Assembly (NCBI GenBank): GCA_035389585.1
Contig: DAOOSC010000001.1
Coordinates: 6,290 to 70,289 of the forward strand
Direction of reading: 5' to 3'
Length of the DNA stretch: 64,000 bases
From: Candidatus Magasanikiibacteriota bacterium
GTDB taxonomy: Bacteria; Patescibacteriota; Patescibacteriia; Magasanikbacterales; UBA922
Shown: positions 1 to 64,000 of the stretch, in pieces
Layout of the letters: the number at the start of each line of letters is the position of its first letter
How positions within the stretch are numbered: the stretch's first letter is position 1
Program-made: the position numbers and the translations under genes
The notes under the pieces: generated by a model
Database searches by the model: none
The model's input: only the letters and a program-made list of their open reading frames with translations
What the model was told of the DNA's origin: nothing

Positions 1-594
1 GTCTTTGTTTGGCTTATGGGAATTATGTACACGACAAAATTATTGGATGGGCTCGATGGTCTATCTGGTGGAATTGTTTTTATTGGTGCCTTGTTTATTG
101 GTTTCTTCTCTTTGCAGGATAAATGGTCGGATCCGGTTTCGGCCTCGTTGGCTTTTGTTTTCGCGGGTGTTCTACTTGGTTTTCTCTTGTTCAATTGGCC
201 ACCAGCAAAAGTATTTTTGGGTGAAGGTGGAAGTTTGTTGATCGGTTTCATCCTCGCGATTTTGTCGATATTATCTGGCAGTAAAATCGCTATCACCCTA
301 CTGACTCTCGGTGTGCCGGCGCTCGATGTCCTGCGAGTGATCGTGTTGCGCTTGCGTCGGGGTAAATCAATTCATGCAGGCGGTAAAGAGCATTTACATC
401 ATCGTTTGTTGGCTTTGGGTCTCGGGCCGAAGCGAGTAATTGTGCTCATGTATTCCATATCGATTGTGCTCGGTCTCGTGGCGGTATCAGTGCAGAGCCG
501 TGCGAAATTGATTACTTTTGTTGGACTTTGTTTATTAATGCTTCTTCTCGTTTTGGCCTATGATCGAGGAGGGGATCATGTGAAGAAAATATGA
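1..594 (+). CDS. Glycosyltransferase family 4 phospho-sugar transferase (MraY/WecA/TagO family), C-terminal fragment. The ORF is open from base 1, so the 5' end is truncated by the window edge.
   Basis: DGLDGL(S/A)GG motif, multiple TM helices, and a C-terminal 'KEHLHHRLL' block typical of WecA/MraY-type polyprenyl-phosphate sugar-1-phosphate transferases. Confidence 0.7.
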   Translation, partial: VFVWLMGIMYTTKLLDGLDGLSGGIVFIGALFIGFFSLQDKWSDPVSASLAFVFAGVLLGFLLFNWPPAKVFLGEGGSLLIGFILAILSILSGSKIAITLLTLGVPALDVLRVIVLRLRRGKSIHAGGKEHLHHRLLALGLGPKRVIVLMYSISIVLGLVAVSVQSRAKLITFVGLCLLMLLLVLAYDRGGDHVKKI

Positions 595-1058
595 AACAAA
601 TAAAATTTAAAAAATGGCAGTTAATATTTTTTGCAATTTTTGCGATGGCATTTCTAGGATTGAAATTGTGGCAACTGCGTTGGCCGACAGCGACAATTGA
701 GCTCGGGGAGAATCGCATGCAAGTGCAAGTCGCTCGGACGGTCTATCACCAATATCGCGGATTGGGTAAGCGGGATACGCTCGCGCCGTATGATGGTTTA
801 TTATTTCTGTATGGTGAAAAAGCGCGCCATGGTATAGTGATGCGGGAGATGCGCTTTCCGATTGATATTGTCTGGCTTTCTGATGGGGTAGTGGTAGATA
901 TTGCTCCCGATGTGCAGGCTGAGCCCGGGGTAGCAGAATCTCTGCTCACTGTATATCGACCGAGATTGCCAGCCAATTTGGTGCTCGAAGTGTCGGCTGG
1001 GTGGTGCACTGAACATGGGGTGAAAATTGGATCAATCTTGAAATTACTGGAAGATTGA
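591..1058 (+). CDS. DUF192 (COG1430) family protein
   Basis: N-terminal TM/signal segment followed by a 'PIDIVWLSDGVVVDI' block characteristic of DUF192. The ATG overlaps the upstream stop. Confidence 0.55.
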   Translation: MKQIKFKKWQLIFFAIFAMAFLGLKLWQLRWPTATIELGENRMQVQVARTVYHQYRGLGKRDTLAPYDGLLFLYGEKARHGIVMREMRFPIDIVWLSDGVVVDIAPDVQAEPGVAESLLTVYRPRLPANLVLEVSAGWCTEHGVKIGSILKLLED

Positions 1059-1115
1059 TATTTTATTCATAAAAATGGCTAGGAATAGCGGTTTTATGGC
1101 TGTGGATTTGGGGGC

Positions 1116-1144
1116 TTGACTTTATTTCGGTCTGGTGTTATCAT
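1116..1144 (+). promoter_or_regulatory. Sigma70-like promoter (TTGACT-N17-TATCAT) upstream of rplU
   Basis: Hexamers read directly, with 17-nt spacing, about 37 nt upstream of the rplU ATG. Confidence 0.45.
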
Positions 1145-1180
1145 ATAGCAACATGAAGTTCTAATTTTAGGAAAAATATT

Positions 1181-1492
1181 ATGTTTGCAGTCATTGAAAC
1201 CGGTGGTAAGCAGTATTTAGTGCGAACCGGTGATACCGTAAAAATCGAAAAAATAAAAACACAACCGGGACAAGAAGTGGTATTTGACAAAGTTCTTCTC
1301 ACAGCTGAAGAAGACGGTACCAATGTCAAGATCGGTACGCCTTATCTCTCTGGCGCTACGGTCACCGCTCTCGTCGAGGAAGTGGGCAAAAACAAAAAAA
1401 TTCGCGTTGTGAAGTACAAGCGAAAAGTCCGCTATAAGAGAGTTATCGGACACAGACAACCGTTCTCAAAAATAAAAATCAAAAGTCTCTAA
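1181..1492 (+). CDS. rplU: 50S ribosomal protein L21
   Basis: The N-terminus 'MFAVIETGGKQY.V..GD' is canonical L21. Length is 103 aa. Confidence 0.9.
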   Translation: MFAVIETGGKQYLVRTGDTVKIEKIKTQPGQEVVFDKVLLTAEEDGTNVKIGTPYLSGATVTALVEEVGKNKKIRVVKYKRKVRYKRVIGHRQPFSKIKIKSL

Positions 1493-1498
1493 AAATAA

Positions 1499-1532
1499 TC
1501 CCGCCCTTCATGAAGGCGGGGTTATTTTTTGT
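1499..1532. terminator. Bidirectional rho-independent terminator between rplU (+) and recR (-)
   Basis: A 10-bp GC-rich stem (cccgcccttc / gaaggcgggg) is flanked by an A-run upstream and a T-run downstream. Confidence 0.7.
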
Positions 1533-1542
1533 GAAAATTTTT

Positions 1543-2136
1543 CTATCTTCTATTTTTCAAAGCGCTGATTAGGGTCATCTCATCGGCATATCTAATATCC
1601 GAACCCATCGGTAATCCGCGCGCTAGACGGGTAATACGTAGATCTGGACGCTGGGTTTTGGCTGATTTCGCGATGTACATGGCGGTCATTTCACCGCTCA
1701 TATCGGGGTTGAGAGAGAGGATGATTTCCTTTATCTTTGGGTCTTGGATTCGTTTCAGAAGTTCGCGGATTTTTATTTTTTTCTCCGGTTCAATTTCATC
1801 TGGTCGGAGTGTGCCGCGCAAAATATGGTACAGACCAGAAAAAGCGTGGGTATTTTCGATCACGTGAGCGTCTTGGGGTTCGGCCACAATACAGATCGTG
1901 GATTGATCACGATTTTTGTTCACACAGAGACGGCAAGGTGTTCGGTCAGAGAAATTACAGCAAATTTCACAACTCTTCACACCACCGACGAGACTTGTGA
2001 GCGCGGACGCTAATTCGCCGGCTTCTTTTTTGCCGGATTTGAGAATATGGAAAACATAACGTTCGGCCGTCCGAGCACCAACTGAGGGAAGTTTTTCGAA
2101 AGCGTCAATCAGTTTTTGAATCGGCAGCGCGTACAT
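1543..2136 (-). CDS. recR: Recombination protein RecR
   Basis: N-terminal HhH (LPSVGARTAERY) and a C4 zinc finger (CEICCN..CRLC) followed by a Toprim region. Confidence 0.9.
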   Translation of the reverse strand: MYALPIQKLIDAFEKLPSVGARTAERYVFHILKSGKKEAGELASALTSLVGGVKSCEICCNFSDRTPCRLCVNKNRDQSTICIVAEPQDAHVIENTHAFSGLYHILRGTLRPDEIEPEKKIKIRELLKRIQDPKIKEIILSLNPDMSGEMTAMYIAKSAKTQRPDLRITRLARGLPMGSDIRYADEMTLISALKNRR

Positions 2137-2139
2137 AGA

Positions 2140-2445
2140 TTATGAGTTTATACCAGGGATATTCGGCATTCCACCCATATCACGCATTTTTGTGGCCATG
2201 ATTTTTTGGATTTTTTTCAGGGCTTCACCATGTGCATCGCGAATGCCAGCTTCGAGTTTTTCTTTTTTATCAGGAGTGAGGAGTTCAGGATCAATATTGA
2301 TATTCGCAATTCCCAAATTCCCGTCCATGGTCAATTTAATTTTTCCTCCGAGTGCTTCGGCGGTGATATTTTCTTCGGCGAGGGCGGATTGGATTTTCTT
2401 GGCTTGATCGCGGAGATCTTTGAACTGTTTTAGTTTGGCGAACAT
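2140..2445 (-). CDS. ybaB: Nucleoid-associated protein YbaB/EbfC family
   Basis: About 100 aa with an 'MFAKLKQFKDLRDQAKKIQ' start and a C-terminal GMP(N)IPG tail typical of YbaB. It lies immediately upstream of recR, as in many bacteria. Confidence 0.8.
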   Translation of the reverse strand: MFAKLKQFKDLRDQAKKIQSALAEENITAEALGGKIKLTMDGNLGIANINIDPELLTPDKKEKLEAGIRDAHGEALKKIQKIMATKMRDMGGMPNIPGINS

Positions 2446-2470
2446 AGAATAAACTTAAATATAATAAATT

Positions 2471-3925
2471 TTAGAAAGTAGGCATGCCAGATGGGGCGGA
2501 CGGATTCGAATTAGGTCTCGGGGTTGGTGGTGGAATATGGGCTGGTTCAGAGAATTGTGTTTCCAGATTTCGGAAACTGGATTTCTCGGCATCGAAGAAT
2601 AGGTTGACTTGGCCTGTCGGACCATTACGATGTTTCGCGACATGAATTTCAGCCAAGTTCAATTCGTCGGGTGGGATGTCTTCGACGCGGTAATTGCGAT
2701 CAGAGGCTTTGCGATAAATAAATAAAACTACATCGGCATCCTGTTCGATTGACCCTGAGTCACGCAAGTGAGCCAATTTCGGAATAGCTGGCTTGTTTTG
2801 TTCGACTGCACGTGATAACTGGGAGAGGGCGAGTACTGGTACATTGAGTTCGCGCGCAAGACCTTTCAGTCCGCGACTTATTTCGGCGACTTCTTGGACA
2901 CGGTTGTCGGTATAGCCACTGCCTGATGTGTCCATGAGTTGTAAATAGTCGATGATAATCATACCGAGGCCGTGTTCAGCTTGGAGACGGCGGGCTTTGG
3001 TACGGATTTGCATGACGGAGCTATTCGCGGAATCATCGATGAAGATCGGGGCTTCGGCGAGCATACCCATCGCATGTCCGATTCGAGGGAAATCGGTCGA
3101 ATCAGGTTTGTCGGATAAATTACCTGTACGCATTTTCCACAAATCTACCCCGGCCTCAGCACAGAGTAGGCGATCGACGAGCTGTTCTTTGCTCATTTCG
3201 AGAGAGAACATGCCGACAGGTACTTTCGCACGTACGGCCGCATTGCGAGCGATATCGAGGGCGAGAGAGGTTTTACCCACAGACGGGCGGGCGGCGAGAA
3301 TAATCAAATCAGATTTTTGGAGGCCGGCGAGGAGATTGTCTAATTTTTTGAAACCAGTTGGAATACCACGCAATTTGCCTTTTTCACGATGTAATTCATC
3401 AATACGTTCGAAAGCGTCATTCAACACCGCACGAATTGGTGTGAATGTCTGTTTCATGTGTTTTTGGGTGATACCGTAGAGGTGTTGCTGGGCTTGATCG
3501 AGAACTACATCTACATTGTCTGATTCGGAACGATAACCAAGTTCGGAAATTTCGCTGGCGGCACTGATGAGTCGGCGGAGTGTCGCTTTGCGACGTATGA
3601 TTTTCGCATATTGTACGACGTGCGCTGAAGTCGGCACGACATTGGATAGACCGACGAGGAAAGCGCGCCCACCGATCCTCTCGAGAATTTGTTTCTCTTC
3701 GAGGCGGTTGGCGATTGTGAGCACGTCGATCGGGTCGCTATTGGTGTAGGCTTCGACAATTATGGCAAATATTTCCGCATGAGCGCGTTTGTAGAAATCT
3801 TCTGCGTCCAAAATGTCGGCAATTTTCAGCATTGCTTCCCGATCAATCAAAACACAGCCGAGGAGAGACATTTCGGCTTCCAAATTGTGTGGTGGGATCT
3901 TTTCGAGTGAAGTAATATCTGGCAT
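2471..3925 (-). CDS. dnaB: Replicative DNA helicase DnaB
   Basis: The N-terminal DnaB domain (PPHNLEAE.SLLG) and a RecA-like domain with Walker A 'ARPSVGKTSLAL' and Walker B 'IIIDYLQLM'. A C-terminal Pro/Ser-rich tail of about 40 aa is unusual. Confidence 0.9.
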   Translation of the reverse strand: MPDITSLEKIPPHNLEAEMSLLGCVLIDREAMLKIADILDAEDFYKRAHAEIFAIIVEAYTNSDPIDVLTIANRLEEKQILERIGGRAFLVGLSNVVPTSAHVVQYAKIIRRKATLRRLISAASEISELGYRSESDNVDVVLDQAQQHLYGITQKHMKQTFTPIRAVLNDAFERIDELHREKGKLRGIPTGFKKLDNLLAGLQKSDLIILAARPSVGKTSLALDIARNAAVRAKVPVGMFSLEMSKEQLVDRLLCAEAGVDLWKMRTGNLSDKPDSTDFPRIGHAMGMLAEAPIFIDDSANSSVMQIRTKARRLQAEHGLGMIIIDYLQLMDTSGSGYTDNRVQEVAEISRGLKGLARELNVPVLALSQLSRAVEQNKPAIPKLAHLRDSGSIEQDADVVLFIYRKASDRNYRVEDIPPDELNLAEIHVAKHRNGPTGQVNLFFDAEKSSFRNLETQFSEPAHIPPPTPRPNSNPSAPSGMPTF

Positions 3926-4045
3926 ATATGTAGTAGCGGTATATTACCCGATTTTGCTGTTTCGTGCAACCTCGGGAGGGGGATGAATTGTGGGTGGTTT
4001 TTGGGTGGGTAATTTAGACAGAAAACTGGGCTAGCCTTGAAAAAC

Positions 4046-4074
4046 CCTCCATAAAAAAGTATAATGCTCACATA
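4046..4074 (+). promoter_or_regulatory. Sigma70-like promoter (TTGAAA-N17-TATAAT)
   Basis: Consensus hexamers read directly, about 30 nt upstream of the 4105 ATG. Confidence 0.5.
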
Positions 4075-4104
4075 TCAAAAAGGCTTTGCCTAGTTTTTCT
4101 CATT

Positions 4105-5049
4105 ATGAACAATTTTCCGATAATTTGCGTTGACTGCGGAGCGGGGCTAAATCTCACCGAAACTTCATTTTCTTGTCCAGCTTGCGGGCGAGTGTATTTG
4201 ACAGTGGACGGCATCGCTATTATGCACCCGACCAATCTCGATGAATTGGCGCGCGAGGAGGCGGAGTATCATGATCATTCGCCAGAAGCCTCTGATGCTC
4301 ATCGACTTGATTATCCGCGTAATGAATATTTTCACGCGCGGATTGCAGAGGCTATATATGCGGGGGTGCCACAGGAGGAGATTTTGCTTGAAATTGGTGC
4401 GGGCGAAGGGTATGATGCACGTCGTCTCGTGAATAATTATCGTTTGGTCCTGACGGATGTGTCGCCAGGTGCTCTGAAACGCATCGGAGAAAATTTGCAA
4501 CATGAAAATATACTTGGATTAATTGCGGCGACTGGGGATCGTTTGCCGTTTGTGAATAATTCTTTTGCGGGTGTGTATATGGCGGCCACTTGGCATCATT
4601 TCACGGATGCGGAGTTGGCTTTTGGAGAATTTATGCGTGTTTTGCGTCCGGGCGGGCGACTCGTGATTGGTGTCGAGCCGAATGCTTTTTGGTTTCGACT
4701 GGTGAAAAAATTTCGCCGTTTACTCTGTCGTGCCACTCATGCTGATCCGGGTGAAGGTTCGCGTGCTGATGCAGAAATGGAGGGTTTTTCTCATTCGTAT
4801 TTACGTTCTCTGCGATCACGATCTGATGTTCGTAGTGTGAAAATTTATCCGATGTGGTTTCTGACAGGTTTTTGGCATTATGGCCTCGAGTTTATTCATC
4901 GCGTCCTGAAACGTAAAACTCGCGTGAACATTCCCAAATTTCTGGATTGGCCATTCCTCGCGGTTGATCAGATTTTATTCTGCATCCCGTTTTTTAATAG
5001 ATTGTGTTGGCATTGGGGAGTGGTGGTGGAGAAAAATATAAAATTATGA
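4105..5049 (+). CDS. Class I SAM-dependent methyltransferase with an N-terminal zinc-ribbon
   Basis: N-terminal CxxC...CxxC. 'LEIGAGEG' is SAM motif I, and '...LRPGGRLVIGVEPN' is a Methyltransf_11-like motif. Confidence 0.7.
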   Translation: MNNFPIICVDCGAGLNLTETSFSCPACGRVYLTVDGIAIMHPTNLDELAREEAEYHDHSPEASDAHRLDYPRNEYFHARIAEAIYAGVPQEEILLEIGAGEGYDARRLVNNYRLVLTDVSPGALKRIGENLQHENILGLIAATGDRLPFVNNSFAGVYMAATWHHFTDAELAFGEFMRVLRPGGRLVIGVEPNAFWFRLVKKFRRLLCRATHADPGEGSRADAEMEGFSHSYLRSLRSRSDVRSVKIYPMWFLTGFWHYGLEFIHRVLKRKTRVNIPKFLDWPFLAVDQILFCIPFFNRLCWHWGVVVEKNIKL

Positions 5050-6236
5050 AAATCGCCATAATAAACAACATTTATCCGCCTGAACAGCGTGGTGGAGCGG
5101 AAGTGGTGGTGAAGGGGATTGTCGATATGCTTTCGGATGCGGGGCATTCGGTCGTTGTGATTGCGGGGACATCGGGTGAAGAGAGGATTCAAGATGAAGG
5201 ACGGGTGCGGATTTATCGTCTCCGTCCGCGCAATATATATTTCTACACGGATGCGAAAAATCACAACGCTCTCGTGCGGTTGGTTTGGAATTTCTATGGT
5301 ATGTTCAATTATCCGCTCGCGCGTCGGGTGCGTCGGATTCTCGAAAAAGAAAAACCAGATGTAGTACATACCCACAATTTGATTGGTTTGAGCTTCCTCA
5401 TTCCGGCACAAATTCGCGCTCTCGGTCTCGCCCATGTGCATACGGTTCATGATGTCCAGCTCGTCGAGCCGAGCGCAATTATTATCAAAAGTTTCGAAAA
5501 TACTTGGCGCTATCGTGGCCTCCCGACACGAATTTATTCGGCGATTTTGCGCTATCTTATGGGTTCGCCAAATGTAGTAATTTCACCATCCAAATTTTTG
5601 CGTTCGTTCTATTCCGCGCGTGGATTTTTTCGAAAATCACAATTTGAAATGTTGCGCAACCCGATTACCTTGAAAGCAATGTGGCGTGGACGAAAACCAG
5701 ATACAAATGTTTTCCGTTTCCTTTATCTCGGACAAGTAGAAGAACACAAAGGTATTATGACCTTGATCGAAGCTTTTCGAATTTTGTCAGGTGAGGTGTC
5801 TTCGGGAGTTGAATTGATCGTGGTCGGAGCGGGTTCACTCGAAGAGCGGGCGCGTCAAATGGCGAATAGTTTGAATATCAAATTTCTCGGATACAAAAAA
5901 CGTGATGAGCTCGCGGATATTTTCTCGACTGTGGATGTGACAGTCGTGCCGTCTTTGTGTTATGAAAATTCTCCGACTGTAATTTTCGAAAGTCGTTTGT
6001 CGGGCGTACCGATTATTGCGAGCGATATTGAAGGCGTGGCAGAATTGATTGAAAATGATGATAGTGGCTGGTTGTTCAAAGCAGGCGATGCAGTAGATTT
6101 GGCCGTCAAAATGCGCACGGTTTTTTCTTTGCGTGAAACATTGCATCGAAAACGCATCGTGCCTCCAGCGCCGAGTTCAAATAACGACTTTCATATCAAT
6201 TTGCTTTCTTTTTATCGTTCGGCGGGCAATAAGTGA
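5046..6236 (+). CDS. Glycosyltransferase family 4 (GT-B, RfaB-like)
   Basis: The 'MKIAIINNIYPPEQRGGAEVVV' N-terminus and an E-x7-E region near the C-terminus ('FESRLSGVPIIASDIEG') match GT4. The ATG overlaps the upstream stop (ATGA). Confidence 0.8.
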   Translation: MKIAIINNIYPPEQRGGAEVVVKGIVDMLSDAGHSVVVIAGTSGEERIQDEGRVRIYRLRPRNIYFYTDAKNHNALVRLVWNFYGMFNYPLARRVRRILEKEKPDVVHTHNLIGLSFLIPAQIRALGLAHVHTVHDVQLVEPSAIIIKSFENTWRYRGLPTRIYSAILRYLMGSPNVVISPSKFLRSFYSARGFFRKSQFEMLRNPITLKAMWRGRKPDTNVFRFLYLGQVEEHKGIMTLIEAFRILSGEVSSGVELIVVGAGSLEERARQMANSLNIKFLGYKKRDELADIFSTVDVTVVPSLCYENSPTVIFESRLSGVPIIASDIEGVAELIENDDSGWLFKAGDAVDLAVKMRTVFSLRETLHRKRIVPPAPSSNNDFHINLLSFYRSAGNK

Positions 6237-8130
6237 AGATTTTTATTTCATCATCACCAATGACCACCATATTTGGAGTGGTTTTTTCGACAGCGGTTGA
6301 GATCTTTTCGAAATCCGCCCATTTACGTGATAACGCATAGTAGATTTTCTCAGCACCGGTTTTGGTGTATAAATCATCAATGATTTTCTTGTCGTGCTCG
6401 CCGTAAGTGAATTTCAAATAGGCGTCATAAAGGGGGCTACCAGAAGGCGTGGAATAGTTGAAAACTGGTCGGCCGTCCAGGTCGAAGTATTTTGTGAAGC
6501 CGTATTTCTCGATAGAGGCGGCGGCAGTGATGATGTTGGTGAGCACAATGTAATTATTATTTGGGTTGTCGTCGTGGATGTATTGGGCTGTTTCATAATC
6601 CGCTTTGGTGACATTTTGTCCTGGGAAATAAACCTTTTTGTTGGATTGTGGATATGTGAGATACCAAGAGCAGAAAATAGCGAGAGTGAGGAATATGATT
6701 AATACACGGTCGAATTTTTTTGTAAAAGCGAGAATTTCGGTAAATGTGGCAATAGCAGGTGGAATCAGGAAGAGTGTTGCGATTTGGAGGATACGAATGG
6801 CATAGGAAATTTCTTCGGTGGTAGATAAATCGCGAATAGAGAGAGAGGCGGCGAGTAGGTAGGCGTTGAATGTGAGGATGGTGGCGCAAGCGAGGTAAAT
6901 TCGGGCGGAGCGATTTTTGATTGCTTGCCAGGTGGCGAGGGCAACTAGAATGATATAGACAAGTTTGCGGTATAAATAAATTATGTCGAGATAGAAAGGT
7001 ATAGGATTGTTTCGGAAATAATAAGGGTCAGTAAAAACTTTCAGGAAATTTTTGGCGTTTGTGAAAAAAGGTCTCCATTCAAAAGAGATTCCAGAATTGG
7101 CGATTTTTGACCAGACCAGCATGAATGTCGGAATAGCTATCAATGCGATGAGTACAAAAAGTATTTGAAGAGGTGTTGAGGTTTTCTGGTCGGATCGTCT
7201 CATGAGGAGATATGTGCCGAATAATAAAGCGAATATACCAGGTAATGGGTGGGCGAGCGCAGACAAAACCATGAATGGTAAGACGGTGGCGCGTGGTAGT
7301 TTGTTCGTGAGTATGGCAGGCGAAATCAGAATGAGGGAAAGCAGGAATACATTGGCTAGGTTGTTCGGTGTGGTGAAAATAAAAGTTGCGAGCGGAAGGG
7401 CGAGAATGGCAAAAATGGGAGCAAAAGATTTATATTTCACAAATACTTCGGATTTGTGAAAACCAATAAAGGCCGTGATAGGGATAATAATGGCTGTGAA
7501 AACAGGTGTGAGCCAGATGTCAAAAAATTTCAGAGCAAAGGGTAGGATTTTCGCGAGGCTGACGACAATCGTGTATTGCCCAATATAAAAAGGTGTTTTT
7601 GGGAGAATGAAACCGTTTTCGAGAATGTGTTTCTCAGCGGCGCGGTGGAGGAATGGATCGTAGCCGAAACCGAGACGGTAGATAAAAGAAACGACGGAGT
7701 AAGTAATGAAAAAAGCGAGAATGGCGAAATATGGGCGCGACTCTCCGCGACGATAGATGAGCAAAACGCAAAAAATAAATAGGGAATATAGGGCGTAAGT
7801 GTAGTTCGGTAGGATGAGCCAAGGCGAAGTGAGAATTCCTGTGGTCGTGTGAGTTAGAAAAGTGATGAGTATAGAAATGGAGAGGAGTACGGCCGCGATT
7901 TTGACGGGTAGTTGTTTGGGTGGGTGATTCTCAGTAGGGGTGGTTGTTTCGGGGGAGAACTTTTTCTGAATAAAAAATGTGAACAACGTGGATAGTGTGG
8001 CACTGGCCAACATCGTCCAGGCATTGAGGGAATATAAAAAGTAAGCTGTACAGGCGAAAATAGAGTACAGCGCGAGCCATAATATAGAGATGAAGAATTT
8101 TTTGTGTGGTAGGTGGGTGGTCATAGCCAT
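6196..8130 (-). CDS. Large polytopic membrane protein with at least 12 predicted TM helices and a C-terminal soluble domain; possibly a GT-C-fold or YfhO-like glycosyltransferase
   Basis: An N-terminal hydrophobic region of about 450 aa, a 'GFGYDPFLH' loop motif, and a C-terminal region of about 150 aa that looks extracytoplasmic. It lies next to glycosyltransferases, but I did not recognise a specific family. Confidence 0.5.
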   Translation of the reverse strand: MAMTTHLPHKKFFISILWLALYSIFACTAYFLYSLNAWTMLASATLSTLFTFFIQKKFSPETTTPTENHPPKQLPVKIAAVLLSISILITFLTHTTTGILTSPWLILPNYTYALYSLFIFCVLLIYRRGESRPYFAILAFFITYSVVSFIYRLGFGYDPFLHRAAEKHILENGFILPKTPFYIGQYTIVVSLAKILPFALKFFDIWLTPVFTAIIIPITAFIGFHKSEVFVKYKSFAPIFAILALPLATFIFTTPNNLANVFLLSLILISPAILTNKLPRATVLPFMVLSALAHPLPGIFALLFGTYLLMRRSDQKTSTPLQILFVLIALIAIPTFMLVWSKIANSGISFEWRPFFTNAKNFLKVFTDPYYFRNNPIPFYLDIIYLYRKLVYIILVALATWQAIKNRSARIYLACATILTFNAYLLAASLSIRDLSTTEEISYAIRILQIATLFLIPPAIATFTEILAFTKKFDRVLIIFLTLAIFCSWYLTYPQSNKKVYFPGQNVTKADYETAQYIHDDNPNNNYIVLTNIITAAASIEKYGFTKYFDLDGRPVFNYSTPSGSPLYDAYLKFTYGEHDKKIIDDLYTKTGAEKIYYALSRKWADFEKISTAVEKTTPNMVVIGDDEIKIFTYCPPNDKKKAN

Positions 8131-8280
8131 TGCGATACTCGGGAACGGGTGGTATAATTAGGGTATATTTATTGGCTCAATTATAGTCAATTTTGCGAAA
8201 ATATGCAAAACAGATATTTTTTTGTATAAAAATTATCCAGATTTGCTTGTTCATTGTTTGGTGAGTTAAATGTCATCTGT

Positions 8281-10551
8281 ATGGCTGTAATCATGGGTTT
8301 TTTAGCACAATTCACTTGGTTTTATCGGGTGATTTCCGCTGAATTGGGCGGATTGATTTTACTTACGGTTCGATTATTGATGAATGGACCGGATTGGATC
8401 GGAGTGATTGGTTTCGGGATATTTGTTTTCGCAAATGCTTGTGTCTGGCGTCGAGTGGTGAGCGGTATTTGGCGGGAGAGATTGACAGAGCGGTTTTCGC
8501 TTGTCTATGGGATTATTTTGGAATTATTTGTTTTGAGTTCATTTTATGCGGTGTTTATTTTGAATGGACATTTATATCGCGGGGCGATTTTTGGCGGGTT
8601 TGTTTTCGCGGGAGCGATCGCTCATTTTTTCTATGAGAGATTGCGGGGGACATATTTACGTGGTCGTGGCAATGGTTGGGGTGATGAGAAATTTTCGCAC
8701 GATGCGGAAACCCCCTGGAGTCTATTTGGGAGAAATTCAATTTGGTTGGTCTTGTTTGTGTTATTGTGGGGGGTGGGTTTGTATTTTTTGACGCGCACGG
8801 TCGGGACGGATTCATATCAGACTCCTTGGCAATTAATTAGCCGGTATTATCTGCCGATTTTTTTTGGATTGACTCTTGTGGTCGGGATTATTTTGGTTTC
8901 CAAATTTCCGACTTCGATTGTAATATTTTATCTCATCGCACAGTCATTGCTCATGCATTGGTATCTGCCAGCGACACATGTATTACCTTGGGGTGGGGAT
9001 GTTTGGCGCCATGTCGCGGCTGAGAATCGATATTTACGCGGTGACTATGTTTTGCCGGTCTTGTTCGGGCCGGATGCTAAATGGGGAGAATCGGTAGGAA
9101 TCGATTTGCCAGAAACGATTTTGATTCCGCACAAATTCGCCTATGCTCAGTTTTGGGGGGTGGGAGTAGCTTTTTCAGATACTCTCGGGATTAGCCCGAT
9201 TGTTTTCAATAAATATTTCATGCCGATTTTGTGGCCGTTTGTTTTCACGCTTTTATTATACCGATTGGGGTTGGTCATATTTGGTCGTAGGCGGGCGGCA
9301 CTCCTGCTCGCGGCCGGAGGGGTGACACTTTTTTCTTTTCAGGCCAATGGGGGTTTCACTTTACCAAATCCATTCGCATTTTTGTTCTATCTCACAGCAT
9401 TGATTACACATTTTGCGTATTTGCGCGATCGTGAGGTGCAGACACGTCGAGCGATTTGGTTGTTTTCGCTCAGTATGATTTTGGTGTATCCGCTCTATGC
9501 GCTCATATACTGGATGGGTTTATTGGTAGCATTTGTTTTGCAGAAAATTTCGATAATAAGGAATGTTTGGAAATATGGTTTGGTGGTGGCAGGGGTGATG
9601 ACTTTTGGGGTTTGTCTGGTGCCTATGATTGATTTATTTTCCGGACTTTCGCGTTTTCCGTCGTGGATTGAACTCGGGAATGGGATGAAACAGGCAGGGG
9701 CGATTTTTTCCGGATGGTTGATGAGTCGTGGTATTATGAACTATGACATCGAAGGTGGAAATATCTTATTCAATCAGCCACCGCTTTATGCGTACGTAGC
9801 AAATTATTTTTCTGTTTTGCGAATCGTTTTGCCGGCAGTGCTGGTTTTATTTTGGAGTACTGCCGTGATTGGTTTTTGGCGGGCATGGCGGAGTCGCGAT
9901 CTCGTCGCGCGGATGATTTGCTGGCTCGTGGTGACAGCGGTTGGTGGTTATTTGACGGGCTTCTTTGTCCTTCAGGGGGATAGATTATTTGCACGACGAT
10001 TGGATTTATTGTTTGCATTTACGACAGCAGTCTTGTTTCTTTTTGGGGCGTATTATTTGTTTAATTTGCTGTGGCGCAAATTTTTGCATAAGTTTCCCAG
10101 GTTTGTAATTTCGATTGGTGTGATTATTGTGATTGTGGGATGGGCACTCTGCACTGTATTCACATATGGTATGGGACCGGATATGAGAGTGGCGGCGACG
10201 GCGGATGTAGAATTTGCGAATCAAATCGTTGCTGATCGAAAAATCAGTGAAAGGGATTGTGTTCTCGCTGATACCTGGCCACTGCTCGTGCTCGAGGGCG
10301 TATCGGGGCGCGATATTGTTGGCGGCGGTTTTCCGATGGAATATAATTATGGACAAAAAGAGCGGGTGGCATTGTATTTTGAAATTACCACCAATCCGAC
10401 CACGACCACGATATTGATGGCACAGAAATTGACTGGAGCAGAGAATTGCCGAATGTATTTGCCGCGCAACTCGCAAAGTTTTTCTAGTAGTACTATTGAT
10501 AGTTTATTGGGAAAGAAGTCACTTGTTATTGGGGATAATTTGCTTTATTAG
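8281..10551 (+). CDS. Large polytopic membrane protein of about 757 aa and more than 14 TM helices, possibly a GT-C-like glycosyltransferase. It is divergent from the 6196..8130 gene.
   Basis: The long ORF is highly hydrophobic with a C-terminal soluble tail of about 100 aa. The ORF-track start at 8254 is TTG, and the first in-frame ATG is 8281. Confidence 0.5.
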   Translation: MAVIMGFLAQFTWFYRVISAELGGLILLTVRLLMNGPDWIGVIGFGIFVFANACVWRRVVSGIWRERLTERFSLVYGIILELFVLSSFYAVFILNGHLYRGAIFGGFVFAGAIAHFFYERLRGTYLRGRGNGWGDEKFSHDAETPWSLFGRNSIWLVLFVLLWGVGLYFLTRTVGTDSYQTPWQLISRYYLPIFFGLTLVVGIILVSKFPTSIVIFYLIAQSLLMHWYLPATHVLPWGGDVWRHVAAENRYLRGDYVLPVLFGPDAKWGESVGIDLPETILIPHKFAYAQFWGVGVAFSDTLGISPIVFNKYFMPILWPFVFTLLLYRLGLVIFGRRRAALLLAAGGVTLFSFQANGGFTLPNPFAFLFYLTALITHFAYLRDREVQTRRAIWLFSLSMILVYPLYALIYWMGLLVAFVLQKISIIRNVWKYGLVVAGVMTFGVCLVPMIDLFSGLSRFPSWIELGNGMKQAGAIFSGWLMSRGIMNYDIEGGNILFNQPPLYAYVANYFSVLRIVLPAVLVLFWSTAVIGFWRAWRSRDLVARMICWLVVTAVGGYLTGFFVLQGDRLFARRLDLLFAFTTAVLFLFGAYYLFNLLWRKFLHKFPRFVISIGVIIVIVGWALCTVFTYGMGPDMRVAATADVEFANQIVADRKISERDCVLADTWPLLVLEGVSGRDIVGGGFPMEYNYGQKERVALYFEITTNPTTTTILMAQKLTGAENCRMYLPRNSQSFSSSTIDSLLGKKSLVIGDNLLY

Positions 10552-10561
10552 TTTCGTCGAT

Positions 10562-10589
10562 TTGACAATTATTTCGGTTTTGGTATAAT
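10562..10589 (+). promoter_or_regulatory. Near-consensus sigma70 promoter (TTGACA-N16-TATAAT)
   Basis: Read directly. The ATG of an 18-codon sORF lies about 10 nt after the -10 hexamer, so the transcript may be leaderless. Confidence 0.5.
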
Positions 10590-10598
10590 CAACATATT

Positions 10599-10655
10599 AT
10601 GAATAACAGTTTTGCGAAACAATTGAAGAAGGGTAAGAAGAGCTTTTTGACCTGA
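10599..10655 (+). CDS. Candidate 18-aa leader peptide or sORF (MNNSFAKQLKKGKKSFLT)
   Basis: It lies immediately downstream of a consensus promoter, upstream of the terminator hairpin(s) and before the GNAT gene. It is Lys-rich, and it is speculative. Confidence 0.25.
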   Translation: MNNSFAKQLKKGKKSFLT

Positions 10656-10675
10656 AGAAGTTATTTTGTCATTAT

Positions 10676-10712
10676 TCAAAAGAGCTTTTTCAGATGAAAG
10701 AGCTCTTTTTTG
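10676..10712 (+). terminator. Rho-independent terminator or attenuator hairpin (AAAGAGCT...AGCTCTTT plus T6)
   Basis: An 8-bp stem followed by TTTTTTG. An additional upstream copy of 'aagagcttttt' at about 10637 could form alternative pairings. Confidence 0.55.
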
Positions 10713-10769
10713 TTTCAGACAAAAGTTTGTTCATTACAAAACGCATTTATTAAACCAAAGGAGAGAACG

Positions 10770-11690
10770 ATGTTGAATTCCAGTATTGGTCTCATTGGCA
10801 TGCCTTATTTCGATGAGAAAAATGACCGCACAAAGGCGTTTTACACCACACCATTGAACAGGGAGGGGGAGATAAAGGAGGTGTTGGATCGTTTTTTGGT
10901 AGTGGCACGGGGCACTCGTCTCAGTGTGCGTCTGCTCGCGCGAAATATCCCCGATGCGATTCTGATGGAGATCGTATGTTCGCGTGCGGAAGTGGTGTTG
11001 GTCTGCGAAGCGATCTTGCCTGTGAATGGTTCAGGCTTGAAGATCGTGTATTATGGATGGAACCATGATTCTCGACGGACCAATCTCGGTCGGCAGAGTT
11101 CGGAAAATGATTTGTTGGGAAATGTGAGGTCGCGCCAGTGTCCGCATTTCCACGATTATTCGGATTTCACGGTGGAATTTTCTGTAGGGAGAGAGGATTG
11201 GTCTCAGACGGATGTTTCGAGGTTGCTCGAAATTTATCAGCGTACGTTCTCTGGCTATCTCATTGATTTTACGGTGGAGACGGTGCGGACAATGCTCGAA
11301 ACCAATTGGGTATCGCTCATTCGTTGTCGCGAGAGGGGGGAAATCGTCTCGGTCGCGATGGGGGAATTGGTGGAAATAAATGCAGGAGGTATTGTATTGT
11401 CGCTGTCGGAATTGTCAGAAGTAGCAACTCACCCTGATTTTCAACGTCGTGGCTTGGCTCATTTGGCTTTCAGTCGTTTGCGAGATGAGTTAGTTAGGGC
11501 GGGCGTGAAGGTGGTTTTCAGCGAAACACGGGCGGTGAGCTATGGGATGATGGCGGTGGCGCATGATGCTGGTTTCGAAGTGCGTGGTCTGCTCGAACAG
11601 CATTGTGTCATCTCGTCGCCATTCAGTGATTCTGATCAAGATGGGGCGTATGGCGATCTCGTCATATTTGCTCTGCCGTCGCGGGCATAG
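10770..11690 (+). CDS. Two-domain protein with an N-terminal region of unknown function and a C-terminal GNAT N-acetyltransferase
   Basis: The C-terminus 'HPDFQRRGLAHLAFSRL' is the GNAT acetyl-CoA binding motif A (Q/RxxGxA). An RBS 'AAGGAGAG' lies 5 nt before the ATG at 10770. Confidence 0.7.
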   Translation: MLNSSIGLIGMPYFDEKNDRTKAFYTTPLNREGEIKEVLDRFLVVARGTRLSVRLLARNIPDAILMEIVCSRAEVVLVCEAILPVNGSGLKIVYYGWNHDSRRTNLGRQSSENDLLGNVRSRQCPHFHDYSDFTVEFSVGREDWSQTDVSRLLEIYQRTFSGYLIDFTVETVRTMLETNWVSLIRCRERGEIVSVAMGELVEINAGGIVLSLSELSEVATHPDFQRRGLAHLAFSRLRDELVRAGVKVVFSETRAVSYGMMAVAHDAGFEVRGLLEQHCVISSPFSDSDQDGAYGDLVIFALPSRA

Positions 11691-11770
11691 AGTCTGTCGA
11701 GGGGAAAGCGTTTTTTACGTAAGTACCCTCCAATTTAATCGTTTAATTATTTGTTTATTTAATTTGCTAT

Positions 11771-12496
11771 ATGGAAAAAACACATATTGAGGCTAGGAAT
11801 AAAATAGTGGTGGATGCTTTGAGGCAGAATCGCGCAATGATTGGCCCGGTTTTGAAGTTTGATTTTTCGCGTGAAAAATTTCAAGTTTTTGATTTGACGC
11901 GAAGCAATGGAGAATTGTTGGCGATTGATCTAAATAATGAAAAGCAGTTTATAAATTATATTTTCGAAACAATGGCGCGAAACCAGTGTCGTGTCGGAGT
12001 GGGTCGCTATGATGAAGATCGTGTGATCTATGAACGGAGCGGTCTATTTGCCAATCCGAAAGAAGCTCGGTCACTGCACCTCGGGATTGATTTGTGGGTT
12101 TCGGCTGGTGAGCCGGTCTTCGCACCGCTTCCTGGTACGGTGCATAGTTTTCAAGATAATACCCATTTTGGCGATTACGGGCCGACAATTATTTTGGCAC
12201 ATAATATATTTGGGGTGCGGTTTTTTACTCTCTATGGTCATCTGAGTCGGGAATCGTTGAATGGTTTGTTCGTAGGGAAAGAAATTGCGAAAGGTGAACG
12301 AATAGCGACAGTAGGCGAGTATGCGGTCAATGGTAATTGGCCGTCGCATCTGCACTTCGAGATTATTACTGATATGTTGGGCAAGCGAGGTGATTTCCCG
12401 GGGGTAGCGAAAATTCAGGAGCGGGATTTGTATTTATCTCTCTGTCCGGATCCGAATCTGATTTTAGGTATTCCGGGTTTGGATCATGGTGTATAG
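11771..12496 (+). CDS. Peptidase M23 (LytM-type) family protein
   Basis: 'HLGIDL' (HxxxD) and 'SHLHFE' (HxH) are the M23 zinc-site motifs. Confidence 0.8.
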   Translation: MEKTHIEARNKIVVDALRQNRAMIGPVLKFDFSREKFQVFDLTRSNGELLAIDLNNEKQFINYIFETMARNQCRVGVGRYDEDRVIYERSGLFANPKEARSLHLGIDLWVSAGEPVFAPLPGTVHSFQDNTHFGDYGPTIILAHNIFGVRFFTLYGHLSRESLNGLFVGKEIAKGERIATVGEYAVNGNWPSHLHFEIITDMLGKRGDFPGVAKIQERDLYLSLCPDPNLILGIPGLDHGV

Positions 12497-12600
12497 GAAG
12501 TTTGTTTGCTTTTTTGGATTGTGATATAATTTAAACAACATAATTACTGCGAATAAAAACGACAGTATTTGTATTATTTAGAATAAATTAATTAAAAAAT

Positions 12601-13005
12601 ATGCCGGATTGCATTTTTTGTAAAATTGTCAAAGGAGAAATTCCATCTCACAAAGTATATGAAGACGACAATGCTTTGGCTTTTCTGGATATTTTCCCCC
12701 ACGCCAAAGGTCATACGGTCGTAATTCCGAAAAAACATTTTGTCACGCCATTTGATATGACAGCGGATGAATTTATGTTAATTTCGAAGGCAGTGCAATC
12801 GGCGATGATGAGGTTGCAGGAGAAATTATCACCGGCCGGTTTCAACGTCGGTTGGAATCAGGGCGATATCGGTGGCCAAGTGGTGAAACACTTGCATATT
12901 CATATTTTTCCGCGCTATGAGAATGATGGGGGTACCTCCGTACATGCGATTGTGAAAAATCCCGGCGATCAGACACCGGCGGAATTAGCCAAACTATTTG
13001 TTTAA
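12601..13005 (+). CDS. HIT (histidine triad) family nucleotide hydrolase
   Basis: 'CIFCKI' at the N-terminus and the 'HLHIHIFPR' histidine triad. Confidence 0.85.
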   Translation: MPDCIFCKIVKGEIPSHKVYEDDNALAFLDIFPHAKGHTVVIPKKHFVTPFDMTADEFMLISKAVQSAMMRLQEKLSPAGFNVGWNQGDIGGQVVKHLHIHIFPRYENDGGTSVHAIVKNPGDQTPAELAKLFV

Positions 13006-13006
13006 T

Positions 13007-13555
13007 ATGGGTTATTTCAAAAAATTAGAGGAACAGATCTATTTCGAATCTTTTCACATGGTGGGCAAGCGAGATTTGCTGGAAGACAAGAGTGGGAACA
13101 AATTTAATTATTTTTATGGTATTGCGCCGGGTGGGGCTTTGGTAATTCCAGTTTTATCGGATGGTCGGATTGCGCTTGTGTATCAATATCGTTATTTACA
13201 GGATAAAAAAGGCTATGAATTTCCACGCGGGGCAATCAATCCGGGTGAGTCTCCGAATGATGCGGCGAAACGTGAATTAGAGGAGGAGACGGGTTGTATG
13301 GCTTCGGATTTGATCAAAGTCGGCACATTCGTTCCTTCTCCGCCGAGTATGAAGGATATAATGCATGTGTTCGTGGCTGAGGCGGATCATACGGGCAGTC
13401 AGAAATTAGATTTTAATGAATACATGGAAGTGGTGTTTCGTCGGCCGGACGAAATTGACGAGATGGTTCGTCGGGGCGAAATTTGGGACGGAGTGACGCT
13501 TGCGGCTTGGGCAATGGCGCATCATCAGTTTTTACATAAAGATAAATTGGCTTAA
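13007..13555 (+). CDS. NUDIX hydrolase
   Basis: The Nudix box 'GAINPGESPNDAAKRELEEETG'. The ORF-track start is TTG 12998, and the first ATG is 13007. Confidence 0.8.
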   Translation: MGYFKKLEEQIYFESFHMVGKRDLLEDKSGNKFNYFYGIAPGGALVIPVLSDGRIALVYQYRYLQDKKGYEFPRGAINPGESPNDAAKRELEEETGCMASDLIKVGTFVPSPPSMKDIMHVFVAEADHTGSQKLDFNEYMEVVFRRPDEIDEMVRRGEIWDGVTLAAWAMAHHQFLHKDKLA

Positions 13556-13559
13556 TCAT

Positions 13560-14870
13560 ATGGATAGAGAACAAATGGGGCAAAGGGCAAATGATTTTTT
13601 ACAGGCGAGCGCCGTGGCAATGGGGGTGGTCGGTCTCGGGGTGGCGGCAGAAAATGCGGTTGCTAGTCAGGAGAAGAGGGAAATCGAACCAAAGTCGGTT
13701 GTGCATAAAATATCTGAGAGTGGAGATGTTTTGGCACAGCCAATGAAAAATGGGGCGGATTTATTTGTGCCGACAGAAAATCCAAGTGACAGAAAACCGA
13801 CGGTGTTGAATTCGACTGTTGTGGTCGAAACAAAAACGGCGCCGGTACCCGAGGTCGTGGTAGATGCAAGTCCGGTTTCGCGCGATTCGCAAGTGAAAAC
13901 AGTACCAAAACCAGATGTTGCGCCCCCGCAAAAATTATCAGTTGTCGAAAGTTCTGGGGACAGTTCGGCGGATTTGTTGAAAAATTTTTCGCTCGAAAAA
14001 AGTTTGCGTCGAGATCCGTATTTAGGCCAATTTCTCCAATCTTGGCAAAAGAAAAACTATCGTTCATATTCAGGCGAGCGTCGAACATTTTCGACTGATA
14101 CGAATAAAGCTTATGCAGATTTTTATAGAGATCGACAGTTGAAAATTTGGATGGGAATTTTCAATAATCCGCCAGAGACAGCGGATGTACAAATGAAGAA
14201 ATATTTTCACCGTTTGATTGAGAGTAAAACTTGTCGCGATAAGGTGCATGAAGCCGTGATCGCCAGTTCGACTGAATTTGGTGTACCAATGGATATTATT
14301 TATGGGATGATTGGGGCGGAATCAGGTGGCGACACAGAAAAAATTTCTAGTGCCAAAGCGGTCGGCGTCATGCAAGTGAAGCATGATACGGCCTATGCTG
14401 AGATGGTCAGAATTACAGATATTCCGAAGTATCAGGAAATGTTTGGCAAGTCTGAACGGTGGAAAAAAATGAATGTGGGAAATACCAAAGACAATATTGC
14501 AATCGGCACTGCTTATTTGCGTTATTTGTATGAACAGTACCATGATTGGAATTTTGCTTTGATGGCGTATAATTCGGGCCCAGGTCATTTCGAGAAAGAT
14601 ATGGTGCGCATGTATAATAAATCAGTGACCGATAAATTTTCGGTGGATCGAGAAAGAGGGGGTAAATTAAATGTTGAAAAACCAAAGACGGTGGTCTATG
14701 ATGTCGTTCGAAAAGATTTTGGGAGATTTTTGCGTGAGCAGTGTCCGTCTTTTGCGGCGGTTTTGAATAGATCGAACGGGGGAGAGCAGTTGAATACTAA
14801 TTATGTTTTCAAGGTATTGGTGTTGTCGCCAACCACCAAATTGGCCGTTGAAGAGGGTAGAGTAAAATAA
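13560..14870 (+). CDS. Lytic transglycosylase (SLT domain) protein with an N-terminal membrane anchor and a low-complexity linker
   Basis: The SLT signature 'AESGG...VGVMQV...AYNSGPG', an N-terminal hydrophobic segment, and a Pro/Val/Ser-rich linker. Confidence 0.75.
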   Translation: MDREQMGQRANDFLQASAVAMGVVGLGVAAENAVASQEKREIEPKSVVHKISESGDVLAQPMKNGADLFVPTENPSDRKPTVLNSTVVVETKTAPVPEVVVDASPVSRDSQVKTVPKPDVAPPQKLSVVESSGDSSADLLKNFSLEKSLRRDPYLGQFLQSWQKKNYRSYSGERRTFSTDTNKAYADFYRDRQLKIWMGIFNNPPETADVQMKKYFHRLIESKTCRDKVHEAVIASSTEFGVPMDIIYGMIGAESGGDTEKISSAKAVGVMQVKHDTAYAEMVRITDIPKYQEMFGKSERWKKMNVGNTKDNIAIGTAYLRYLYEQYHDWNFALMAYNSGPGHFEKDMVRMYNKSVTDKFSVDRERGGKLNVEKPKTVVYDVVRKDFGRFLREQCPSFAAVLNRSNGGEQLNTNYVFKVLVLSPTTKLAVEEGRVK

Positions 14871-14876
14871 TTTTTT

Positions 14877-15932
14877 ATGAAAAAATTAAATTGGGATCGT
14901 TTGATTAAAAAATTTGACAGTCGAAATATGTATGGCTCGCTCGCGGGCTTCGTCGATCAGATTCGAGCGGTGCGTCATCTCGGTAAAGCGTTTATGTTGC
15001 CAGAAAACTATCGTTCACCTAGAAATGTAATTGTTTGTGGTATGGGTGGATCGGTGCTCGCAGCCGATGTGATTCGGGGTGTGTTTGATTTGCAATGTCC
15101 GATTGAAATTGTTCGGGATTATATTTTACCGGATTATGTGGGGCCAGATACTTTGGTAATTGCTTCAAGTTATTCGGGTAGTACAGAAGAGACGCTCTCG
15201 GCGGCGGCCGAAGCGCATGAGCGGAAAGCAAATGTCGTCATGCTCTCGGCTGGAGGGAGATTGGTCGAATGGGCACGAGAGAAGAAAATTCCGGCGTTGG
15301 TATTCGATCCGAAAGAAAATCCTTGTGGTTCGCCACGTATGGGTCTCGGGTATTCTATAATTGGTCAAATAATTATTCTTGCTAAAGCACAGGTAATCGA
15401 TATTACCGACGGAGAATTGGACGAAGTCGAGCAGTCGGTAATCACGATGGGGAAACGATGTACTTCGGTCGGTGTGTCAAATTCCGCGCGGGCGGTGGCG
15501 GTGGAATTCATGAGTCGAGAGTGGTGGTTTGTGGGGGCGCGACATCTCGCCGGTTCAGCCCATGTCGCCGCTAACCAAACTAACGAAAATGCGAAGAGAT
15601 TTGGTGGTTATTTTCTTTTGCCGGAATTGAATCATCATTTGATCGAGGGATTATTTTTACCGAAAACCAATCAACGCAATTTAGGTTTTGTATTTTTGGA
15701 TTCGGAGAATTATCCAGAGAAAATCAAGTTGCGTGTCGCACTTACACAGAAGATTCTCAAAAAAAATAAAATAAAATTTGCAGTTTGTAAAATTCCGCGT
15801 GCTGGGGATCTATCAGAGGCGCTGGCCGCGATTGTTTGGAGTGGATATCTATCATTTTATTCCGCTTTGGTAGCAGGATTTGACCCGACGGCGATTCCGT
15901 ATGTGGATTTTCTGAAGAAGAACTTGCGCTGA
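14877..15932 (+). CDS. Bifunctional phosphoglucose/phosphomannose isomerase (SIS domain, archaeal-type PGI/PMI)
   Basis: The SIS motif 'VCGMGGSVLAADV' and overall PGI/PMI-family architecture of about 350 aa. Confidence 0.7.
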   Translation: MKKLNWDRLIKKFDSRNMYGSLAGFVDQIRAVRHLGKAFMLPENYRSPRNVIVCGMGGSVLAADVIRGVFDLQCPIEIVRDYILPDYVGPDTLVIASSYSGSTEETLSAAAEAHERKANVVMLSAGGRLVEWAREKKIPALVFDPKENPCGSPRMGLGYSIIGQIIILAKAQVIDITDGELDEVEQSVITMGKRCTSVGVSNSARAVAVEFMSREWWFVGARHLAGSAHVAANQTNENAKRFGGYFLLPELNHHLIEGLFLPKTNQRNLGFVFLDSENYPEKIKLRVALTQKILKKNKIKFAVCKIPRAGDLSEALAAIVWSGYLSFYSALVAGFDPTAIPYVDFLKKNLR

Positions 15933-16001
15933 AATCTGGTCGATTCACTACTTTACATAGGGGTAAAATTGTGATATGATAGCGCTGTATTTGAGAAACT
16001 T

Positions 16002-17078
16002 ATGAAAATATTGGTTTGTGGCGGGGCCGGCTTCATCGGGTCCAATTTCATTCACTATATCCTCGAGAACTATCCGCATGATGAGGTGGTGAATTATGAT
16101 AAACTGACATATGCTGGCAATGAAGACAATTTGCGCGGTATTGAAGAAAACATTGAACTGAAATCACGCTACACTTTCATTCGCGGTGATATTTGTGATT
16201 ATAAACTATTATCGGAAGTCGTGGAGAAGTATCAGATTGATCATATTATCAATTTCGCGGCCGAGACGCATGTAGATCGCTCGATTTTTGGCGATTGTAC
16301 GGAATTTGTGATGGCGAATACTTTCGGTGTTTTGACAATTTTGAATATTTGTCGTCGTTTTCCGATTGCGAAATTTGTAAACGTGTCAACTGATGAGGTG
16401 TACGGAACATTGCAATTGGATTCTACTGAGAGGTTCACCGAATCGACCCCAATTTGCCCTAATATGCCGTATGCGGCGGCGAAAGCCGGAGGAGACATGC
16501 TCTGCCATTCGTATTTCGTCACCCATCGCATACCGGTGGTAGTCACGCATTGCTCCAATAACTATGGACCATTTCAGTATCCGGAAAAATTGATTCCATC
16601 TTCAGTGTTTCGTCTTTTGAAAAATAAACCGATCCTCATGCATGGCAACGGGAAAAATGTGCGTGATTGGATTCATGTGACGGATCATTGTCGGGCACTG
16701 GATTTAATGTTGCGAGCGGGTATTCCAGGTGAGGTGTATAACGTAGGTGTGGATAATGAGAGGAATAATTTGGAAATCGCCAAAATGATTTTGCGTATCA
16801 TGGGTAAGCCTGAGACGATGATTGAATTCGTCGAAGATCGCCCGGGTAATGACTTGCGCTACGCGATCGATGCTCAGAAAATCATGTCACTCGGATGGAA
16901 ACCGGAGTTTACACGTGATCAGTTTGAAGTCGGAATGTCTGAGACTATTAATTGGTATTTGACGCACACTGATTGGGTGCAGAAATTGTGGGAAAAACAT
17001 GATGACGCTTACAAGATCAATCATGCCCCGACACGTGAGGCACGAGAAAAAGAACAGCAAGCAAAGAAGGATATATAA
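16002..17078 (+). CDS. rfbB: dTDP-glucose 4,6-dehydratase
   Basis: The Rossmann motif 'ILVCGGAGFIGSNF', the catalytic 'YAAAKA', and 'TDEVYG' are SDR-extended RmlB hallmarks. Confidence 0.85.
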   Translation: MKILVCGGAGFIGSNFIHYILENYPHDEVVNYDKLTYAGNEDNLRGIEENIELKSRYTFIRGDICDYKLLSEVVEKYQIDHIINFAAETHVDRSIFGDCTEFVMANTFGVLTILNICRRFPIAKFVNVSTDEVYGTLQLDSTERFTESTPICPNMPYAAAKAGGDMLCHSYFVTHRIPVVVTHCSNNYGPFQYPEKLIPSSVFRLLKNKPILMHGNGKNVRDWIHVTDHCRALDLMLRAGIPGEVYNVGVDNERNNLEIAKMILRIMGKPETMIEFVEDRPGNDLRYAIDAQKIMSLGWKPEFTRDQFEVGMSETINWYLTHTDWVQKLWEKHDDAYKINHAPTREAREKEQQAKKDI

Positions 17079-17079
17079 T

Positions 17080-17487
17080 ATGGAATTAGTATTCAAAAAA
17101 TTGAATTTAAAAATTGTTAAAAATGAGCGAGCGATATATTCATTTGCCGAATTAAATGAATTTATTGATTTTGAGGTGAGACGAATCTATTTTTTACAAG
17201 ATTTTCACGCGGATACTGGACAGCATTGTCATAAAATTGAAAAAGAATTGTTCATCATGCAGTGCGGTACTTGTACGGCGATAATTGACCGAGGAAACGG
17301 AAAAGAAGAAATACTCATATCTGGTCCCGGTGATGCGATTTATGTGGGCGCTTATGTGTGGCATGGGTTCAAAGATATTTCTCCAGATGCTGTTCTCATG
17401 GCGCTTTCCTCGACCAATTATAATCCAGATCGGAGTGATTATGTGGAGGATTATGACGCATATAGAGAGATGATTACCAAATTATGA
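17080..17487 (+). CDS. WxcM/FdtA-like cupin, likely a dTDP-4-keto-6-deoxyhexose 3,4-ketoisomerase
   Basis: A cupin of about 135 aa with 'GQHCHK' (cf. RGxHAH) and a C-terminal 'SDYVEDYDAY' region resembling FdtA/QdtA. The start codon is 1 nt after the rfbB stop. Confidence 0.6.
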   Translation: MELVFKKLNLKIVKNERAIYSFAELNEFIDFEVRRIYFLQDFHADTGQHCHKIEKELFIMQCGTCTAIIDRGNGKEEILISGPGDAIYVGAYVWHGFKDISPDAVLMALSSTNYNPDRSDYVEDYDAYREMITKL

Positions 17488-18833
17488 TTCTTGATCGGGG
17501 TCAACCGGGGAGCTTCGAGCCACCACGTGAGAGCGGTAGGGTGCCTTTTTTTGGCAATCTCGATGTTCGCGATCGGTCGACGGAGTTAGACGAAGAAAGT
17601 GATTCGAATAAAATATTAGAAAATTTTTCTGATTTACGAGTGGTCGAAAATATGGTAGTTCAGAAAGGTTCGGACGGGGAGTATCTCGGGGTATTATCGC
17701 GATCTTTTGACAAATTATTGCGGGCCTCTGCTGGAAAAGAAATTGGAGAACTAAATGCTGACGACATGCGCATGCTCGTAGATAATGGTTTGCCACCGCT
17801 ATTTTTTTCGGAATTAGCGGGTGTATATTTTCATCAGAAAAATGATTTTGGTAATCGTATTGCAGGCATGCTCGTGGATGAGAATGGTTTCGGATCGAAT
17901 GTGGCGCTCGCTAACGGTTTGAATTGTCTCGCTTCATTCCAAAGTCGGCGCAAGCAACACGATGTGAGCCGTGAACTCAATCGACATGGTCTAGAAATTA
18001 TCAAGGAAGAAAATTCTCCAGAAGCGATGTGGCAGAGAATGAAAATTGAGCATGGTTTGGTCGACGCTCGGTCGCGTGGTGTTTTGCACGCTGACATGGT
18101 AGGCAAATTTGAAGACTTGCTTCGCAGGCGTGTTGAATTAGGTGATAATAATCATATCGGGCGGACAGAATTGGAAATTGCGCGTCTGTGTTTGGAATTA
18201 GGTGATTTCGGAAAAGCTCTACATTTTGTCGAACGGGCTCTAGCGAGTGCCACAAGTGTTCGTTATGCGAATCTTATTGTCGATACAGAACTTTTGGAAG
18301 TGAAAATTAGACGCGCGATGGGGGATTATCGCGGTTCGAGGAATTACTTTTTGAAAGCAGACGAATCGGGGCGTGATCTGGGTCCAGTGCGTGAGCCAGA
18401 AATTGAGGAAGCGGGGGAAGATTTAGAAAAGTATAAGGCGTCGGTTTTTTGTGCCGTACAGTTTCCAAACGGAAAATATTTAACTTCGATTAGTGAAGAT
18501 GGCACTGCAAACCCTGTTTTGGTTGAATTAGCAAATACCAAAAACGTCGAAGGTGGAATTCGTGAAGGATTAGAAAAACTACTCAATAGTTTACGTGATA
18601 TGTCAGGTCTAAAAGGGGAAGAAGGGGTGAGTATCTCGGTGAGGAACACGCGTTTGAAGTTTCAATACAAAGAAAATGTCGGTACCGAGGAAGCTCCGCA
18701 TCGAAATATTGGCTATGGGGTATTTTTGCCTGAAACAAGCCAAATCACCGAACTCTGTCGGGTACTTGACAAAAATTCAATTTTAGGTTATGGTATCACT
18801 GATTCTTGGTCGGAAAGTCCGGTGAAAGAGTGA
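17484..18833 (+). CDS. Hypothetical protein of 449 aa with no domain recognised
   Basis: A long clean ORF with host-like codon usage, whose start overlaps the fdtA-like stop (ATGA). The central region may be helical and repeat-like. It is inserted between dTDP-sugar genes. Confidence 0.55.
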   Translation: MILDRGQPGSFEPPRESGRVPFFGNLDVRDRSTELDEESDSNKILENFSDLRVVENMVVQKGSDGEYLGVLSRSFDKLLRASAGKEIGELNADDMRMLVDNGLPPLFFSELAGVYFHQKNDFGNRIAGMLVDENGFGSNVALANGLNCLASFQSRRKQHDVSRELNRHGLEIIKEENSPEAMWQRMKIEHGLVDARSRGVLHADMVGKFEDLLRRRVELGDNNHIGRTELEIARLCLELGDFGKALHFVERALASATSVRYANLIVDTELLEVKIRRAMGDYRGSRNYFLKADESGRDLGPVREPEIEEAGEDLEKYKASVFCAVQFPNGKYLTSISEDGTANPVLVELANTKNVEGGIREGLEKLLNSLRDMSGLKGEEGVSISVRNTRLKFQYKENVGTEEAPHRNIGYGVFLPETSQITELCRVLDKNSILGYGITDSWSESPVKE

Positions 18834-19011
18834 TATTTTACATAAATTACAAAAATGCTGGCAAATAGCTTGTCATTATTTTTGTGCCGACAATATCGAG
18901 ACGGTCTCGGCGTTGCCGGACACCATATTTCTGTGTCTGCGTAAGCGGAAGTGAAACAGGGATGTGGACGGACAATCTTTCCAACCCTAATTGGTGGGTA
19001 GGAGGATCGAG

Positions 19012-19752
19012 ATGGGATTGACTTTGAGAGAAATTCTGGCCCTCGAAGGCCAGACCAAGGCCGATGGTTTGAAGGATGCCCTTATCAAATTGGAGGGCCA
19101 CCCCTACAGCTCTGCGTTCGCGGGTGTGGTTGTCATCTACAAGGCCGCAGCTATGCTCCGACGCCTTGAGGAAGGGTACAACGTGGCGGAGGAGTCTATA
19201 AGACTCTTTGATGCGTTCATTGAGGTGATGAATCAGATGATCATTGATCTCGGATTCGTCGACCCAGAAGACAACCCTGACGACGAGACGCCACCTCCTG
19301 TGGAGACTCGGGAGCATGTCATCGCCGCACTTTTGAGTCATAACGTCGCCTCGGCCAACGCGGCAGTGAATGCCGATGACCCTGAGATGCAACGCGAGTG
19401 CAATCTCTGGTCGCTCAATATGTTGAATGGAGTTCCTGAGGATCAGCGTGACGATGACTGGCATGTCGTGTACGAGAAAGTCTGTGCTGGTCTTTACGAA
19501 GCGGGCCACATCGATTGGGACGAAGAAGGCTACAACGACCTTCTCCGCTCGATGACGGAACGTCATTCGAAGGATGCGGCGGGTCGCGCGGCTTTCCTGG
19601 CTCGCAAGTACATGGATGCGAGTCGGATCGATGAGGCCGTCGAAGTGCTTGCGCCTGTCGAAAAAGATGATGATTGGTCGGCTCCGAACCAGAAGGAAGC
19701 GGCCATGAAGCTTCTGGCCACCATTCGTGGCATCATCGCATCAGGCGCCTAG
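19012..19752 (+). CDS. Hypothetical acidic protein of 246 aa with atypical, GC-richer composition
   Basis: A GGAGGA RBS lies 5 nt upstream. Codon usage favours AAG/ATC/TTC/GAC, unlike the flanking genes that favour AAA/ATT/TTT/GAT. The opposite strand carries an overlapping 239-aa ORF, which I judge to be a spurious mirror. Confidence 0.55.
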   Translation: MGLTLREILALEGQTKADGLKDALIKLEGHPYSSAFAGVVVIYKAAAMLRRLEEGYNVAEESIRLFDAFIEVMNQMIIDLGFVDPEDNPDDETPPPVETREHVIAALLSHNVASANAAVNADDPEMQRECNLWSLNMLNGVPEDQRDDDWHVVYEKVCAGLYEAGHIDWDEEGYNDLLRSMTERHSKDAAGRAAFLARKYMDASRIDEAVEVLAPVEKDDDWSAPNQKEAAMKLLATIRGIIASGA

Positions 19753-19801
19753 CCAATTCATCTTGTGCATTTTCGTTCTTAGTGCTGATAAAGCGCTCGA
19801 A

Positions 19802-19836
19802 CCTCACACAGAACATTGTGTGGGGTATTTTATTTC
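19802..19836 (+). terminator. Rho-independent terminator
   Basis: Stem cctcacaca / tgtgtgggg with a 6-nt loop, followed by a T-rich tract. Confidence 0.6.
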
Positions 19837-19891
19837 AGGAAAGGTAACTTCACTTGTCAATTCTGATTTTTTGTGTTAAAGTATTCATAAT

Positions 19892-20767
19892 ATGAACATC
19901 AATAAAGCCCTAATTATTGGGGCGGCGGGAACACTCGGCACAGCCCTACAAACCGCGTTCAAAGGGAAAAAAATACCTTTTGTTGCCTGGGACAAGGCTG
20001 ATGGTGATATTTTAGACATGGAAGGCTATATTGCGAAAGTCCGTAATTTGCGACCGGATGTGATTTTTAATTGTGCGGCGATTAATAATGTGAACGGGAT
20101 TGAGACGGACGATAAAATGCTCACTTTAGCAAATATGATCAATGGTGAATTTCCCGGTAAACTGGGAATTCTTGCGGATGAGATTGGCGCGACATTAGTT
20201 CACTATTCATCGGACTATATTTTTCAGGGAGACAAAAATTCGCCATATTCTGAAACAGACATTGGCAATCCAATTTCGAAATACGGTGCAACAAAATTGC
20301 TCGGCGAAAATAGTTTATTAAAAACGGGAAAGAAATTCTATATTATCCGTTTATCACGGCTTTTTGGCGCGCGCGGAACCGGACCAGAATCGAAATTAAG
20401 TTTTGTCGATCTCATGCTTGATTTGGTGGAAAATAAAGGGAAGACGGAGTTAAATGTGGTGAATGATGAAATTGCATCACCTACCTACGCTCCCGATCTG
20501 GCTGGTCTGAGTATTGATATTGTGATGAAGGAATTACCTTACGGTACTTATCATGGCACAAATTCAGGCGAATGCAGTTGGTATCAATTTGCGGTCGGAA
20601 TTTTTAAATTAAAAGGTATTGATGTTAAGATTAATCCTGTCAAAGGCGAGTTTTTTCCTCGACCGGCACTACCGCCGCCATATTCAGTGTTGGCAAACAA
20701 TAAGTTACCGCACCAGCGAACATGGCAGGAAGCACTTGCGGAATATCTGAAGGATGAAGACAAATAA
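19892..20767 (+). CDS. rfbD: dTDP-4-dehydrorhamnose reductase
   Basis: The 'ALIIGAAGTLG' Rossmann motif, catalytic 'YGATK', and a length of about 290 aa typical of RmlD. Confidence 0.8.
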   Translation: MNINKALIIGAAGTLGTALQTAFKGKKIPFVAWDKADGDILDMEGYIAKVRNLRPDVIFNCAAINNVNGIETDDKMLTLANMINGEFPGKLGILADEIGATLVHYSSDYIFQGDKNSPYSETDIGNPISKYGATKLLGENSLLKTGKKFYIIRLSRLFGARGTGPESKLSFVDLMLDLVENKGKTELNVVNDEIASPTYAPDLAGLSIDIVMKELPYGTYHGTNSGECSWYQFAVGIFKLKGIDVKINPVKGEFFPRPALPPPYSVLANNKLPHQRTWQEALAEYLKDEDK

Positions 20768-20768
20768 T

Positions 20769-21659
20769 ATGAATTTATCCGTCATTATCGTCACGTACAA
20801 CACACTCACACACCAAAGTGATCTATTTCGTAGTTGTCTGCGCTCAATTTCTGACGGAGCAGATGGAATATCATTTGAAATTATTGTAGCCGATAACGGT
20901 TCGACTGATGATACTGTTGCCATGCTAAAGCGCGAGTTCTCAAATGTAAAAATTATTGAGAATGGCGCAAATTTAGGTTTTGGGCGTGCAAATAATATTG
21001 GTGCAAAAGAAGCGAGTGGTGATTATTTGCTTTTTTTGAATCCGGACAATATTGTCCAATCCGGCTCTCTGAAATATTTAGTCGATTGGATGCAGACACA
21101 TATGGATGTTGGTATCGTTGGACCGAAAATGATTGACCAGAACGGAAGTCTAAATAAAGATGCGACACCGCGTCGTTTCCCTGGATCGCTTGATCAGGTT
21201 GCGATTCTGCTGAAACTTTCTCACATGTTCCCCAAATTATTGTCTTCTTACATGTATGAAGATCGTGATTTCAATCAATCGGGTGAAGTGGATTCGGTGC
21301 GTGGGGCATTTATTTTCATGCGGCGTGAATTGTACACCAAAATGGGCTTTGCTTTCGATCCACGCTATTTTCTCTGGTTCGAAGATGTGGACACTTGTCG
21401 CGAGTGCTGGCGTCATGGGTATAAAGTAATGTATCTCACCGATGTTGCCTGTATTGATCACGTAAGCCAAACATTCAAAAAAATTGGTAATGTGTGGAAA
21501 CAGAAAAAATTTACCGAAAGTATGGTGGCTTATTTTCGCAAATGGCATTCAGTTCCGGCATGGTTATTGATTTTTCTGCTTCGTCCTATTGCCGTCGGGA
21601 TGGTAATTTTTCATGAATCAATTATGAACATTTTTCATCGCGAAAAAACTAAAATATAA
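20769..21659 (+). CDS. Glycosyltransferase family 2
   Basis: 'LSVIIVTYN', 'VADNGSTD' and 'NLGFGRANN' are GT2 GT-A signatures. An alternative start is at 20754. Confidence 0.85.
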   Translation: MNLSVIIVTYNTLTHQSDLFRSCLRSISDGADGISFEIIVADNGSTDDTVAMLKREFSNVKIIENGANLGFGRANNIGAKEASGDYLLFLNPDNIVQSGSLKYLVDWMQTHMDVGIVGPKMIDQNGSLNKDATPRRFPGSLDQVAILLKLSHMFPKLLSSYMYEDRDFNQSGEVDSVRGAFIFMRRELYTKMGFAFDPRYFLWFEDVDTCRECWRHGYKVMYLTDVACIDHVSQTFKKIGNVWKQKKFTESMVAYFRKWHSVPAWLLIFLLRPIAVGMVIFHESIMNIFHREKTKI

Positions 21660-21661
21660 AT

Positions 21662-22759
21662 ATGGCGACATTGTCTCTAAATACAATTTATCATCACGAG
21701 AAGGAATTGAAGTATTTGCCATTTTTGATCGAATCTCTAAAAAGACAAACCTTTCAGGATTTTGAAGTCAAGATTTTGAACAATGGTCTATCGACAGAGA
21801 TGTTTTCGAAGGTCGAGAACGCTTATCGCACACTTGGTGTCAATGTGGAAGTTGTGCAATCACCGACGAATATTGGATTTGCCGGTGGGCAGAATTTGCT
21901 TTTCAAAAAAACCAGCGCCGCCTATGTCTTGATGTTGAATAGCGATATGTATCTCATGCCAAATGTTTTACAGAATTGTGTAGATTTTTTGGAGAGGCAT
22001 AGAGAGGTTTTTGGTGTTTCAGTACGTTTGATGCGTTGGGATTTCGCGATCGTAGAGGCGGCGATGGCGGTGGGGTCAATTTCAGAACGGGCTGGTCTAG
22101 GTTTCACGAACTTTGTGGACGCGATCGGTATCAGACTCTTACGCAATCGACGCGCTGTCGAATGGCTCACGCGTGAAGAGTGGGTGGGGGATTCCGCCAA
22201 TCCGCATGTGGCGAAACTGTTTCAGCAGACCATGGTGGAAGTGTTCGGGGTGTCGGGGGCTATGCCGGTATTTCGTACGAGTGCTTTACAGAATGTGCTC
22301 TTGCCAGGCGGAGATATTCTCGATCCGACTTATCATAGCTATAAAGAAGATTTGGACATTGCTTACCGTCTCCGTAACGCTGGCTATACTTCCTATGTAT
22401 TGCTCGACACGGTGACATACCATGATCGCACGGCCGCTGGCCCGCGCGGACTTTCGGATTGGTCGGCCGCCCAGAATAAACAGTATCAGACGGATTATGT
22501 GCGGTATCATTCATACAAGAACCATTTGCGAACTTTATATAAAAACGAGTATTGGCAGAATTTTTTGATTGATTTCCCGTTCATATTTTGGTATGAGTTG
22601 AAAAAGTTTGGGTATTTCCTGTTCACAAATCCGGGAATGATAATTCGGGCCTGGTATGAAATTTTGAAGAACGGTAAATACACGTATGCGGCACGGCAGG
22701 CTATAAAAGCATCGCGCAAAACGCATTGGCGTGGTCTGAGGAGATGGTTTTATGTTTGA
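21662..22759 (+). CDS. Glycosyltransferase family 2 (rhamnosyltransferase-like)
   Basis: 'NIGFAGGQN' and 'MLNSDMY' are GT-A motifs. Confidence 0.75.
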   Translation: MATLSLNTIYHHEKELKYLPFLIESLKRQTFQDFEVKILNNGLSTEMFSKVENAYRTLGVNVEVVQSPTNIGFAGGQNLLFKKTSAAYVLMLNSDMYLMPNVLQNCVDFLERHREVFGVSVRLMRWDFAIVEAAMAVGSISERAGLGFTNFVDAIGIRLLRNRRAVEWLTREEWVGDSANPHVAKLFQQTMVEVFGVSGAMPVFRTSALQNVLLPGGDILDPTYHSYKEDLDIAYRLRNAGYTSYVLLDTVTYHDRTAAGPRGLSDWSAAQNKQYQTDYVRYHSYKNHLRTLYKNEYWQNFLIDFPFIFWYELKKFGYFLFTNPGMIIRAWYEILKNGKYTYAARQAIKASRKTHWRGLRRWFYV

Positions 22760-23579
22760 TATTTGCATCACCCTCGTCAACACAAAGGAAAAAAAAGAAA
22801 TTCAGACCGCGCTCGAAACTCTCGCGGTAGATTCGGTTAATTCGGGTTTGAATTGGCAGGTGGCAGTCGTGGATAACGCATCTGGCGATGGACTCGAGAC
22901 GGAGTTGAAAGCAAAATTTCCCAATGCTGTCTATATTCAACAAAACAAGAATCTCGGATTTGGCGCTTCTCACAACAAAGCGCTGTCCGCGGTTGAGGCT
23001 AAGTATTATTTTGTTTTGAATCCAGATACGGAATTTATGCTAGGGCAGAATTTCTTACGTCGCCTATATGATTTCATGGAAGCAAATTCGCATGTGGGTA
23101 TGGCCGGACCAAAGATTATTTATCCTGATGGTTCACTGCAATATTCTTGTTGGCGCTTTCCGACATTTCTCCAACCAATTTTTAGTCGCACGAAGTGGGG
23201 GAGAGTGGGTAAAGGGAAAATTATTGCCGATTGTTTTCTCATGAAGGATTTCGATCATGCATCGACCAAACCGGTAGATGCGATTATGGGTTCGGCGATG
23301 TTTGTGCGTCGTGAAGCGTACTTGGCGGTAGGAGGATTTGACGATCTGTTTTGGATGTATTTCGAAGACATGGATTGGTGCAAGCGAATGTGGGAGAAAA
23401 ACTGGGCGGTATATTTCGTGCACGATGTGGTGTTGAAACACGCGCACGGACGGGCTTCCGCCAAAGTGCCGGGTGTCGTGATGGCACTCATAAAAAACAA
23501 ATACGCCCGTGTTCATTTGGTTAGCTGGCTCAAGTATTTTTGGAAATGGCGTGGCAATCATAAATATTACGCAAATTAA
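22752..23579 (+). CDS. Glycosyltransferase family 2
   Basis: 'VVDNASGDG', 'NLGFGASHN' and 'VLNPDTEF' are GT2 motifs. Confidence 0.85.
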   Translation: MFDICITLVNTKEKKEIQTALETLAVDSVNSGLNWQVAVVDNASGDGLETELKAKFPNAVYIQQNKNLGFGASHNKALSAVEAKYYFVLNPDTEFMLGQNFLRRLYDFMEANSHVGMAGPKIIYPDGSLQYSCWRFPTFLQPIFSRTKWGRVGKGKIIADCFLMKDFDHASTKPVDAIMGSAMFVRREAYLAVGGFDDLFWMYFEDMDWCKRMWEKNWAVYFVHDVVLKHAHGRASAKVPGVVMALIKNKYARVHLVSWLKYFWKWRGNHKYYAN

Positions 23580-23580
23580 T

Positions 23581-24678
23581 ATGAAGAAAGTTGTCATAAT
23601 GTATCTATTGTGGTCGAATGAGCCAATGCGGTATCTCACTGATGCGATTCGGGGTGTTGCCGCTCAGTCATACCCGCGCGAGGGTTTGGAATTTTTGATT
23701 GTGTATAATTCGCATAAACCAGATGAACCTTCGGCCGTGCCGTATATCCGGTCAGAAATAGAAAAGAATTCCGCGCACTTGCCACACACGACAATTATTG
23801 AAAATGATAAGAATCTCGGTTTTTCCGGTGGAAATAATTTCGGAATGCGTTGGGCGGTGGAACATGGTTTCGATTATGTATTTTTGCATAATGGCGATGG
23901 TTATCTCGGAGAGAATTGCGTCAAGGCGCTGGTCGAAGTGATGGACGCCGATCCGAAGATTGGTGCGGCACAATCTCTAGTTTTGCTCCATCCCGCTGTG
24001 GACAGCATCAATTCGGCTGGTAATTGTCTGCATTTTCTCGGTTTTGGATATTGTGATTTCTACAAAAAGAAAAAAAATGAAGTAGTACTTCCGGCTGTGA
24101 AGGATGTGGCCTACGCATCCGGCGCCGCGATTATGATGCGGACTGATTTATTACAGAAATTTGGCTATTGGGACGAAGATTATTTCATGTATCATGAGGA
24201 TACTGATTATTCGTTGCGTTTGTTCACAGCGGGCTATCGCAATGTCATGGTGAAAGCTTCCGAATTTTTTCATAAATATGAATTTTCCAAATCAATTTCA
24301 AAATATTTTTGGATGGAACGAAATCGTTATGCGATCCTGCTTTTGTTTTTTTCTTGCCCGACTTTGATACTCATTCTACCGATGTTTATTGTCATGGAGA
24401 TTGCTCTGTGGTTTTTCGCTTGGCGAGGCGGTTGGGTGGGGGAGAAGTGGAAGGTGTATAAGTATTGGCTGAAGTGGGGGTCGTGGAAGTTCTGGTTAGT
24501 GAAGAGGAGAAAATTGATGGCGGATCGAGTTACTTCGGATCGCAAATTATTGCGTGCGATGGTGGCGGTAATTAAATTTCAAGAAGCGGCGATTGAAAAT
24601 CCCGTGCTGAAATATATTGGCAATCCGGTAATGTTCGTATATTATTGGTTATTGTCACGCGTGGTTGTGTGGTGGTAG
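23581..24678 (+). CDS. Glycosyltransferase family 2 with a C-terminal membrane segment
   Basis: 'NLGFSGGNN' and 'LHNGDGY' are GT2 motifs, and there are C-terminal TM helices. The in-frame ATG lies 1 nt after the upstream stop. Confidence 0.8.
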   Translation: MKKVVIMYLLWSNEPMRYLTDAIRGVAAQSYPREGLEFLIVYNSHKPDEPSAVPYIRSEIEKNSAHLPHTTIIENDKNLGFSGGNNFGMRWAVEHGFDYVFLHNGDGYLGENCVKALVEVMDADPKIGAAQSLVLLHPAVDSINSAGNCLHFLGFGYCDFYKKKKNEVVLPAVKDVAYASGAAIMMRTDLLQKFGYWDEDYFMYHEDTDYSLRLFTAGYRNVMVKASEFFHKYEFSKSISKYFWMERNRYAILLLFFSCPTLILILPMFIVMEIALWFFAWRGGWVGEKWKVYKYWLKWGSWKFWLVKRRKLMADRVTSDRKLLRAMVAVIKFQEAAIENPVLKYIGNPVMFVYYWLLSRVVVWW

Positions 24679-24686
24679 GATAGAAC

Positions 24687-24720
24687 AAAAAACAGACCGA
24701 CAATCTCGGTCTGTTTTTTG
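24687..24720. terminator. Bidirectional rho-independent terminator
   Basis: A6, then stem cagaccga / tcggtctg, then T6. It sits between the convergent genes. Confidence 0.7.
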
Positions 24721-24737
24721 TTTTAGGAGTTTGGCTG

Positions 24738-25151
24738 TTAGGCAGTACCTTTTAGAGCTTTTTGCATATCATTCACGATCACTACATCTGCCCCCACAAG
24801 CGGTGTTTTGTAGACGATTTTATTATAGAAATCATCCAAAGTCATTATCTCATCTCTGTGCTCTGCAATTTTTTCGCTGAAATCAATAGATTCTTTGTGA
24901 TAGGGGTAAAGGGTTTTGTTCAGGAAGTCTCCCCATTCTTGTGGGGTTTTGGGCCGTTTGGCGATTTCAAGTGTCACGGTGTCGAGTTTTTTTATTTTTG
25001 AATCATCGTAAAATATTTTTTTATTAGGATCACCGCCGCTGATTTCAATATCTTCTTGGTTTTTGCGTCGTTTGCCTTGGTCTTCGTTGTACTCTTTTCG
25101 TGGGCTAATAGTCGCCCCGTCGAATTGGGTGCTCCGGGCTGTCTCATTCAT
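24738..25151 (-). CDS. Hypothetical protein of 137 aa
   Basis: A clean ORF with a charged N-terminal half and no recognisable domain. Confidence 0.45.
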   Translation of the reverse strand: MNETARSTQFDGATISPRKEYNEDQGKRRKNQEDIEISGGDPNKKIFYDDSKIKKLDTVTLEIAKRPKTPQEWGDFLNKTLYPYHKESIDFSEKIAEHRDEIMTLDDFYNKIVYKTPLVGADVVIVNDMQKALKGTA

Positions 25152-25234
25152 ATGGATGTTTTTATTAAGTTAAATTAATTGGCTTTGTTTTATTATATTT
25201 AATTTTGAGTGGAAGCGCAAGTTGACAATTTTGT

Positions 25235-26560
25235 CTAATACTTCAACTGGTAGATATCAATTTTTTCACCGACTTTTCCGAGAAAATATAGAAGACGTTT
25301 TTCAGCATTTGCGCCAGCTTCAGAGACATTATTCGCGGGAATAAGTTCTTGGGTGACATAGTATCCAGGGTTGAAAGCAAAAATACCTTTCGGAGTGGTA
25401 ATGAGGAGGACGCCGTATTTGTCGAGTGGGCGAGCAGAAATAATTTTTTCTCCAGTTCGATTGAGAATTGTCGCCGAACCGTCGGTATATATCGACCATA
25501 ATTCCCAATCAGTCCAAATTAGCCATTCTCGGGTATGGGTGTTGAAATAATATCCGACTGCGGAAGAAATGGTATGGATTTCGGGTTCGCCACCAGTAAA
25601 TTTAATGATGGTAATACCTCCCTCTGTTTCGATAATTGCGCGTTTTTCATCAATGTCAATTATTGAGATTGGTTTATTCGGTAGAGAGTAAGCGCGAGGT
25701 TGATTCGGGTTTTGCTGGACGAGGATTTTGTCATCGTCGGCAGTCCATAGTTGGCCTTTGGTGTCCACGAACCAGGCTGTGGCGGTCGTGGTCGCGATGT
25801 CTGTTAAGCCGATTTTTGTCAGTATGCGGACTTTGTCTCCGGCGCGGACAAGAATTTCTGGCGCGCTTGAAGAATGTCCCCAAATGTATTGAGTGTTTTC
25901 ATCAAAAGTTTCAGTTCGGACAGATACAGGAGTTTCAGCAGAGAGAATACTCAGACTATTTTTGTTTTTGAGTAGGATAAAATCGGTGTAAGGTGACCAT
26001 GAAAAATCCAACGATTCTCCAGTTTTTATTTCCCGTAAAATTTGCTCTTCACCGTTGCGGGTGTTAGTCAGGATTAGGCTCGTTTTTTCTAGGTTAGCTG
26101 AATTGGGGGATTGGATGGAGAGAAAATAATTTCCGGTAGGTGAAACTTTCATTTCTCGTATTTTGATATCTTTCGTATAGTATTTTTCTGATAGAGTGTT
26201 GGCGTAAAGAAAAATATTTTTTATATAGGTAGTTTGTTGGCTTTGGACAATTATATCTTTTTCGAATGGGTGGTAGTTTGATTTGCGAATGGATATGTGG
26301 TATGAACCGGGCGCAACATTGGGGATACGTAGGGGGGATTTCTGGCCAATCAATTTATCGTTAATATAAAAATCAGCATCGTTTGGGGTGGCATCGAGGC
26401 TAATCACGCCAGTACGTTCAATTTTGCCATTTCCTAAATTATAGCGATAGCCGGCGGTGTAGGAGAGAATAATTGGAGCAGTAATGAAAAACAGTATAAA
26501 AACACTAGTCATGATGATTCGTCGGACGGTTTTGGAAAGTTTTGAATCAGGGAAAGCCAT
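25235..26560 (-). CDS. PEGA domain-containing membrane-anchored protein
   Basis: An N-terminal TM anchor, a PEGA-like block 'ISLDATPNDADFYINDKLIGQKSPLRIPNVAPGSYHISIRKSNYHPFEKDI', and a large C-terminal, probably beta-rich, domain. Confidence 0.65.
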   Translation of the reverse strand: MAFPDSKLSKTVRRIIMTSVFILFFITAPIILSYTAGYRYNLGNGKIERTGVISLDATPNDADFYINDKLIGQKSPLRIPNVAPGSYHISIRKSNYHPFEKDIIVQSQQTTYIKNIFLYANTLSEKYYTKDIKIREMKVSPTGNYFLSIQSPNSANLEKTSLILTNTRNGEEQILREIKTGESLDFSWSPYTDFILLKNKNSLSILSAETPVSVRTETFDENTQYIWGHSSSAPEILVRAGDKVRILTKIGLTDIATTTATAWFVDTKGQLWTADDDKILVQQNPNQPRAYSLPNKPISIIDIDEKRAIIETEGGITIIKFTGGEPEIHTISSAVGYYFNTHTREWLIWTDWELWSIYTDGSATILNRTGEKIISARPLDKYGVLLITTPKGIFAFNPGYYVTQELIPANNVSEAGANAEKRLLYFLGKVGEKIDIYQLKY

Positions 26561-26633
26561 ATTTGGGAAGGTTTGATTTATTTCATAATATCAGGTATAA
26601 TCATAGCGTATTTCTCAATAAAAATCAATTAAT

Positions 26634-27944
26634 ATGGCAAAATTCATCATTGAGGGTGGAAGAAAATTAAAAGGTGTTTTACCGGTAAGTTCAGCGAAAA
26701 ACTCGGCAGTTTCTCTACTTTGCGCGGCGCTCATGGTGAAGGGTGAAGTGACCTTGCGAGATGTGCCACGAATCGAAGAAGTGGACAGAATCCTCGAAAT
26801 TTTGGAAAGTCTTGGTGTGGGGATTGCATGGCGTGGCGAGCATACTCTTGTTTTGGATACGAGAGGTGATTTGGAAATGGTGCGGATCAATAAGCATGCT
26901 TGTGAGGTGACACGTTCGTCGATGCTCCTGCTCGGGGCTCTCGCGAAACGTGAGAAGAAATATAGACTATATAAATCCGGCGGTTGTAAATTGGGAGAAA
27001 GAACAGTTCGGCCACATTTGTATGCGCTTGAGAAATTGGGTGTGACGGCACGTTCGCGCGATAAATATTACGAGGTCGTGACAAATAATTTACAGGGCAC
27101 GGAAATTATCATGTATGAATCCGGCGACACACCAACAGAAAATGCGATTATGGCGGCGGTGCTGGCCGAAGGCGAGACGGTGATCAAATTTGCTTCCGCC
27201 AATTATATGGTTCAGGATCTGTGTTTTTTCTTGAATCGGGCAGGCGCGAAAATTGAAGGAATAGGTTCGACTACTTTGCGGATTCGTGGGGTGGCTCAGT
27301 TGAAAAACAAGATTGAATATGCCGTCATGCCGGATCCGATCGTGGCAATGGCATATATTTCGATTGCGATCACGACCGCTTCACCACTCACGATTGCGGG
27401 TTGTCCGATGGAATTTTTGGAATTGGAATTGGAAAAATTGCGGGTAATGGGGCAGAAATTTTCTTTGAAAAATGAAAGACAGAGTAATTCGGGAAAATTT
27501 CGTTTGGCAGATGTCGTGATCGAACCGTCACCACTCTCGGCCTTACCAGACAAAATCTATGGACGTCCTTTTCCAGGATTGAATATTGATAATTTACCGT
27601 TTTTTGTACCGATTTTCACACGGGCGCGCGGGCGTAGTCTGGTGCATGATTGGGTATATGAAAATCGGGCGATCTATTATCTCGAATTACAGAAATTGGG
27701 TGCGAAAATTACTTTACTTGATCCACATCGTGTGTTTGTGGAAGGTCCGACCAAGTTTCGCGCCAATGAGCTCATCTGTCCACCAGCGATTCGTCCAGCG
27801 ATGATTGTGCTCATCGCGATGCTCGCGGCACCGGGGCGTTCGGTCCTCCGCAATCCTTATCCGATTGAACGTGGCTATGAGAAGGTGACTGAAGTTTTGA
27901 GTGCGGTCGGTGCGAAGATTGAGAAAGTGGCGGATATAAATTAA
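26634..27944 (+). CDS. murA: UDP-N-acetylglucosamine 1-carboxyvinyltransferase
   Basis: Canonical MurA N-terminus 'KFIIEGGRKLKGVLPVSSAKNSAVSLLCAAL' and a length of about 436 aa. Confidence 0.9.
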   Translation: MAKFIIEGGRKLKGVLPVSSAKNSAVSLLCAALMVKGEVTLRDVPRIEEVDRILEILESLGVGIAWRGEHTLVLDTRGDLEMVRINKHACEVTRSSMLLLGALAKREKKYRLYKSGGCKLGERTVRPHLYALEKLGVTARSRDKYYEVVTNNLQGTEIIMYESGDTPTENAIMAAVLAEGETVIKFASANYMVQDLCFFLNRAGAKIEGIGSTTLRIRGVAQLKNKIEYAVMPDPIVAMAYISIAITTASPLTIAGCPMEFLELELEKLRVMGQKFSLKNERQSNSGKFRLADVVIEPSPLSALPDKIYGRPFPGLNIDNLPFFVPIFTRARGRSLVHDWVYENRAIYYLELQKLGAKITLLDPHRVFVEGPTKFRANELICPPAIRPAMIVLIAMLAAPGRSVLRNPYPIERGYEKVTEVLSAVGAKIEKVADIN

Positions 27945-27970
27945 GCAAATTATTTTTTAACTTTTTGTTT

Positions 27971-28390
27971 ATGGCACATGTTTGTTCGGCAACTTTGGTG
28001 CGGTGTATGGATTTTCGCCTCACTCGTGATATTCATGATTGGCTGGCCTCGAAGAATCTCGTCAATGACTGTGATATTATTTCTGTCGCTGGGATTGCGA
28101 AAGCGATTGCAGATGATCCGGATTCCGCGGACGCGCAATTTGTTTTGAAGCAAATTGCATTATCAAAAAAATTGCATGATACCAAAATTATTTATCTCAT
28201 GCACCATACGGATTGTGGGGCGTATGGCGGGCATTCAGCTTTTTCGGATCTCGTGACCGAGAAAACCAAATATAGGGAAGATATGCAGAAAGCAAAAGGG
28301 GTGATCGAGGGTTTGGTCTCGGGTGTGGAGGTAAAATTTGCGATTGCTGATATTTTGGATAACGGTCGAGTGGAGATAAAAGAAGTTTAG
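27971..28390 (+). CDS. Small beta-class carbonic-anhydrase-like protein of 140 aa
   Basis: The 'CMDFR' (CxDxR) and 'HHTDCGA' (HxxCG) motifs are spaced about 66 aa apart, as for beta-CA zinc ligands. The protein is much shorter than typical beta-CAs. Confidence 0.55.
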   Translation: MAHVCSATLVRCMDFRLTRDIHDWLASKNLVNDCDIISVAGIAKAIADDPDSADAQFVLKQIALSKKLHDTKIIYLMHHTDCGAYGGHSAFSDLVTEKTKYREDMQKAKGVIEGLVSGVEVKFAIADILDNGRVEIKEV

Positions 28391-28502
28391 TGGAGTGAGT
28401 AATCAAATAAAGTAAAAATGATCAAAAATACCGTTGGTTGACAAGCGGTATTTTTTGTGCTTAAATATAACCTCCTTGTTTTTTACAATTAGGGAGGCGA
28501 AA

Positions 28503-29558
28503 ATGGGTCAGTGTGAATTGGTGGAGATGTTTTTGGGGTACAATCGGTACTATATGGAGGAGTATCAAAAAGTACGTAATGAAGTATTTTCATTGGAGGA
28601 TAAATTAGGGGTGATTACCGTTGTCACTTCGTGTATTGATGGCCGAGTGAAGATGGCCAAGGTCTTCAAAACAATGGTCGAATTTCTGCATGAAATGACT
28701 TCGCCGGGCGGAATATATTCTCTCGGGGTGCGTTCGGTCGGTGATCATATCCGTCATGCTGTTGAGTATGCGGAAGGTCGCGGTCTCGGTACGCTCCTCA
28801 TTGGTACAGCGCATGAGTCTGGGAGACACAGAGATCATGGTTGTGCCGCTATGAATAACGACATCAAAAAAGCGCTTGCTGGCGTGGAAATTTTTCATCG
28901 GCAAGTCAAGCGAGCCTTCCCTCAGGTAGATTGCATCAGAATGTGTCTCGATACCGACGATGATTCGGTGGGGGTGCTTGATCCATCAGGGAATGTGGCC
29001 ATCAGAGTACAGGGAAGATCGCATGTCGGTCAAGAAGATAAAGATTTTTTGGAGCCACTTCAAAAAATCTCCACTGTTGATAGTTCGCGTACTTTGGATG
29101 ATGGCTCAATCCGGGCTCTCGCATATTTACTCGGCAATGCGGTGGAGAGACAAGAAGAATTGTTTGTCTGGCCTAAACCAGAACGACGTTTGTTCCACTG
29201 TGAGAGAGATATTTGTTTTGGCGATGGGCACAAATGGTATTCTCCGGATAATCTGACATTTCATGTTGGGGAGTGGTCATTGAATCCGGCTGATGACTTA
29301 TTGGTCGGGTTGAATCTGGTTGCACGCAATATTATCGAGGGGAAAATTAATATGGATGGCGGATTGTTTGTAGCCAGTAAAGGTTACCGTAAGGAACGTT
29401 ATCGGCATTTGGCAGTTATTGAGGCTTTGGAGTATCTCCGCTTCGGTATGGATGTGATGCGAAAACATAAATATTCTGATATTTTGACACGACATTTCGT
29501 GCCGATTGCGGTAGTGGTAGATATGAATACAATGGAGGCGAGCTTGGTGATTACTTGA
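28503..29558 (+). CDS. Hypothetical protein of 351 aa with an N-terminal beta-CA-like domain carrying a variant metal motif, plus a 230-aa C-terminal extension
   Basis: 'SCIDGR' (CxDxR) and 'DHGCAA' lie about 70 aa apart, mirroring the upstream paralog. An RBS AGGGAGG precedes the ATG at 28503. I did not recognise the C-terminal region. Confidence 0.5.
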   Translation: MGQCELVEMFLGYNRYYMEEYQKVRNEVFSLEDKLGVITVVTSCIDGRVKMAKVFKTMVEFLHEMTSPGGIYSLGVRSVGDHIRHAVEYAEGRGLGTLLIGTAHESGRHRDHGCAAMNNDIKKALAGVEIFHRQVKRAFPQVDCIRMCLDTDDDSVGVLDPSGNVAIRVQGRSHVGQEDKDFLEPLQKISTVDSSRTLDDGSIRALAYLLGNAVERQEELFVWPKPERRLFHCERDICFGDGHKWYSPDNLTFHVGEWSLNPADDLLVGLNLVARNIIEGKINMDGGLFVASKGYRKERYRHLAVIEALEYLRFGMDVMRKHKYSDILTRHFVPIAVVVDMNTMEASLVIT

Positions 29559-29650
29559 TCTTTTGAGTTTTGAACCTTAGTTCTTTTGGGGTGGTTTCGA
29601 CCACTCCTTTTTTTATTGCATTTATTTGGGAAAAATGTCATAATACAGGC

Positions 29651-30184
29651 ATGCGCGCAATTAGGCGCGGTATTATATTTTTTATGGAGAACATTTCATT
29701 TGCGGGGATAGCTAGCATGGCTGGCGGTTTTGTGTTTTTTTTGGTTGCGGCGTCTATTTGGACAGCTGTTTGGAAAGGTCTCGCTCTCTGGCGAGCGGCT
29801 CGTCTGAAGAGTGTTGGTTGGTTTGTGGCCTTGCTTTTCATCAATACAATGGGAATTCTCGAAATTATCTACATTCTCGCGGTTGCGAAGAAAATGAAAG
29901 GTCCGGAACTGCGTGACGGGAAGTTGCGTTTTTCCGAGGAGGAAGCCAAAGCTATCGGGGAGTTTCTCGGAATCAAATGGGATAAATACAACGTAGCGCA
30001 GTTTCATCGTGGCATGAATGTAGAACTCGAGCATGGTTCAGAGAATTCACTCACAGATGTGACGGGGGATGATGCTGTGTTGACCGGTAAAATTGCATTA
30101 GCCCATCTCAACGAATTTGCGGATTATTATGATCGTCTCGATCGAATGGAAGAAGATGCACACGCTTTTTGGGATAAGAAATAA
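29651..30184 (+). CDS. Hypothetical membrane protein with two N-terminal TM helices and a conserved-looking C-terminal domain carrying an 'ELEHG' motif
   Basis: A TTGCAT-N17-TCATAAT promoter-like element ends about 6 nt before the ATG, so the transcript may be leaderless. No family was assigned. Confidence 0.45.
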   Translation: MRAIRRGIIFFMENISFAGIASMAGGFVFFLVAASIWTAVWKGLALWRAARLKSVGWFVALLFINTMGILEIIYILAVAKKMKGPELRDGKLRFSEEEAKAIGEFLGIKWDKYNVAQFHRGMNVELEHGSENSLTDVTGDDAVLTGKIALAHLNEFADYYDRLDRMEEDAHAFWDKK

Positions 30185-30209
30185 TTGATAGTAAAATATA
30201 AATAAAATT

Positions 30210-30494
30210 ATGGCACTTTTCTTTGTCGGTATCATTGAGATGATAATCGTCAGTGTTTGGACAAAAGTCGTCACGGATTCCAAAATCATTGCGAGTGGGG
30301 TCGTCACCATCATTAATATTCTTATTTGGTATTATGTGCTTGAAAAAGTAGTGAGCGATATTGGTAATTGGAAATTGGTAGTATTATACGCTTTTGGTTG
30401 CGCGCTTGGGACGATGATGACAACAGCGTATTATAAGTACCAGGAAAAGAAAGCACCACCTAAAAAAGAAAACGTCAGCAAGTTGGTTGGTTAG
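30210..30494 (+). CDS. Small membrane protein of 94 aa
   Basis: Two or three hydrophobic helices and a Lys/Pro-rich C-terminus. Confidence 0.45.
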   Translation: MALFFVGIIEMIIVSVWTKVVTDSKIIASGVVTIINILIWYYVLEKVVSDIGNWKLVVLYAFGCALGTMMTTAYYKYQEKKAPPKKENVSKLVG

Positions 30495-30543
30495 AGCAAT
30501 CAATAGTTTGCTCGAATTAGGCATTAGGCTATTTTGAAATGTT

Positions 30544-33423
30544 ATGAATGAGTTGAACCAGGCACAAAAAACTGCGGTGGAATACACATCGGGTCCGCTT
30601 CTCATCGTAGCGGGAGCGGGGACAGGTAAGACCAAAGTAATTACTGAAAAAATTGCTTATATTATTGAATCCAGCCTAGCCAAGCCGGATGAGATTTTGG
30701 CGCTCGCGTTCAACGACAAAGCGGCTGGGGAAATTTCCGATCGAGTAGAAAATATTTTAGAGGGGGGATTTGTGGATTTGTGGGTGCACACTTTTCATGC
30801 TTTTTGTACACGCATTCTCGAGAAATATGGTCTCGAAATTGGTCTCCCGAATAAATTCAAAACTCTCACCGCGACAGATACTTGGATGCTCATGCGTGAG
30901 AATTTAGATCGATTCGATTTCGACTATTATCGTCCGCTCGGCAATCCGGCCAAGCATTTGCACGCTCTCCTCAAACATTTCTCCGCTTGCAAAGATGAGC
31001 TGATTACGCCGGAAGAATATTTAGCATATGCGGAATCAATCAAACTCGATACGGGGGATGTGAATGTCATAGAAAAAGAGCGAATAATAGAACTCGCCAA
31101 AGCTTATCAGACTTACAATCAAATTTTACTGGAGCATAATTATTTGGATTTTTCGGATTTAATTTTCTATACCGTAAAATTATTTGAAAAACGACCAAAT
31201 ATTCTCGCGGTACTTTGTCGCAAATTCAAATATGTCCTGGTGGACGAATTTCAGGATGTGAATTGGTCACAGTATAAACTGGCCAAAATGCTTACTCAAA
31301 GCGCTCAATTCACAGTTGTTGGTGATGACGATCAATCGATTTATGCTTTCCGCGGCGCTTCGGTGTCAAATATTTTGCGTTTCAAGACAGATTTTGCGAA
31401 TGCGCGCGAGGTCGTGCTCACAGAAAACTATCGCTCAGGGCAAGATATTCTCGATTTGGCTTATCGGGTGGTGAAAAACAATGATCCAGATCGATTGGAG
31501 TGTAGACTTGGGCTCACGAAAGAACTTAGGGCCGTGGGTGGCGAGAAGGGGGAAGTGAAATTGCGAGCTCATGACAATGGCCACAATGAAATTCGCGGGA
31601 TTGCCGAAAAAATTGCCGAATTACGTGCAAATCAGCCGGATTTATCTTGGAATGATTTTGCAGTGCTTGTGCGTAGCAATGCCCATATTGACGAAATTGC
31701 CAATACTTTCGATCGGCTTGGTGTTCCATATGAAGTCATGTCGGCGCGTGGTCTATATCGTCAACCAGTCGTACTCGATGCGATGTCGTATCTGCGAGCA
31801 GTCCAGAGTTATCACGAAAATGATGCCATTTACCGCCTCCTCAATTTGGCTATTTTTGGAATTTCCGATAATGATATTCGTCTTCTCACCACTCACGCGG
31901 ATCGTAAAAGTATTTCCTTGTTCGAAGCGGTGAAAATCGCGGCGACAATCGGAGTTTCGGTTGAGGGGATTTCGGGTACGGAGAGATTAATTGCGGAAAT
32001 AGATTTCGGCATGCAATCCGCCAGACGCGAGAAACCGACAATCATATTATTCAAATTTTTTGAAAGAAGCGGTTATCTCAAATGGCTGACCGAAGCGGAA
32101 GTGCGAGGTGATAGCGAGGCGATGCGTCAGATTTTCGAATTGCGCCAGTTTTTTAATTTTTTGGACAATTTCGAAAAACAAGCAGTAGTGCCGACACTTG
32201 ATTCATTCATGAAGTATTTCGCGTTGGTGCTCGATTCTGGAGATCTGGGGGAGAAGTATCGTCCGGAAGACACTCCCGATTCGGTCAATTTAATGACTGT
32301 ACACAATTCAAAGGGTTTGGAATTCAAATATGTTTTTGTACCAGCTTTGATCGAGGGTAAATTTCCATCGCGCAATCACGGTGGAGAAATCGATGTTCCT
32401 GTCGCCCTGATAAAAGAATCTCTACCAGAAGGAGATGGTCACTACGAAGAAGAACGGCGGCTTTTCTATGTAGCCACGACTCGTGCGAAGAGTGGTCTGT
32501 ATTTGTCTTATGCGGAATATTATGATGGTCGGAAGCAGAAATGCAAACCGAGTCGTTTCCTAAGCGAGGCTGGACTCGAAGCGGGAACTATGGTAGAAGA
32601 CGTTTCCAAATTTGATAAAATTGCCGATAGAAAACCACAGGCGATTGACAGCAAATTGCCATTGCCAGACAAATTTTCTATTTCACAAATTAAAGTCTAT
32701 TTGACTTGTCCTTATCAGTACAAATTAGACACGATTTTGCGTATTCAAAAAGCGCGTGGTGGGGCGATGAGTTTTGGTACCTCGATTCATAACACGCTTT
32801 ACAAATTCTATTCGCGGGTGATTGAATTAAACGAGGTTCGGGGTGGAGAAGTTATTGTCCCCAGTCTCGAAGAGTTTTTGAAATTTTATGAAGAATCGTG
32901 GATAGAAGATTGGTACGAAAGTCACGACCAGAGAGAGAAATATTTTCGTGAAGGTCGACGTATTCTGAAAAAATTCTATGAGGATAATACGAATCGGTGG
33001 ACAGTGCCGGTTGCGCTCGAAGTACCATTTTCCATGAAAATGGGTGGGCACGTCGTCCATGGTAGGATTGATCGGATTGATTGTTCGCCCGAGGGTAAAT
33101 TAGAGATTATCGATTATAAGACTGGTAAGACAAAGGAAAAAATAGAGAGTGATGATCGAGATCAGCTCCTCATCTATCAGCTCGCGGCCGAGAATTTACC
33201 TCAGTTATCGCGTCTCGGACCGGTAGAACATCTCACTTATCTGTATTTGACCGACAACACTCCACTGCGCTTCATTGGTAAAGAAAAAGATTTGGAGAAA
33301 TTTACGGAGAAGATTGTTTCGGCGATTGATCGGATTATGATGAGAGATTTCACACCTAGTCCGGACAAACGCAGTTGCGCATTTTGTGACTTTAAAAATA
33401 TTTGTGAATACCGTTTGGCTTAA
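30544..33423 (+). CDS. UvrD/PcrA-family ATP-dependent DNA helicase fused to a C-terminal PD-(D/E)XK nuclease domain with a Cys cluster (AddA/AddB-like)
   Basis: Walker A 'AGAGTGKT', UvrD motifs (VDEFQD, GDDDQSIYAFRGA), a C-terminal 'IDYKTGK' nuclease motif, and a terminal 'C..C.FC' cluster. Confidence 0.85.
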   Translation: MNELNQAQKTAVEYTSGPLLIVAGAGTGKTKVITEKIAYIIESSLAKPDEILALAFNDKAAGEISDRVENILEGGFVDLWVHTFHAFCTRILEKYGLEIGLPNKFKTLTATDTWMLMRENLDRFDFDYYRPLGNPAKHLHALLKHFSACKDELITPEEYLAYAESIKLDTGDVNVIEKERIIELAKAYQTYNQILLEHNYLDFSDLIFYTVKLFEKRPNILAVLCRKFKYVLVDEFQDVNWSQYKLAKMLTQSAQFTVVGDDDQSIYAFRGASVSNILRFKTDFANAREVVLTENYRSGQDILDLAYRVVKNNDPDRLECRLGLTKELRAVGGEKGEVKLRAHDNGHNEIRGIAEKIAELRANQPDLSWNDFAVLVRSNAHIDEIANTFDRLGVPYEVMSARGLYRQPVVLDAMSYLRAVQSYHENDAIYRLLNLAIFGISDNDIRLLTTHADRKSISLFEAVKIAATIGVSVEGISGTERLIAEIDFGMQSARREKPTIILFKFFERSGYLKWLTEAEVRGDSEAMRQIFELRQFFNFLDNFEKQAVVPTLDSFMKYFALVLDSGDLGEKYRPEDTPDSVNLMTVHNSKGLEFKYVFVPALIEGKFPSRNHGGEIDVPVALIKESLPEGDGHYEEERRLFYVATTRAKSGLYLSYAEYYDGRKQKCKPSRFLSEAGLEAGTMVEDVSKFDKIADRKPQAIDSKLPLPDKFSISQIKVYLTCPYQYKLDTILRIQKARGGAMSFGTSIHNTLYKFYSRVIELNEVRGGEVIVPSLEEFLKFYEESWIEDWYESHDQREKYFREGRRILKKFYEDNTNRWTVPVALEVPFSMKMGGHVVHGRIDRIDCSPEGKLEIIDYKTGKTKEKIESDDRDQLLIYQLAAENLPQLSRLGPVEHLTYLYLTDNTPLRFIGKEKDLEKFTEKIVSAIDRIMMRDFTPSPDKRSCAFCDFKNICEYRLA

Positions 33424-33429
33424 ATTTAT

Positions 33430-33741
33430 ATGACCATACCATCAACCTTATCATCGATTGGCGATACATTGAAAAATAAATTTGGTAATCAAGCGGGTGT
33501 TGCGAAAGGCGTGGAGGCCGCGCAGATCATCGAGGTTGCTCAGAAAATCATGGATAAAATTTTTTCTCCTGAATTGGCGGCGCTCATGAAACCGCTCTTC
33601 ATGAAAAACCGCACATTGACAATTTCGTGTAGCAGTTCCGCGGTGGCGCAGGAATTACGCCTTCATCAGAACGAAGTGGTAGAGCTCATGAACAAGGAGA
33701 TTGGTCGCAATGAAATTGACCGGGTGCGATATTTGTGTTAA
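33430..33741 (+). CDS. DUF721/DciA-like protein
   Basis: About 100 aa with a 'RTLTISCSSSAVAQELRL' core resembling the DUF721 (DciA) consensus. Confidence 0.5.
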   Translation: MTIPSTLSSIGDTLKNKFGNQAGVAKGVEAAQIIEVAQKIMDKIFSPELAALMKPLFMKNRTLTISCSSSAVAQELRLHQNEVVELMNKEIGRNEIDRVRYLC

Positions 33742-33806
33742 TCGGTAGCGTATCTTGCCAAAAATTGGTAAAAAGGCTACAATAGTTAGGCTAAAATTTC
33801 GTCTTT

Positions 33807-34190
33807 ATGAGCTTACGCCAATATCTCACAATCATGCTAATGTCTGCCGTTTTATGTTGGGTGGCATTCGCTATGGTCATCATTAATATTGATCCTTTCC
33901 AGGATGTTGGGGTTGGTTTTGCCTTTTTTTATGCCAGCCTGTTTTTTTCCTTATTAGGGACTTTTTCTTTATTTTCTTTCTGGGCGAGATGTTTCTCGCA
34001 ACGATCTAGATCAATTTTTCATTTGGTGCGAGCGAGCTTTCGTGATTCATTTATCATTTCCGCGGGAGTTTTAATTTTTCTGTTTTTAGCGAGTCGCGGG
34101 TTTTTGAATTGGATGACCGGCGGAATTCTTTTCGCGATTATGATTGTTTTCTCTATTTATATGTATTTATTGAATCGTTCGACTAATTAA
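33807..34190 (+). CDS. Hypothetical membrane protein of 127 aa with four TM helices
   Basis: A hydrophobic ORF with an upstream promoter-like TTGCCA-N17-TACAAT. Confidence 0.45.
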   Translation: MSLRQYLTIMLMSAVLCWVAFAMVIINIDPFQDVGVGFAFFYASLFFSLLGTFSLFSFWARCFSQRSRSIFHLVRASFRDSFIISAGVLIFLFLASRGFLNWMTGGILFAIMIVFSIYMYLLNRSTN

Positions 34191-34196
34191 AATATT

Positions 34197-35432
34197 ATGA
34201 AACAATCGAAACTTTTCACTACAACTGCCAAAAATGTTCCTAAAGATGAAGTGAGCCTGAACTCTGCTTTTCTTTTGCGGGCTGGTTATATTGATAAATT
34301 AGCCGCGGGGATTTATACATATTTGCCACTCGGTCTGCGGGTTTTGAATAACATAAAAAATATTATTCGTGAAGAGATGAACGCGATTGGCGCGCTCGAA
34401 ATCCTCATGCCGGCATTACAGCCAAAAGAAAATTGGGTGACGACAGGACGTTGGGACGATCTCGATGTGCTTTTCAAATTGAAGGGGGCGGGGGATAAAG
34501 ATTTCGCTCTGGGAGCGACTCATGAGGAAGTGGTGACGCCATTATTACGCAATTTCGTGAATTCATATAAGGATTTGCCGGTGGCGGTGTACCAGATTCA
34601 GGACAAATTTCGCAATGAAACGCGAGCGAAATCAGGGCTTCTTCGCGGTCGAGAATTTTTGATGAAAGATCTGTATAGCTTCCACGCGACCGTCGAAGAT
34701 CTCGACGCTTATTACGAGACCGTGATTGGGGCATATAATAAAATTTTCACACGCCTTGGGCTAGCCGCGATGGTAGTCGAGTCTTCGGGGGGGACTTTCA
34801 GCAAATTCAGTCATGAATTTCAAGTATTTATTGAGAATGGCGAGGATGATGTCTATGCCTGTGTTTGTGGTCGTCATCAGAACAGTGAGTTGGTGCCCGA
34901 TGGAAGTTTGAAATGCCCATATTGTGGCGCCGAGAGGGAGGTGCGTAAAGCAACTGAGGTAGGGAATATCTTCAAATTGATGACGAAATATTCAGGAGCT
35001 TTTGAAAATAAGTTCACTAATCAGGATGGTGTGCAAGAGACGGTGTTGATGGGTTGTTATGGAATCGGACCGTCGCGGGTCATGGGGACGATCGTCGAAG
35101 TGTCACACGATGATGCTGGGATTATTTGGCCAGAAGCGGTGGCACCATACAAATTTCATTTGATTTCGCTCGCGAAGACTCCGGAGGAAGAGGAGCAAAT
35201 CGAGAAAATTTATCAAACTCTCGGTGCCAAAATGACTCTCTACGATGATCGTTCCGACGCTCGGGCGGGGGAGAAATTTGCAGACGCCGATTTGCTTGGT
35301 TTGCCATGGCGAATTGTCGCGAGTAGTCGGACGCTTGCTGATGGGGCGATTGAATTGCGCCATCGAATTGACGGTACGACAGAATTATTGAAATTGGCGG
35401 ATTTTTATACTCGTTTCGAAGTGAAAAGATAA
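34197..35432 (+). CDS. proS: Proline--tRNA ligase, a short form lacking the editing insertion
   Basis: Class II aaRS motifs, and N-terminal 'KLFTTTAKNVPKDEVSLNSAFLLRAGYI' typical of ProRS. A CxxC...CxxC insert is present. Confidence 0.8.
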   Translation: MKQSKLFTTTAKNVPKDEVSLNSAFLLRAGYIDKLAAGIYTYLPLGLRVLNNIKNIIREEMNAIGALEILMPALQPKENWVTTGRWDDLDVLFKLKGAGDKDFALGATHEEVVTPLLRNFVNSYKDLPVAVYQIQDKFRNETRAKSGLLRGREFLMKDLYSFHATVEDLDAYYETVIGAYNKIFTRLGLAAMVVESSGGTFSKFSHEFQVFIENGEDDVYACVCGRHQNSELVPDGSLKCPYCGAEREVRKATEVGNIFKLMTKYSGAFENKFTNQDGVQETVLMGCYGIGPSRVMGTIVEVSHDDAGIIWPEAVAPYKFHLISLAKTPEEEEQIEKIYQTLGAKMTLYDDRSDARAGEKFADADLLGLPWRIVASSRTLADGAIELRHRIDGTTELLKLADFYTRFEVKR

Positions 35433-35438
35433 TTTGTT

Positions 35439-36491
35439 ATGTTTGATGCGCTTTATCGAAAATTCAGCCAAGATCTGGGGATTGATCTCGGCACCGCTAA
35501 TACGCTCGTCTATGTCCATGACAAAGGTATTGTGGTCAATGAGCCGTCATTTGTGGCAATCAATACAAAGACGGAGCAGATTTTGGCGGTTGGAAATGAG
35601 GCGAAAAATATGTTGGGGAAAACACCAGCGTATATTGTGATCAGTCGGCCGCTCTCGAATGGGATTATTTCTGATTATGAAGTGACGGAGAGGATGCTCA
35701 AATATTTCATCGACAAAGTGCATGAAGGCAGTTTTTCGCTGTTTGCGCGACCGAAGGTTGTGATCTGTACACCGCTCGAAGTGACGGAGGTAGAGATCAA
35801 GGCGGTCGAAGATGCTGTCCTCGCGGCAGGAGCGCGTGAAGTCCATATCGTCCAAGAGCCAATGGCAGCCGCGATCGGAGCGCGTATGCCAATTCAGGAT
35901 CCGGTCGGAAATATGATCGTCGATATTGGTGGAGGAACTTCTGAGGTGGCGGTGATTTCACTCGGTGGTGTCGTCACTTGGAAATCGACCAATGTTGCGG
36001 GAGATGAATTTAATCGTAATATAATTCAGTACGCACGCGAAGTGTTCAATATGTTCATCGGCGAGTCACATGCCGAACAGATAAAAATAAAGATTGGTTC
36101 AGCGATGGAGATGGGGGAGAAAATGGAATTTCCAATGCGCGGTCGTGATGTGATGACTGGTCTCCCAAAAGAAATCATGATCAGCGATGCGCAAATACGC
36201 GAGGCGCTCGGTCGGTCGATCAATACAATCGTCGAACTCATAAAAATGACTCTCGAAACCACCCCGCCAGAACTTACAGCGGATATTCATGAACGGGGAA
36301 TGCTTTTGACCGGCGGAGGAGCTCTGTTGCGTGGTATTGATAAGGTGATTTCACGCGCGGCGGAAATTCCAGTCAGAATTGCAGATGATCCATTGACGGC
36401 AGTGGTGCGGGGTACTGGCATATTGCTTGAAGATTCGGTCTTGCTGGCTGGGGTTGGGTTACCATCAGCTCGTGATGTTAAGAAAAAATAG
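35439..36491 (+). CDS. mreB: Rod shape-determining protein MreB
   Basis: Actin-fold motifs 'IDLGTANT' and 'VDIGGGTSEVAV'. Confidence 0.9.
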   Translation: MFDALYRKFSQDLGIDLGTANTLVYVHDKGIVVNEPSFVAINTKTEQILAVGNEAKNMLGKTPAYIVISRPLSNGIISDYEVTERMLKYFIDKVHEGSFSLFARPKVVICTPLEVTEVEIKAVEDAVLAAGAREVHIVQEPMAAAIGARMPIQDPVGNMIVDIGGGTSEVAVISLGGVVTWKSTNVAGDEFNRNIIQYAREVFNMFIGESHAEQIKIKIGSAMEMGEKMEFPMRGRDVMTGLPKEIMISDAQIREALGRSINTIVELIKMTLETTPPELTADIHERGMLLTGGGALLRGIDKVISRAAEIPVRIADDPLTAVVRGTGILLEDSVLLAGVGLPSARDVKKK

Positions 36492-36494
36492 AAT

Positions 36495-37304
36495 ATGTCG
36501 GGGAACAAACTAAAAACTTATTTAGGCGTTTCGGGCGTCGTTGGTTTGGTAATTGTCCTGCATTTTGTAGGGGCTTTGAAATTTATTGAGAACTCTCTGC
36601 GTGGATTGGTTGCGCCAGTGTCACAAGAATTATACGGGATCAGTGTCAAAACAGGAGGAGAGGACGAAGTGTTCAAATCGATTGAAGATCTAAGATCGGC
36701 GTATATTGAAGTGGTGGCGGAAAAAAGTCGATTGCTTGTCGAGGTGGCCGAATTAGATCAATTGCGAGTAGAAAATAACATGTTGCGTCAGTCCTTAGGA
36801 TTTTTTACCTCAACGACTTTTCAGAGTGTCGGGGCAAATGTAATTGGGAAAAATCTGGATCCGGTCGGTTCGACTGTAGTTATTAATCGTGGTAATAATG
36901 ACGGGGTTGTTGTCGGTAATCCGGTCGTGACGGAAAATGGTGTTTTCATCGGTAAGATCGCTCGTGTCGAGGATCGACAGGCGGTCGTGCGTCTCGTGAA
37001 TGATAATCAAAGCCGTGTGGCCGCGACCGTTGTGAGTCGAGATAGAAGCATTGGGATTGTCGAGGGTGGTTATGGTATTAGTATCCGATTGAATTTTATT
37101 CCACAGAATGAGATCATTTCAGTGGGTGATGTTGTCGTGACATCTGGTCTCGAGGCGGGGATACCACGTGGTCTCGCAATCGGACGTGTTGAGGCGGTAG
37201 AAAAAGAATCTTATCAACCGTTCCAACAAGCCGTGCTTACCCCTCTCGTCAGTTTGGACAAATTATCTCTGGTGTCAGTCATCAATAAAATTGAGTATCG
37301 TTAA
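36495..37304 (+). CDS. mreC: Rod shape-determining protein MreC
   Basis: An N-terminal TM segment, a coiled coil, and a beta-rich domain. It lies immediately downstream of mreB. Confidence 0.75.
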   Translation: MSGNKLKTYLGVSGVVGLVIVLHFVGALKFIENSLRGLVAPVSQELYGISVKTGGEDEVFKSIEDLRSAYIEVVAEKSRLLVEVAELDQLRVENNMLRQSLGFFTSTTFQSVGANVIGKNLDPVGSTVVINRGNNDGVVVGNPVVTENGVFIGKIARVEDRQAVVRLVNDNQSRVAATVVSRDRSIGIVEGGYGISIRLNFIPQNEIISVGDVVVTSGLEAGIPRGLAIGRVEAVEKESYQPFQQAVLTPLVSLDKLSLVSVINKIEYR

Positions 37305-37314
37305 TTTGGAGCCT

Positions 37315-37851
37315 ATGCGTGAAATATTCAAGCTGTTTGCGGTGATTTTTGGTTTAATTGTTATGGTGTGTGGACAACTTCTGACGACATATTTGTCGCC
37401 ACGACCTTTTGATAATTTTAATGTGATTTTTTTTATTTTGATTTTGTATTTGATTTTTCGAGAGAGCGGTTTGGTGGTCTATCTCTCTTTGGCAGCACAT
37501 TTCACTGTTGAATTATACACGATCACGCCCTTTGGAATTGTTCTGTATGCAAGTACGATTTCCTTTTTGGTGGGTTATTGGCTCTACCGTTCGGTATTCA
37601 CCAACAAATCTTGGTATTCGGCGATTATTTTGAGTTTTATGATGGTGGGTTTTTTTCGTTTGTTATATCTGGTCATGGTTTGGGTCGGTGGTTATGCTTC
37701 GGTTGGTACCACACAACTCATGCTGGGTTCTTTTGCGTATGAGGCAATATTCACTTCATGTGCGGTCGGTCTCGTTGTATTTGTGAGCAGTCGGTTGTCA
37801 TTCCGTCTCAGTCCATCGGTGTTGAATAAACGGTTATTTCGTCCGAAATAG
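37315..37851 (+). CDS. mreD: MreD-like membrane protein
   Basis: A polytopic membrane protein of about 178 aa sitting between mreC and PBP2. The assignment rests on position and hydrophobicity. Confidence 0.55.
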   Translation: MREIFKLFAVIFGLIVMVCGQLLTTYLSPRPFDNFNVIFFILILYLIFRESGLVVYLSLAAHFTVELYTITPFGIVLYASTISFLVGYWLYRSVFTNKSWYSAIILSFMMVGFFRLLYLVMVWVGGYASVGTTQLMLGSFAYEAIFTSCAVGLVVFVSSRLSFRLSPSVLNKRLFRPK

Positions 37852-37852
37852 T

Positions 37853-39856
37853 ATGAGCAGTGATCATAAACAATCAATTTTTGGTATTGATGGTAGTGGT
37901 GGGGTTGGTATTCGGATTAAGAATGTTGCGCATGAAGATTGGGTGACAGAGTCGATGTATTTCGAATCACCAGATACGAGGCAAACATGTATTCAGGGGA
38001 GTTACCATCACATCAATTCGAGTTTCACTGAACGAAAATATAAAATTTTCGGTCTTTTTGTTTTGGTAGTCCTTGGATTAATATTTTTACGAGTGGCTTA
38101 CATACAAATTGGACAAGGAGCTGACTATCGAGCCGCCGCTGAGCATAATCGAGAGCGTTCTTTGCCGATCGTGGCGGAACGAGGTTTAATCTACGATCGG
38201 AACGGGATTGCTCTCACCAAAAATATTCCGAATTTTTCCTTGGCGATTATTCCTCAAGATTTACCAAAGAAAGCGGTGGAGAGAGAAAAAATTGTTTTAC
38301 GTCTCGCGGAGTTGACGATGCGGCCAGAAGGAGAAATTCGTGATTTGCTCGACGAGTATGGTTCGTACAGTTATGAATCGATTACCATTCGAGAAAATTT
38401 GGAATATGATCAAGCTCTCGCGATGATTATCGAAGCGGGTGATTTGCCTGGCATATACATCCAGCGGGGTAGTAAAAGGCTGTATGAGACGGATTTGAAT
38501 AATAGGAATTGGGATGGGGTCGCGAGTACTTCGGTATTTTCGCTTTCGCATATTTTGGGTTATGAAGGAAAGTTGAATCGGGATGAATTGAATAATTTAT
38601 ATGAAAAAGGTTATTTGCCAAATGATCAAATTGGAAAAATGGGTGTGGAGGATAGTTATGAAAAATACCTTCGCGGTGTTTATGGTAAGAAAAGAATTGA
38701 GGTCAATGCGGCGGGCAAAGAACAGTCGATATTGAGTGAAGAGGCGCCAGTGCCCGGTAGTCATATCAAGCTCGCGATCGATGCGCGTTATCAGGCCGAG
38801 CTCGAGAGTTTGCTCTCATCTTATTTGAAGAAGTTTAATAAGACTCGTGGTTCGGCTGTAGTACTCGACCCGAATAATGGACAGGTGCTTGCTCTCGTGA
38901 GTTTGCCAACTTTTGACAATAATGAATTTTCGGGCGGCATTAGTCAAGAAAATTATACAAAATATACTGAAAACAGCGATAAGCCCTTGTTCAATCGGGT
39001 GATTGGAGGAAATTATCCATCTGGCTCGACAATCAAACCCGCAATTGCGGCGGCCGCGTTGAATGAGGGGGTGATCACCGCGAAGACGGCATTTTTGAGT
39101 ACGGGCGGATTACGAATTGGTCAGTGGTTTTTCCCTGATTGGCAGGCGGGTGGACATGGGCTCACCGATGTGCGGCGCTCGCTCGCTTGGTCGGTCAACA
39201 CCTTCTATTATTATATCGGTGGCGGTTATGATAAATTTGTCGGACTCGGGGTGGATCGAATTGTGCAGTATCTCGCGAAGTTTGGTTTCGCGGAGAAGAC
39301 AGGCATAGACCTCGGTGGTGAGACAAATGGATTTCTGCCAAGTCGAGATTGGAAACAGGCGGTTCGAAATGAAAAATGGTATATTGGCGATACCTATAAC
39401 CTATCTATTGGTCAGGGTGACGTACTCGCGACCCCACTCCAGATCGCGCTCATGACTGCTAGTGTTGTGAACGGTGGGACCTTGTATGAACCACATGTGG
39501 TCAAAGCGATTGTCGATCCAGTGACAAAGAGAGAGATGCCGATTGTGAGTGTTGTGCGCCGGGTAGATTTTGTGAATCCGGCATATCTCAACATCGTGAA
39601 ACTCGGGATGCAGGATTGTGTGAAATATGGATCCTGCCGAGCACTCGCGTCTCTACCAGTATCGGCGGGAGGCAAGACAGGGACGGCGCAGTGGAATAGT
39701 AATAAAGCGAATCATGCATGGTTCACGGCTTTTGCGCCAGCCGAGAAGCCGCAAATCGTCCTCGCAGTGATGATCGAGGAAGGCGAGGAAGGAAGTCGAA
39801 CGGCTGTGCCAGTCGCACGTGATTTCCTCGCTTGGTGGGCGCGGGTGAGAAATTAG
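37853..39856 (+). CDS. mrdA: Penicillin-binding protein 2 (class B PBP transpeptidase)
   Basis: 'SGSTIKP' (SxxK), 'SVN' and 'KTGTA' are transpeptidase motifs. There is also an N-terminal TM segment and a dimerisation domain. Confidence 0.85.
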   Translation: MSSDHKQSIFGIDGSGGVGIRIKNVAHEDWVTESMYFESPDTRQTCIQGSYHHINSSFTERKYKIFGLFVLVVLGLIFLRVAYIQIGQGADYRAAAEHNRERSLPIVAERGLIYDRNGIALTKNIPNFSLAIIPQDLPKKAVEREKIVLRLAELTMRPEGEIRDLLDEYGSYSYESITIRENLEYDQALAMIIEAGDLPGIYIQRGSKRLYETDLNNRNWDGVASTSVFSLSHILGYEGKLNRDELNNLYEKGYLPNDQIGKMGVEDSYEKYLRGVYGKKRIEVNAAGKEQSILSEEAPVPGSHIKLAIDARYQAELESLLSSYLKKFNKTRGSAVVLDPNNGQVLALVSLPTFDNNEFSGGISQENYTKYTENSDKPLFNRVIGGNYPSGSTIKPAIAAAALNEGVITAKTAFLSTGGLRIGQWFFPDWQAGGHGLTDVRRSLAWSVNTFYYYIGGGYDKFVGLGVDRIVQYLAKFGFAEKTGIDLGGETNGFLPSRDWKQAVRNEKWYIGDTYNLSIGQGDVLATPLQIALMTASVVNGGTLYEPHVVKAIVDPVTKREMPIVSVVRRVDFVNPAYLNIVKLGMQDCVKYGSCRALASLPVSAGGKTGTAQWNSNKANHAWFTAFAPAEKPQIVLAVMIEEGEEGSRTAVPVARDFLAWWARVRN

Positions 39857-39976
39857 TTCAATCAGGTTTGAAGTGTGGACAAATAATTTGACCACACTTT
39901 CACTTTGATTTATACTTGGTACATACATATCCGCTGATGCGGTTATATTTTTTTAACGAGTAATAGAAGTAAAAAT

Positions 39977-40447
39977 ATGGAAGATAGAACTCAATATATT
40001 TCTCCGGAAAAAGCCGATGAACTGAAAGCAGAAAAGAAAGATTTGAAAGAAAATAAAATTCCCGGATTGGCCAAAAGAATCGATGAGGCGAGACAAATGG
40101 GGGATCTCTCTGAAAATGCTGAGTATCATGCCGCGCGTGAAGACTTGGCTTGGACACAAAGTCGTGTGAAAGAGATCGATTCAATCCTCGAACGTAGTAC
40201 CGTGCTCGGCGTACGGAAGAGTACAGGTAATGTGACTCTCGGTTCGATCGTCACTGTGAAGGTGCTCGCTACGAAAAAGGAGCGTGAATACACTATTGTC
40301 GGTGCACAGGAGGCGGATCCAGCCGCAGGAAAAATTAGTAATGAATCACCACTTGGTAGTGCTTTTTTCGGTAAATCGAAGGGGGATGTGGTGAGTGTGA
40401 ATTTACCGGCGGGAGTGCAGGAGTATGAGATTGTGAGGGTGAAGTAG
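39977..40447 (+). CDS. greA: Transcription elongation factor GreA
   Basis: 'GDLSENAEYHAAREDLAW' is the coiled-coil acidic-tip motif. Length is 156 aa. Confidence 0.9.
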   Translation: MEDRTQYISPEKADELKAEKKDLKENKIPGLAKRIDEARQMGDLSENAEYHAAREDLAWTQSRVKEIDSILERSTVLGVRKSTGNVTLGSIVTVKVLATKKEREYTIVGAQEADPAAGKISNESPLGSAFFGKSKGDVVSVNLPAGVQEYEIVRVK

Positions 40448-40464
40448 TAAAGTGCTGGATTATT

Positions 40465-40499
40465 TTTTAATAAAAAAGGAACAGCTTCGTCTGTTCCTG
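40465..40499 (-). terminator. Rho-independent terminator for the minus-strand gene, possibly bidirectional
   Basis: Stem ggaacag / ctgttcc followed on the minus strand by TTTTTTATT. Confidence 0.65.
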
Positions 40500-40505
40500 T
40501 GGGGT

Positions 40506-40838
40506 CTATGGGCGCGTTCCATTTGCCGCCTTTTTTTGTATCTTGGCGTATCGATTGACCGTGAATTCATACATGATGAGGATTTGTCCGATGTGGATCA
40601 TTTGGGCTTCATGGACAGGGATACCTTTTTCATATAATTTTGGTGCGAGAGCCTTTGAGATTTTATTCCTTGATATCGCTCTTTGTCGCTCATCTGGTCG
40701 GTAGCCGTGCCGGACGATGAGACCGTCGATCTGGCAAAGGATCGGCCCTTGTTCAGTCTCACCTTCGTGAATGACGAAAGTGATACTGGGTTTTCCCCCC
40801 TTGTCAGTGGTCTCTTGAATTTGAACGTACATTTCCAT
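40506..40838 (-). CDS. Hypothetical protein of 110 aa
   Basis: A clean ORF that ends 6 nt before a strong terminator. No domain was recognised. Confidence 0.5.
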   Translation of the reverse strand: MEMYVQIQETTDKGGKPSITFVIHEGETEQGPILCQIDGLIVRHGYRPDERQRAISRNKISKALAPKLYEKGIPVHEAQMIHIGQILIMYEFTVNRYAKIQKKAANGTRP

Positions 40839-40937
40839 TTGAAAACCTCCGAATTTAGTTAATTACAATATAGCGGAAAATTGCACATTTGTCAACGTTG
40901 GCATATACTATATAAGCTAAAGCTTAATTAAAAAAAT

Positions 40938-41333
40938 ATGGAGACATATAACTGGTACTCGAATCTGATCAAACCGAATTGGGCGCCGCCATCTTGGCTG
41001 TTTGGCCCGGTTTGGACATTTTTGTATATTTTGATAGCTGTTTCTTTCGGAAAAGTATTTTTGATGGTTTGGAACAGGCAAATCACCTTCATGGTCGCTC
41101 TACCGTTTATCCTCAATTTGATTTTTAATTTTGTTTTTACGCCGATCCAATTCGGTTTGAAAAATAATTTTCTCGCGGCGGCCGATATTTTACTTGTTTT
41201 CGGAACACTCATTTGGGCGATGGTGAGTATTTATCCGCACGCGCGTTGGATCGTTTATATCCAAATTCCATATTTACTTTGGGTGTCTTTTGCGACAGTT
41301 TTGCAACTGACGATCACTTTTCTAAATCGATAG
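40938..41333 (+). CDS. TspO/MBR family tryptophan-rich sensory protein
   Basis: 'WYSNLIKPNWAPPSWLFGPVWTFLY' matches the TspO signature. The protein has five TM helices and is 131 aa long. Confidence 0.8.
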   Translation: METYNWYSNLIKPNWAPPSWLFGPVWTFLYILIAVSFGKVFLMVWNRQITFMVALPFILNLIFNFVFTPIQFGLKNNFLAAADILLVFGTLIWAMVSIYPHARWIVYIQIPYLLWVSFATVLQLTITFLNR

Positions 41334-41378
41334 CACTAGCGTCATTGCATTTTTGTCAATCATTTGATATACTTAAAA

Positions 41379-41412
41379 CACTAATTTCTCGCGTAAAATG
41401 AAGCTTTATTTT
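41379..41412 (+). terminator. Hairpin followed by a T-rich tract between tspO and lysS. It may be a terminator or a leader structure.
   Basis: A 9-bp perfect stem gcgtaaaat / attttacgc with an 8-nt loop, then 'aaattttgctgtttt'. It lies 20 nt before the lysS ATG. Confidence 0.4.
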
Positions 41413-41431
41413 ACGCAAATTTTGCTGTTTT

Positions 41432-42934
41432 ATGTCAAATATTATCGAGGACAATCTCAACGTAAATGATGAGCGTGAAGTACGGTTGAAAAAATTGACT
41501 GATTTGCAGGCGATGGGAATAAACCCATACCCAGCTCGGGTGGGTCGCGAGTGTATGATCGAGACCGCCTTGAAATCGGCTGTAGGCGAGAAATTGCGTG
41601 TTGCGGGGAGAATTTTCATCAAGAGAGAAATGGGTAAGTTGACTTTTGCACATATGGCCGATAGTACCGGTCGAATTCAGCTTGCTTTCAAACAAGATGA
41701 TCTCGGTGCGGATAATTACAAATTGTTTTGTAAAAAAATTGATGCAGGGGATATTCTCGAAGTAGTAGGTGAGAGGTTCGAAACACATAAAGGCGAAGCG
41801 TCGATCCTTGTGAAAGAATGGCGTCTGCTCTCGAAGAGTTTGTTGCCATTGCCGGACAAATTTCATGGTTTGCAGGATGATGAAATTCGCTATCGCAAAC
41901 GTCATCTGGATTTTCTCGTGAATGAGGAAGCGCGTCAAAAAATGATGATTCGTTCGAAGTTGATTGCGCATTTACGTCATTTTCTCGAGAATCAGGGTTT
42001 TCTCGAGGTTGAGACACCTTATCTCGAAGTGGTTGCTTCCGGGGCGATGGCGGAGACTTTTGATACTCATTTCAATACCTATGATCTCGATGTGCATTTG
42101 CGTATTTGTGCCGGAGAATTATGGCAGAAACGTCTGCTTGTGGGTGGTTTCGAGAAAACATTCGAATTAGGTCGAGTATTTCGTAATGAGGGTGTGGATC
42201 GGCAACATAATCCGGAGTTCACCATGCTCGAGTACTACTGGGCATACGCAGATTTCGAAGATAATATGCGTATGCATGAAGAGATGATTCCGGCGATAGT
42301 ACGAACGACGCTTGGTACGACTACAATTACGATTGATGATCAAGAAATTGATTTTTCCGGGCCTTTCCCACGACATAATTTTCATGATTTGGTTTTAGAG
42401 CATTCCGGTATTGAAATTAATGACTACGAAGATTTTGCTTCTCTGGCGAAAGTCGCTCAATCCAAAAAAATTGATTGTGGTGGTATTACGGAGAGGGGTA
42501 AATTGATTGATGCGATTTTCAAACAAACGGTTCGTCCAAAAATCATTCAGCCGACTTTTGTATTGAACTATCCGGTAGAATTGAAACCTTTGGCAAAAAA
42601 AGCAGATGATCCGCGTTATACGGAAATGTTCCAGTTAATTGTGAATGGTTTTGAATTGTCAAATTCATACACAGAGCTCAATGATCCGATCGATCAGAAA
42701 GAACGTTTCGTCGTGCAATCGCAGAATAAGGTAGAAGGTGACAAAGAAGCAATGAACTACGACGCGGACTATATTGATGCGCTCGAACAAGGTATGCCAC
42801 CAGCGACTGGGACGGGCATCGGTATCGATCGATTCGTCGCTCTGCTCACTGGTTCGCATACTTTGCGTGAAGTGATCGCTTTTCCGATCATGAAACCAAT
42901 TATTGAATCAGAATTGTCCTCTTCGGAGGAATAA
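41432..42934 (+). CDS. lysS: Lysine--tRNA ligase (class II)
   Basis: An OB-fold N-domain and class II motifs ('FRNEG', 'GIGIDR'). Confidence 0.9.
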   Translation: MSNIIEDNLNVNDEREVRLKKLTDLQAMGINPYPARVGRECMIETALKSAVGEKLRVAGRIFIKREMGKLTFAHMADSTGRIQLAFKQDDLGADNYKLFCKKIDAGDILEVVGERFETHKGEASILVKEWRLLSKSLLPLPDKFHGLQDDEIRYRKRHLDFLVNEEARQKMMIRSKLIAHLRHFLENQGFLEVETPYLEVVASGAMAETFDTHFNTYDLDVHLRICAGELWQKRLLVGGFEKTFELGRVFRNEGVDRQHNPEFTMLEYYWAYADFEDNMRMHEEMIPAIVRTTLGTTTITIDDQEIDFSGPFPRHNFHDLVLEHSGIEINDYEDFASLAKVAQSKKIDCGGITERGKLIDAIFKQTVRPKIIQPTFVLNYPVELKPLAKKADDPRYTEMFQLIVNGFELSNSYTELNDPIDQKERFVVQSQNKVEGDKEAMNYDADYIDALEQGMPPATGTGIGIDRFVALLTGSHTLREVIAFPIMKPIIESELSSSEE

Positions 42935-42938
42935 GAAT

Positions 42939-43361
42939 ATGTCAAAAATAGTGATGGTATTCGGGACTTTCGATATCGTTCATCTCGGACATTTGCACAT
43001 GTTCAATGAGGCGCGAGGTTATGGGGATGAGTGTGTGGCGGTCGTAGCTCGTGACGTGAATGTGGAGAAAATTCGTGGTCAAGCGCCGTATAATGACGAA
43101 AATGCACGAGCAGAATTCCTCCGTTCAATTCGAGCGGTGGATCGGGTGGTGCTAGGTTCAATTGATAATCCGTATGCGGTCGTTGTGGAAGTGAAGCCGG
43201 ATATAATTGCGTTGGGTTATGATCAGAAAATATACGTGGATAAGTTGGCGGAAGCGTTGGTGAATTTCGGATTATCAACAGAGATTGTTCGGTTGAGGCC
43301 ATTTAGTCCAGATAAATATAAAACTACAGTTATAAAAAATTATTGTCAAAAACACATTTAA
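42939..43361 (+). CDS. Cytidylyltransferase-like nucleotidyltransferase, possibly a RibL-type FAD synthetase or an NMN adenylyltransferase-like enzyme
   Basis: The 'GTFDIVHLGHLHMF' (H/T)xGH motif. Length is about 140 aa. Confidence 0.65.
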   Translation: MSKIVMVFGTFDIVHLGHLHMFNEARGYGDECVAVVARDVNVEKIRGQAPYNDENARAEFLRSIRAVDRVVLGSIDNPYAVVVEVKPDIIALGYDQKIYVDKLAEALVNFGLSTEIVRLRPFSPDKYKTTVIKNYCQKHI

Positions 43362-43365
43362 TAAT

Positions 43366-44610
43366 ATGTTGGACATCAAATATATTCGCGAAAACGTGGC
43401 TGAAGTGAAAAAAAATTGTAGCGCGCGTCGTTTGCAGGTAAATGTGGATCGTTTGCTCGAATTGGACACCGTGCGTCGAGAGAAGATTCAAAAAATTGAT
43501 GAATTGCGCGCGGGGCGCAATCGGGGTTCGAAAGGTAAGCCGACGGATGAAGAAATTGCGGCAATGCGTCAGGTGGGGGATGAAATCAGGCGGCTCGAGG
43601 ATGAATTAGAATTGGTAGAGACTGAATACACAAATATTCTATTACTAATTCCGAATCGTACTCACCCCGAATCTCCGGTTGGTGGCGAAGAAGATTTTCG
43701 AGTGGTTGAGACGCATTTAGATCCGCCGAAATTTGATTTCGAAGCGAAAGATCATGAGACACTTCTGACGAATTTGGGTTTGCTGGATTTCGAGCGCGGA
43801 GCAAAAGTTTCTGGCGCCAAATTTTATTTTGTGAAAGACGATTTGGTGCGTTTGAATATAGCTCTCATCAATTATGGTTTGGATATAATTACCAAGTACG
43901 GTTTCAAAATTTTGGAAACACCCGATCTCGCGAAAAATGAGGTTCTTCTCGGTGCTGGTTTCAATCCGCGTGGTGAAGAAGCAAATATTTATGAGGTAGA
44001 AAAACATAACATGTCTCTCGTTGGGACGGCAGAAATTACCACTCTCGGTTTTCATGCCAATGAGATTTTGGACTTGAGTGATGGACCGATCAAATATGCC
44101 TCACTTTCGCATTGTTTTCGCACCGAAGCTGGCGCTTATGGACGGACAAGCAAAGGGTTGTATCGAGTGCATCAATTTTCCAAATTAGAAATGTTTGTGT
44201 TTTGTAAACCGGAGGAAAGCGAGAAATTACATGCGGAAATTTTGGAAATTGAAAAAGAAATTTTGAATGGTCTCGAAGTGCCTTATCGGATTATCGATAT
44301 TGCGAGTGCGGATCTCGGAGCGCCAGCTTATCGTAAATATGACGGCGAAGCGTGGATGACGATGAAAAATGATTATGGCGAAGTGACTAGTACAAGTAAT
44401 TGCTTGGACTTTCAAGCGCGTCGCCTCAATATCAAATATCGAAATGAAAACAATCAAACGGATTTCGTGCACACCTTGAACGGTACAGGCATTGTCACTA
44501 GTCGTTTTCCGATTATTTTGGCAGAGAATTTCCAACAGGCTGATGGTACGATTGCAATTCCTAAAGTTTTGCAGAAGTATATGGGGAAGAAGTTTATTGG
44601 TCGTGATTAA
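43366..44610 (+). CDS. serS: Serine--tRNA ligase
   Basis: An N-terminal coiled-coil arm and class II core motifs ('FRTEAG', 'GTG'). Confidence 0.9.
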   Translation: MLDIKYIRENVAEVKKNCSARRLQVNVDRLLELDTVRREKIQKIDELRAGRNRGSKGKPTDEEIAAMRQVGDEIRRLEDELELVETEYTNILLLIPNRTHPESPVGGEEDFRVVETHLDPPKFDFEAKDHETLLTNLGLLDFERGAKVSGAKFYFVKDDLVRLNIALINYGLDIITKYGFKILETPDLAKNEVLLGAGFNPRGEEANIYEVEKHNMSLVGTAEITTLGFHANEILDLSDGPIKYASLSHCFRTEAGAYGRTSKGLYRVHQFSKLEMFVFCKPEESEKLHAEILEIEKEILNGLEVPYRIIDIASADLGAPAYRKYDGEAWMTMKNDYGEVTSTSNCLDFQARRLNIKYRNENNQTDFVHTLNGTGIVTSRFPIILAENFQQADGTIAIPKVLQKYMGKKFIGRD

Positions 44611-44621
44611 AAATCTCCAGT

Positions 44622-46214
44622 ATGTCATATGCGTGGTTGGTGAAAATATTGTGGCTGGCTTCGGCTTTTTTTGACTACGCCGAGTTCACCTATTTGTGGC
44701 AGAAAGGGGATTATGGAGTGCGCAAGATCAGGCAATTTCTCCTCTCACATGAAGGACGGGTTTTTTGGACGCAGTATCATATTTTATGGCGGTCATTTTT
44801 CGGATTAGCCCTATTCGTTTCGCCCCTCAATAACGTTTCGGCTGTTTGGTATATTTTGACGGTAATTTTTGTAGCGGATTTGATATATAATTTGTATCGA
44901 GTCGCAAGTCGGCATTTCGAATGGCCGAGGATTACCCTGAAAAGCTTGGTGACAATTTTCCTCTGTCTTCTGTTCGAGGGCGGCGTTTGTATGTATTTAC
45001 ACGATTGGACATTTCTTTTTTTGTTTATTGCCTTGCGCTTTTTTATTTTGGGGGGAGTTATTACGGCATTGAAATTGCCGACTCGTTTGTTGAAGTCATA
45101 TGTGGTTGGACGGGCGACGCGAAAATTGATGAATTATAAAAATCTCCTTGTGATCGGGGTTGTCGGCAGTTATGGAAAATCCACTGTGAAGGAATTTTTG
45201 CGATCGATTTTGGCGGATAAATTCAAGGTGGTGGCGGTGCCAAGTAAGATCCGCACAGACATCGCTGTCGCACGTTATATTCTCGCCAATGATCTGACGG
45301 ACGCCCAGATTTTGGTGGTTGAAATGTCGGGGGCGCGACCAGGGTATGTGTCGGCATTGGCTCGGATGACTCGACCGCAGATTGGAATTTTGACTGGTGT
45401 GAATGCTCAGCATATTTCGTATTTTGGCAGTTTAGAAAAAATTGTTAAAGATAAATATAATCTTTTTAAATTTGTGCCGGAGAATGGCCTCGCGGTCATT
45501 AATGCGGATAAGAATTTTTGTCCGAAATGTTTGGCAGAGGTACATTGTCCAATTTACACTTATGGCGTAGATGATGAAAACAAACCTCAATTTTTGATTG
45601 ATGACATCAAACACGGAATTGATAGTATTACTTTTCGGGCGATTGTGGATGGTGAGAGAGTTGAATATCGGGCGCCGGTGAGCGGTGAGCATAATGCTTT
45701 GAATATTGCCGCAGGTTGTGCGGTTGGTCGTCATTTGGGGATGACGCAAATAGAAGTTACTGAGGCGATCGGGCGGCTTCATTTACCGGAAGGGGTGCAT
45801 GATAAGTATGTTCTCGGTGATACGATTATTATTGATGATTCGGAAAATTCAAATTATGAAGGTTTCAAGTCGGCTCTGTTTGTTCTAGGTTCATATTCGT
45901 CGGAATATCATAAAATTGTTATTACGCGTGGTATGACAGAGTTGGGTGAACACTCCGAGAAAATACACCATAATATTGGTGAGGAGATTTCTTTCGTGGC
46001 GGATGAATTAGTAGTCACTTCACGGGATTTTTTCGAAGTAATTCGCGATGGAGTAGGGAACCGTTTCAATACGACCACCGCTCTCATCGAAACAGAAAAA
46101 GATTTGTTAAGTTATTTGAAATCTGTTAGTGGTGGTAAGGCGGTAATTTTGATTGAAAATAGTATTTCTTGGAGAATAAAAAACTACTATCGCAACACTT
46201 TTAAGAGGATCTAA
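44622..46214 (+). CDS. murF: MurF-like Mur ligase with an N-terminal membrane domain of about 160 aa
   Basis: Five or six TM helices, then 'LLVIGVVGSYGKSTVKE' (the Mur ligase P-loop), then a C-terminal Mur ligase domain. Confidence 0.75.
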   Translation: MSYAWLVKILWLASAFFDYAEFTYLWQKGDYGVRKIRQFLLSHEGRVFWTQYHILWRSFFGLALFVSPLNNVSAVWYILTVIFVADLIYNLYRVASRHFEWPRITLKSLVTIFLCLLFEGGVCMYLHDWTFLFLFIALRFFILGGVITALKLPTRLLKSYVVGRATRKLMNYKNLLVIGVVGSYGKSTVKEFLRSILADKFKVVAVPSKIRTDIAVARYILANDLTDAQILVVEMSGARPGYVSALARMTRPQIGILTGVNAQHISYFGSLEKIVKDKYNLFKFVPENGLAVINADKNFCPKCLAEVHCPIYTYGVDDENKPQFLIDDIKHGIDSITFRAIVDGERVEYRAPVSGEHNALNIAAGCAVGRHLGMTQIEVTEAIGRLHLPEGVHDKYVLGDTIIIDDSENSNYEGFKSALFVLGSYSSEYHKIVITRGMTELGEHSEKIHHNIGEEISFVADELVVTSRDFFEVIRDGVGNRFNTTTALIETEKDLLSYLKSVSGGKAVILIENSISWRIKNYYRNTFKRI

Positions 46215-47270
46215 ATGAAATTCAATCGAATTGGTAGAAAAATTAACAACACTGCTCAGTCTATTGTTCGGTCTATGAATCAGGACGGTGGCGTGGTGAA
46301 ACGTGATTATGCTGAACGGGTGAGAAAAAATAATCCAATGTTTGTTTCTCGCCCCCAAAAAAATCTCGGTCTGTATGTCAAACTATTTTTGGCCGTTGGT
46401 TTATTTTTGGCGACGGTTATAATTATGTTGGCGCATCCGTTCTTTCGGATCAAGCAGATCGTCGTATCAGGCACGAATCGGGTGGACAATGCCGAAGTTG
46501 TGAAGACCCTCGAAGGGATATTAGATGGACGTTGTCTGGTTATTTTTTCCAATCGGAATTATTTTTTGACGGACGTGGTCGAGATCAGAGAAATTTTACG
46601 CTCACGTTTTCCGATTGCGGAAATTGTCGTCAAAAAAACTTTTCCAGGTAAGGTGGATGTGGAATTGAAGGAAAAAATTACGCGGATTATTTTTGATAAC
46701 GGGAAAAGATATGCGTTTCTGAATGAATCGGGGCAGGTACTCGAGGTGATCCGGAGTGTGGGGGAGGACGAGTGGAAGGAAGTTCCTGGTGGAGTCGATG
46801 GGCCAGCGGTCTCGTCCACTGTGAGTGCTATTATCTCTACCAGTTCGATACTCCTAAATGAGCATTTTTCGAAATATCACGTGCCAAGTGTTGGTGATAT
46901 CAGAAAACTAGCTGGGGACTATCCAATATTGTACGACGCCAGAACCAATACTGTAAATTTCGTTTCGTCGTCCCCAACGTTGGAGAAGGGGGAAACAGTC
47001 GTGGAGGATTACTTGGTGAAAAGAGTCATCGAGTGGTATGGTGGATTGATAAAAGTAATCGGAGAAAATAAAATTGATTATTTTGTAATTCAAAATGATG
47101 TGGGTTTTGGTGAAGTGCGATTACGAGATGGAAGTTATATCAAATTAAATTTAATTGTGGATCGTCCGAGCGCAATTGAGGCGATTGATTTACTTTTGCA
47201 TGAAAAAATTAAAGGAGGGAAGTTCGAGTATCTAGATGTACGTTATCCAGGACGAGTATATTGGAAATGA
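46215..47270 (+). CDS. ftsQ: FtsQ/DivIB-like cell division protein (POTRA domain)
   Basis: A single TM segment, then a POTRA-like 'IKQIVVSGTNRV...' block. It lies downstream of murF. Confidence 0.65.
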   Translation: MKFNRIGRKINNTAQSIVRSMNQDGGVVKRDYAERVRKNNPMFVSRPQKNLGLYVKLFLAVGLFLATVIIMLAHPFFRIKQIVVSGTNRVDNAEVVKTLEGILDGRCLVIFSNRNYFLTDVVEIREILRSRFPIAEIVVKKTFPGKVDVELKEKITRIIFDNGKRYAFLNESGQVLEVIRSVGEDEWKEVPGGVDGPAVSSTVSAIISTSSILLNEHFSKYHVPSVGDIRKLAGDYPILYDARTNTVNFVSSSPTLEKGETVVEDYLVKRVIEWYGGLIKVIGENKIDYFVIQNDVGFGEVRLRDGSYIKLNLIVDRPSAIEAIDLLLHEKIKGGKFEYLDVRYPGRVYWK

Positions 47271-47521
47271 GTTTAGAGGTAGGGAGGTGGGAGGATATCC
47301 AGTCCAGTGAAGCCTTGGCTGGATTGAGGTATATAAGAGGCGTCGTTTAATGAAACTTATGCGACGCCACAGAATATGGCTTCATAAACCCAAGGTATAG
47401 AGTGTCGTCTTTTTGTTTAAATTTTCAGGACGAAGAAAATAGGATGGTTGTTATGAGGCTTCCCTTGCTTAGGTATTTGTTTTATGAGCCACTTATTGTG
47501 CTGGTATTCACCTGTTTAATG

Positions 47522-47655
47522 TCAAAGTTCAAATTACAAATTTCAAATAAATGCCAAAACTAAAAGTTCAAATACCCGCAAAGATTGTAAATGGATATTT
47601 GATATTTTGATTTTGGCATTTGACATTGATTTGTTATTTGTAATTTGAACTTTGA
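47522..47655. repeat. Long imperfect palindrome with 20-bp perfect outer arms and 11-bp inner arms
   Basis: tcaaagttcaaattacaaat at 47522-47541 pairs with atttgtaatttgaactttga at 47636-47655. Nested inside, aaatgccaaaa at 47549-47559 pairs with ttttggcattt at 47611-47621. Confidence 0.6.
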
Positions 47656-47771
47656 GGTTAGTCAAAACGCACTCGACCTAACCTTTCTCTATTCTCCATC
47701 TCACCCACCGCTCTCTTCTCTACCTAATAAAATATTGTGCGACACCTAAATAAAAGAGGCGACTATTTATT

Positions 47772-49019
47772 TTAGTTTGGAAGGTAAGCGAGAGGATTCA
47801 CTGGGATGCCATTTTTGCGACATTCGAAGTGGAGGTGAGGGCCGGTGACGAATGGTCCAGCTCCAACTGTGCCCGGTGTTCCTCCAGAGGCGCCGATTAT
47901 ATCCCCTATCGTCACAAATTGATCTTCTTTCACATAAATACTGCTCAAATGTCCATAGACAGTTGACAATCCCCCACTATGCACGATCATGACATAACTA
48001 TAACATGAAGCGAGTGAACAGGTTTTCGCGCGGGCGATATATCCAGAACCAGCGGCTTTGACTGGGGTGCCTTGTCCAGCGCGGACATCAATGCCATTGT
48101 GCTCAAAAACGTTTCTATAGGGGTAGTCTGGGTCGTGGAAAAATGACGTGACAACACGGCTCGGTACCGGCCAATTAAATACACCACCGCTTTCCATTTC
48201 GGCATTAATTTTTTTCTGTGATTCGAGTTTTTTTCGTACTTCTTGTTCAATGGATTCAATTTCACCTTCGATTGCCTGATACTGGCTTTTTTGATTAGCG
48301 AGGAGGGTTTTGTATTTGAGTTCGGAAGATTGAGTTTGGGCGAGAAGATTTCCTTTGAGAAAACCTTGTTCTTCGAGTTTCTTTTTTTTCAATGCAAGTT
48401 CTTCGCTGGTTTTTTTGTAGGCAGTTTCTCGCTCTGTGGCAATGTTTTTCTTTTCGTCCAATTCTGATTTAGAAATTTTAATACCTCTTACATTGGTGCC
48501 GAGATTTCTTTCAATATTTTCTAGGTATTGGATACGATTGTAGAAATCAGAGAAATTGTCGTAAGTGGCGGCAATTTGAATATAATTTCGGTTTTCTTGA
48601 AGATAGATTGTTCGGATCAGTTCGGCGAGCATTTTTTGTTGTTTCGCGATGCTAGCTTCTTTGTCCTGGATTGACAGATCGAGAGCGGAAATTTCGAGCT
48701 GAATTGATGAGAGTTGAGTCTCGGTAGCTTCGATATCAAACTCGACCTGACGTGTTTGGTTGTCTAAAATTGAAATTTGATTAGAGAGTGAGACAGCTTC
48801 TTTACGTTTAGCATCGATTTTTTGTTTGAATTCTTCAATGCTTTTTTCGAGTTGTTTGATCTTGTCTCGTTTTTCGGTAATTTTCTGGTTCAAGGTGTCA
48901 ATTTCAGCAGAGTTCCCCCCTACACCGCTATTCGTTAGCGCAACTGATTTGGAGGGAAAAGAAAAGACTGATCCGAAAATGGCCAGGAAAAATATAGTAA
49001 TTAAATACCGGTATTTCAT
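47772..49019 (-). CDS. Peptidase M23 protein with an N-terminal coiled-coil (EnvC-like architecture but catalytically intact)
   Basis: A signal/TM segment, about 250 aa of heptad-rich coiled coil, and C-terminal M23 with 'HNGIDV' and 'PHLHFE'. Confidence 0.8.
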   Translation of the reverse strand: MKYRYLITIFFLAIFGSVFSFPSKSVALTNSGVGGNSAEIDTLNQKITEKRDKIKQLEKSIEEFKQKIDAKRKEAVSLSNQISILDNQTRQVEFDIEATETQLSSIQLEISALDLSIQDKEASIAKQQKMLAELIRTIYLQENRNYIQIAATYDNFSDFYNRIQYLENIERNLGTNVRGIKISKSELDEKKNIATERETAYKKTSEELALKKKKLEEQGFLKGNLLAQTQSSELKYKTLLANQKSQYQAIEGEIESIEQEVRKKLESQKKINAEMESGGVFNWPVPSRVVTSFFHDPDYPYRNVFEHNGIDVRAGQGTPVKAAGSGYIARAKTCSLASCYSYVMIVHSGGLSTVYGHLSSIYVKEDQFVTIGDIIGASGGTPGTVGAGPFVTGPHLHFECRKNGIPVNPLAYLPN

Positions 49020-49058
49020 AATACTGGTATTATATCACATGATTTGTTTTTCAGAAAA

Positions 49059-50546
49059 TTAAGCAGATAACTTCGTGATAGCTTTTTTCAAGCGAGCCAA
49101 AGTTTTCTCTGATCCCAGGACAGCCATGATTTCAAACGACCCTGGAGATTTCTCGAGGCCGGAGAGCGCGACTCGAAGCGGCCAGAGTATATCCCCATTA
49201 GTCAGTCCGTTGTCCGCGATCCATTTTTTAGTTTCCGTCTCCAAAATTTCTTTTTTCCACTCGCCTTTCCACTCCGACAAAAATCCCTGGATCAATTCCA
49301 AATTTTTCAAAGCATCTGTCCGATTTGATTTCTTCCAAACTAAAATTTCCGGGGGATAATCGGTCGGTTCGCTAATCAAATACCCAACGGCCGTTGTAAT
49401 TTCATCGAGCCGCGCGACTCTTTCTTTTTCGAGAGATAGCGCAGGAATTATTTCCGATAATTTTTTTTTATCAACTTCGTTTGGCACGAGTCCCGCTTTG
49501 GCCAAATACGGCCAACAAGCGAGTGCAAACGACTCCGCTGACATTAGTTTGATATATTGTTTATTGTACCAGTCTAGTTTTTCCAAATTGAACACTGCCC
49601 CTTTTTTTGCCGTCTTCTCGATTGAATAATCCTGAATCAATTCCGCGAGCGAGTACATTTCCTTTTCTCCGCCAGGATTCCAACCTAAAAAGGCGACAAA
49701 ATTTATAAGCGCCTCCGGCAAATAGCCCTTTTTACGATAATCATCAACCGATACATCACCCTGTCGTTTGGATAATTTGGAACCATCTGTATTTAACAAA
49801 AGTGGTAGGTGAGCAAATGCAGGGATTTCCCAACCAAAATATTTATATAATTGCACGTGCTTTGGTGTCGAAGACAACCATTCTTCGCCGCGAATAATGT
49901 GCGTAATTTCCATGAAATGATCATCCACGACCACAGCGAGATGATATGTCGGGAAACCATCAGACTTCAAAATCACCTGATCATCAATCAATTCATTTTT
50001 GAACACCACTTCTCCGCGAATCAAATCATTAATTTTTGTTTCGCCCGTTCGTGGCATTTTCATGCGTACGACAAATTTTTCTCCCGCCTTGATTCGAGCC
50101 TCAGCTTCTTCGCGTGTCACATTTCGACAATTTCCATCATAACCAGTCGGCTGTTTATTCAATTCTTGTAATTTTCGCACTTCATCCAATCTCTCAGCCG
50201 AACAAAAACAATAATACGCGTGATCATTGGCAATTAATTCGTCAACGTATTTTTTGTAAATTGGTAAACGTAGTGACTGGGTGTACGGACCATTTTCACC
50301 TGCTTCAGACGGTTCACCATCCGCGCCTCGGACGACTCCTTCGTCTGGCACGACACCTGCCCAGTATAATGATTTCAAAATATTTGCAACTCCATCATCT
50401 ACAAAACGCGCGCGATCAGTATCTTCAATACGTAAAATAAAATGACCAGATTTTTTTTTGGCTAATAAATACGCATAAAGAGCGGTGCGTAAACTACCGA
50501 TATGTAAATACCCCGTTGGTGATGGCGCGAATCTAGTTTTAATCAT
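49059..50546 (-). CDS. gltX: Glutamate--tRNA ligase
   Basis: The 'RFAPSPTGYLHIGS' HIGH motif and the 'KLSKR' KMSKS motif. The start was chosen at the internal ATG preceding the HIGH region. Confidence 0.85.
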   Translation of the reverse strand: MIKTRFAPSPTGYLHIGSLRTALYAYLLAKKKSGHFILRIEDTDRARFVDDGVANILKSLYWAGVVPDEGVVRGADGEPSEAGENGPYTQSLRLPIYKKYVDELIANDHAYYCFCSAERLDEVRKLQELNKQPTGYDGNCRNVTREEAEARIKAGEKFVVRMKMPRTGETKINDLIRGEVVFKNELIDDQVILKSDGFPTYHLAVVVDDHFMEITHIIRGEEWLSSTPKHVQLYKYFGWEIPAFAHLPLLLNTDGSKLSKRQGDVSVDDYRKKGYLPEALINFVAFLGWNPGGEKEMYSLAELIQDYSIEKTAKKGAVFNLEKLDWYNKQYIKLMSAESFALACWPYLAKAGLVPNEVDKKKLSEIIPALSLEKERVARLDEITTAVGYLISEPTDYPPEILVWKKSNRTDALKNLELIQGFLSEWKGEWKKEILETETKKWIADNGLTNGDILWPLRVALSGLEKSPGSFEIMAVLGSEKTLARLKKAITKLSA

Positions 50547-51285
50547 AGTGTTTGAAAAAATATTTGAAATTCTGTAATGTAAATACGACTGTGGCGCGAT
50601 ATATCCGTCCAATTCGTTTCGGTTCACAAATCAAACGCCATAGCCATTCTAGCCCAATTTTGCGTAAAAAGCAAGGCGCACGGCGCTGTACACCAGCGAT
50701 CATGTCGATCGATCCGCCGACCCCCATCATGATGCGAACACTCGGGAAATCTTTCTTGTGTTTCATAATCCATTTTTCTTGCTTGCCATGACCAAAAGCG
50801 ACAAATACTATTTCCGGCGCCGTCATAATTATCTGATTGATTGATTCTTCATCGACTGATTCATCAGTAATCTTTCCCGACTGATCGAAATGCGGACCGA
50901 TATTTGTGCCAGAAATAATTATTCGTGGATACTTTTCTTTAATCTTCGCAACCGCTGTGCCCAAAGTTTTCTGATTCCCCGTACCGAGCAAAAATATTTT
51001 CGATGATTTTTCATTTGCAATTTCTAGAATATCCCTCATGAGTTCAACGCCTGGATAACGTGGTAAATGACCTCGTGTCAGTATAGTAATACCAGAACCA
51101 TCCGCGACATTCAGGTCAGAACTATTTAATACGTGTGCGAATTCCCCATCTTTGCGTGCCAATACAATCATCTCCGGATTAGGTGTGAAAATCGTTCGAA
51201 CTTTATTACCATTCAAAAAATCACGCACCTGTGAAAGCACCTCTGTCGGTAGTTTGTTTGTAATTTCAATTTGACTGAATTTCAT
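50539..51285 (-). CDS. WecB/TagA/CpsF family glycosyltransferase (GT26)
   Basis: The C-terminal 'EWLWRL..EPKR' motif and overall length of about 250 aa. An alternative upstream start is at 51330. Confidence 0.75.
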   Translation of the reverse strand: MKFSQIEITNKLPTEVLSQVRDFLNGNKVRTIFTPNPEMIVLARKDGEFAHVLNSSDLNVADGSGITILTRGHLPRYPGVELMRDILEIANEKSSKIFLLGTGNQKTLGTAVAKIKEKYPRIIISGTNIGPHFDQSGKITDESVDEESINQIIMTAPEIVFVAFGHGKQEKWIMKHKKDFPSVRIMMGVGGSIDMIAGVQRRAPCFLRKIGLEWLWRLICEPKRIGRIYRATVVFTLQNFKYFFKHYD

Positions 51286-51291
51286 GGATAC

Positions 51292-51320
51292 TTGACAAAT
51301 AAGGAAAGCTTTGCTATGAT
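51292..51320 (+). promoter_or_regulatory. Sigma70-like promoter (TTGACA-N17-TATGAT)
   Basis: Read directly. It overlaps the divergent GT26 start region. Confidence 0.45.
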
Positions 51321-51380
51321 GTTTAGTCATTATGACCGCATCTCATGAGGGGTGCGAACTGTTCTTTTGGAGGTATTTTC

Positions 51381-51758
51381 ATGGAATCGATGCCGTTCGT
51401 TTTCGTGGCTCATGAAGGTGGACCTACTCAGCACGCACCCAATCGCCTATCCGTTGCGGAAGGCGTAGCAAAATTGGTAAATGCTGTACTGCCCTCGCGA
51501 GATGTCCTGCCACGATCTGCTGTGTTATTGATCGAATTAGAAGGAAATGTCCGTGGCCGTGAAGATACAGTCACCGTGCTCACTCTGGAAATCCTCAGGA
51601 TGGTCCAGAGTATCCTCAGCGGATTAAGAATCAAACACAACGATGTGAAAGAAATCTGCAATTTTGAGAGTTTGCATACCTACGATTTGGTGGGCAGACC
51701 ATATGCAATCTCCGGTCTGCGAGTCTCCCTCAGTATAGACCCATCTAATAGAGGGTAA
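51381..51758 (+). CDS. Hypothetical protein of 125 aa
   Basis: A GGAGG RBS 7 nt upstream, a promoter upstream and a terminator downstream. No domain was recognised. Confidence 0.5.
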   Translation: MESMPFVFVAHEGGPTQHAPNRLSVAEGVAKLVNAVLPSRDVLPRSAVLLIELEGNVRGREDTVTVLTLEILRMVQSILSGLRIKHNDVKEICNFESLHTYDLVGRPYAISGLRVSLSIDPSNRG

Positions 51759-51797
51759 ACACACCCGCAACTAGAGCAAAAGACCAACAGACATCCT

Positions 51798-51823
51798 ATC
51801 ACCCTCCGGGGTGATATTTTTTA
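51798..51823 (+). terminator. Rho-independent terminator
   Basis: Stem atcaccc / gggtgat with a 4-nt loop, followed by ATTTTTTA. Confidence 0.65.
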
Positions 51824-51870
51824 CCCCAAAAATTTAAAGACACTAATTTTCCCTCATATTCTACCACAAT

Positions 51871-51898
51871 TTGACAATTTTGTGAAGCGTGTTATACT
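51871..51898 (+). promoter_or_regulatory. Sigma70-like promoter (TTGACA-N16-TATACT) for clpB
   Basis: Read directly, about 65 nt upstream of the clpB ATG. Confidence 0.5.
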
Positions 51899-51900
51899 AA

Positions 51901-51926
51901 TTATCACTCCCCCGCCCCGAGTGACA
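51901..51926. promoter_or_regulatory. CIRCE-like inverted repeat (ttatCACTC-N9-GAGTGacag), a candidate heat-shock operator
   Basis: A CACTC-N9-GAGTG core immediately downstream of the -10. Compare the CIRCE consensus TTAGCACTC-N9-GAGTGCTAA. Confidence 0.4.
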
Positions 51927-51962
51927 GGTGGAGCAATAATATACCCTAAAAATAGCCAATAT

Positions 51963-54593
51963 ATGAGTACAAATAACTTTACCAAAAAAACCCAAGAGGC
52001 GCTCGAAAATGCGGCGCAACTCGCCCACAGTCACCACCTCCCCCAAGTGGAGCCGCCCCACATTTTCGCTGCAATCGTAAATGACGATGGCGGTGTAGTC
52101 TCGGCCGTGCTCCAAAAATTGAATATCGATATCAATAGTGTGCGTAAATTCGCCATGTCTCTCGTCACTGGCATGCCTCGTGCCGACGGTCCGATTCCGA
52201 TGCTGAATATGCACCAAATCATGCTCGGGCAAAATGCGATGAACATTCTGAATCTGGCAGGTGTCGAAGCTCAAAAAATGGGAGATGAATATATGAGTGT
52301 AGAGCACCTACTGCTCGCATTTTTAGTTAATAAAAATCCCGTCAGTGAGTATCTCATAAAACTCGGTGCCTCATATGACGAGACTTTGAAAGTCCTCGCC
52401 ACGGTCCGCGGTACCCAAAAAGTTGATTCACCTGAACCAGAAAGTAAATACCAAGCGCTAAAAAAGTACGGAAAAAATCTGACGGACCTCGCAAAAAAAG
52501 AAAAACTCGATCCCGTCATCGGTCGTGACGAAGAAATTCGTCGTGTCATGCAAGTCCTCTCGCGCCGTACAAAAAACAACCCAGTCCTTATCGGCGAACC
52601 AGGTGTCGGTAAGACGGCGATTGCCGAAGGTTTGGCACAACGAATCGTCAATGGCGATGTTCCGGAAAGTATTCGCGATAAAGAAGTCATTTCACTCGAC
52701 GTCGGTGCACTCGTCGCTGGGACGAAATTTCGTGGCGAGTTTGAAGATCGTTTCAAAGCGGTTTTGAAAGAAGTGATTGATTCTGCGGGTAAAATTATTC
52801 TCTTCATTGACGAATTACACTCCATCGTCGGCGCTGGCGGATCCGAAGGCGCAATTGATGCGAGCAATATGTTGAAACCGGCGCTCGCCCGCGGTGAATT
52901 ACATACTATCGGGGCGACCACACTGAAAGAATACCAGAAATATATCGAAAAAGACGCCGCTTTCGAAAGACGTTTTCAACCCGTCCTCGTGAAAGAACCA
53001 TCTACCGAAGACACGGTTGCGATTTTACGTGGTATCAAAGAAAAATATGAAATTCATCACGGTGTCCGAATCACTGATGCCGCGATTGTCGCCGCCGCTA
53101 ATTTGTCCAGTCGATATATCACCGACCGTTTTTTGCCGGACAAAGCGATTGATTTGATTGATGAAGCGACTTCGGCTTTGCGCATGCAAATTGATTCGAT
53201 GCCAGAGGACCTCGATATCATGAAACGCAAAATGATGAAAATTGAAATCGAATTGCGTGCTCTAAAAAAAGAAACTGATAAAGATGCCCAGGATCGGGCG
53301 ACGAAACTGAAAGAAGAATTGGCAAATTTGAAAGAAAAAAGTTCTGGACTCGAAATTCAATGGCGCAATCAAAAAGAAATTATTACCAGTATTCGTGAAC
53401 ACAAAAAAGAAATCGATAAATTGCGTCAACAAGCCGATATCGAAGAACGTCGTGGTGATTTACAAAAAGTCGCCGAGATTCGTTATGGTAAAATTCCGAC
53501 CATGGAAGAAGCCATCCGCGGAGACGAAAATCATCTCGCCGAATTACGCAAAGAGCGGGCGATTTTGAAAGAAGAGATTACCGAGACTGACATCGCAGCC
53601 GTAGTGGCGCGCTGGACCGGCATTCCCCTATCCAAAATGCTCCAAGATGAAGTGAAGAAATTAGCGTACATGGAAAGTGATTTGAAAAAACGCGTCATCG
53701 GCCAAGAAGAAGCCATTACCGCCATTTCAAATGCGATTCGTCGTTCACGGGCTGGTATATCCGAAGAAAAACGCCCAATCGGCTCGTTTATCTTCATGGG
53801 GCCGACTGGTGTCGGTAAGACTGAACTCGCGAAAGCCTTGGCGGAATTTCTTTTCAATGATGAAAATTCTCTCGTTCGAGTAGACATGAGTGAATACATG
53901 GAGAAACATGCCGCGAGCAAAATGATTGGTTCCCCTCCTGGCTATGTCGGCTTCGACGAAGGTGGCCAGCTCACCGAGATTATTCGCCGTCGTCCATATT
54001 CGGTAATTCTATTTGATGAAATCGAAAAAGCGCATCCTGATATTTTCAATATGATGCTCCAAATTTTGGATGACGGTCATCTGACTGATGCAAAGGGTCG
54101 CAAAGTAAATTTCAAAAACACTGTCATAATCATGACGAGTAATATCGGTTCGGAATACATGATGGAACTAGACAAACGTGGCGACCTCGGCTTTGGTGAT
54201 AGTGCGAAATCAGAAAAGAAGGAAGATAAAATGAAAACCCGTATCATGGACGCACTACGTGAACGCTTTCGTCCAGAATTTTTGAATCGCATCGATGAAA
54301 TTATCACATTCCACCCATTGAATGAAAAACAAATTCGCACCATTGTCGATTTACAAATCGCTCATGTCGCGAAACGTCTCGAAGTACGCCACATCACTCT
54401 CCGCATTTCAGAAAAGGCAAAGGATTGGCTCGCGAAAAAGGGCTATGATCCGAACCTGGGGGCACGCCCGTTGAAACGTGTCATTCAGACCGCGGTGATG
54501 GATAAGCTGGCTATGGCCATAATTGAAGAAAAAATAATCGATGGTGCTGTTGTAAAAGTGGAGATAGTGAAAGGTGAAATTGAAATAAAATAG
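51963..54593 (+). CDS. clpB: Chaperone ClpB (Hsp100, two AAA+ modules with a middle coiled-coil)
   Basis: The Clp_N repeats, two Walker A motifs ('GEPGVGKT' and 'GPTGVGKT'), and a long M-domain coiled coil. Confidence 0.9.
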
Positions 54594-55292
54594 AAAACAG
54601 TTTAATTAAAAAAGATGGTAATCCCCTCTTTTTTAATTATCCACACAGACTCTTTGACGATGTCTGTATTTGGGTGTATCATTAATTCCAATCACGACGA
54701 CGGGTGTCGCCCAGCAATCAGAGGTCTCACCTCGAAGCTGAAATAAGCCTGTTTCGTGGTTTGTTCCTGTTTCCGGTAGAGGTAGAATAAGCGGAGCGAA
54801 TAGTCCGAGGCCTGAGCGCTCAGCTCCTCGGCGCAATGTCCGCGAAAAACCTCTCGATACCAATGAATGGTGTCGGTATGTGGGTCAGTAGTGCGTGCCC
54901 CTGCATACGCCAATGTTCCGGAGTGGCTGATGATGGCACTAAAATCAGCGTTTGGTCAATGACCAGACCAAAGGAAGGTGGCTTTTGGGTCATGTACAAG
55001 ACACAGTTAGACTGGTGAGTACACAGAAGTCGCGGTGCTGTTCGTGGTTCTATTTCATGGGGGGGGGAAAGTCATGGGGTACTTTTCCCAACGCTTGGCT
55101 AGTTAGCTCATTGTTTAACAACCCCAAGATTGTCCATATCGATGGAAAGGCACTTGTTTCAGGAGTTTTAGTGCTGGAATCCGAGATTGTCGATGTGGAT
55201 AGTCACTCTCTCTAAGGACCGGGTAGTAATACCGGTCCTGTTTTTTTATTAGAACTGTCAATAGCGATGGATTTGTGTTATACTATACTTCT
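54594..55292 (+). other. GC-richer region of about 700 bp lacking a convincing CDS. It contains a DnaA-box-like TTATCCACA at 54644-54652 and a G9 homopolymer at 55059-55067, and ends in a strong + strand terminator.
   Basis: Only short overlapping ORFs in multiple frames, a composition unlike the neighbours, and a terminator at 55217-55250. Confidence 0.4.
55217..55250 (+). terminator. Rho-independent terminator
   Basis: Stem ggaccgg / ccggtcc with a 9-nt loop, followed by TGTTTTTTT. Confidence 0.7.
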
Positions 55293-57563
55293 ATGAATAA
55301 ATCTTCCAATTTGGCCAAACTCGGCTTAAATATATTTTTTTTAGCATCACTTTTGGCGATACCACTCTCTCCTGTTTTCGCTTTTGACCCTACTCACATA
55401 CTGTCCGACGAAGAAATGCAAAATTGGCAATGCATGTCGAAATCCGACGTACAGAATTTTTTGGATTTTCAAGGTGGGAAGATTGCTTCGATGAAGATCG
55501 ATGATGGGGCCGGCAAAAAAAGGCCGATTTCAAGTATTATTTATGACACGGCGAAGAAATATCAAATCAATCCGAAATACATTCTCGTCACTCTCCAGAA
55601 AGAACAAAGTCTCCTCACCGCCAAAAATCCGACACAGAAACAGTTAGATTGGGCGGCCGGTTATGCGATTTGTGATAGTTGTAGTATGGACGATCCAGCT
55701 CTGCAGTCCCACAAAGGGCTATTCAACCAAATTGACAGCGCCGCCGGCCTCATGCGTTGGTATTATGACAATGTCACTACAAAACCTTGGATCAAGCGTC
55801 CACAGTTCGAATATACTATCGATAGCACTTTGGTTAGGCCGAAATCATACGCGACCGCTTTCCTATACACCTACACGCCACATATTCAGGGCAATCAAAA
55901 CTTTTGGACTCTGTGGCAGAAATGGTTCGAACAGACTTATCCGGGTGGAACATTACTCCGGAGTACCGCGAGTGATGTTGTTTATTTAATTCAAAACGGC
56001 AAAAAACGCCCCATCACTACTCCAGGTGTGCTTTCTTCGCGTTTCGATCCGAAGTCGGTAATTATCGTGGCAGAATCAGAATTGGGGAGGTATGATGTAG
56101 GGCCAGAAGTGAAATTCCCCAATTATTCTATTTTGAAAAATGGTGAGCAATATTATTTGTTGGATTATGATAATTTGCGTCCGTTCGCGAATGCGGAAGT
56201 GGTGCGCCAAATTGGCTATAACCCAGAAGAAATTATCGAAGTGGCTCCCGCTGATATTCGTGGATATGAGATTGGTGAGACGATAAATTTGGAAACCACC
56301 GATCCGACGGGGCGAATGGTTAAATTTGCCAGTGGAAAAATTTATTTGGTGAAAAACGGCACACTCTTCCCTGTACCACATTCCATAATTGCTACCAAAA
56401 GTTTTCCAGATTTGAAAATTGAAAAAGCCAACCAAGCTGATTTCGTCAGCTATCCCATCGGCGATGAAGTACTTCTGCCTGATGGTACACTATTCTCTCT
56501 CCGGGGGGACAAAAATGTCTATGTGGTGGATAATGGCGCGAAACGTTTGATTCCAGATGAGATGACATTCAAAAATCTCGGTTATAAATTTTCGAGTGTG
56601 ATCACTGTGCCGGCTGTGGTCGCTAATATGCACCGAAAGGGTTTACCGATGTCAGCCGCTCGCCTCGCAATGGTTTCGAAGTCAGCTGGTTCTGTGGAAG
56701 TGGGATTGGCCGCAGAAAAAAGTAATGTGACTACTCTGAAAATTGAAGAAGGGAAAATGGCATCAGTGCCAAAAAATAAAATTGTTTATGAAGGAGAAAA
56801 GAAAGTCACCTTGAAGACTGATACTTATTTGGTGGCGGATTATTCCACAGGTGCAATTCTCGCGGCGAAAAATATCGATGTCGTTCGTCCACTAGCTTCT
56901 CTCACCAAAATAATGGCAGCGAAAGTAATGTTCGATAACGCTCTGGATTTGGATGGGGTGACAACTTATGATGTGGGGAAAATGAGATCTGCTCACAAAG
57001 ATTTGCGTATTGTCGCGGGTGAAAAAATTGTCAACAAAGATTTGATGGATTCATTTCTGGTCTCGTCTCTGAATAGTGCTGGTCCGATGCTGGTTTCGTC
57101 TGTCAGCGAAAACGAGAAAATGTTTGTTCAAAAAATGAACGATGCGGCTATGAATCTGGGCCTCTCTAATACTAAATTTACCGATTCTTATGGGTATGAT
57201 CTTGGAAATTTGGCAACGGCGCGTGAATATTTACCGATTTTTTTGGCTGGTGTGAATGAACAGAAAATTTTTGAATATTTGAGCAAAACGGATTATTCAT
57301 TTGAAGAATTGCTTGATTTAGACGGTAGCCCAACACATTTTGACGATAATACAAACCTGTTGCTCAAAAAAAGTAATTTACCATATAAAATCTTGGCCAG
57401 TAAGACCGGCTATCTAAATGAGTCGGGAGCAAATTTGGCGATGCTCATTGAGAGACCAAAAGATGGCAAAAGGTTCGTCTTGATCACAATGGGTAATCCA
57501 GATTACAAAAACCGCTTTAACGATCCGGATTTATTGGCCCGCTTTACAATTGCCAATTTTTGA
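55293..57563 (+). CDS. Secreted protein with a large N-terminal domain and a C-terminal D-alanyl-D-alanine carboxypeptidase (peptidase S11, PBP5-like) domain
   Basis: A signal peptide, an 'ASLTKIMAA' SxxK motif, and an 'SGN' region. An extended -10 (TGtTATACT) lies upstream. Confidence 0.7.
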   Translation: MNKSSNLAKLGLNIFFLASLLAIPLSPVFAFDPTHILSDEEMQNWQCMSKSDVQNFLDFQGGKIASMKIDDGAGKKRPISSIIYDTAKKYQINPKYILVTLQKEQSLLTAKNPTQKQLDWAAGYAICDSCSMDDPALQSHKGLFNQIDSAAGLMRWYYDNVTTKPWIKRPQFEYTIDSTLVRPKSYATAFLYTYTPHIQGNQNFWTLWQKWFEQTYPGGTLLRSTASDVVYLIQNGKKRPITTPGVLSSRFDPKSVIIVAESELGRYDVGPEVKFPNYSILKNGEQYYLLDYDNLRPFANAEVVRQIGYNPEEIIEVAPADIRGYEIGETINLETTDPTGRMVKFASGKIYLVKNGTLFPVPHSIIATKSFPDLKIEKANQADFVSYPIGDEVLLPDGTLFSLRGDKNVYVVDNGAKRLIPDEMTFKNLGYKFSSVITVPAVVANMHRKGLPMSAARLAMVSKSAGSVEVGLAAEKSNVTTLKIEEGKMASVPKNKIVYEGEKKVTLKTDTYLVADYSTGAILAAKNIDVVRPLASLTKIMAAKVMFDNALDLDGVTTYDVGKMRSAHKDLRIVAGEKIVNKDLMDSFLVSSLNSAGPMLVSSVSENEKMFVQKMNDAAMNLGLSNTKFTDSYGYDLGNLATAREYLPIFLAGVNEQKIFEYLSKTDYSFEELLDLDGSPTHFDDNTNLLLKKSNLPYKILASKTGYLNESGANLAMLIERPKDGKRFVLITMGNPDYKNRFNDPDLLARFTIANF

Positions 57564-57596
57564 GGCAAAATACCTATATAACTAATTGTTAATTGT

Positions 57597-58391
57597 ATGT
57601 CTCTAGCCTTCGCCGCCATTACTCCTCACCCACCGATTTGTCTGCCCAGTATCGGTGGAAACGACCTAGTAAAAGTTCAAGCGACTCGGACCGCTCTCGC
57701 CCGTCTCGAGCAGGATCTCTACATTGAGAAGCCTGATATTATTGTGGTAATTTCACCACATGGAGGGATATTTCGTGATGTTTTTACTTTGAATGGTTAT
57801 ACTGAATTTACCGCAGATTTTACGGAATTTGGCGACATGGTGACGACCCACAAATGGGCGGGGGCGACAAATTTTGCTTCAATTTTTTATAATCATAATA
57901 GTGCTAAAGAAGTACCCATGCAACTTATTGCCGATCCAAAACTTGATCATGGGGCCGCTATTCCACTCATGTTTCTGACAGATCATTTGCAGGCAGTGAA
58001 GATCTTGCCGGTTGGGTATAGTGAATTGTCACCACTTGCCCATCTCGCTTTTGGGGAAGCCCTGAAAGATATGATCATGGAGAGTGACGCACGAGTGGCT
58101 GTGATTGCCTCTGGCGATTTATCTCATGCGCTCACGAGCGATTCACCGGCTGGTTTCAATGCGGCTGGAGCGGAATTTGACCAGCAGTTAATTAAAATGC
58201 TTGAGACGAGAAATACGGTTGGAATTGCACAGATGAACCAAGAACTGGTGAAAAATGCGGCGGAGTGTGGCTATCGTTCCATTTTGATACTTTTGGGCGT
58301 TTTGAAGAATATGAATTATTCGTTTGAGAATTATGCTTACGAGGCGCCATTTGGTGTGGGGTATTTGACAGGAAATTTTGTTTTAAATTGA
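57597..58391 (+). CDS. Class III extradiol dioxygenase family protein (LigB/YgiD-like)
   Basis: The 'HPPI', 'SPHG' and 'SGDLSHAL' blocks align with the metal-binding His residues of the LigB family. Confidence 0.6.
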   Translation: MSLAFAAITPHPPICLPSIGGNDLVKVQATRTALARLEQDLYIEKPDIIVVISPHGGIFRDVFTLNGYTEFTADFTEFGDMVTTHKWAGATNFASIFYNHNSAKEVPMQLIADPKLDHGAAIPLMFLTDHLQAVKILPVGYSELSPLAHLAFGEALKDMIMESDARVAVIASGDLSHALTSDSPAGFNAAGAEFDQQLIKMLETRNTVGIAQMNQELVKNAAECGYRSILILLGVLKNMNYSFENYAYEAPFGVGYLTGNFVLN

Positions 58392-60313
58392 AAACCATTG
58401 TGATCGCAGAAGTCACCCTGCTTCGGCGCATGGTGCGGCGTCTTGATTTTTTTGATTACGCTGTGCCGGCAGAAATGGAGTCGGGAATTCAGGTGGGAGT
58501 AGTAGTGAAAGTGCCTTTTCGCAAAAGCATTGAGTTTGGTATTATTAAAGGAGTTTCCACTGAACCTGCCCGTCCAAATTTGAAACCAATTGGAGAAATA
58601 CTTGGTCCTCAACCGATTTTTGAGAAGGATCAATTAGAGGTTATGATTGGTTTGGCTCATTTCTATGGAGTCTCTTTATCAAACATTTTGAACCTCGCTC
58701 TCCCTACCCTCGGGATCAGGCGTCTCACAGCGCTCACGCGTCGCCAGAAAGTGGTGGTAGAAAAAAATAATTTAGAAAAAGAATTCGAAGCTCCTTTGGA
58801 ATATTTTTTATATAAAAATGAAAAAGAGCGATTGAATTATTTTGTTGACAAGTGCGGATCATGTCGAAAGGCTATTATTCTCCTGCCACAAGTCGTTGGA
58901 GTTAACCCCCTCGTCGAGGAATTGACTGAAAAACTATCACACCACACCATCATCCCCTATCACTCCGATTTGACCGAAAAACAGCGGGCGGAAAACTATT
59001 TTTCATTTCTCGAAAATCCCAAAGCTGTGCTCGTGGGCACGAGGATTGCGGCATTCGCGCCACTGATTGGAGCGGATCGTATTTTCATCGATCGCGAGCA
59101 GGACGATGATCACAAAAGTTGGGACGCGGCACCACGATTTGACGCGCGTTTCGTGATGCGAATTTTCGCTTTGCGCAGTCATGTTCCACTCTCATTCATG
59201 AGTTTTTCCCCTTCAGCGGATTCATATTTCCGTGTTCACAAAGGATTTGTCTCAGGTTCAATCGAACCGTCGCCGATCAACCGGGCTACTTGTGTTGATA
59301 TTTCATCAGAAAGTCGTTTTGGAAATTTGGATCTACTTTCGACCAACACTTTCACCCGCATGCAAAAATGTTTGGAAAAAAACACCGATGTTTTGGTTTT
59401 TGTTAATCAAAAAGGTGTAGCGAGTGGTATGTATTGTCGTAATTGTGGCCACGATCTGATTTGTCCGAAATGTAAAATAAATTATGCGGTCGGGCGTGAG
59501 AACAACCTCAACTACTTGGCATGCCGACGCTGTCTCGGTCATGAGAAAATGCCGAGCACTTGCCCGAACTGTCATTCTGACAAATTAAGTACACGCGGTG
59601 CGGGGGTAGATAAAATTGGTGAAGCAGTAATTAATTGGGTGGAGAAAAAACAATTGAAAAACAAAGTGGAAATTATTTCGGCGGATGATGGTGTGAACAA
59701 AAATAAAAAGAACGAAAAGAGTTTTGATGATTCAGTGGCGCGAATTTTTGTTGGCACAGAAGCAATGTTATCACGCCCAATTTGGGGCAAAGCTGGTCTC
59801 GCGGTAATTTCCAGTTTTGATCGAATGCGTAATTCCCCAGACTATCTCGCCGATGAGAGGGCTTGGCAATTGATTACTCATGCTCATTATCTACTGCCCG
59901 AGACAGGCGAGGTCATCATTGAAGCGCGTGAACCAAAACACTATATTTTGCGCTCTCTCATCGAGCCGCATCGTTTCTACCGCTTGAACCTCAACATGCG
60001 CCAAACCGCTACTTTCCCTCCCTATACTCTCCTCGTCAAATATATGGTCGGAAACAGCGACCCACTGAAGGCCGAGAAATCTGCCAAACAAGCCGTGGTT
60101 GAGCTGAAATTGGCATTGACAAAAAACAATGTTTCTGCTAGTATTTCAGGTCCGACCGAGTCTATACCGAAGGTTCGAAATGGCCAGTATTATTACGTAA
60201 TTTTAGCCAAATTTAAGCCAGACATCGCTTTTGATGCGGTGGCCGCGATTCATCGTGCTCTCGACCCCGAGATCAAAATTGACCCAAATCCGATGAGTCT
60301 GTATAATCCTTAG
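58388..60313 (+). CDS. priA: Primosomal protein N' (PriA) homolog with degenerate ATPase motifs
   Basis: The N-terminal 3'-DNA-binding domain ('AEVTL...YAVP'), the characteristic Cys-rich region (CRNC...CPKC...CRRC...CPNC), and a helicase-core alignment. 'YKNEKERLNY' replaces Walker A and 'DREQDD' replaces DEEH. The ORF-track start codon is TTG. Confidence 0.7.
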   Translation: MKTIVIAEVTLLRRMVRRLDFFDYAVPAEMESGIQVGVVVKVPFRKSIEFGIIKGVSTEPARPNLKPIGEILGPQPIFEKDQLEVMIGLAHFYGVSLSNILNLALPTLGIRRLTALTRRQKVVVEKNNLEKEFEAPLEYFLYKNEKERLNYFVDKCGSCRKAIILLPQVVGVNPLVEELTEKLSHHTIIPYHSDLTEKQRAENYFSFLENPKAVLVGTRIAAFAPLIGADRIFIDREQDDDHKSWDAAPRFDARFVMRIFALRSHVPLSFMSFSPSADSYFRVHKGFVSGSIEPSPINRATCVDISSESRFGNLDLLSTNTFTRMQKCLEKNTDVLVFVNQKGVASGMYCRNCGHDLICPKCKINYAVGRENNLNYLACRRCLGHEKMPSTCPNCHSDKLSTRGAGVDKIGEAVINWVEKKQLKNKVEIISADDGVNKNKKNEKSFDDSVARIFVGTEAMLSRPIWGKAGLAVISSFDRMRNSPDYLADERAWQLITHAHYLLPETGEVIIEAREPKHYILRSLIEPHRFYRLNLNMRQTATFPPYTLLVKYMVGNSDPLKAEKSAKQAVVELKLALTKNNVSASISGPTESIPKVRNGQYYYVILAKFKPDIAFDAVAAIHRALDPEIKIDPNPMSLYNP

Positions 60314-60320
60314 TATAAAT

Positions 60321-60812
60321 ATGTTAAAAATAGTCACTCTCCCCGATCCTCGATTGCGCACCAAATCAGTGCCTCTCGACCCGGAGAAATTAAAAACCGA
60401 CGAATACAAAAAAATCATTGCCGAAATGACTGATTTGATGTACAAGTCAGATGGTGTGGGCATTGCTGCGCCACAAATTGGTATCAACAAAAGATTTTGC
60501 ATCATTGGTAAATTAGGCATTGAAAAAGATAAAAAATCTGGAGTGAAGGTCGCTGATCTCGTCCTCATCAATCCGACCTGGACCAAAATTTCCCGAAAGA
60601 AAAATTCTGAAGTAGAAGGTTGCTTATCGGTGCCACACACTTTCGGTACAGTTAGCCGATTGTCGGAAATCCGCGTCCACGCGTTCGATTTGGATGGCCG
60701 ACCGCTTGAATTTATCGCTCATGGATATTTCGCGCGCGTCATCCAACACGAAGTTGACCATTTGGACGGAATTTTATTTATTGATCGGGCGACGGGTGTG
60801 TATAATGATTAA
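60321..60812 (+). CDS. def: Peptide deformylase
   Basis: The 'GIAAPQIG', 'EGCLSVP' and 'HEVDHLDG' motifs. Confidence 0.9.
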   Translation: MLKIVTLPDPRLRTKSVPLDPEKLKTDEYKKIIAEMTDLMYKSDGVGIAAPQIGINKRFCIIGKLGIEKDKKSGVKVADLVLINPTWTKISRKKNSEVEGCLSVPHTFGTVSRLSEIRVHAFDLDGRPLEFIAHGYFARVIQHEVDHLDGILFIDRATGVYND

Positions 60813-60814
60813 TT

Positions 60815-61744
60815 ATGAACAAAACCCCCATAATATTTTTTGGTTCACATAATTTCGCTGCGCGGATTTTGCAAACTCTGATTGATTCAGATAATTTTGA
60901 AATAAAACTCGTCATCACCCAGCCTGACCGACCAGTCGGACGAAAAAAAATACTCGAATCAACTCCCGTGAAAGTTTTGGCAAATGCTAATTTTCTGCAA
61001 GTGATCGATCCCGAGAGTCTGCGTAAAACAAAAATTGAATTGCCTGATGCTGAAGTCGCGATTTGTGCTCAATACGGTCTCATCATTCCTCAATATGTCC
61101 TCGATGCGCCACAGCGCGGGATTATAAATGTCCACACTTCCCTATTACCGAAATATCGTGGCGCCTCACCTATTCAGAGCGCTCTCATGAACGGTGAAAC
61201 GCAAACTGGCGTCACAATCATGCTCATGAACGCCGGACTCGATACAGGGCCGATTTTGAAACAAAAGACCGTTGCAATTGAACCGAACGACACATACCTC
61301 ACACTCGAGAAGAAATTAGTTGAAGCAGGATCGAAATTAATTATCCCGACGACTTTGGAATACCTCGCGGACACAATCAAGCCAATCCCTCAAAGTGACA
61401 CTGAAATGACAACATGTCGTGAACTGACCCGCGATGATGGGCGAATTAATTGGCAGACCATGAGGGCTACCCAAATATTCAATCTCTGGCGCGGTCTAAC
61501 ACCATGGCCGGGTGTTTGGACAACTTGGCAGGGAAAGCGCCTGAAACTGCTTGAAATTGCGCCTACAACACATGCAGGTATAATTGCTGGACAGATCCTC
61601 ATCGAAAATGACCGAGTTTTCGTAGGTGCGATGAACGAATCCTGTATTGAACTCCAAACAATTCAACTCGAAGGAAAAAATGCCACTTCTGCTCGTGATT
61701 TTATTCGCGGTGCAAGAGATTTTAATGGCTCTAAACTCAAATAA
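60815..61744 (+). CDS. fmt: Methionyl-tRNA formyltransferase
   Basis: The 'INVHTSLLPKYRGASPIQ' formyltransferase motif and the def-fmt gene order. Confidence 0.9.
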   Translation: MNKTPIIFFGSHNFAARILQTLIDSDNFEIKLVITQPDRPVGRKKILESTPVKVLANANFLQVIDPESLRKTKIELPDAEVAICAQYGLIIPQYVLDAPQRGIINVHTSLLPKYRGASPIQSALMNGETQTGVTIMLMNAGLDTGPILKQKTVAIEPNDTYLTLEKKLVEAGSKLIIPTTLEYLADTIKPIPQSDTEMTTCRELTRDDGRINWQTMRATQIFNLWRGLTPWPGVWTTWQGKRLKLLEIAPTTHAGIIAGQILIENDRVFVGAMNESCIELQTIQLEGKNATSARDFIRGARDFNGSKLK

Positions 61745-61747
61745 TTT

Positions 61748-63220
61748 ATGCATCGCAAACTTGGGCCGGCCATTATCACTTTTGTTGCCGTTTATATTTT
61801 GGCACGCGTTTTATCATACCTCACCTACGGATCCATCGTACTGACAAGTATTATTTCGGCTGTCGTTGCGATTTACTTTGTTTACATATATTTCCGCGAA
61901 CCCCGTCTCGTCCTGCCTTTTATTATTGGCGAGTGGCTACTTGGTGGCAATGGCGGTCTCTTCCAATTCTTCGGACTCTCTCTACGCACCCTACTCATCG
62001 TCATGTTTATTTTTCTCTGGCTTATCGATTTCACGAATCAACGCAAATTTTGGAGTTCAATTTTACCTCAGCCTTGGCTCAACCGAATTCTCGCAACACT
62101 CGGTATATTTATTATTTTTAGTACAGTACGCGGACTGTTTTTGGGAAATTCCCCGGTCGACGTCATGCACGACCTCATTCCGTTCACATACTTGATAGTA
62201 CTATTTCCTCTGATATATTTTTGGCACGAATTCGAAAGCGAACAAGCATTCGGCTATATTGTCGCCCTCGTCTATGCCTACATTGTCGGTACCGCTCTCA
62301 CTTCCCTTTTCACACTATTTGCTTTCTCTTACGGCGGTGCGCTGATTCATGGGGACTATTACTTATGGTTCAGAAATATTTTGGCAGGAAAAGTCACCGC
62401 TCTCTCGAATGGTTTCTATCGTGTCATCGAACCAGCTCAGATGTGGCTCGTCCCGATTGTCGCCGTTCTCGTCGCCCTCGTCGGCAAAAACAGGTCGAAA
62501 TTTTCCACCTGGTTTGTATTAATGATGGCATTTATTCCCCTCGCAATTAATTTATCCCGCACATACTACATTGCGATATTTTTTGCTACTCTCACCCTAA
62601 TCATATTTAGCGGTGAATGGAAAAAATGTTTTGTCGGTGCACTGAAGAGCGCTGTCTTGTTTCTCGTTGTTCTGTTTGTCATTGCGATTTCGGCGACTGG
62701 TGCACGATCATTCGGAGTTGATTTACTACTCTCTCGCGTCGCTGGTGATGCTGATGGTGGTTCAGCAGAATTGTCCGTACTTTCACGTGAATTGCGCCTG
62801 CCGATTATATTTGAAAAAATTTCACTCCACCCAATTGCTGGTAACGGCATCGGCTCTCGTCTCGATGTTTACGATCCAGTCACTGAGACAAATGTTTCCA
62901 CATCCCAATATGATTGGGGTTATCTCGAAATGATTTCCGAATTAGGGATAATCGGGACAATCCTGCTTTGTGGTTTGTGGTTTTATACCGCCATCCGCTC
63001 TGCTTCACAAGCCCGAAAAGAAAATCACCCATCCGAAAGAATTTTCAAATGGGGTATTTTTGCTGGTGTAATTGGATTGTGTATTGCTAATATCTTCGCA
63101 CCGATCATGTATCACGCCATGGGAATAATTTTCTTGATTGTCGTTCTGATTCTCATTTCCGAAAAACTTTCTCTCATTCGTCGCATTGGAGTTTCTTTCG
63201 AAGCCCTAGCGCAAGACTAA
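61748..63220 (+). CDS. Polytopic membrane protein, O-antigen ligase/polymerase-like (Wzy_C-like)
   Basis: About 12 TM helices and a periplasmic loop with 'HPIAGNGIGS', reminiscent of the O-antigen ligase domain. The assignment is tentative. Confidence 0.5.
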   Translation: MHRKLGPAIITFVAVYILARVLSYLTYGSIVLTSIISAVVAIYFVYIYFREPRLVLPFIIGEWLLGGNGGLFQFFGLSLRTLLIVMFIFLWLIDFTNQRKFWSSILPQPWLNRILATLGIFIIFSTVRGLFLGNSPVDVMHDLIPFTYLIVLFPLIYFWHEFESEQAFGYIVALVYAYIVGTALTSLFTLFAFSYGGALIHGDYYLWFRNILAGKVTALSNGFYRVIEPAQMWLVPIVAVLVALVGKNRSKFSTWFVLMMAFIPLAINLSRTYYIAIFFATLTLIIFSGEWKKCFVGALKSAVLFLVVLFVIAISATGARSFGVDLLLSRVAGDADGGSAELSVLSRELRLPIIFEKISLHPIAGNGIGSRLDVYDPVTETNVSTSQYDWGYLEMISELGIIGTILLCGLWFYTAIRSASQARKENHPSERIFKWGIFAGVIGLCIANIFAPIMYHAMGIIFLIVVLILISEKLSLIRRIGVSFEALAQD

Positions 63221-63925
63221 TCCGTGTTTTTTGGCGATCACACGACGCGCTTCCTCGTACTTCTTCACACGCTCACGCCACATCGGTAAAAATTTGAACG
63301 GCCACTTGTATGAAAAACTCGGCATCCAGCGACTAATCACGCCGGTATCTTCGAGTGCATAGAGAACTTCGGGGACATGAACGCCGACCGCGCCTTTCTC
63401 TGTGAACATGAGCCAGAGATCCCAATCTTGAAACTTTTTGATTGTCGTATCCCAGCGTATTTCGAGACGAAGCAGTGATTCACGACGAATAAGTGCCGAA
63501 GAATGGATATAGTTTCGTTCGCGCAATGCTTGTGCATCGAACTTTCGTGCCTGCATCAGGTGTTTTCCGAATTTGTAATCTGGATAGGCAAAATCGGCAT
63601 TGCTTTTTTCGATTGCCTGAATGAGACGTTCGATCATCGTTGGTTCGGCCATGAGATCCGCATCCCAAAATATTACATATTTTCCAGTACTTCGATCAAA
63701 CCCTCGATTACGCGCCACAGGACCACCCGCATGCACTTGTTTTTCATAATTGATATTCAGTTGTCCCCTGAATTCAGTTACTACTCCGGCGACATCTTCC
63801 GGACAATCATCGCTCACTACAAATACTTCCAGATCTTTCATTGTTTGAGCGAGCAGTGTTCGCAGACTTTTTCGTAAAACATCGGCACGGTCTCGGACAG
63901 GAATGATAATACTAACTAAAGGCAT
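63206..63925 (-). CDS. Glycosyltransferase family 2
   Basis: The 'VSIIIPVRDR' GT-A start and a DxD region ('VSDDCPED'). Confidence 0.8.
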   Translation of the reverse strand: MPLVSIIIPVRDRADVLRKSLRTLLAQTMKDLEVFVVSDDCPEDVAGVVTEFRGQLNINYEKQVHAGGPVARNRGFDRSTGKYVIFWDADLMAEPTMIERLIQAIEKSNADFAYPDYKFGKHLMQARKFDAQALRERNYIHSSALIRRESLLRLEIRWDTTIKKFQDWDLWLMFTEKGAVGVHVPEVLYALEDTGVISRWMPSFSYKWPFKFLPMWRERVKKYEEARRVIAKKHGLVLR

Positions 63926-64000
63926 ACTAGGAAAGATATTTTATGATTTTTTTGAGTTGAACTTGCCAATTAAATTCCTTGAATAATCTTTCGCGAGCAT

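Follow-up and report, generated by a model that had tools for sequence, protein, structure and literature searches.

The FdtA-RmlD junction and its two extra genes

The stretch of DNA that we analysed (64,000 nucleotides, hereafter the window) contains a dTDP-sugar operon in which two ORFs without assigned function stand between an fdtA-like gene and rmlD. Both are present in the ORF list as the original prediction described, and the flanking genes are also as it stated, with rfbB and the fdtA-like gene on one side and rmlD plus four GT2 genes on the other:

16002-17078, + strand: rfbB (TIGR01181 match above cut-off; Pfam/NCBIfam)
17080-17487, + strand: fdtA-like cupin gene (Pfam/NCBIfam), upstream boundary of the insertion site; the rfbB-fdtA context spans 16002-17487
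17484-18833, + strand: TPR449, ORF for a 449-aa TPR-containing protein (TPR_12 match)
19012-19752, + strand: FAM, GC-rich gene for an acidic 246-aa protein, predicted to be a TPR-like alpha-solenoid
19892-20767, + strand: rmlD (Pfam RmlD_sub_bind, E = 3.7e-70; TIGR01214, 216 bits), downstream boundary of the insertion site
20754-24678, downstream of rmlD: four GT2-type glycosyltransferases

An important question is whether the two extra genes form a single cassette, as had been proposed. The start of TPR449 overlaps the fdtA stop by 4 nt (ATGA), an overlap also present in L001, its GC3 of 0.378 is native, and the homologues found (60-61% identity) come from the sister lineage only. TPR449 thus appears to be translationally coupled to fdtA and built into the native rfbB-fdtA operon, and it is clade-specific. 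Nor does it lack a recognisable domain, as had been thought: residues 210-257 match a curated TPR model, TPR_12, at 30.7 bits (cut-off 30.1). Alignment of residues 144-253 with the FAM profile (hhalign, E = 1e-3, probability 21%) hints that FAM and TPR449 may be paralogues, the latter divergent and extended. FAM, on the other hand, is a separate transcription unit by its predicted signals, and lies directly 3' of FdtA, without the 449-aa gene, in L008, L009, L088, L090, L091 and L096. The two extra genes are therefore separate things and not one cassette.

The compositional anomaly reported for the 246-aa gene is borne out by GC, GC3 and sliding windows alike. FAM has a GC content of 0.55 and a GC3 of 0.638, compared with a mean GC3 of 0.443 (sd 0.043) for the 56 ORFs of the window, which places it about 4.6 sd out as the top outlier of the 64 kb. 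Sliding-window GC over the gene is 0.54-0.57, and FAM is the sole 600-bp stretch of the window lying more than 0.10 above the median GC. Its codon usage is atypical, as described, with AAG, ATC, TTC, GCC, GTC and TAC enriched (TAC for 7/7 tyrosines); A is depleted at third positions, and TTA, CTA and TCA codons are rare. Recoding the FAM amino acids with background codon usage gives an expected GC3 of 0.452 and an expected GC of 0.489, so that about half of the GC excess is synonymous. The amino-acid content is itself GC-type (GARP 0.28, FYMINK 0.22) and the most extreme in the window. The GC-richness of FAM is thus visible both at synonymous sites and in amino-acid content.

Comparison across genomes supports the proposed insertion into the dTDP-sugar operon, since FdtA and RmlD directly abut in L014, L017 (a Magasanikbacteria genome) and L018, implying that extra DNA was inserted at the junction. 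The order HIT-NUDIX-SLT-PGI-RfbB-FdtA-TPR449-FAM-RmlD is identical in L001-L004. The RfbB-FdtA-RmlD set occurs without FAM in L011, L014, L017 and L018, some lineages doing without FAM altogether, and with an unrelated gene in its place in L010, L012 and L013. FAM is also found in other contexts, beside RuvB and HD genes (L097), a Fic gene (L095) or a lectin-like gene (L093), and its neighbours are not homologous between loci. We examined 13 of the approximately 30 family clusters at the DNA level. In 12 of these 13 the GC3 of FAM is 0.55-0.91 (0.64, 0.67, 0.65, 0.70, 0.71, 0.63, 0.55, 0.69, 0.71, 0.91, 0.76 and 0.80), and that of the flanking genes about 0.21-0.44; the L095 member, in one of the other contexts, is AT-type. 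Orthologues at 65-69% identity have the same synteny and a GC3 of 0.65-0.67 despite saturated synonymous sites (pS 0.62-0.76), and members at 30-45% identity still have a GC3 of 0.55-0.91. GC3 that is kept across lineages with saturated synonymous sites points to a maintained trait and bears no trace of recent transfer. Evolution has been far more rapid in FAM than in the flanking genes (30-45% identity vs. 57-86% for FdtA), and pairwise identities of FAM and FdtA are correlated (Mantel r = 0.66, p = 0.004). Polarised synonymous changes number 36 S>W and 20 W>S in FAM, compared with 20 W>S and 11 S>W in the AT-rich RmlD; this common-to-rare excess is alike in the two genes, neither of which is drifting toward the composition of the other. 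No integrase, transposase or phage gene is present among the genes annotated in the FAM loci, and no flanking tRNA or att sites were found. Taken together, the sequences indicate that the FAM unit probably entered the FdtA-RmlD junction in an old ancestor and has since been inherited with its flanks.

Expression signals and leader of the FAM unit

FAM is predicted to be an autonomous transcription unit, consisting of a promoter-like site, a three-hairpin leader of ~180-210 nt, a Shine-Dalgarno (SD) sequence, the ORF and a terminator:

18766-18794, + strand: promoter-like TTGACA-17-TATGGT, candidate FAM promoter (consensus scan), inside the last 25 TPR449 codons
18859-18884, + strand: weak terminator-like hairpin and U run directly 3' of the TPR449 stop, read from the sequence
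18883-18922, + strand: predicted leader hairpin P1 (RNAalifold, three orthologues; one pair changes from A-U to G-C, on both sides)
18898-18908, + strand: palindrome GAGACGGTCTC at the tip of P1
18923-18967, + strand: predicted leader hairpin P2 (RNAalifold, 17 pairs, all kept in three sequences; single-sequence fold agrees)
18975-19007, + strand: predicted leader hairpin P3, in which AUCUUUCC pairs with the SD sequence GGAGGAU (two pairs change on both sides)
19001-19006, + strand: canonical SD GGAGGA, 5 nt ahead of the ATG
19801-19836, + strand: predicted intrinsic terminator of the FAM unit, an 11-bp stem (19801-19826) followed by a T run
19854-19882, + strand: promoter-like TTGTCA-17-TAAAGT of rmlD (consensus scan; kept in L001 and L005)

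The -35 hexamer of the candidate FAM promoter and the TATG of its -10 are invariant in the window, L001, L005 and L006, the L006 -10 (TATGTT) differing at its last two bases. The region is conserved at synonymous positions, where TPR449 third positions are ~42% identical overall, and the predicted FAM promoters (TTGACA-N17-TAnnnT) have the same style as those of rmlD. Since the predicted rmlD promoter ends 9 nt ahead of the ATG (19892), the rmlD mRNA would be nearly leaderless. Behind TPR449, L001 and L005 have kept the inverted repeat, TGRCAA-N5-TTGTCA, together with the T-rich run after it (TTATTTTTG; in L001, CTATTTTTG). The GGAGGA ribosome-binding site and the clean terminator recognised in the original prediction were both found again, the former conserved in orthologues and the latter, stem and T run, at the orthologous loci L001 and L005. 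The palindrome is present as well, but it is merely the tip of a longer hairpin: the orthologues keep P1 via compensatory changes and lose the palindrome itself.

Over 178 nt the FAM leader aligns without indels at 83-88% identity, with coding third positions ~47% identical. For three sequences at this level of identity, RNAalifold predicts 43 pairs, of which 3 change on both sides, with a fold z-score of -2.4. The SD is predicted to be unpaired with a probability of 0.01-0.08 in the window, L001 and L005, and 0.03-0.3 in L010, L088 and L093; sequestration is absent in L008, L009, L090, L097 and L099, with values of 0.56-0.82. Compared with its synonymous permutations, the FAM mRNA shows no consistent gain in structure (z = -0.3, -1.0, -3.1, -3.7 and -0.3), so that any selection would act on GC content and not on a particular fold. 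Rfam 15 gives chance-level matches only for 18700-19950 (E = 2.4-6.4, 14-19 bits vs. the 40-49 required), and nothing in the whole window reaches the gathering threshold.

A family of predicted TPR-like solenoids

The 246-aa protein is acidic and D/E-rich, as had been noted (pI 4.47, D+E 19%). The DW/DDW repeats mentioned at the time hold in part: DDDW is present twice, and only the first copy is a conserved family motif. Searching 1.8 billion representative proteins with hmmsearch returned 36 matches, ~30 of them true FAM clusters of 214-311 aa. By sequence, FAM, with 19012-19752 as its founding member, appears to be a new, previously undescribed family found in Patescibacteria-type contexts. 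Codon-position identities of 0.77/0.83/0.47 and a dN/dS of ~0.14 indicate purifying selection on a real coding gene. The family alignment (A2) shows invariant K156, E163, G191, R192 and Q227 and the motifs HNAAS, NGN, RDDDW, SKDxAGR and SAPNQ, and an acidic insert at residues 80-98 that is specific to the window clade. AlphaFold2 predicts 11 helices with high confidence (pLDDT 95.4, pTM 0.91), arranged as a solenoid of antiparallel helix pairs that can be superposed on solved TPR domains. All Pfam and NCBIfam models stay below threshold (TPR_19 scores 17 bits vs. a cut-off of 25; NCBIfam gives none), a Foldseek search of the PDB gives no match at E <= 1e-3, with TM-scores not exceeding 0.5, and FAM shows no enzyme homology. 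FAM is probably a cytoplasmic, acidic TPR-like alpha-solenoid.

Shine-Dalgarno dichotomy and possible meaning of the GC-rich unit

An SD 5-mer at -18 to -4 is present in 3/187 AT-type ORFs vs. 18/25 GC-type accessory genes (Fisher p = 1e-17), and the native genes of the window are without SD motifs. This dichotomy agrees with published work in which no anti-SD motif was detectable in many 16S rRNAs of Parcubacteria (PMC9297842). At the same junction in another clade (L010, L012, L013), a GC-rich, SD-led gene unrelated to FAM (FAM2) is found together with a small basic ORF, and an extra NUDIX gene (L091) and a T2SSE-like gene (L013) lie next to such genes. Judging from these sequences, FAM is likely one of a class of GC-rich, SD-carrying accessory genes amid an AT-rich core without SD. 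Native genes show a mild depletion of internal GGAGG (z = -2.2), which is uninformative, as the complement CCTCC is depleted too (z = -3.0).

The explanation that we favour, to which as a whole we would give roughly an even chance, is that a native TPR449 and an old, autonomous, GC-rich FAM unit with gated translation came to lie side by side as separate genes. Core mRNAs would start translation at A/U-rich, unstructured initiation sites, a route from which the GC-rich, structured FAM mRNA would be barred, making it reliant on SD pairing. P3 would hide the SD until the leader refolds, and we propose that FAM is consequently made only under particular conditions. The predicted fold suggests a binding or adaptor protein, its translation gated by the SD-sequestering leader, and its partner could be a protein, peptide or nucleotide-sugar, possibly within the neighbouring dTDP-sugar/glycosyltransferase pathway. 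A novel accessory factor of the glycan pathway, one of the identities first suggested, is possible, the link being one of position alone; neither homology nor co-occurrence marks FAM as a component of the dTDP-6-deoxyhexose pathway itself, since it shows no enzyme homology and is absent from several pathway-bearing genomes. More broadly, and doubtfully, a Patescibacteria chromosome might hold two gene "dialects", an AT-rich, SD-less core and a set of autonomous accessory genes that are rich in GC and led by an SD (FAM and FAM2 among them, with other orphans), whose composition would be actively maintained as an assignment to a separate SD-dependent, leader-gated translation regime. If true, this would amount to a composition-coded translational regulon with FAM as its most conserved member, in a surface-glycan locus. 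That such genes retain the host bacterium's dialect because they are transferred to the host and expressed in it, much as T-DNA genes retain plant signals, is a more radical version to which we attach next to no likelihood.

Several other explanations deserve consideration. GC-rich, SD-led genes could be re-seeded repeatedly from an unsampled GC-rich, SD-using reservoir (a plasmid, a phage or the episymbionts' bacterial host), chromosomal copies being replaced often enough to remain GC-rich. This would account for the unrelated GC-rich, SD-led genes at one junction (FAM; FAM2 with the small basic ORF) and the adjoining NUDIX and T2SSE-like genes, for the autonomous-module architecture of FAM and its presence in other contexts (L093, L095, L097), and for a Mantel correlation of only 0.66. 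We consider it unlikely, as no reservoir was found (no matches in phage genomes, IMG/VR or BFVD), the flanks are AT-rich in every FAM context examined, the FAM promoters are of native style, and the position of FAM is conserved across deep divergence. Decidedly unlikely, in our view, is that FAM is a fast-evolving accessory TPR protein and owes its GC richness, with no selective meaning, to GC-biased gene conversion at a surface-glycan recombination hot spot. The rapid evolution of FAM relative to its flanks, the shift in amino-acid content, as expected of a nucleotide-level force, and the AT-type L095 member away from the junction would all fit. However, the sharp GC boundaries match the transcription unit, leaving the fdtA 3' end and the rmlD 5' end unaffected, FAM is GC-rich away from the glycan locus too (L097, L093), and the co-occurring SD sites are left unexplained. 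In addition, reported gene-conversion effects in bacteria amount to a few percent of GC3, and not to a shift from 0.4 to 0.9.

An immunity or anti-defence protein, another of the identities first suggested, or a DNA mimic would agree with the low pI and D/E content of FAM, its small size, its atypical composition, its autonomous module and its variable neighbours elsewhere, which include Fic, HD and NUDIX proteins. This is very unlikely: FAM has no PADLOC match at E <= 1, no PHROG match, none in phage genomes or IMG/VR, and in BFVD a best match of E = 0.03 to generic giant-virus TPR proteins. Its predicted fold is a TPR solenoid and no known DNA mimic, its neighbourhood has no conserved toxin or defence gene, and the acidic insert is limited to the window clade. 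As for the recent acquisition put forward in the original prediction, whereby a two-gene cassette came into the glycan locus from a GC-richer donor and its GC excess has not yet been ameliorated, it is already largely refuted and highly improbable. The strongly atypical composition of FAM, its own predicted expression signals and the adjacency of FdtA and RmlD in other genomes are what such a cassette would lead one to expect, but the first gene is native and coupled to fdtA, FAM occupies the same place in synonymous-saturated lineages with its GC excess unshrunk, its divergence follows that of FdtA, and polarised synonymous changes show neither a net S>W surplus over the bias of the control gene nor any net decay toward AT; mobility genes are absent among the annotated genes of the loci and no donor was found among the 1.8 billion representative proteins. 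Finally, a second DNA or RNA function, be it a large structured RNA or an overlapping antisense gene (18847-19566, minus strand, 239 aa), could be read from the long codon-aligned antisense ORFs in every island examined and the depletion of third-position A, but is exceedingly improbable, because sense third positions vary as freely as those of flanking genes (identity 0.47, pS 0.62-0.73), so that nothing constrains the antisense first position, any GC-rich gene would be poor in TTA, CTA and TCA, and there is no Rfam match or consistent excess of mRNA structure.

The favoured reading, an old autonomous FAM unit beside a native TPR449, can be set against several known systems. A phage moron is a transcription unit in its own right that has been added between a pair of phage genes (Cumby et al. 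2012, PMC3594210). FAM resembles morons in being a single ORF that has a predicted promoter and terminator to itself, stands between two genes which adjoin each other in related genomes, and departs from its flanks in base composition. It differs in residing in a chromosomal sugar operon flanked by housekeeping and sugar-pathway genes, in lacking phage neighbours as well as homologues in phages, in having been passed down together with its flanks through deep time instead of spreading by transfer, and in being GC-richer than the host genome. Horizontally acquired islands reportedly ameliorate to host composition, in the model of Lawrence and Ochman. Like such islands, FAM has atypical GC and codon usage in a discrete segment of a surface-polysaccharide locus, but it shows no amelioration, mobility genes, tRNA/att sites or detectable donor lineage, and it is at the same site in all relatives found, with stable GC3. 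In Bacteroidetes, translation is SD-poor and a few SD-bearing genes are specially regulated. As in these bacteria and in Parcubacteria, core genes here are without SD (3/187) and a small set has a strong SD; unlike there, the SD-bearing set consists of GC-rich, lineage-specific accessory genes and not of ribosomal-protein genes. The last FAM leader hairpin is predicted to pair the SD with an upstream pyrimidine stretch, as in RNA thermometers and riboswitch platforms, and changes on both sides preserve pairs (in three sequences only), whereas the leader matches no Rfam family and distant FAM leaders cannot be aligned with it. FAM is 7-15% identical to TPR/kinesin-light-chain-like solenoids such as BtubC (5o01), KLC1, CDC27, the OGT TPR domain and Rap/PlcR receptors. 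It has no attached HTH, phosphatase or enzyme domain, and thus differs from RRNPP receptors (Rap, PlcR, NprR, AimR), in which a TPR domain fused to an HTH or phosphatase effector goes with an adjacent small signalling-peptide gene; it carries an invariant polar constellation, K156, E163, R192, Q227, H110, N131 and D188, that lies outside the TPR consensus.

Gene order at the FdtA|RmlD junction

All of the elements that the original prediction listed at the dTDP-sugar locus are present in the sequence, whose source genome belongs to the Patescibacteria.

Genes of the dTDP-sugar locus (window positions)
Upstream of RfbB, + strand, in this order: HIT, NUDIX, SLT transglycosylase, PGI-like SIS protein
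16002-17078, + strand: RfbB
17080-17487, + strand: FdtA-like cupin
17484-18833, + strand: 449-aa ORF (TPR449)
19012-19752, + strand: 246-aa ORF (FAM, also used for its family)
19892-20767, + strand: RmlD
20754-24678, + strand: four GT2-type glycosyltransferases

Among comparison loci anchored on RfbB in GTDB genomes, RmlD directly adjoins FdtA in L014, L017 (a Magasanikbacteria genome) and L018, and because the two genes abut there, the window's junction must hold inserted DNA, as was proposed. The window's exact gene order recurs in L001-L004, and in L005 RmlD comes after FAM. FAM is also sited between FdtA and RmlD in L008, L009, L088, L090, L091 and L096, where identity to the window proteins is 57-76% for FdtA and 31-42% for FAM. 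The pairwise identities of the two proteins are correlated (Mantel r = 0.66, p = 0.004), and the insertion at this junction is old. Outside the sugar locus, FAM lies beside RuvB and an HD gene (L097), a Fic gene (L095) or a lectin-like gene (L093). The genes around FAM vary, often being of nucleotide-related kinds (HD, NUDIX, Fic). In L091 an additional NUDIX gene, itself moderately GC-rich, follows FAM. No homology was found among the variable neighbours (TPR449, HD, NUDIX, Fic, orphans).

The 449-aa and 246-aa genes are not one cassette, contrary to what had been suggested. TPR449 starts on the fdtA stop codon (ATGA) in both the window and L001, has a native GC3 of 0.378, and has homologues in the sister lineage only. 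In other FAM-bearing genomes its slot is empty or holds a different gene, such as an HD-domain protein (HD_4, weak match) at L008:1880-2818, and FAM is directly 3' of FdtA in L088, L090, L091 and L096. Nor does the protein lack a recognisable domain: it matches TPR_12 in Pfam, and its public record is named 'tetratricopeptide repeat protein [Candidatus Magasanikbacteria bacterium]'. Residues 144-253 align with the conserved core of FAM in a profile-profile comparison (E = 1e-3, probability 21%), and TPR449 is possibly a divergent duplicate of FAM.

RfbB (window:16002-17078 vs L001:3999-5075) is 96% identical at the protein level despite synonymous saturation (pS, the synonymous difference, 0.75), with other proteins of the same genome pair 51-86% identical; RfbB is under unusually strong purifying selection. 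The L008 and L009 records (CAZHTA010000005.1 and CAZRUM010000002.1) are titled 'uncultured Gammaproteobacteria', a label that is probably wrong: both have low GC and the Patescibacteria-type gene order of the window, L009 reading HIT, NUDIX, PGI, RfbB, FdtA, then FAM, RmlD and four GT2 genes.

Persistent GC richness of the 246-aa gene

The compositional anomaly reported for the 246-aa gene is real. It has a GC of 0.55 and a GC3 of 0.638, against a mean GC3 of 0.443 (sd 0.043) for the window's 56 ORFs, and its region is the sole 600-bp stretch of the 64 kb window lying more than 0.10 over the median GC. Under background codon usage the same protein would be expected to have a GC3 of 0.452 and a GC of 0.489, so that about half of the GC excess is synonymous and about half is due to amino-acid content, which is the most GC-type in the window (GARP 0.28, FYMINK 0.22). 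Since amino-acid content is also shaped, the pressure acts on nucleotides and not on codon choice alone.

Atypical base composition is routinely read as recent horizontal transfer. Between the window and its nearest relatives, synonymous sites are saturated in FAM and all flanking genes alike (pS 0.62-0.82), and a transfer signature should therefore have decayed. The relatives nevertheless keep the high GC3, next to adjoining genes with a GC3 of ~0.21-0.44.

GC3 of FAM genes
Window: 0.64
L001: 0.67
L005: 0.65
L008: 0.70
L009: 0.71
L088: 0.63
L090: 0.55
L091: 0.69
L093: 0.71
L096: 0.91
L097: 0.76
L099: 0.80

The only AT-type member examined is L095:211-930 (GC3 0.41, FYMINK 0.35, Lys-rich), which adjoins a Fic-domain gene outside the sugar locus; the family is thus able to lose the trait. 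When synonymous changes are polarised among the three closest FAM genes, 36 are S>W and 20 W>S, the mirror image of an AT-rich RmlD control (20 W>S, 11 S>W); parsimony polarisation has a known bias from common to rare states, and FAM and RmlD each appear to be at their own compositional equilibrium. GC richness is a persistent trait of the FAM family.

Several other origins of this composition were weighed. Repeated re-seeding of FAM from an unsampled GC-rich reservoir is unlikely, and GC-biased gene conversion slightly more so. Literature searches for precedents of non-ameliorating genes, or of GC-rich genes in Patescibacteria, returned nothing relevant. Recent acquisition of a two-gene cassette, as originally proposed, is very improbable given the GC3 retained across saturated synonymous sites and a FAM divergence that follows that of FdtA. 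An overlapping second function of the FAM DNA is equally hard to credit. An overlapping antisense gene was rejected because sense third positions are unconstrained, and a specifically selected mRNA fold because z-scores against synonymous permutations are inconsistent. Expression-linked codon bias was set aside with MreB, GreA and ClpB at a GC3 of 0.43-0.49, a weak test in a window that carries no ribosomal-protein genes.

Shine-Dalgarno usage and the predicted FAM transcription unit

The GC-rich genes are also set apart by their translation signal. A Shine-Dalgarno (SD) 5-mer at -18..-4 precedes only 3/187 AT-type ORFs in the window and nine related loci (those surveyed for native-gene motifs include L008-L017, L091 and L097, plus all window genes), the native genes having A/T-rich upstream regions. 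By contrast, 18 of the 25 GC-type accessory genes have one (GGAGG) at normal spacing (Fisher p = 1e-17); this set consists of FAM, FAM2 (an unrelated 190-220-aa family), a small basic ORF, a NUDIX gene and a T2SSE-like gene that sit beside GC-rich junction genes, and several orphans. Promoters of the GC-rich genes are native in style; composition and translation signal are the only distinguishing features. Depletion of internal GGAGG in native genes, taken as a proxy for a working anti-SD, extends to the complement of the motif and is thus not specific to SD-like sequences. A published survey (PMC9297842) recognised the anti-SD motif in just 48% of the 16S rRNAs of Parcubacteria, and does not state whether Magasanikbacteria retain it. 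No rRNA was found in the window or in four loci searched, and window:1-64000 as a whole gave no match to a tRNA, rRNA or any other Rfam family. Our literature searches turned up no earlier description of such GC-rich, SD-bearing genes as a set in Patescibacteria.

FAM2 and the small basic ORF form islands at the same FdtA|RmlD junction in a Patescibacteria clade other than the window's, and further GC-rich or autonomous modules occur elsewhere.

Other modules and orphan ORFs
L010:11787-12800, L012:12607-13640 and L013:11673-13190: FAM2 islands at the FdtA|RmlD junction, GC 0.60-0.69
Window:40470-40900, - strand: second autonomous module, ORF 40506-40838
L097:3642-4145 (+), L097:10408-10992 (-), L010:4054-4332 (-) and L013:4005-4298 (-): small GC-rich orphan ORFs, GC3 0.65-0.75

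Each FAM2 island runs promoter, short hairpin leader, FAM2 (GC3 0.71-0.85, no Pfam match), ~70-aa basic ORF and terminator. L011 has the same junction without the island, and comparison with it by eye revealed neither direct repeats nor att-like borders. A GC-rich T2SSE-N-like gene is additionally present in L013. The second window module, on the strand opposite to its neighbours and with GreA upstream, comprises a TTGACA-17-TATATT promoter, a GGAGG that precedes the ATG by 7 nt, a 110-aa orphan ORF (GC3 0.505, among the window's four highest; no Pfam match) and a terminator. The orphan ORFs are placed among AT-rich core genes, and those of L010 and L013 are SD-led mutual homologues.

FAM itself is predicted to form an autonomous unit whose leader is conserved and structured. 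The spacer 5' of the gene (178 nt) is 83-88% identical without indels between the window, L001 and L005 (other spacers, 59-68%), and is predicted to fold into three hairpins.

Predicted signals around FAM (window positions)
18766-18794, + strand: promoter-like TTGACA-17-TATGGT, inside the final codons of TPR449
18883-18922, + strand: hairpin P1, with the originally noted palindrome at its tip
18923-18967, + strand: hairpin P2, invariant
18975-19007, + strand: hairpin P3, AUCUUUCC paired with the Shine-Dalgarno GGAGGAU; two doubly changed pairs
19854-19894: region of the promoter-like site of rmlD

The palindrome is lost in orthologues, with the P1 stem kept via a double change. In the predicted fold the SD has an unpaired probability of 0.01-0.08; the leader matches no Rfam family. 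Four sequences share the -35 hexamer of the promoter-like site without change, and synonymous positions in the region are conserved too, which suggests dual coding and regulatory constraint. A conserved predicted terminator lies 3' of FAM. The -10 element of rmlD ends 9 nt before the ATG, so its mRNA would have almost no leader; similarly short A/T-rich upstream regions precede several further genes of the window. Distant FAM genes likewise have a perfect TTGACA, a 17-nt spacer, TAnnnT, a terminator and a leader with a hairpin; these leaders cannot be aligned with that of the window, and not all of them pair the SD. At several FAM loci (L091:5866-5925, L093:1333-1385, L096:~530-580 and L099:~55-105), the -10 element (TAGGAT, TAGAGT or TAGCGT) is also the 5' arm of a terminator-like hairpin with a U run, a compact overlapping terminator-promoter arrangement.

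The FAM protein and its possible role

The 246-aa ORF truly encodes a protein, and that protein belongs to a new family. Nucleotide identity between orthologues is 0.77/0.83/0.47 by codon position, with dN/dS ~ 0.14. A word-based search of 5.8 billion proteins gave only two relatives (69% and 65% identity). Among 1.8 billion cluster representatives, a profile matched 36, ~30 of them proteins of 214-311 aa aligned over most of their length. With the three-sequence alignment, a GTDB genome scan found nothing and a metagenome scan only the already known L001. The family alignment has five invariant residues (K156, E163, G191, R192 and Q227) and the motifs HNAAS, NGN, RDDDW..V.EKV..GL.E.GH, SKDxAGR..FLA and SAPNQ. 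An AlphaFold2 model from 31 aligned sequences is confident (pLDDT 95.4, pTM 0.91, 11 helices; a three-sequence run was poor, pLDDT 62), and Foldseek gave no match to it at E <= 1e-3 in the PDB or viral models (BFVD). Searches of Pfam, NCBIfam, PHROGs and PADLOC with both proteins yielded weak TPR signals only, and FAM matched no curated, phage or defence family there. Relatives were also absent from phage genomes (tblastn), IMG/VR (two scans) and BFVD (Foldseek). With these phage and defence searches empty, the immunity-like or anti-defence identity offered originally is very improbable. FAM is a bare, acidic, cytoplasmic TPR-like module with its own polar conserved constellation, and the modelled fold suggests a non-catalytic protein that binds another protein, a peptide or a small ligand.

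The FAM unit is a long-resident, self-contained accessory module encoding a new TPR-like protein, and a GC-rich, SD-led 'dialect' is maintained in an AT-rich, SD-less genome. Core mRNAs may be initiated on A/U-rich, unstructured starts, whereas the GC-rich FAM mRNA would depend on an SD hidden by its leader, making FAM translation conditional. The protein could act as an adaptor; by its position, the neighbouring dTDP-sugar/glycosyltransferase machinery would be a candidate partner.

Of most interest are the maintained composition and the split in Shine-Dalgarno usage, both of which can be tested on public genomes. FAM stays GC-rich (GC3 up to 0.91) in AT-rich genomes across synonymous-saturating divergences, and retains a canonical SD where the genome's own genes almost never have one. 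If this is general, transfer cannot be called reliably from composition in Patescibacteria, the base composition of individual genes is kept by some force other than genome-wide mutation bias, and start-site choice by the ribosomes of reduced bacteria, including whether the anti-SD is still used, becomes testable with natural SD-plus and SD-minus genes. In addition, the analysis defines a new TPR-like family with a confident model and identifies, in these cell-attached organisms, the main surface-glycan locus as a hot spot for accessory modules.

Compared with known systems, FAM resembles TPR proteins in fold, but no TPR model reaches threshold on it. Its compositional pattern is like that of a genomic island, but without amelioration. 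It shares the architecture of a phage 'moron' (PMC3594210), but it is a chromosomal unit that lacks phage relatives and is vertically inherited.

Follow-up and report, generated by a model that had tools for sequence, protein, structure and literature searches.

Two adjacent open reading frames in a Candidatus Magasanikiibacteriota genome raise the question of what two carbonic-anhydrase-like proteins encoded side by side are, and how they are related to each other. The window analyzed here is the whole stretch of 64,000 nucleotides from contig DAOOSC010000001.1 (assembly GCA_035389585.1, positions 6,290 to 70,289). A first-pass annotation had described the pair as beta-carbonic-anhydrase-like (beta-CA-like) proteins, the first carrying the motifs CMDFR and HHTDCGA, the second SCIDGR and DHGCAA. 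Both frames and all four motifs were recovered and the coordinates were checked: gene A occupies positions 27971 to 28390 (139 aa plus the stop codon) and gene B positions 28503 to 29558 (351 aa), as neighbours on the same (+) strand. The attribution to the beta-CA superfamily also held for both proteins, each having a Cys/His/Cys set and an Asp-Arg dyad. Chance occurrence of the motifs was discounted by scores of 62.7 bits for gene A against the Pfam family Pro_CA_2 and 190 bits for gene B against the profile of its own relatives.

Gene A is a beta-class carbonic-anhydrase-type enzyme and a clear member of Pro_CA_2 (PF20393). The Pfam match (E=5e-17, cut-off 30) covered positions 5-110 of the 125 in the profile, and the 83 homologs collected were in the majority from Patescibacteria. 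The motif C12-M-D14-F-R16 (28004-28018, +; translation checked) would supply the first zinc ligand and the Asp-Arg dyad, and H79-T-D-C82 (28205-28216, +), within HHTDCGA, the second and third ligands in the canonical HxxC arrangement. C12, D14, R16, H79 and C82 were invariant among the 35 family sequences of alignment A3, which also displayed further near-invariant residues with no assigned role (H3, C5, D35, H69, Y85 and E97). The H79/C82 region aligned with HHTDCG in the solved beta-CAs Rv1284 and CafC, and the Pro_CA_2 family profile matched solved beta-CAs with E values of about 5e-5. An AF2 model of gene A reached a pLDDT of 95.1. When this model was submitted to Foldseek, the top matches were beta-CAs with moderate TM-scores, Cab (1g5c) coming first (E=5e-6, TMq 0.59) and 6y04 giving a TMq of 0.64. 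Gene A thus has the CxDxR...HxxCG site and the beta-CA fold in common with Cab of M. thermoautotrophicum (1G5C) and Rv1284 of M. tuberculosis, but with its 139 aa it falls about 25-30 residues short of the smallest solved beta-CAs among the matches (164-172 aa). In this enzyme zinc would be held by C12, H79 and C82, and the D14-R16 dyad would orient the zinc-bound hydroxide, which attacks CO2; by analogy with other beta-CAs, the protein is presumably a homodimer. No publication on Pro_CA_2 or PF20393 was found in the literature searched.

Gene B is deposited at NCBI as a "hypothetical protein" (HOX60409.1). Used alone, its sequence gave no usable match in Pfam (none at E<=1), NCBIfam, PHROGs, PADLOC or the PDB sequences, and it did not directly match the Pfam family CsoSCA_cat (PF20686). 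Among about 15 billion proteins gene B has no close relative. A word-indexed search returned gene B alone; with the family alignment, this type of search returned at least 4 proteins. An exhaustive HMMER search (phmmer), with gene B alone as query, recovered about 110 homologs over their full length, 20-28% identical to it, with E values down to 8e-17. Among 40 gene B homologs, 34 matched CsoSCA_cat (best E 7e-10), and NCBI gives typical members of the family the name [quoted passage not shown]. The profile that scored gene B so highly had been built without it, and the alignment ran end to end. Compared with structures of carboxysomal CsoSCA, the family profile A1 matched 8thm (E=5e-18) and 2fgy (E=2e-16), pairing CxDGR, YHFS..GCA, (E/D)TD and HxER. 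By profile search, a check suggested in the first-pass annotation, gene A therefore matches Pro_CA_2 and gene B, through its family, CsoSCA.

Non-carboxysomal CsoSCA homologs were named CsoSCA2 and described in 2022 (Front Microbiol, PMC9164163); the compact ones have an N-terminus of about 40 aa, and Patescibacteria hosts are absent from the text of that description. Judged from alignments and structure model, gene B can be assigned as a full-length, very divergent member of the CsoSCA-type lineage, in the compact CsoSCA2 group. It resembles this group in length (about 350 aa), in its short helical N-terminus, in combining an active and a defunct domain, in retaining all the catalytic residues, in its end-to-end profile match and in being encoded away from carboxysome genes. 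The families of genes A and B are both already named. CsoSCA2 is biochemically uncharacterised, and the literature searched contained no reported assay of a protein from either Pro_CA_2 or CsoSCA2.

The residues expected at the active site of gene B were located by alignment. C44-I-D46-G-R48 (28632-28646, +), the CIDGR of SCIDGR, is invariant in A1 and corresponds to Cys173, Asp175 and Arg177 of H. neapolitanus CsoSCA; it aligns with CADGR of 2fgy and 8thm, and the three residues are conserved in 178-184 of 185 homologs. They would provide a zinc ligand and the Asp-Arg dyad. The second and third ligands are predicted to be H104 and C114 (HESGRHRDHGC; 28812-28844, +), a segment aligned with YHFS...GCA of CsoSCA. 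Both residues are present in all 185 homologs, and 171 of 186 sequences have them at a spacing of 10, compared with 11 in 2fgy. The first-pass annotation had read a variant HxC metal site in DHGCAA. This resemblance is a coincidence, as H112 is replaced by Arg in 132 of the 185 homologs and H104-x9-C114 is the conserved CsoSCA pattern. Finally, H232-C-E234 (29196-29204, +), invariant in A1 and aligned with HAER of 2fgy, corresponds to His397/Glu399 in the CsoSCA of H. neapolitanus, residues that place the active-site water and bicarbonate (bioRxiv 10.64898/2026.04.02.716132).

The AF2 model of gene B displayed a complete and confident CsoSCA fold. Residues 1-35 (28503-28607, +) form an N-terminal helical region, with a helix at 3-35 ahead of the first strand; carboxysomal CsoSCA has a 144-aa N-terminal domain in their place, and the short form fits the compact CsoSCA2 type. 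The predicted ligands lie where strands 37-44 and 96-105 end, and we infer from alignment and model that C44, H104 and C114 would cluster in space as a metal site. Residues 236-351 (29208-29555, +) make up a C-terminal degenerate beta-CA repeat lacking metal ligands, so that the single chain combines an active beta-CA domain with a defunct one. The C-terminal two-thirds, said in the first-pass annotation to match nothing recognizable, correspond in the alignment to the remainder of the CsoSCA catalytic domain, followed by its degenerate C-terminal domain. For comparison, the tandem-repeat beta-CA of Porphyridium purpureum (1DDZ) has zinc sites in both repeats, whereas in gene B a zinc site is predicted in the first domain only.

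Gene B therefore resembles carboxysomal CsoSCA (H. neapolitanus 2FGY/9G4T; Cyanobium 8THM) in its Cys/His/Cys ligands with long His-Cys spacing, its Asp-Arg dyad, its His397/Glu399 equivalents and its pseudo-dimeric two-domain chain. It differs by its shorter loops, by its Patescibacteria (CPR) host with no carboxysome genes found nearby, and by lacking the 144-aa domain, the Rubisco-binding peptide and the Cys283/Cys284 switch. In H. neapolitanus CsoSCA these vicinal cysteines form a redox switch, which is present in about 80% of CsoSCA. The cysteines of gene B are at positions 4, 44, 114, 144, 148, 233 and 238, with no Cys-Cys pair, and the segment carrying the switch ("ahCCg") is an insertion relative to the gene B family profile.

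We consider it probable that A and B are two independent genes for cytosolic, beta-class CA-type zinc enzymes belonging to two deep branches. Similarity between the two proteins was absent by BLASTP, and hhalign comparison of their family profiles gave a probability of 2.8%; on this sequence evidence they are placed on deeply separated branches of the beta-CA superfamily. Gene B would act as a single chain imitating a beta-CA dimer behind its 35-residue N-terminal helix. Its active domain would bind zinc through C44, H104 and C114 next to the D46-R48 dyad, H232 and E234 would place water and bicarbonate, and the second beta-CA domain is degenerate and devoid of a metal site. Since gene B has neither the Rubisco-binding N-terminus nor the vicinal-cysteine switch, it is expected to be a free protein of the reducing cytosol, with no redox gating. 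Both enzymes would most likely catalyze CO2 + H2O <-> HCO3- + H+. The results establish family membership, fold and conservation of the catalytic residues; zinc binding, catalysis, a cytosolic location and independent transcription are predicted. In relatives, the genes neighbour a Na+/H+ exchanger as well as the ATP synthase operon (see below), a synteny that suggests a role in CO2/bicarbonate/proton equilibration. A physiological function in ion and pH homeostasis, and not in carbon fixation, is thus suggested, and it is the weakest step of the explanation.

Within its family, gene B stands far apart. Its identity to each of 185 relatives is at most 26%, whereas identities among these relatives, across phyla, are 38-49%. 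About half of the 52 columns with at least 80% conservation are replaced in gene B, a few of these replacements being alignment shifts; examples of family-conserved positions that changed are R66T, Y103A, G116A, G148C and H159L. Moreover, unlike typical CsoSCA2 proteins, gene B is recognised neither by Pfam nor by NCBI. In terms of sequence it behaves as a long-branch singleton within CsoSCA2, and such a branch could reflect relaxed selection or an altered function. Gene B might have kept its metal site for a new job, as a hydrolase of CO2 analogues (COS, CS2 or cyanate-type) or as a metal-dependent binding or regulatory protein, after redundancy with gene A had relaxed selection. The isolation of the sequence among 15 billion proteins, the replacement of conserved positions around retained catalytic residues, the presence of an adjoining second CA gene, and the fact that COS and CS2 hydrolases have the same fold and ligand set all speak for such a change. 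However, 7 of 7 catalytic or zinc-site residues are kept, including H232 and E234, which are specific to the CsoSCA type. The model is that of a full CsoSCA fold, and substrate-tunnel features of COS/CS2 hydrolases were not identified in gene B. A changed job is thus unlikely.

The sequences flanking gene B contain candidate expression signals. A Shine-Dalgarno sequence, GGGAGG (28492-28497, +), lies 5 nt upstream of its ATG; therefore the 351-aa start is favoured over the 334-aa start of the NCBI record. In the spacer between the two genes, a promoter-like element was read from the sequence (TTGACA, 17-18 nt, TTAAAT/TAAATA; 28438-28467, +), a weak piece of evidence that was missed by a consensus scan because its -10 box is imperfect. 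A terminator-like hairpin, GGGGTGGTTTCGACCACTCC, followed by T7, is found 30 nt past the stop codon (29588-29617, +). This hairpin falls inside a listed frame (29570-30184), which for this reason probably begins at the ATG at 29651. Taken together, the Shine-Dalgarno sequence, the promoter-like element and the terminator-like hairpin suggest that gene B could be transcribed and expressed independently. No riboswitches, other RNA elements or tRNAs were found in the window. The GC and GC3 of gene B are those of the genome, and recent horizontal acquisition is therefore not supported.

In this window, murA lies upstream of the pair, and the other neighbours are a DUF5652/DUF5661 membrane protein, a DUF5698 protein and a UvrD/PD-(D/E)XK helicase. 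The inventory of frames in the window, some of which were compared with Pfam, showed housekeeping-type genes only, and no carboxysome genes were seen near gene B. Compared with syntenic loci in relatives, gene B is the sole extra gene between the Pro_CA_2 gene and the DUF5661 gene. Co-occurrence of the pair, the other check suggested in the first-pass annotation, was confirmed in part: the A-then-B tandem was also found in two other Patescibacteria loci (L068 and L082), but closer Magasanikbacteria relatives carry gene A without gene B at the syntenic position, and the pairing is not obligatory. Both an ancient insertion and a loss are compatible with this synteny.

Many Patescibacteria loci have a Pro_CA_2 or CsoSCA2 gene after atpC or the ATP synthase operon; in Magasanikbacteria, Pro_CA_2 comes after the atp operon and a Na+/H+ exchanger, and in 11 loci, mostly assigned to Patescibacteria, atpC lies directly upstream of CsoSCA2. 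In 35 Nitrosomonadaceae loci, three PF00361 antiporter-like genes are directly followed by CsoSCA2. At locus L078, CsoSCA2 is found between atpC and NuoB/L/H/M-like genes, and at L007, which encodes the best homolog of gene B, a NuoD-like gene precedes it. In total, 52 of 79 CsoSCA2 loci have antiporter-like, complex-I-like or ATP synthase neighbours, in a set drawn with a 9-sequence subset and thus biased to members carrying G[IL]ETDxD[AT]L[IV]. No description of an antiporter-CsoSCA2 operon was found in the literature searched.

This linkage could be pushed further. Instead of ordinary carbonic anhydrases free in the cytosol, CsoSCA2 proteins may be the catalytic heads of ion-translocating membrane modules, forming a third energy-coupled system beside NDH-1/Cup and DAB, with gene B as a fast-evolving stand-alone derivative working with the adjacent Pro_CA_2 in pH and ion homeostasis of the Patescibacteria (CPR) cell. 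In Nitrosomonadaceae the candidate partners would be antiporter subunits of the Mrp/Nuo type; in Patescibacteria they would be ATP synthase or modules resembling complex I. We regard this extended proposal as distinctly doubtful. A related reading would pair gene B, and perhaps gene A, as soluble catalyst with an ion-translocating machine in the membrane, for directional, energy-coupled CO2 hydration or bicarbonate/proton handling by analogy with DabA-DabB and CupA-NDH-1. The neighbourhoods in Nitrosomonadaceae, at L078 and L007, downstream of atpC and in Magasanikbacteria favour this, but the likeness to DabA/DabB (DAB, MpsAB) and CupA/NDH-1 is at the family level only, through the many CsoSCA2 genes adjoining PF00361 antiporter-like or complex-I-like genes. 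In this window, no atp operon adjoins the pair, and BLAST detected no ATP synthase frame and, with three Nitrosomonas proteins as queries, no antiporter-like frame. Unlike in DAB systems, no such neighbour is present, and gene B, with no Pfam match at E<=1, does not match the DabA family either. In addition, a promoter-like element and a terminator-like hairpin seem to serve gene B alone, synteny with atp genes may, in small Patescibacteria genomes, reflect inherited gene order with no bearing on function, and the set of loci is biased by the pattern given above. A membrane-coupled role for gene B itself is therefore quite improbable.

The initial proposal, that gene B is a duplicate of the minimal fold of gene A fused to an unknown domain, with an HxC site and a non-canonical enzymatic or sensor function, is scarcely credible: the genes are adjacent and have a CxDxR motif in common, but the lack of similarity by BLASTP and profile-profile comparison led us to drop duplication, gene B aligns over its whole length with a family of CsoSCA homologs about 350 aa long, its "extension" belongs to the CsoSCA fold, H112 is variable where H104 is invariant, and nothing points to a sensor module.

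Two independent beta-CA-type enzymes thus remain the probable explanation, and for this window alone the outcome is mainly that the two genes have been assigned correctly to known families. HOX60409.1, formerly a "hypothetical protein", can now be recognised as a CsoSCA-type carbonic anhydrase, and it gives a measure of how far the CsoSCA lineage drifts while the catalytic residues stay. CsoSCA-like enzymes, usually treated as carboxysome components, are placed in Patescibacteria, with no carboxysome genes seen near gene B, in support of the published view of a broader cytosolic family as the source of the carboxysomal enzyme. Biochemical characterization of gene A or gene B would be the first for Pro_CA_2 or CsoSCA2, respectively. 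The occurrence of two beta-CA lineages in one slot after the ATP synthase operon, together with the linkage elsewhere between CsoSCA2 and antiporter-like genes, raises the question of a role for carbonic anhydrases in ion and pH economy, a question that concerns minimal cells and ammonia oxidisers.

The two genes lie in tandem on the plus strand: gene A (27971-28390) encodes 139 aa and gene B (ATG at 28503, stop at 29558) encodes 351 aa. Translation confirmed the codon coordinates of the motifs CMDFR (C12-D14-R16) and HHTDCGA (H79, C82) in gene A, and SCIDGR (C44-D46-R48) and DHGCAA (H112, C114) in gene B. Both proteins belong to the beta-carbonic anhydrase (beta-CA) superfamily, as the first-pass annotation had proposed for this pair. 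Gene A is a minimal Pro_CA_2 enzyme and gene B a highly divergent protein of the CsoSCA2 type, a named group of non-carboxysomal homologs of the carboxysome shell carbonic anhydrase (CsoSCA).

A Shine-Dalgarno sequence, GGGAGG, is located 5 nt upstream of the gene B ATG. The NCBI record of the protein (HOX60409.1, Candidatus Magasanikbacteria, annotated as hypothetical) starts at Met18 and is 334 aa long, but the 17 omitted residues fall within a confidently modelled helix and align with homologs. The 351-aa form is therefore preferable, and the deposited start is probably too short. In the 112-nt spacer between the genes, a promoter-like TTGACA-17/18-TTAAAT(A) element was read by eye; a consensus promoter scan did not flag it, and it hints only faintly at a promoter. 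Beyond the stop of gene B, at a distance of 30 nt, is a GC-rich hairpin with a T7 run behind it. The next ORF (29570-30184, mechanically listed with a TTG start) encloses this terminator-like hairpin, and its true start is therefore probably the ATG at 29651. Its product is a fusion of DUF5652 (membrane) and DUF5661; in a related Magasanikbacteria locus (L001), DUF5661 is a separate 92-aa gene preceded by an unannotated 53-aa ORF. From 1 to ~48 kb of the window, where almost every gene is plus-strand, the GC skew is strongly positive; it falls to about zero or below at ~48-52 kb, with a block of minus-strand genes at 47772-51330. Neither tRNA genes nor Rfam matches were found in the whole 64-kb window.

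Gene A scored 62.7 bits with Pfam PF20393 (Pro_CA_2, 'putative carbonic anhydrase'), where the cut-off is 30. Its 83 homologs (E<=1e-3) are nearly all 122-153 aa long, and those with a named source are mostly assigned to Magasanikbacteria, Uhrbacteria and other Patescibacteria. In a 35-sequence alignment, C12, D14, F15, R16, D35, S38, A40, G41, H69, H79, D81, C82, G83, Y85 and E97 were invariant. The family profile matched the solved beta-CAs CafC and Rv1284 (E ~5e-5) with HHTDCG aligned, and the AlphaFold model (pLDDT 95.1) had beta-CAs as its top structural matches, Cab first (1g5c, E=5e-6). From this score, these residues, the profile matches and the model, gene A is a minimal beta-CA with a canonical site, from a named but uncharacterised family that no paper in the literature searched mentions. 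Beyond the zinc site, H3, C5, D35, H69, Y85 and E97 are invariant or nearly so in the same alignment; in an enzyme as short as this, H3 and C5 could contribute a lid or a second element that binds metal.

The profile match expected for both proteins did not extend to gene B, which alone gave none in Pfam, NCBIfam, PHROGs, PADLOC or PDB sequences and matched only itself in a word-indexed database of 5.8 billion clusters. An exhaustive phmmer search of 1.84 billion cluster representatives (E<=1e-3) returned 110 proteins, all but gene B itself at E=8e-17 or weaker; these homologs are 20-28% identical to gene B, mostly 340-370 aa long and mostly aligned end to end. C44, D46, R48, G69, H104, C114, T151, N212, H232, E234 and G240 were invariant between gene B and 39 homologs, and 34 of these 40 sequences matched Pfam PF20686, the CsoSCA catalytic domain. 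The family profile recovered the solved CsoSCA structures of Cyanobium (8thm, E=5e-18) and Halothiobacillus neapolitanus (2fgy, E=2e-16), with the CxDGR, YHFS...GCA, (E/D)TD and HxER blocks in register. Membership is not circular, since gene B scored 190 bits over residues 4-347 against a profile built without it. Its AlphaFold model (pLDDT 92.7, pTM 0.90) also placed CsoSCA structures on top in Foldseek (E ~1e-14, TM 0.72-0.75). Gene B is thus almost certainly a CsoSCA homolog, and a new member of CsoSCA2, a named but uncharacterised family whose typical members NCBI calls 'carboxysome shell carbonic anhydrase domain-containing protein'. CsoSCA2 was named in 2022; its compact variant, found in Nitrosomonas oligotropha among others, combines a ~40-residue N-terminus and shorter loops with one domain that is active and another that is defunct, and has the full set of catalytic residues; the authors note that the proteins 'have yet to be studied' (PMC9164163). 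Later use in the literature searched was limited to one paper, as a phylogenetic outgroup.

The AlphaFold model of gene B comprises a helix (residues 3-35), a catalytic domain (36 to ~235) and a second beta-CA-like domain (~236-351) without ligand motifs. The 230-aa extension that had seemed unfamiliar is thus the remainder of the CsoSCA fold. C44 ends strand 37-44, H104 ends strand 96-105 and C114 lies in the next loop, which, as modelled, is the beta-CA ligand topology. The variant HxC metal site initially read from DHGCAA proved to be a coincidence: of 185 homologs, 132 have Arg in place of H112 and just 3 have His, whereas H104 and C114 are kept in all 185, 10 residues apart in 171 of 186 sequences. 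His and Cys are 11 residues apart in the YHFS...GC block of H. neapolitanus CsoSCA (HnCsoSCA), whose counterparts of C44/H104/C114 are Cys173/His242/Cys253 (standard numbering, 2FGY). The residues of HnCsoSCA that align with H232 and E234 belong to its HAER motif. This motif holds His397/Glu399, which position the active-site water and bicarbonate according to cryo-EM and mutagenesis (bioRxiv 10.64898/2026.04.02.716132). In carboxysomal CsoSCA, a redox switch formed by vicinal Cys283/Cys284 leaves the enzyme inactive in the reducing cytosol. Relative to the gene B family, the 'ahCCg' segment that contains this pair is inserted sequence; gene B itself has no Cys-Cys pair, and it also lacks the Rubisco-binding N-terminal region. 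We therefore infer that gene B is a free cytosolic enzyme and not redox-gated.

Within CsoSCA2, gene B is very unusual by sequence. Members from Patescibacteria and Nitrosomonas share 38-49% identity with each other, whereas gene B shares 20-26% with all of them. Of the 52 columns that 80% or more of 185 relatives conserve, it keeps 26, an approximate count because the alignment is shifted at the 212/213 pair, if not elsewhere; replacements include R66T, Y103A, G116A, G148C and H159L. Composition gives no support for a recent import of gene B, since its GC and GC3 are those of surrounding genes. Such extreme divergence, with no close relative found, leaves room for a changed function, and COS and CS2 hydrolases have the same fold and ligand set. 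However, every catalytic residue is kept, and neofunctionalisation along this long branch appears unlikely, if worth bearing in mind.

Among the retrieved homologous loci (L numbers), five from Magasanikbacteria (L001-L005) carry a gene A homolog 59-64% identical, in the order atp operon, (Na+/H+ exchanger), Pro_CA_2, small/DUF5661 genes. In L001-L003 and L087 the exchanger lies between atpC and Pro_CA_2, and a UvrD/PD-(D/E)XK helicase follows the small/DUF5661 genes. The window has the same order (Pro_CA_2 ... DUF5652/DUF5661 ... helicase) with gene B as an extra gene, and murA, not atp, upstream. The pair co-occurs in some relatives only: gene B is absent from the related Magasanikbacteria loci with the atp-Pro_CA_2-DUF5661 order, but the A-then-B tandem recurs in L068 (atpC, Pro_CA_2, CsoSCA2, UvrD; assigned to Patescibacteria) and L082 (atpD, atpC, Pro_CA_2, CsoSCA2, glutaredoxin; labelled Saccharibacteria). 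In L008, a degenerate Pro_CA_2-like ORF (7369-7797; 24 bits, under the Pfam cut-off, without CxDxR and HxxCG motifs) comes right after a CsoSCA2 gene from Doudnabacteria and may be what remains of a tandem partner that has decayed. CsoSCA2 directly follows atpC in 11 of 79 retrieved loci, several with a UvrD-type helicase downstream. Overall, the slot after atpD-atpC, in loci mostly assigned to Patescibacteria, holds CsoSCA2 (L008, L044, L045, L056, L062, L066-L069, L078, L082), Pro_CA_2 (L001-L005, L087, L088) or both, and many of these loci have the UvrD/PD-(D/E)XK helicase downstream; in L088, atpC is followed by Pro_CA_2 and, further on, a UvrD-type helicase. Because one slot accepts either or both lineages, we infer, within these small, syntenic genomes, that equivalent biochemical roles are supported and a link to ion and pH economy is possible.

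At the family level, CsoSCA2 comes immediately after three same-strand genes of the PF00361 family (Proton_antipo_M; NuoL/M/N or Mrp-like) in 35 loci of Nitrosomonadaceae, some of them from cultured N. oligotropha, N. aestuarii and N. communis. N. oligotropha Nm75 (L032, 1253-7029) is one of them, and the same four-gene layout occurs in L009, L010, L012-L034, L036-L043, L046 and L059. The cluster, for which no description was found in the literature searched, is a candidate for a new energy-coupled CO2-hydration system; such neighbourhoods resemble the DabAB and NDH-1/Cup arrangements. In L078 (Moraniibacteriota, 5549-12769), CsoSCA2 lies between atpC and NuoB-, NuoL-, NuoH/K- and NuoM-like genes, and in L007 (1-1633) the best homolog of gene B, P0085, comes after a fragment of a NuoD-like gene (Complex1_49kDa). 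CsoSCA2 is also duplicated, in tandem in L021 (5821-8251), L070 (5514-7795) and L079 (5923-8219) and divergently in L048 (1086-3426). Ion-translocating machinery adjoins CsoSCA2 in 52 of 79 loci, a set that is biased by the search pattern and in which taxon labels of MAG records can be wrong. Coupling of gene B itself to such membrane machinery is improbable, as it has no such neighbour: BLAST of the window ORFs found neither an antiporter-like nor an ATP synthase ORF.

There is hardly any case for the duplication of a minimal CA fold, with fusion or a sensor role for gene B, as first suggested, since neither BLASTP nor profile-profile comparison detected a relation between A and B. Altogether, the two proteins would be independent cytosolic enzymes that interconvert CO2 and bicarbonate, a reading that we consider probable. 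The interest of the pair lies mainly in the extreme divergence of gene B, in its Patescibacteria host and in a family-level context that suggests experiments.

Follow-up and report, generated by a model that had tools for sequence, protein, structure and literature searches.

The gap of about 500 bp between an ftsQ-like gene and an M23 peptidase gene on the Candidatus Magasanikbacteria chromosome is read here, with moderate confidence, as a site-specific recombination locus and not as an RNA gene. The observations behind this reading are the conservation and uniqueness of a 28-bp site, a recombination junction within it, the structure of a phage attachment site (attP), the existence of empty and occupied states of the locus, and the absence of RNA evidence.

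The ftsQ-M23 gap and its core site

The gap occupies positions 47271-47771 of the window (the whole stretch of DNA analysed, 64 kb). Its two flanking genes are convergent, as had been proposed from the sequence and as Pfam matches and strands bear out, and it indeed holds no ORF of at least 60 aa, the biggest being 53 aa and 40 aa. Orthologues of the M23 gene bear Candidatus Magasanikbacteria names, and the order ftsQ - site - M23 is preserved in all relatives examined from this CPR group. The features of the locus are as follows.

46215-47270, plus strand: FtsQ-like cell-division gene (Pfam POTRA_1, FtsQ-type, E=4e-7), left flank, converging on the gap
47275-47294, plus strand: purine/G-rich tract GAGGTAGGGAGGTGGGAGG, reading toward the core site
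47339-47368, no strand assigned: core recombination site of 30 bp, GGCGTCGTTTAA-TGAAAC-TTATGCGACGCC, with its 28-bp core at 47340-47367
47340-47350, part of the core site: ftsQ-proximal arm GCGTCGTTTAA
47351-47356, part of the core site: central region TGAAAC
47357-47367, part of the core site: M23-proximal arm TTATGCGACGC
47369-47401, no strand assigned: conserved inner flank ACAGAATATGGCTTCATAAACCCAAGGTATAGA, adjoining the core site and conserved in L003, L012, L007, and L008
47402-47563, plus strand: candidate small ORF of 53 aa, GTG start, MSSFCLNFQDE..., an open frame in four species
47517-47660, no strand assigned: AT-rich imperfect palindrome with perfect 20-nt arms TCAAAGTTCAAATTACAAAT at 47522-47541 and 47636-47655, spanning 134 bp
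47656-47683, no strand assigned: local hairpin ggttag...ctaacc, in the window and L003, not conserved in L012, L007, and L008
47697-47725, minus strand: G-rich tract GGTAGAGAAGAGAGCGGTGGGTGAG, reading toward the core site, within which GGTGGGTGAG is invariant in the window clade
47732-47746, no strand assigned: lone arm or half-site ATATTGTGCGACACC (arm 47735-47745), a direct repeat of the M23-proximal arm (47357-47367), 378 bp away
47772-49019, minus strand: M23 peptidase gene with a coiled coil and a LytM domain (Pfam Peptidase_M23, E=1.8e-25), right flank, converging on the gap

Several of these elements had been pointed out in a preliminary description of the window, and the purine-rich 5′ tract (47275-47294), the pyrimidine-rich 3′ tract (47700-47724), and the palindrome with its perfect 20-nt outer arms are all present. 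Both of the local hairpins named there also exist, but ggcgtcg...cgacgcc lies at 47339-47368, about 10 nt from the 47349-47379 originally given. This element, the most important feature of the gap, had been listed merely among several local hairpins.

The core site has an 11-6-11 layout, i.e., inverted arms of 11 bp each on either side of a 6-bp central region, which is found in nine species. On sites of this layout tyrosine recombinases bind as dimers, and strand exchange takes place within the central region. At 0 mismatches the full site is found a single time in the 64 kb, and each 17-21-kb relative locus likewise holds one copy; its arms recur at 0 mismatches in the 64 kb only as the lone arm at 47735. 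The site is identical in loci whose FtsQ proteins are 91%, 49%, and 48% identical. In an alignment of eight species the arms are invariant (G-GTCG-ATAAG...CGAC-C) and make up the invariant core of the family alignment, the central six nucleotides vary by clade (GTTTCA vs GATATA), and arm position 2 (C/T) changes independently in either arm. The consensus of this candidate dif site, located between ftsQ and the EnvC-like M23 gene, is GYGTCGYATAA-N6-WTRWRCGACRC. Contigs of relatives also tend to break at or inside the site: L004 and L005 stop at its last base, L006 stops about 7 nt short of it, and L008 begins within its central region, which reflects population heterogeneity at this position.

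Exact-match scans for a 29-mer of the hairpin motif gave no hit in the GTDB genome collection or in IMG/VR, and a 20-mer overlapping the motif was found in one contig of the JGI metagenomes (L008), which is syntenic; FtsQ peptide patterns scanned in GTDB yielded no confirmed case. No recombinase gene was detected in the 64-kb window or in any relative locus within +/-10 kb, and the window carries no FtsK gene. A typing of left and right arms, which had suggested that one clade has the site inverted with respect to its flanks, was dropped, as L015, L017, and the conserved inner flank point to a single orientation.

Phage DNA at the site in related genomes

The most direct evidence that the site recombines comes from two relatives, L009 and L010, which share the same M23 protein and are identical in sequence up to position 12338, where they diverge inside the site. 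The former reads ...GTGTCGTATAA GATATA TTGTGCGACAC and continues into ftsQ, whereas the latter reads ...GTGTCGTATAA GATATA ATGTAAGACAC and continues into phage DNA. The attP of the free phage is GTGTCTTACAT-TATATC-TTGGCTAACCT and its host counterpart is GTGTCGCACAA-TATATC-TTATACGACAC; the two have the common core TATATCTT, with one attP arm matching the host at 8 of 11 positions and the other arm unrelated. The divergence of the two loci and this common core of attP and attB place the crossover at the central region of the site. The second phage junction is predicted to read AGGTTAGCCAA-GATATA-TTGTGCGACAC-ftsQ, and in a further relative (L013) a related prophage adjoins a perfect site on the ftsQ side.

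At 37,433 bp and with a 127-bp terminal repeat (DTR), the phage genome is complete. Its recognised genes include those for an SU10-type portal and adaptor, DnaB, a replication initiator, a YqaJ exonuclease, and SLT. No integrase or recombinase domain was found among its ORFs of at least 184 aa, all of which were scanned against Pfam. There is no large gene beside attP, many phage ORFs carry no annotation, and a small RHH-like ORF and a possible HTH-like ORF (recognised by eye, with no match in Pfam) adjoin attP or the junction. The phage could encode a recombinase of an unrecognised family. A phage with no detectable integrase and a one-armed attP fits the pattern of elements that exploit a host Xer recombinase at dif. 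An attP with one good arm, a matching centre, and one divergent arm is known from TLC-phi and GGI (PMC5357621, PMC3025954).

The likeness to IMEXs (TLC-phi, VGJ-phi, CTX-phi, and the gonococcal genetic island) extends to several features. These elements have no integrase and carry an attP with one host-like arm and one divergent arm, and the phage of the relatives agrees in that no self-encoded integrase was found and its attP is dif-like in one arm and the central region, the other arm being degenerate. Integration of such elements yields a hybrid site and a second site, and remnants or arrays pile up beside dif. The candidate small DNA-binding proteins near attP are also comparable to XafT of TLC-phi. 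In contrast to the filamentous phages and the island, the element here is a 37-kb tailed dsDNA phage (portal, adaptor, DnaB) whose dependence on Xer is inferred, and the 380-bp insert in the window holds no recognisable genes. Compared with lambda-type attB/attP systems, a short common core of attP and attB, crossover within that core, and a candidate small DNA-binding gene nearby are shared, but a complete phage with no integrase gene found, and an attB that is intergenic and itself conserved instead of lying in a tRNA or protein gene, are different.

Alternatively, the 28-bp site might be nothing other than an attachment site for phages or mobile elements, used by an element-encoded recombinase of an unrecognised family, with no role in dimer resolution, and conserved through another host use or through repeated homogenisation. 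We consider this alternative unlikely. In its favour, integration at the site is shown, relatives have no orientation-independent skew switch at the locus, many phage ORFs are unannotated, and small RHH-like and possible HTH-like ORFs lie near attP or the junction, as is the case with directionality factors. However, the complete phage has neither an integrase domain nor a large gene beside attP, and a functionless intergenic attB would not remain identical where FtsQ identity has fallen to 48%, nor would it be the sole thing kept in a 123-bp gap. The layout of the site and the asymmetry of attP, moreover, match Xer-exploiting elements. We prefer the reading in which the 28-bp site is a host dif-type site where a chromosomal Xer-family recombinase would resolve chromosome dimers, and which mobile elements exploit, a complete tailed phage of the relatives having integrated exactly at the central region.

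Insert, palindrome, and tracts beside the site

The gap exists in empty and occupied states. In L103-L106 the M23-ftsQ gap is 123 bp long and holds nothing but the 28-bp site, and in the other eight lineages 300-550 bp lie between a lone arm and the site. The interval 47369-47746 of the window (about 380 bp) is therefore an insertion, since one lineage keeps the site alone. This resident insert beside the site ends toward M23 in the lone arm (47735-47745), and within it lie the conserved flank, the AT-rich palindrome, a G-rich tract, and the possible 53-aa ORF. The lone arm stands beside the M23 side in all occupied loci (L003, L007, L008, L009, L011, L012, L015, L017, and L107, representing eight occupied species) and is missing from the empty gap of L103-L106. 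Presence or absence by lineage and directly repeated copies of the site, the outer copy being a half-site, are what an IMEX remnant would leave, and the insert is probably a decayed or domesticated remnant of a phage-like integration. Acinetobacter pdif/dif modules (PMC12907356, PMC11705084) are similar in being short segments bounded by Xer-type sites that differ between related replicons, but the insert in the window has one full site and a lone arm and is chromosomal, syntenic, and single-copy, with no cargo of known function.

In the preliminary description a MITE-like or palindromic mobile remnant was suggested for the region. A modified form of this idea is supported, namely a ~380-bp insertion beside a recombination site that is absent in one lineage, whereas a MITE is not, because the insert is single-copy and syntenic. 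There are no dispersed copies in the 64 kb and the locus is syntenic in all relatives. The additional copies of the palindrome arm that had been proposed as a check did not appear, as arm and site occur only here in the 64 kb. With regard to the 18-mer of the arm, a search allowing up to three mismatches gave four matches vs 0.29 expected, which is above chance. From 47340 to 47710 the window and L003 differ by one mismatch in 371 nt. This near-identity could be a homologous-recombination tract, and it is weak as proof of mobility because the genomes are mosaic, SerRS likewise reaching 99.6% identity where the background is otherwise ~88%.

Within the insert, a weakly similar counterpart of the inner flank (ACCT-GGG...TATTCT) abuts the site in the clade of L011, L015, and L017. 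Four species share the start of the small ORF and keep its frame open, for 53, 35, 70, and 49 aa, and the N-terminus is conserved; its substitutions are even across codon positions with no third-position excess, and it matches no Pfam family and no homologue in 5.8 billion proteins.

The segment from the lone arm to the inverted ftsQ-proximal arm could alternatively form an invertible switch (inverton) controlling this small ORF, given that in L009, L011, and L017 the lone arm and the far arm are 14-nt perfect inverted repeats flanking 300-550 bp. We consider this exceedingly improbable, because a single orientation is seen in 13 of 13 independent loci, the sequences beside the lone arm (TATTAG, TATTTT) do not match the central region, the lone arm has no recognisable partner arm, and the far arm differs in the window (TTTAA inner part).

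The palindrome is one of only two inverted repeats of at least 24 nt in the 64 kb, and its wider 58-nt arms (47517-47574 and 47603-47660) are 78% complementary. Its arm GTTCAAATTACAAAT is retained in L003, L012, and L007, where the interior changes yet stays palindromic; it is absent from L008 and L103, and the palindrome of L009 is a different one, its perfect arms being 26 nt long. The ggttag...ctaacc hairpin next to it is probably incidental. No terminator-like site (GC-rich stem and U-tract) was detected in 46900-48200, and the palindrome is AT-rich with no flanking T-run. In L011, L015, and L017, canonical terminator hairpins (A-tract/stem/T-tract) occupy the equivalent interval, so a terminator-like role for the palindrome is possible by position. 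Most likely, it would halt transcription in both directions, that arriving from ftsQ and that arriving from M23.

A broader version of this view is that the whole gap is an ordinary spacer of convergent operons, with the hairpins and the palindrome as bidirectional terminators and the 30-mer as a terminator stem. The convergent flanking genes, the terminators of the relatives in the equivalent interval, and the fact that the small ORF of L007 stops just before the palindrome are in its favour. Nevertheless, besides the negative terminator scan, the 30-mer has no U-tract, is conserved in sequence and not in structure only, and is a recombination junction. We hold the spacer reading of the entire gap to be improbable; it can fit the palindrome as a part of the recombination-locus explanation, and the convergent-transcription termination zone envisaged earlier is accordingly plausible for the palindrome and not for the locus as a whole.

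It had also been proposed that the region encodes a structured RNA and that its complementary purine-rich and pyrimidine-rich ends form a long-range closing helix. In such an RNA of ~400 nt, GGCGUCG / CGACGCC and the two end tracts would close helices around a variable AU-rich hairpin domain. The whole gap does fold far better than shuffled sequences on both strands (z-scores of -6.0 on the plus strand and -7.9 on the minus strand), the ftsQ-proximal arm and the lone arm could form a helix, which on a minus-strand RNA would include one G-U, and conserved blocks lie on either side of a variable middle. However, Rfam searches at the gathering threshold gave no match in the window or in the gaps of eight relatives, the families considered including RNase P, tmRNA, 6S, SRP, OLE, ROOL, GOLLD, HEARO, and raiA, among others. 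In E-value mode, over 47150-47900, just plant miRNA hairpin models far under threshold were matched over the palindrome (the best sub-threshold match being MIR1435, with 31 bits vs 94), which is noise, and elsewhere the matches were scattered and at chance level. ARAGORN found no tRNA and no tmRNA.

The closing helix fares no better. The duplex of the two ends has an energy of -36.6 kcal/mol vs -34.4 +/- 4.3 with shuffled partners, and the same holds for three relatives, so that in these four species the complementarity of the ends is compositional only. The 3′ element CTCACCCACC is conserved in the window, L003, L012, and L007, but its 5′ counterpart is not, and no compensating change is seen. 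A strand-asymmetric, RNA-like palindrome was likewise rejected as a candidate, because both strands fold equally (-57.6 and -51.7 kcal/mol) with few G-U pairs (4 and 2, respectively). Arm position 2 varies independently in each arm, everything but the 28-bp site is absent in L103, and the site demonstrably works as DNA at the L009/L010 junction. With neither an Rfam match nor a specific closing helix, a structured RNA is unsupported and, in our judgement, very improbable.

Instead of an RNA helix, the end tracts are G-rich sequences pointing inward to the site from both sides. On the M23 side this is seen in nine of nine species, with the tract directly after the lone arm in eight of eight occupied species (13-26 G vs 1-7 C in 50 nt). 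On the ftsQ side, G exceeds C in eight of nine species when the spacer is read toward the site; TAGGG(G/A)AG-like motifs recur there, and the sequence itself is not conserved. Speculatively, the inward tracts may serve as FtsK-orienting (KOPS-like) signals.

A candidate dif site

The core site is probably the dif site of the chromosome, and we infer that the enzyme is Xer, that the host function is dimer resolution, and that the palindrome has a terminator role. Strand composition in the window is consistent with a nearby terminus. For every gene from 16 to 47270, GC3 skew is positive on the plus strand whatever the strand of the gene, minus-strand genes giving +0.24, +0.41, +0.56, and +0.52. 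From 49059 on, skew is about zero to negative, and the slope of the cumulative skew breaks at ~47.5 kb. The orientation-independent polarity of GC3 and oligomers ends at 47.3-49.05 kb, within 1.7 kb of the site, and the far side is only weakly reversed. The switch itself sits between M23 and GltX (~49.03 kb), and the skew to its right is weak and mixed and is no mirror image. In five relatives, per-gene GC3 skew fits an effect of gene orientation, with no replichore switch within about +/-10 kb; as these relatives show no clear skew switch, the site is termed a putative dif. For G-rich hexamers, plus-strand genes give counts of +327/-29 and minus-strand genes +56/-2; G-rich oligomers show strong polarity to the left of the site, yet at about the level that base skew alone predicts, and a separate KOPS-like k-mer signal was therefore set aside.

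The dif site of Escherichia coli is GGTGCGCATAA-TGTATA-TTATGTTAAAT (PMC3025954). Read outward, the M23-proximal arm (GCGTCGCATAA) agrees with the E. coli XerC arm GGTGCGCATAA at 8 of 11 positions, and the second arm agrees with the XerD arm at only 4-6 of 11, with the inner TAA/TTA kept (E. coli sequence from PMC3025954). The XerC/XerD dif sites of E. coli, Bacillus subtilis, and Frankia (PMC3025954) are likewise 28 bp long, with 11-bp partly inverted arms and a 6-bp centre where strands are exchanged. The window site further resembles them in being intergenic, in occurring once in the available sequence, in its inner arm ends (...TAA / TTA...), in lying near a strand-composition switch, and in being hijacked by mobile elements. 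Unlike the XerC/XerD sites, in which the outer 6 nt differ, those of the window site are perfectly symmetric (GCGTCG / CGACGC), so one recombinase may act on both arms. Symmetric arms and clade-wide conservation are shared with the single-recombinase systems XerH/difH, XerS/difSL, and archaeal XerA/dif (PMC5357621, PMC2958812). In contrast to these, the centre in the window is 6 bp and not 11, there is no similarity to the difH/difSL arms quoted in PMC5357621, and no recombinase gene adjoins the site, whereas xerS adjoins difSL.

These features can be joined in a tentative and rather unlikely reading, in which Magasanikbacteria would possess a symmetric dif served by a single Xer, integrase-less tailed dsDNA phages would hijack that recombinase, the 380-bp insert would be a domesticated mini-IMEX whose flank, ORF, or palindrome modulates Xer or shields dif from convergent transcription, and the inward G-rich tracts would be FtsK-orienting motifs. 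If this were true, the phages lacking an integrase would be the first tailed-phage IMEXs and would lysogenise ultra-small bacteria.

CPR/Patescibacteria account for a large part of bacterial diversity. To our knowledge, next to nothing is known of how they finish replication, segregate their chromosomes, or carry prophages, and no paper that ties Xer or dif to Patescibacteria turned up in the literature searched. The locus offers a concrete, testable candidate dif site for this group. It is also a naturally occurring example of insertion at a candidate dif by a complete tailed phage in which no integrase was detected; this, if confirmed, would extend Xer exploitation past filamentous phages and islands. 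A defined attachment site could serve integration tools for organisms that now have no genetics. In addition, the site marks the likely terminus and hence offers a check on MAG assemblies, and it accounts for their recurrent contig breaks.

A conserved recombination site between ftsQ and the M23 peptidase gene

The gap between the convergent ftsQ-like and M23 peptidase genes (47271-47771) is best described as a tyrosine-recombinase site beside which sits a ~380-bp resident insert carrying a palindrome; the site is conserved and is probably the dif site of the clade, i.e., its chromosome-dimer-resolution site. As an observation, the preliminary description is confirmed: the gap contains no ORF of at least 60 aa (the largest are 53 and 40 aa), and the purine-rich tract, the pyrimidine-rich tract, and the perfect 20-nt arms of the palindrome are all present. 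The ggcgtcg...cgacgcc hairpin exists as well, although it lies ~10 nt further left than described, at 47339-47368.

Features of the gap and its flanks
46215-47270, + strand: FtsQ-like gene (POTRA_1, E=4e-7)
47275-47294: purine-rich tract
47339-47368: core site
47369-47401: conserved block beside the core site
47517-47660: palindrome, with perfect arms at 47522-47541 and 47636-47655
47697-47725: G-rich tract
47700-47724: pyrimidine-rich tract
47732-47746: lone arm (half-site)
47772-49019, - strand: M23 peptidase gene

The window is ordinary chromosome, as its Pfam gene content indicates (DnaB, RecR, MreBC, PBP2, GreA, several aminoacyl-tRNA synthetases, Mur ligase, ClpB, PriA, Def, and Fmt). 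Two large ORFs, of 644 and 765 aa, have no Pfam family (6196-8130, - strand; 8254-10551, + strand), and Pfam annotation found no recombinase gene across the 64 kb. Database relatives of the FtsQ-like protein number only three (91%, 49%, and 48% identity); the M23 protein has many orthologues (55-93%), and those bearing names belong to Candidatus Magasanikbacteria or Patescibacteria. The ftsQ-M23 locus was taken from 13 independent contigs.

The core, GGCGTCGTTTAA-TGAAAC-TTATGCGACGCC (47340-47367), is unchanged even where FtsQ identity falls to 48-49%, and its two 11-nt arms, at zero mismatches, are unique in the 64 kb save for the lone arm at 47735-47745. In an eight-species alignment read from M23 to ftsQ, the invariant core is G-Y-GTCG-Y-ATAA / 6 nt / W-T-R-W-R-CGAC-R-C, and the central 6 nt are clade-specific (GTTTCA in the window clade vs. 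GATATA in the others). Based on this 11-6-11 layout, the sequence-conserved arms, and the clade-specific centre, the 28-bp element is very probably a recombination site, of the tyrosine-recombinase type. Compared with E. coli dif (PMC3025954), GCGTCGCATAA, the outward reading of one arm, agrees with the XerC arm GGTGCGCATAA at 8/11 positions, and the other arm agrees with the XerD arm at no more than 4-6 of 11. A further likeness to the lone arm occurs within the ftsQ coding sequence (46926-46940, ATATTGTACGACGCC; 14/15 match to the motif ATATTGTGCGACGCC), which codes ILYDA within an invariant PILYDAR and is kept in ftsQ of the window clade (L003-L007) and not in that of the L009 clade; it is probably a coincidence.

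Phage attachment and a proposed host recombinase

The M23 protein is the same in contigs L009 and L010, whose sequences show no difference until position 12338 and then diverge inside the site. L009 reads GTGTCGTATAA-GATATA-TTGTGCGACAC followed by ftsQ, and L010, a 617-kb Magasanikbacteria contig, reads GTGTCGTATAA-GATATA-ATGTAAGACAC followed by >9 kb of unrelated genes. This DNA beyond the site is 100% identical to L014, part of an IMG/VR phage contig, which at the equivalent point runs on into other phage DNA. In the phage, attP reads GTGTCTTACAT-TATATC-TTGGCTAACCT; on the attP strand, the host site reads GTGTCGCACAA-TATATC-TTATACGACAC and the integrated junction GTGTCTTACAT-TATATC-TTATACGACAC; therefore, crossover took place within the common core TATATCTT. 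Of the two attP arms, one resembles its host counterpart (8/11) and the other is unrelated; the centre is identical to that of the host site. In addition, a related prophage contig (L013) contains, in order, the end of ftsQ, a perfect site, and homologous phage DNA. The site is demonstrably a phage attachment site in relatives. The assemblies of four window-clade relatives also break here: L004 and L005 stop at its last base, L006 stops ~7 nt earlier, and L008 begins inside the central region. Assemblers produce such breaks when alternative junctions coexist in a population at a single position.

The phage contig (IMGVR_UViG_3300025073_000021) was rebuilt from four overlapping loci (L019+L018+L014+L099) as a genome of 37,433 bp with attP at 27628 and a 127-bp direct terminal repeat, and is therefore complete. 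It is a tailed phage of a CPR host, integrated in L010, and encodes an SU10-type portal and adaptor, a LysM protein, a YqaJ exonuclease, a replication initiator, a DnaB helicase, and an SLT domain protein. The neighbours of attP are small ORFs only, one of them RHH-like. Conceivably, the phage's own integrase, of an unrecognised family, may act at the site; however, a Pfam scan detected no integrase or recombinase domain in any phage ORF of at least 184 aa. Elements that exploit the host Xer recombinases, such as TLC-phi and the gonococcal island, likewise lack an integrase and have an attP composed of one host arm and the centre, with the other arm divergent (PMC5357621, PMC3025954). Mainly on account of these three shared properties, the host enzyme would be of the Xer type and the site, on balance, the dif site of the clade. 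As far as literature searches showed, neither a dif site nor a Xer-exploiting phage has been described in Patescibacteria, and the locus adds a candidate for the former and a phage attachment case to this phylum.

Perfect DnaA-box-like motifs (TGTGGATAA / TTATCCACA, GTGGATAAC) occur in two related phages ~0.1-0.5 kb from the phage end or attP (L010 12420-12450 and 12755-12775; L013 ~195-215 and 436-452), and may serve as a phage origin, as a regulatory element, or to titrate DnaA.

Identity to the closest strain, L003
SerRS, 43366-44610: 99.6%
Mur ligase: 89.3%
ftsQ: 88.5%
47271-47339: 79.7%
47340-47710: 99.7% (1 mismatch in 371 nt)
47711-47771: 85.2%
M23: 86.9%

The left edge of the near-identical tract at 47340-47710 coincides with the first base of the 28-bp core, which is compatible with exchange through the site. 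However, ordinary homologous recombination explains the mosaic equally well, since the tract does not end on its right at the lone arm and SerRS forms a second near-identical tract. The sharp contrast between SerRS and the adjacent Mur ligase, ftsQ, and M23 genes suggests that strains exchanged DNA recently by homologous recombination.

The probable resident insert and its palindrome

In one lineage (L103-L106, including NCBI GCA_001784235.1), the M23-ftsQ gap is only 123 bp and holds just GTGTCGTATAA-GATATA-TTGTGCGACGC; the lone arm, AT-rich segment, and palindrome are all missing. In all other lineages, going from M23 to ftsQ, the lone arm GYGTCGCACAATATT comes first and is followed by a G-rich tract, then 150-400 bp of variable, AT-rich sequence, then a conserved block (~35-45 nt), and then the core site; a spacer of ~40-75 nt (460 nt in L011) separates the core site from the ftsQ stop. 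In the window, the lone arm repeats, in direct orientation, the M23-proximal arm of the core site at a distance of 378 bp; integration would leave such an arrangement, with an intact site at one end and a degenerate hybrid site at the other. It is likely that 47369-47746 is an insertion. The reading as a mobile or palindromic remnant is partly right, in the modified form of a ~380-bp insert beside a recombination site. The divergent attP arm and its flank (L014 13447-13462) form a palindromic motif, GGCTAAGGTTAGCC, whose resemblance to GGCTAAAGTTAGCG / AGCTAAGGTTAGCG in the inserts of L011 (~11737-11750) and L015 (~12233-12246), ~45 nt from the core site, hints that resident inserts derive from related phage ends.

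The palindrome is not due to chance: its arm motif has 4 matches vs. 0.29 expected, only one other long inverted repeat occurs in 64 kb, and folding of the gap, a check proposed in the preliminary description, gave z = -6.0 (+ strand) and -7.9 (- strand). Its outer arms are 58 nt long and 78% complementary, enclosing the perfect arms. A structured non-coding RNA is unsupported. Rfam at gathering thresholds gave no match in the whole window and, in eight related loci, none except an unrelated TPP riboswitch (L011 162-254, 68 bits vs. gathering 54.3, upstream of a thiamine pyrophosphokinase gene); E-value mode over the palindrome gave only plant miRNA hairpin models (31 bits vs. gathering 94), and ARAGORN found no tRNA or tmRNA. 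Both strands of the palindrome fold about equally (-57.6 vs. -51.7 kcal/mol) with few G-U pairs (4 and 2), so its symmetry lies at the DNA level. The suggested closing helix between the gap ends is no better than shuffled partners (-36.6 vs. -34.4 +/- 4.3 kcal/mol), also in three relatives, and the invariant CTCACCCACC stands opposite an unconserved partner; this complementarity is compositional only.

Sequence change is fast inside the insert. Four species retain the palindrome arms GTTCAAATTACAAAT, with an interior altered yet still palindromic; L008 lacks the palindrome, and in L009 it is replaced by another, with perfect arms of 26 nt. A terminator or insulator of convergent transcription is the most economical role, since canonical terminator hairpins occupy the equivalent position in L011, L015, and L017. 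The termination-zone reading is partly right by position, but the window palindrome does not fit the terminator consensus, and this role is proposed tentatively. In contrast to this AT-rich palindrome, a GC-cored one between A- and T-runs at 1491-1530 (AAAAATAATCCCGCCCTTCATGAAGGCGGGGTTATTTTTT), between convergent DUF192 and recR, fits a textbook bidirectional terminator.

A small ORF (47402-47563, GTG start, 53 aa) is a candidate gene only. Four species share its start codon, an open frame, and a conserved N-terminus, MSSFC(L/S)(N/T)F(Q/L)DE, and it is lacking in the L009/L011 clade; its substitutions are spread evenly over codon positions, it has no Pfam family, and aligning it to 5.8 billion proteins gave no match. 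On its M23 side, the locus is a variable hotspot: small cargo genes, different in each of four lineages, lie between M23 and the lone arm, where the window has none.

Cargo genes between M23 and the lone arm
L009 11244-11768: RNase_T-like exonuclease
L011 11238-11486: MtN3/PQ-loop protein
L015 11293-11972: 56-aa ORF and Fic-domain protein
L017 3741-4109: 23S_rRNA_IVP protein

Between the core site and ftsQ, L011 alone has a lysine-rich small ORF (12083-12215, MPVKKTPKAKKPAVKKKVAKKVTKKVTSKKKVVKKKTTPKKKK) resembling a histone-like or nucleoid protein tail.

Converging G-rich tracts and replication strand bias

The purine- and pyrimidine-rich ends are G-rich tracts that both run toward the site; this property is conserved at the locus, and it is not an RNA helix. 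Read toward the core site, G greatly exceeds C in the M23-side tract in 9/9 species (G 12-26 vs. C 1-7), and G exceeds C in the ftsQ-side spacer in 8/9; motifs resembling TAGGGGAG, GGTAGGGAGG, and GGGGGAGA recur, even in the minimal 123-bp gap. Such convergent polar motifs are reminiscent of KOPS, which orient FtsK (PMC3025954). That they act as KOPS-like signals is speculation by analogy, and a KOPS-like G-rich signal in the window is not separable from general base skew.

Published surveys place dif near, not exactly at, the skew shift point (PMC3025954). In the window this terminus signal is found loosely, and five relatives have no skew switch within ~+/-10 kb, their per-gene values fitting a gene-orientation effect plus a constant replichore, which is the main weakness of the dif assignment. 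Cumulative skew changes slope at ~47.5 kb. All genes at 16-47270 have positive GC3 skew on the + strand regardless of orientation, including the four minus-strand genes (+0.24, +0.41, +0.56, and +0.52), and G-rich hexamers are polarised in plus-strand (+327/-29) and minus-strand genes (+56/-2) alike, a replication-strand signature. From 49059 on, GC3 skew is mostly negative (-0.37 to +0.25), i.e., composition is weakly reversed. The M23 gene keeps the left-hand composition (+0.45), and the orientation-independent switch therefore lies ~1.7 kb from the site. No gene in the window is more strongly skewed than the minus-strand ORF at 6196-8130 (GC3 skew +0.56 on the + strand), whose coding strand is therefore strongly C-rich.
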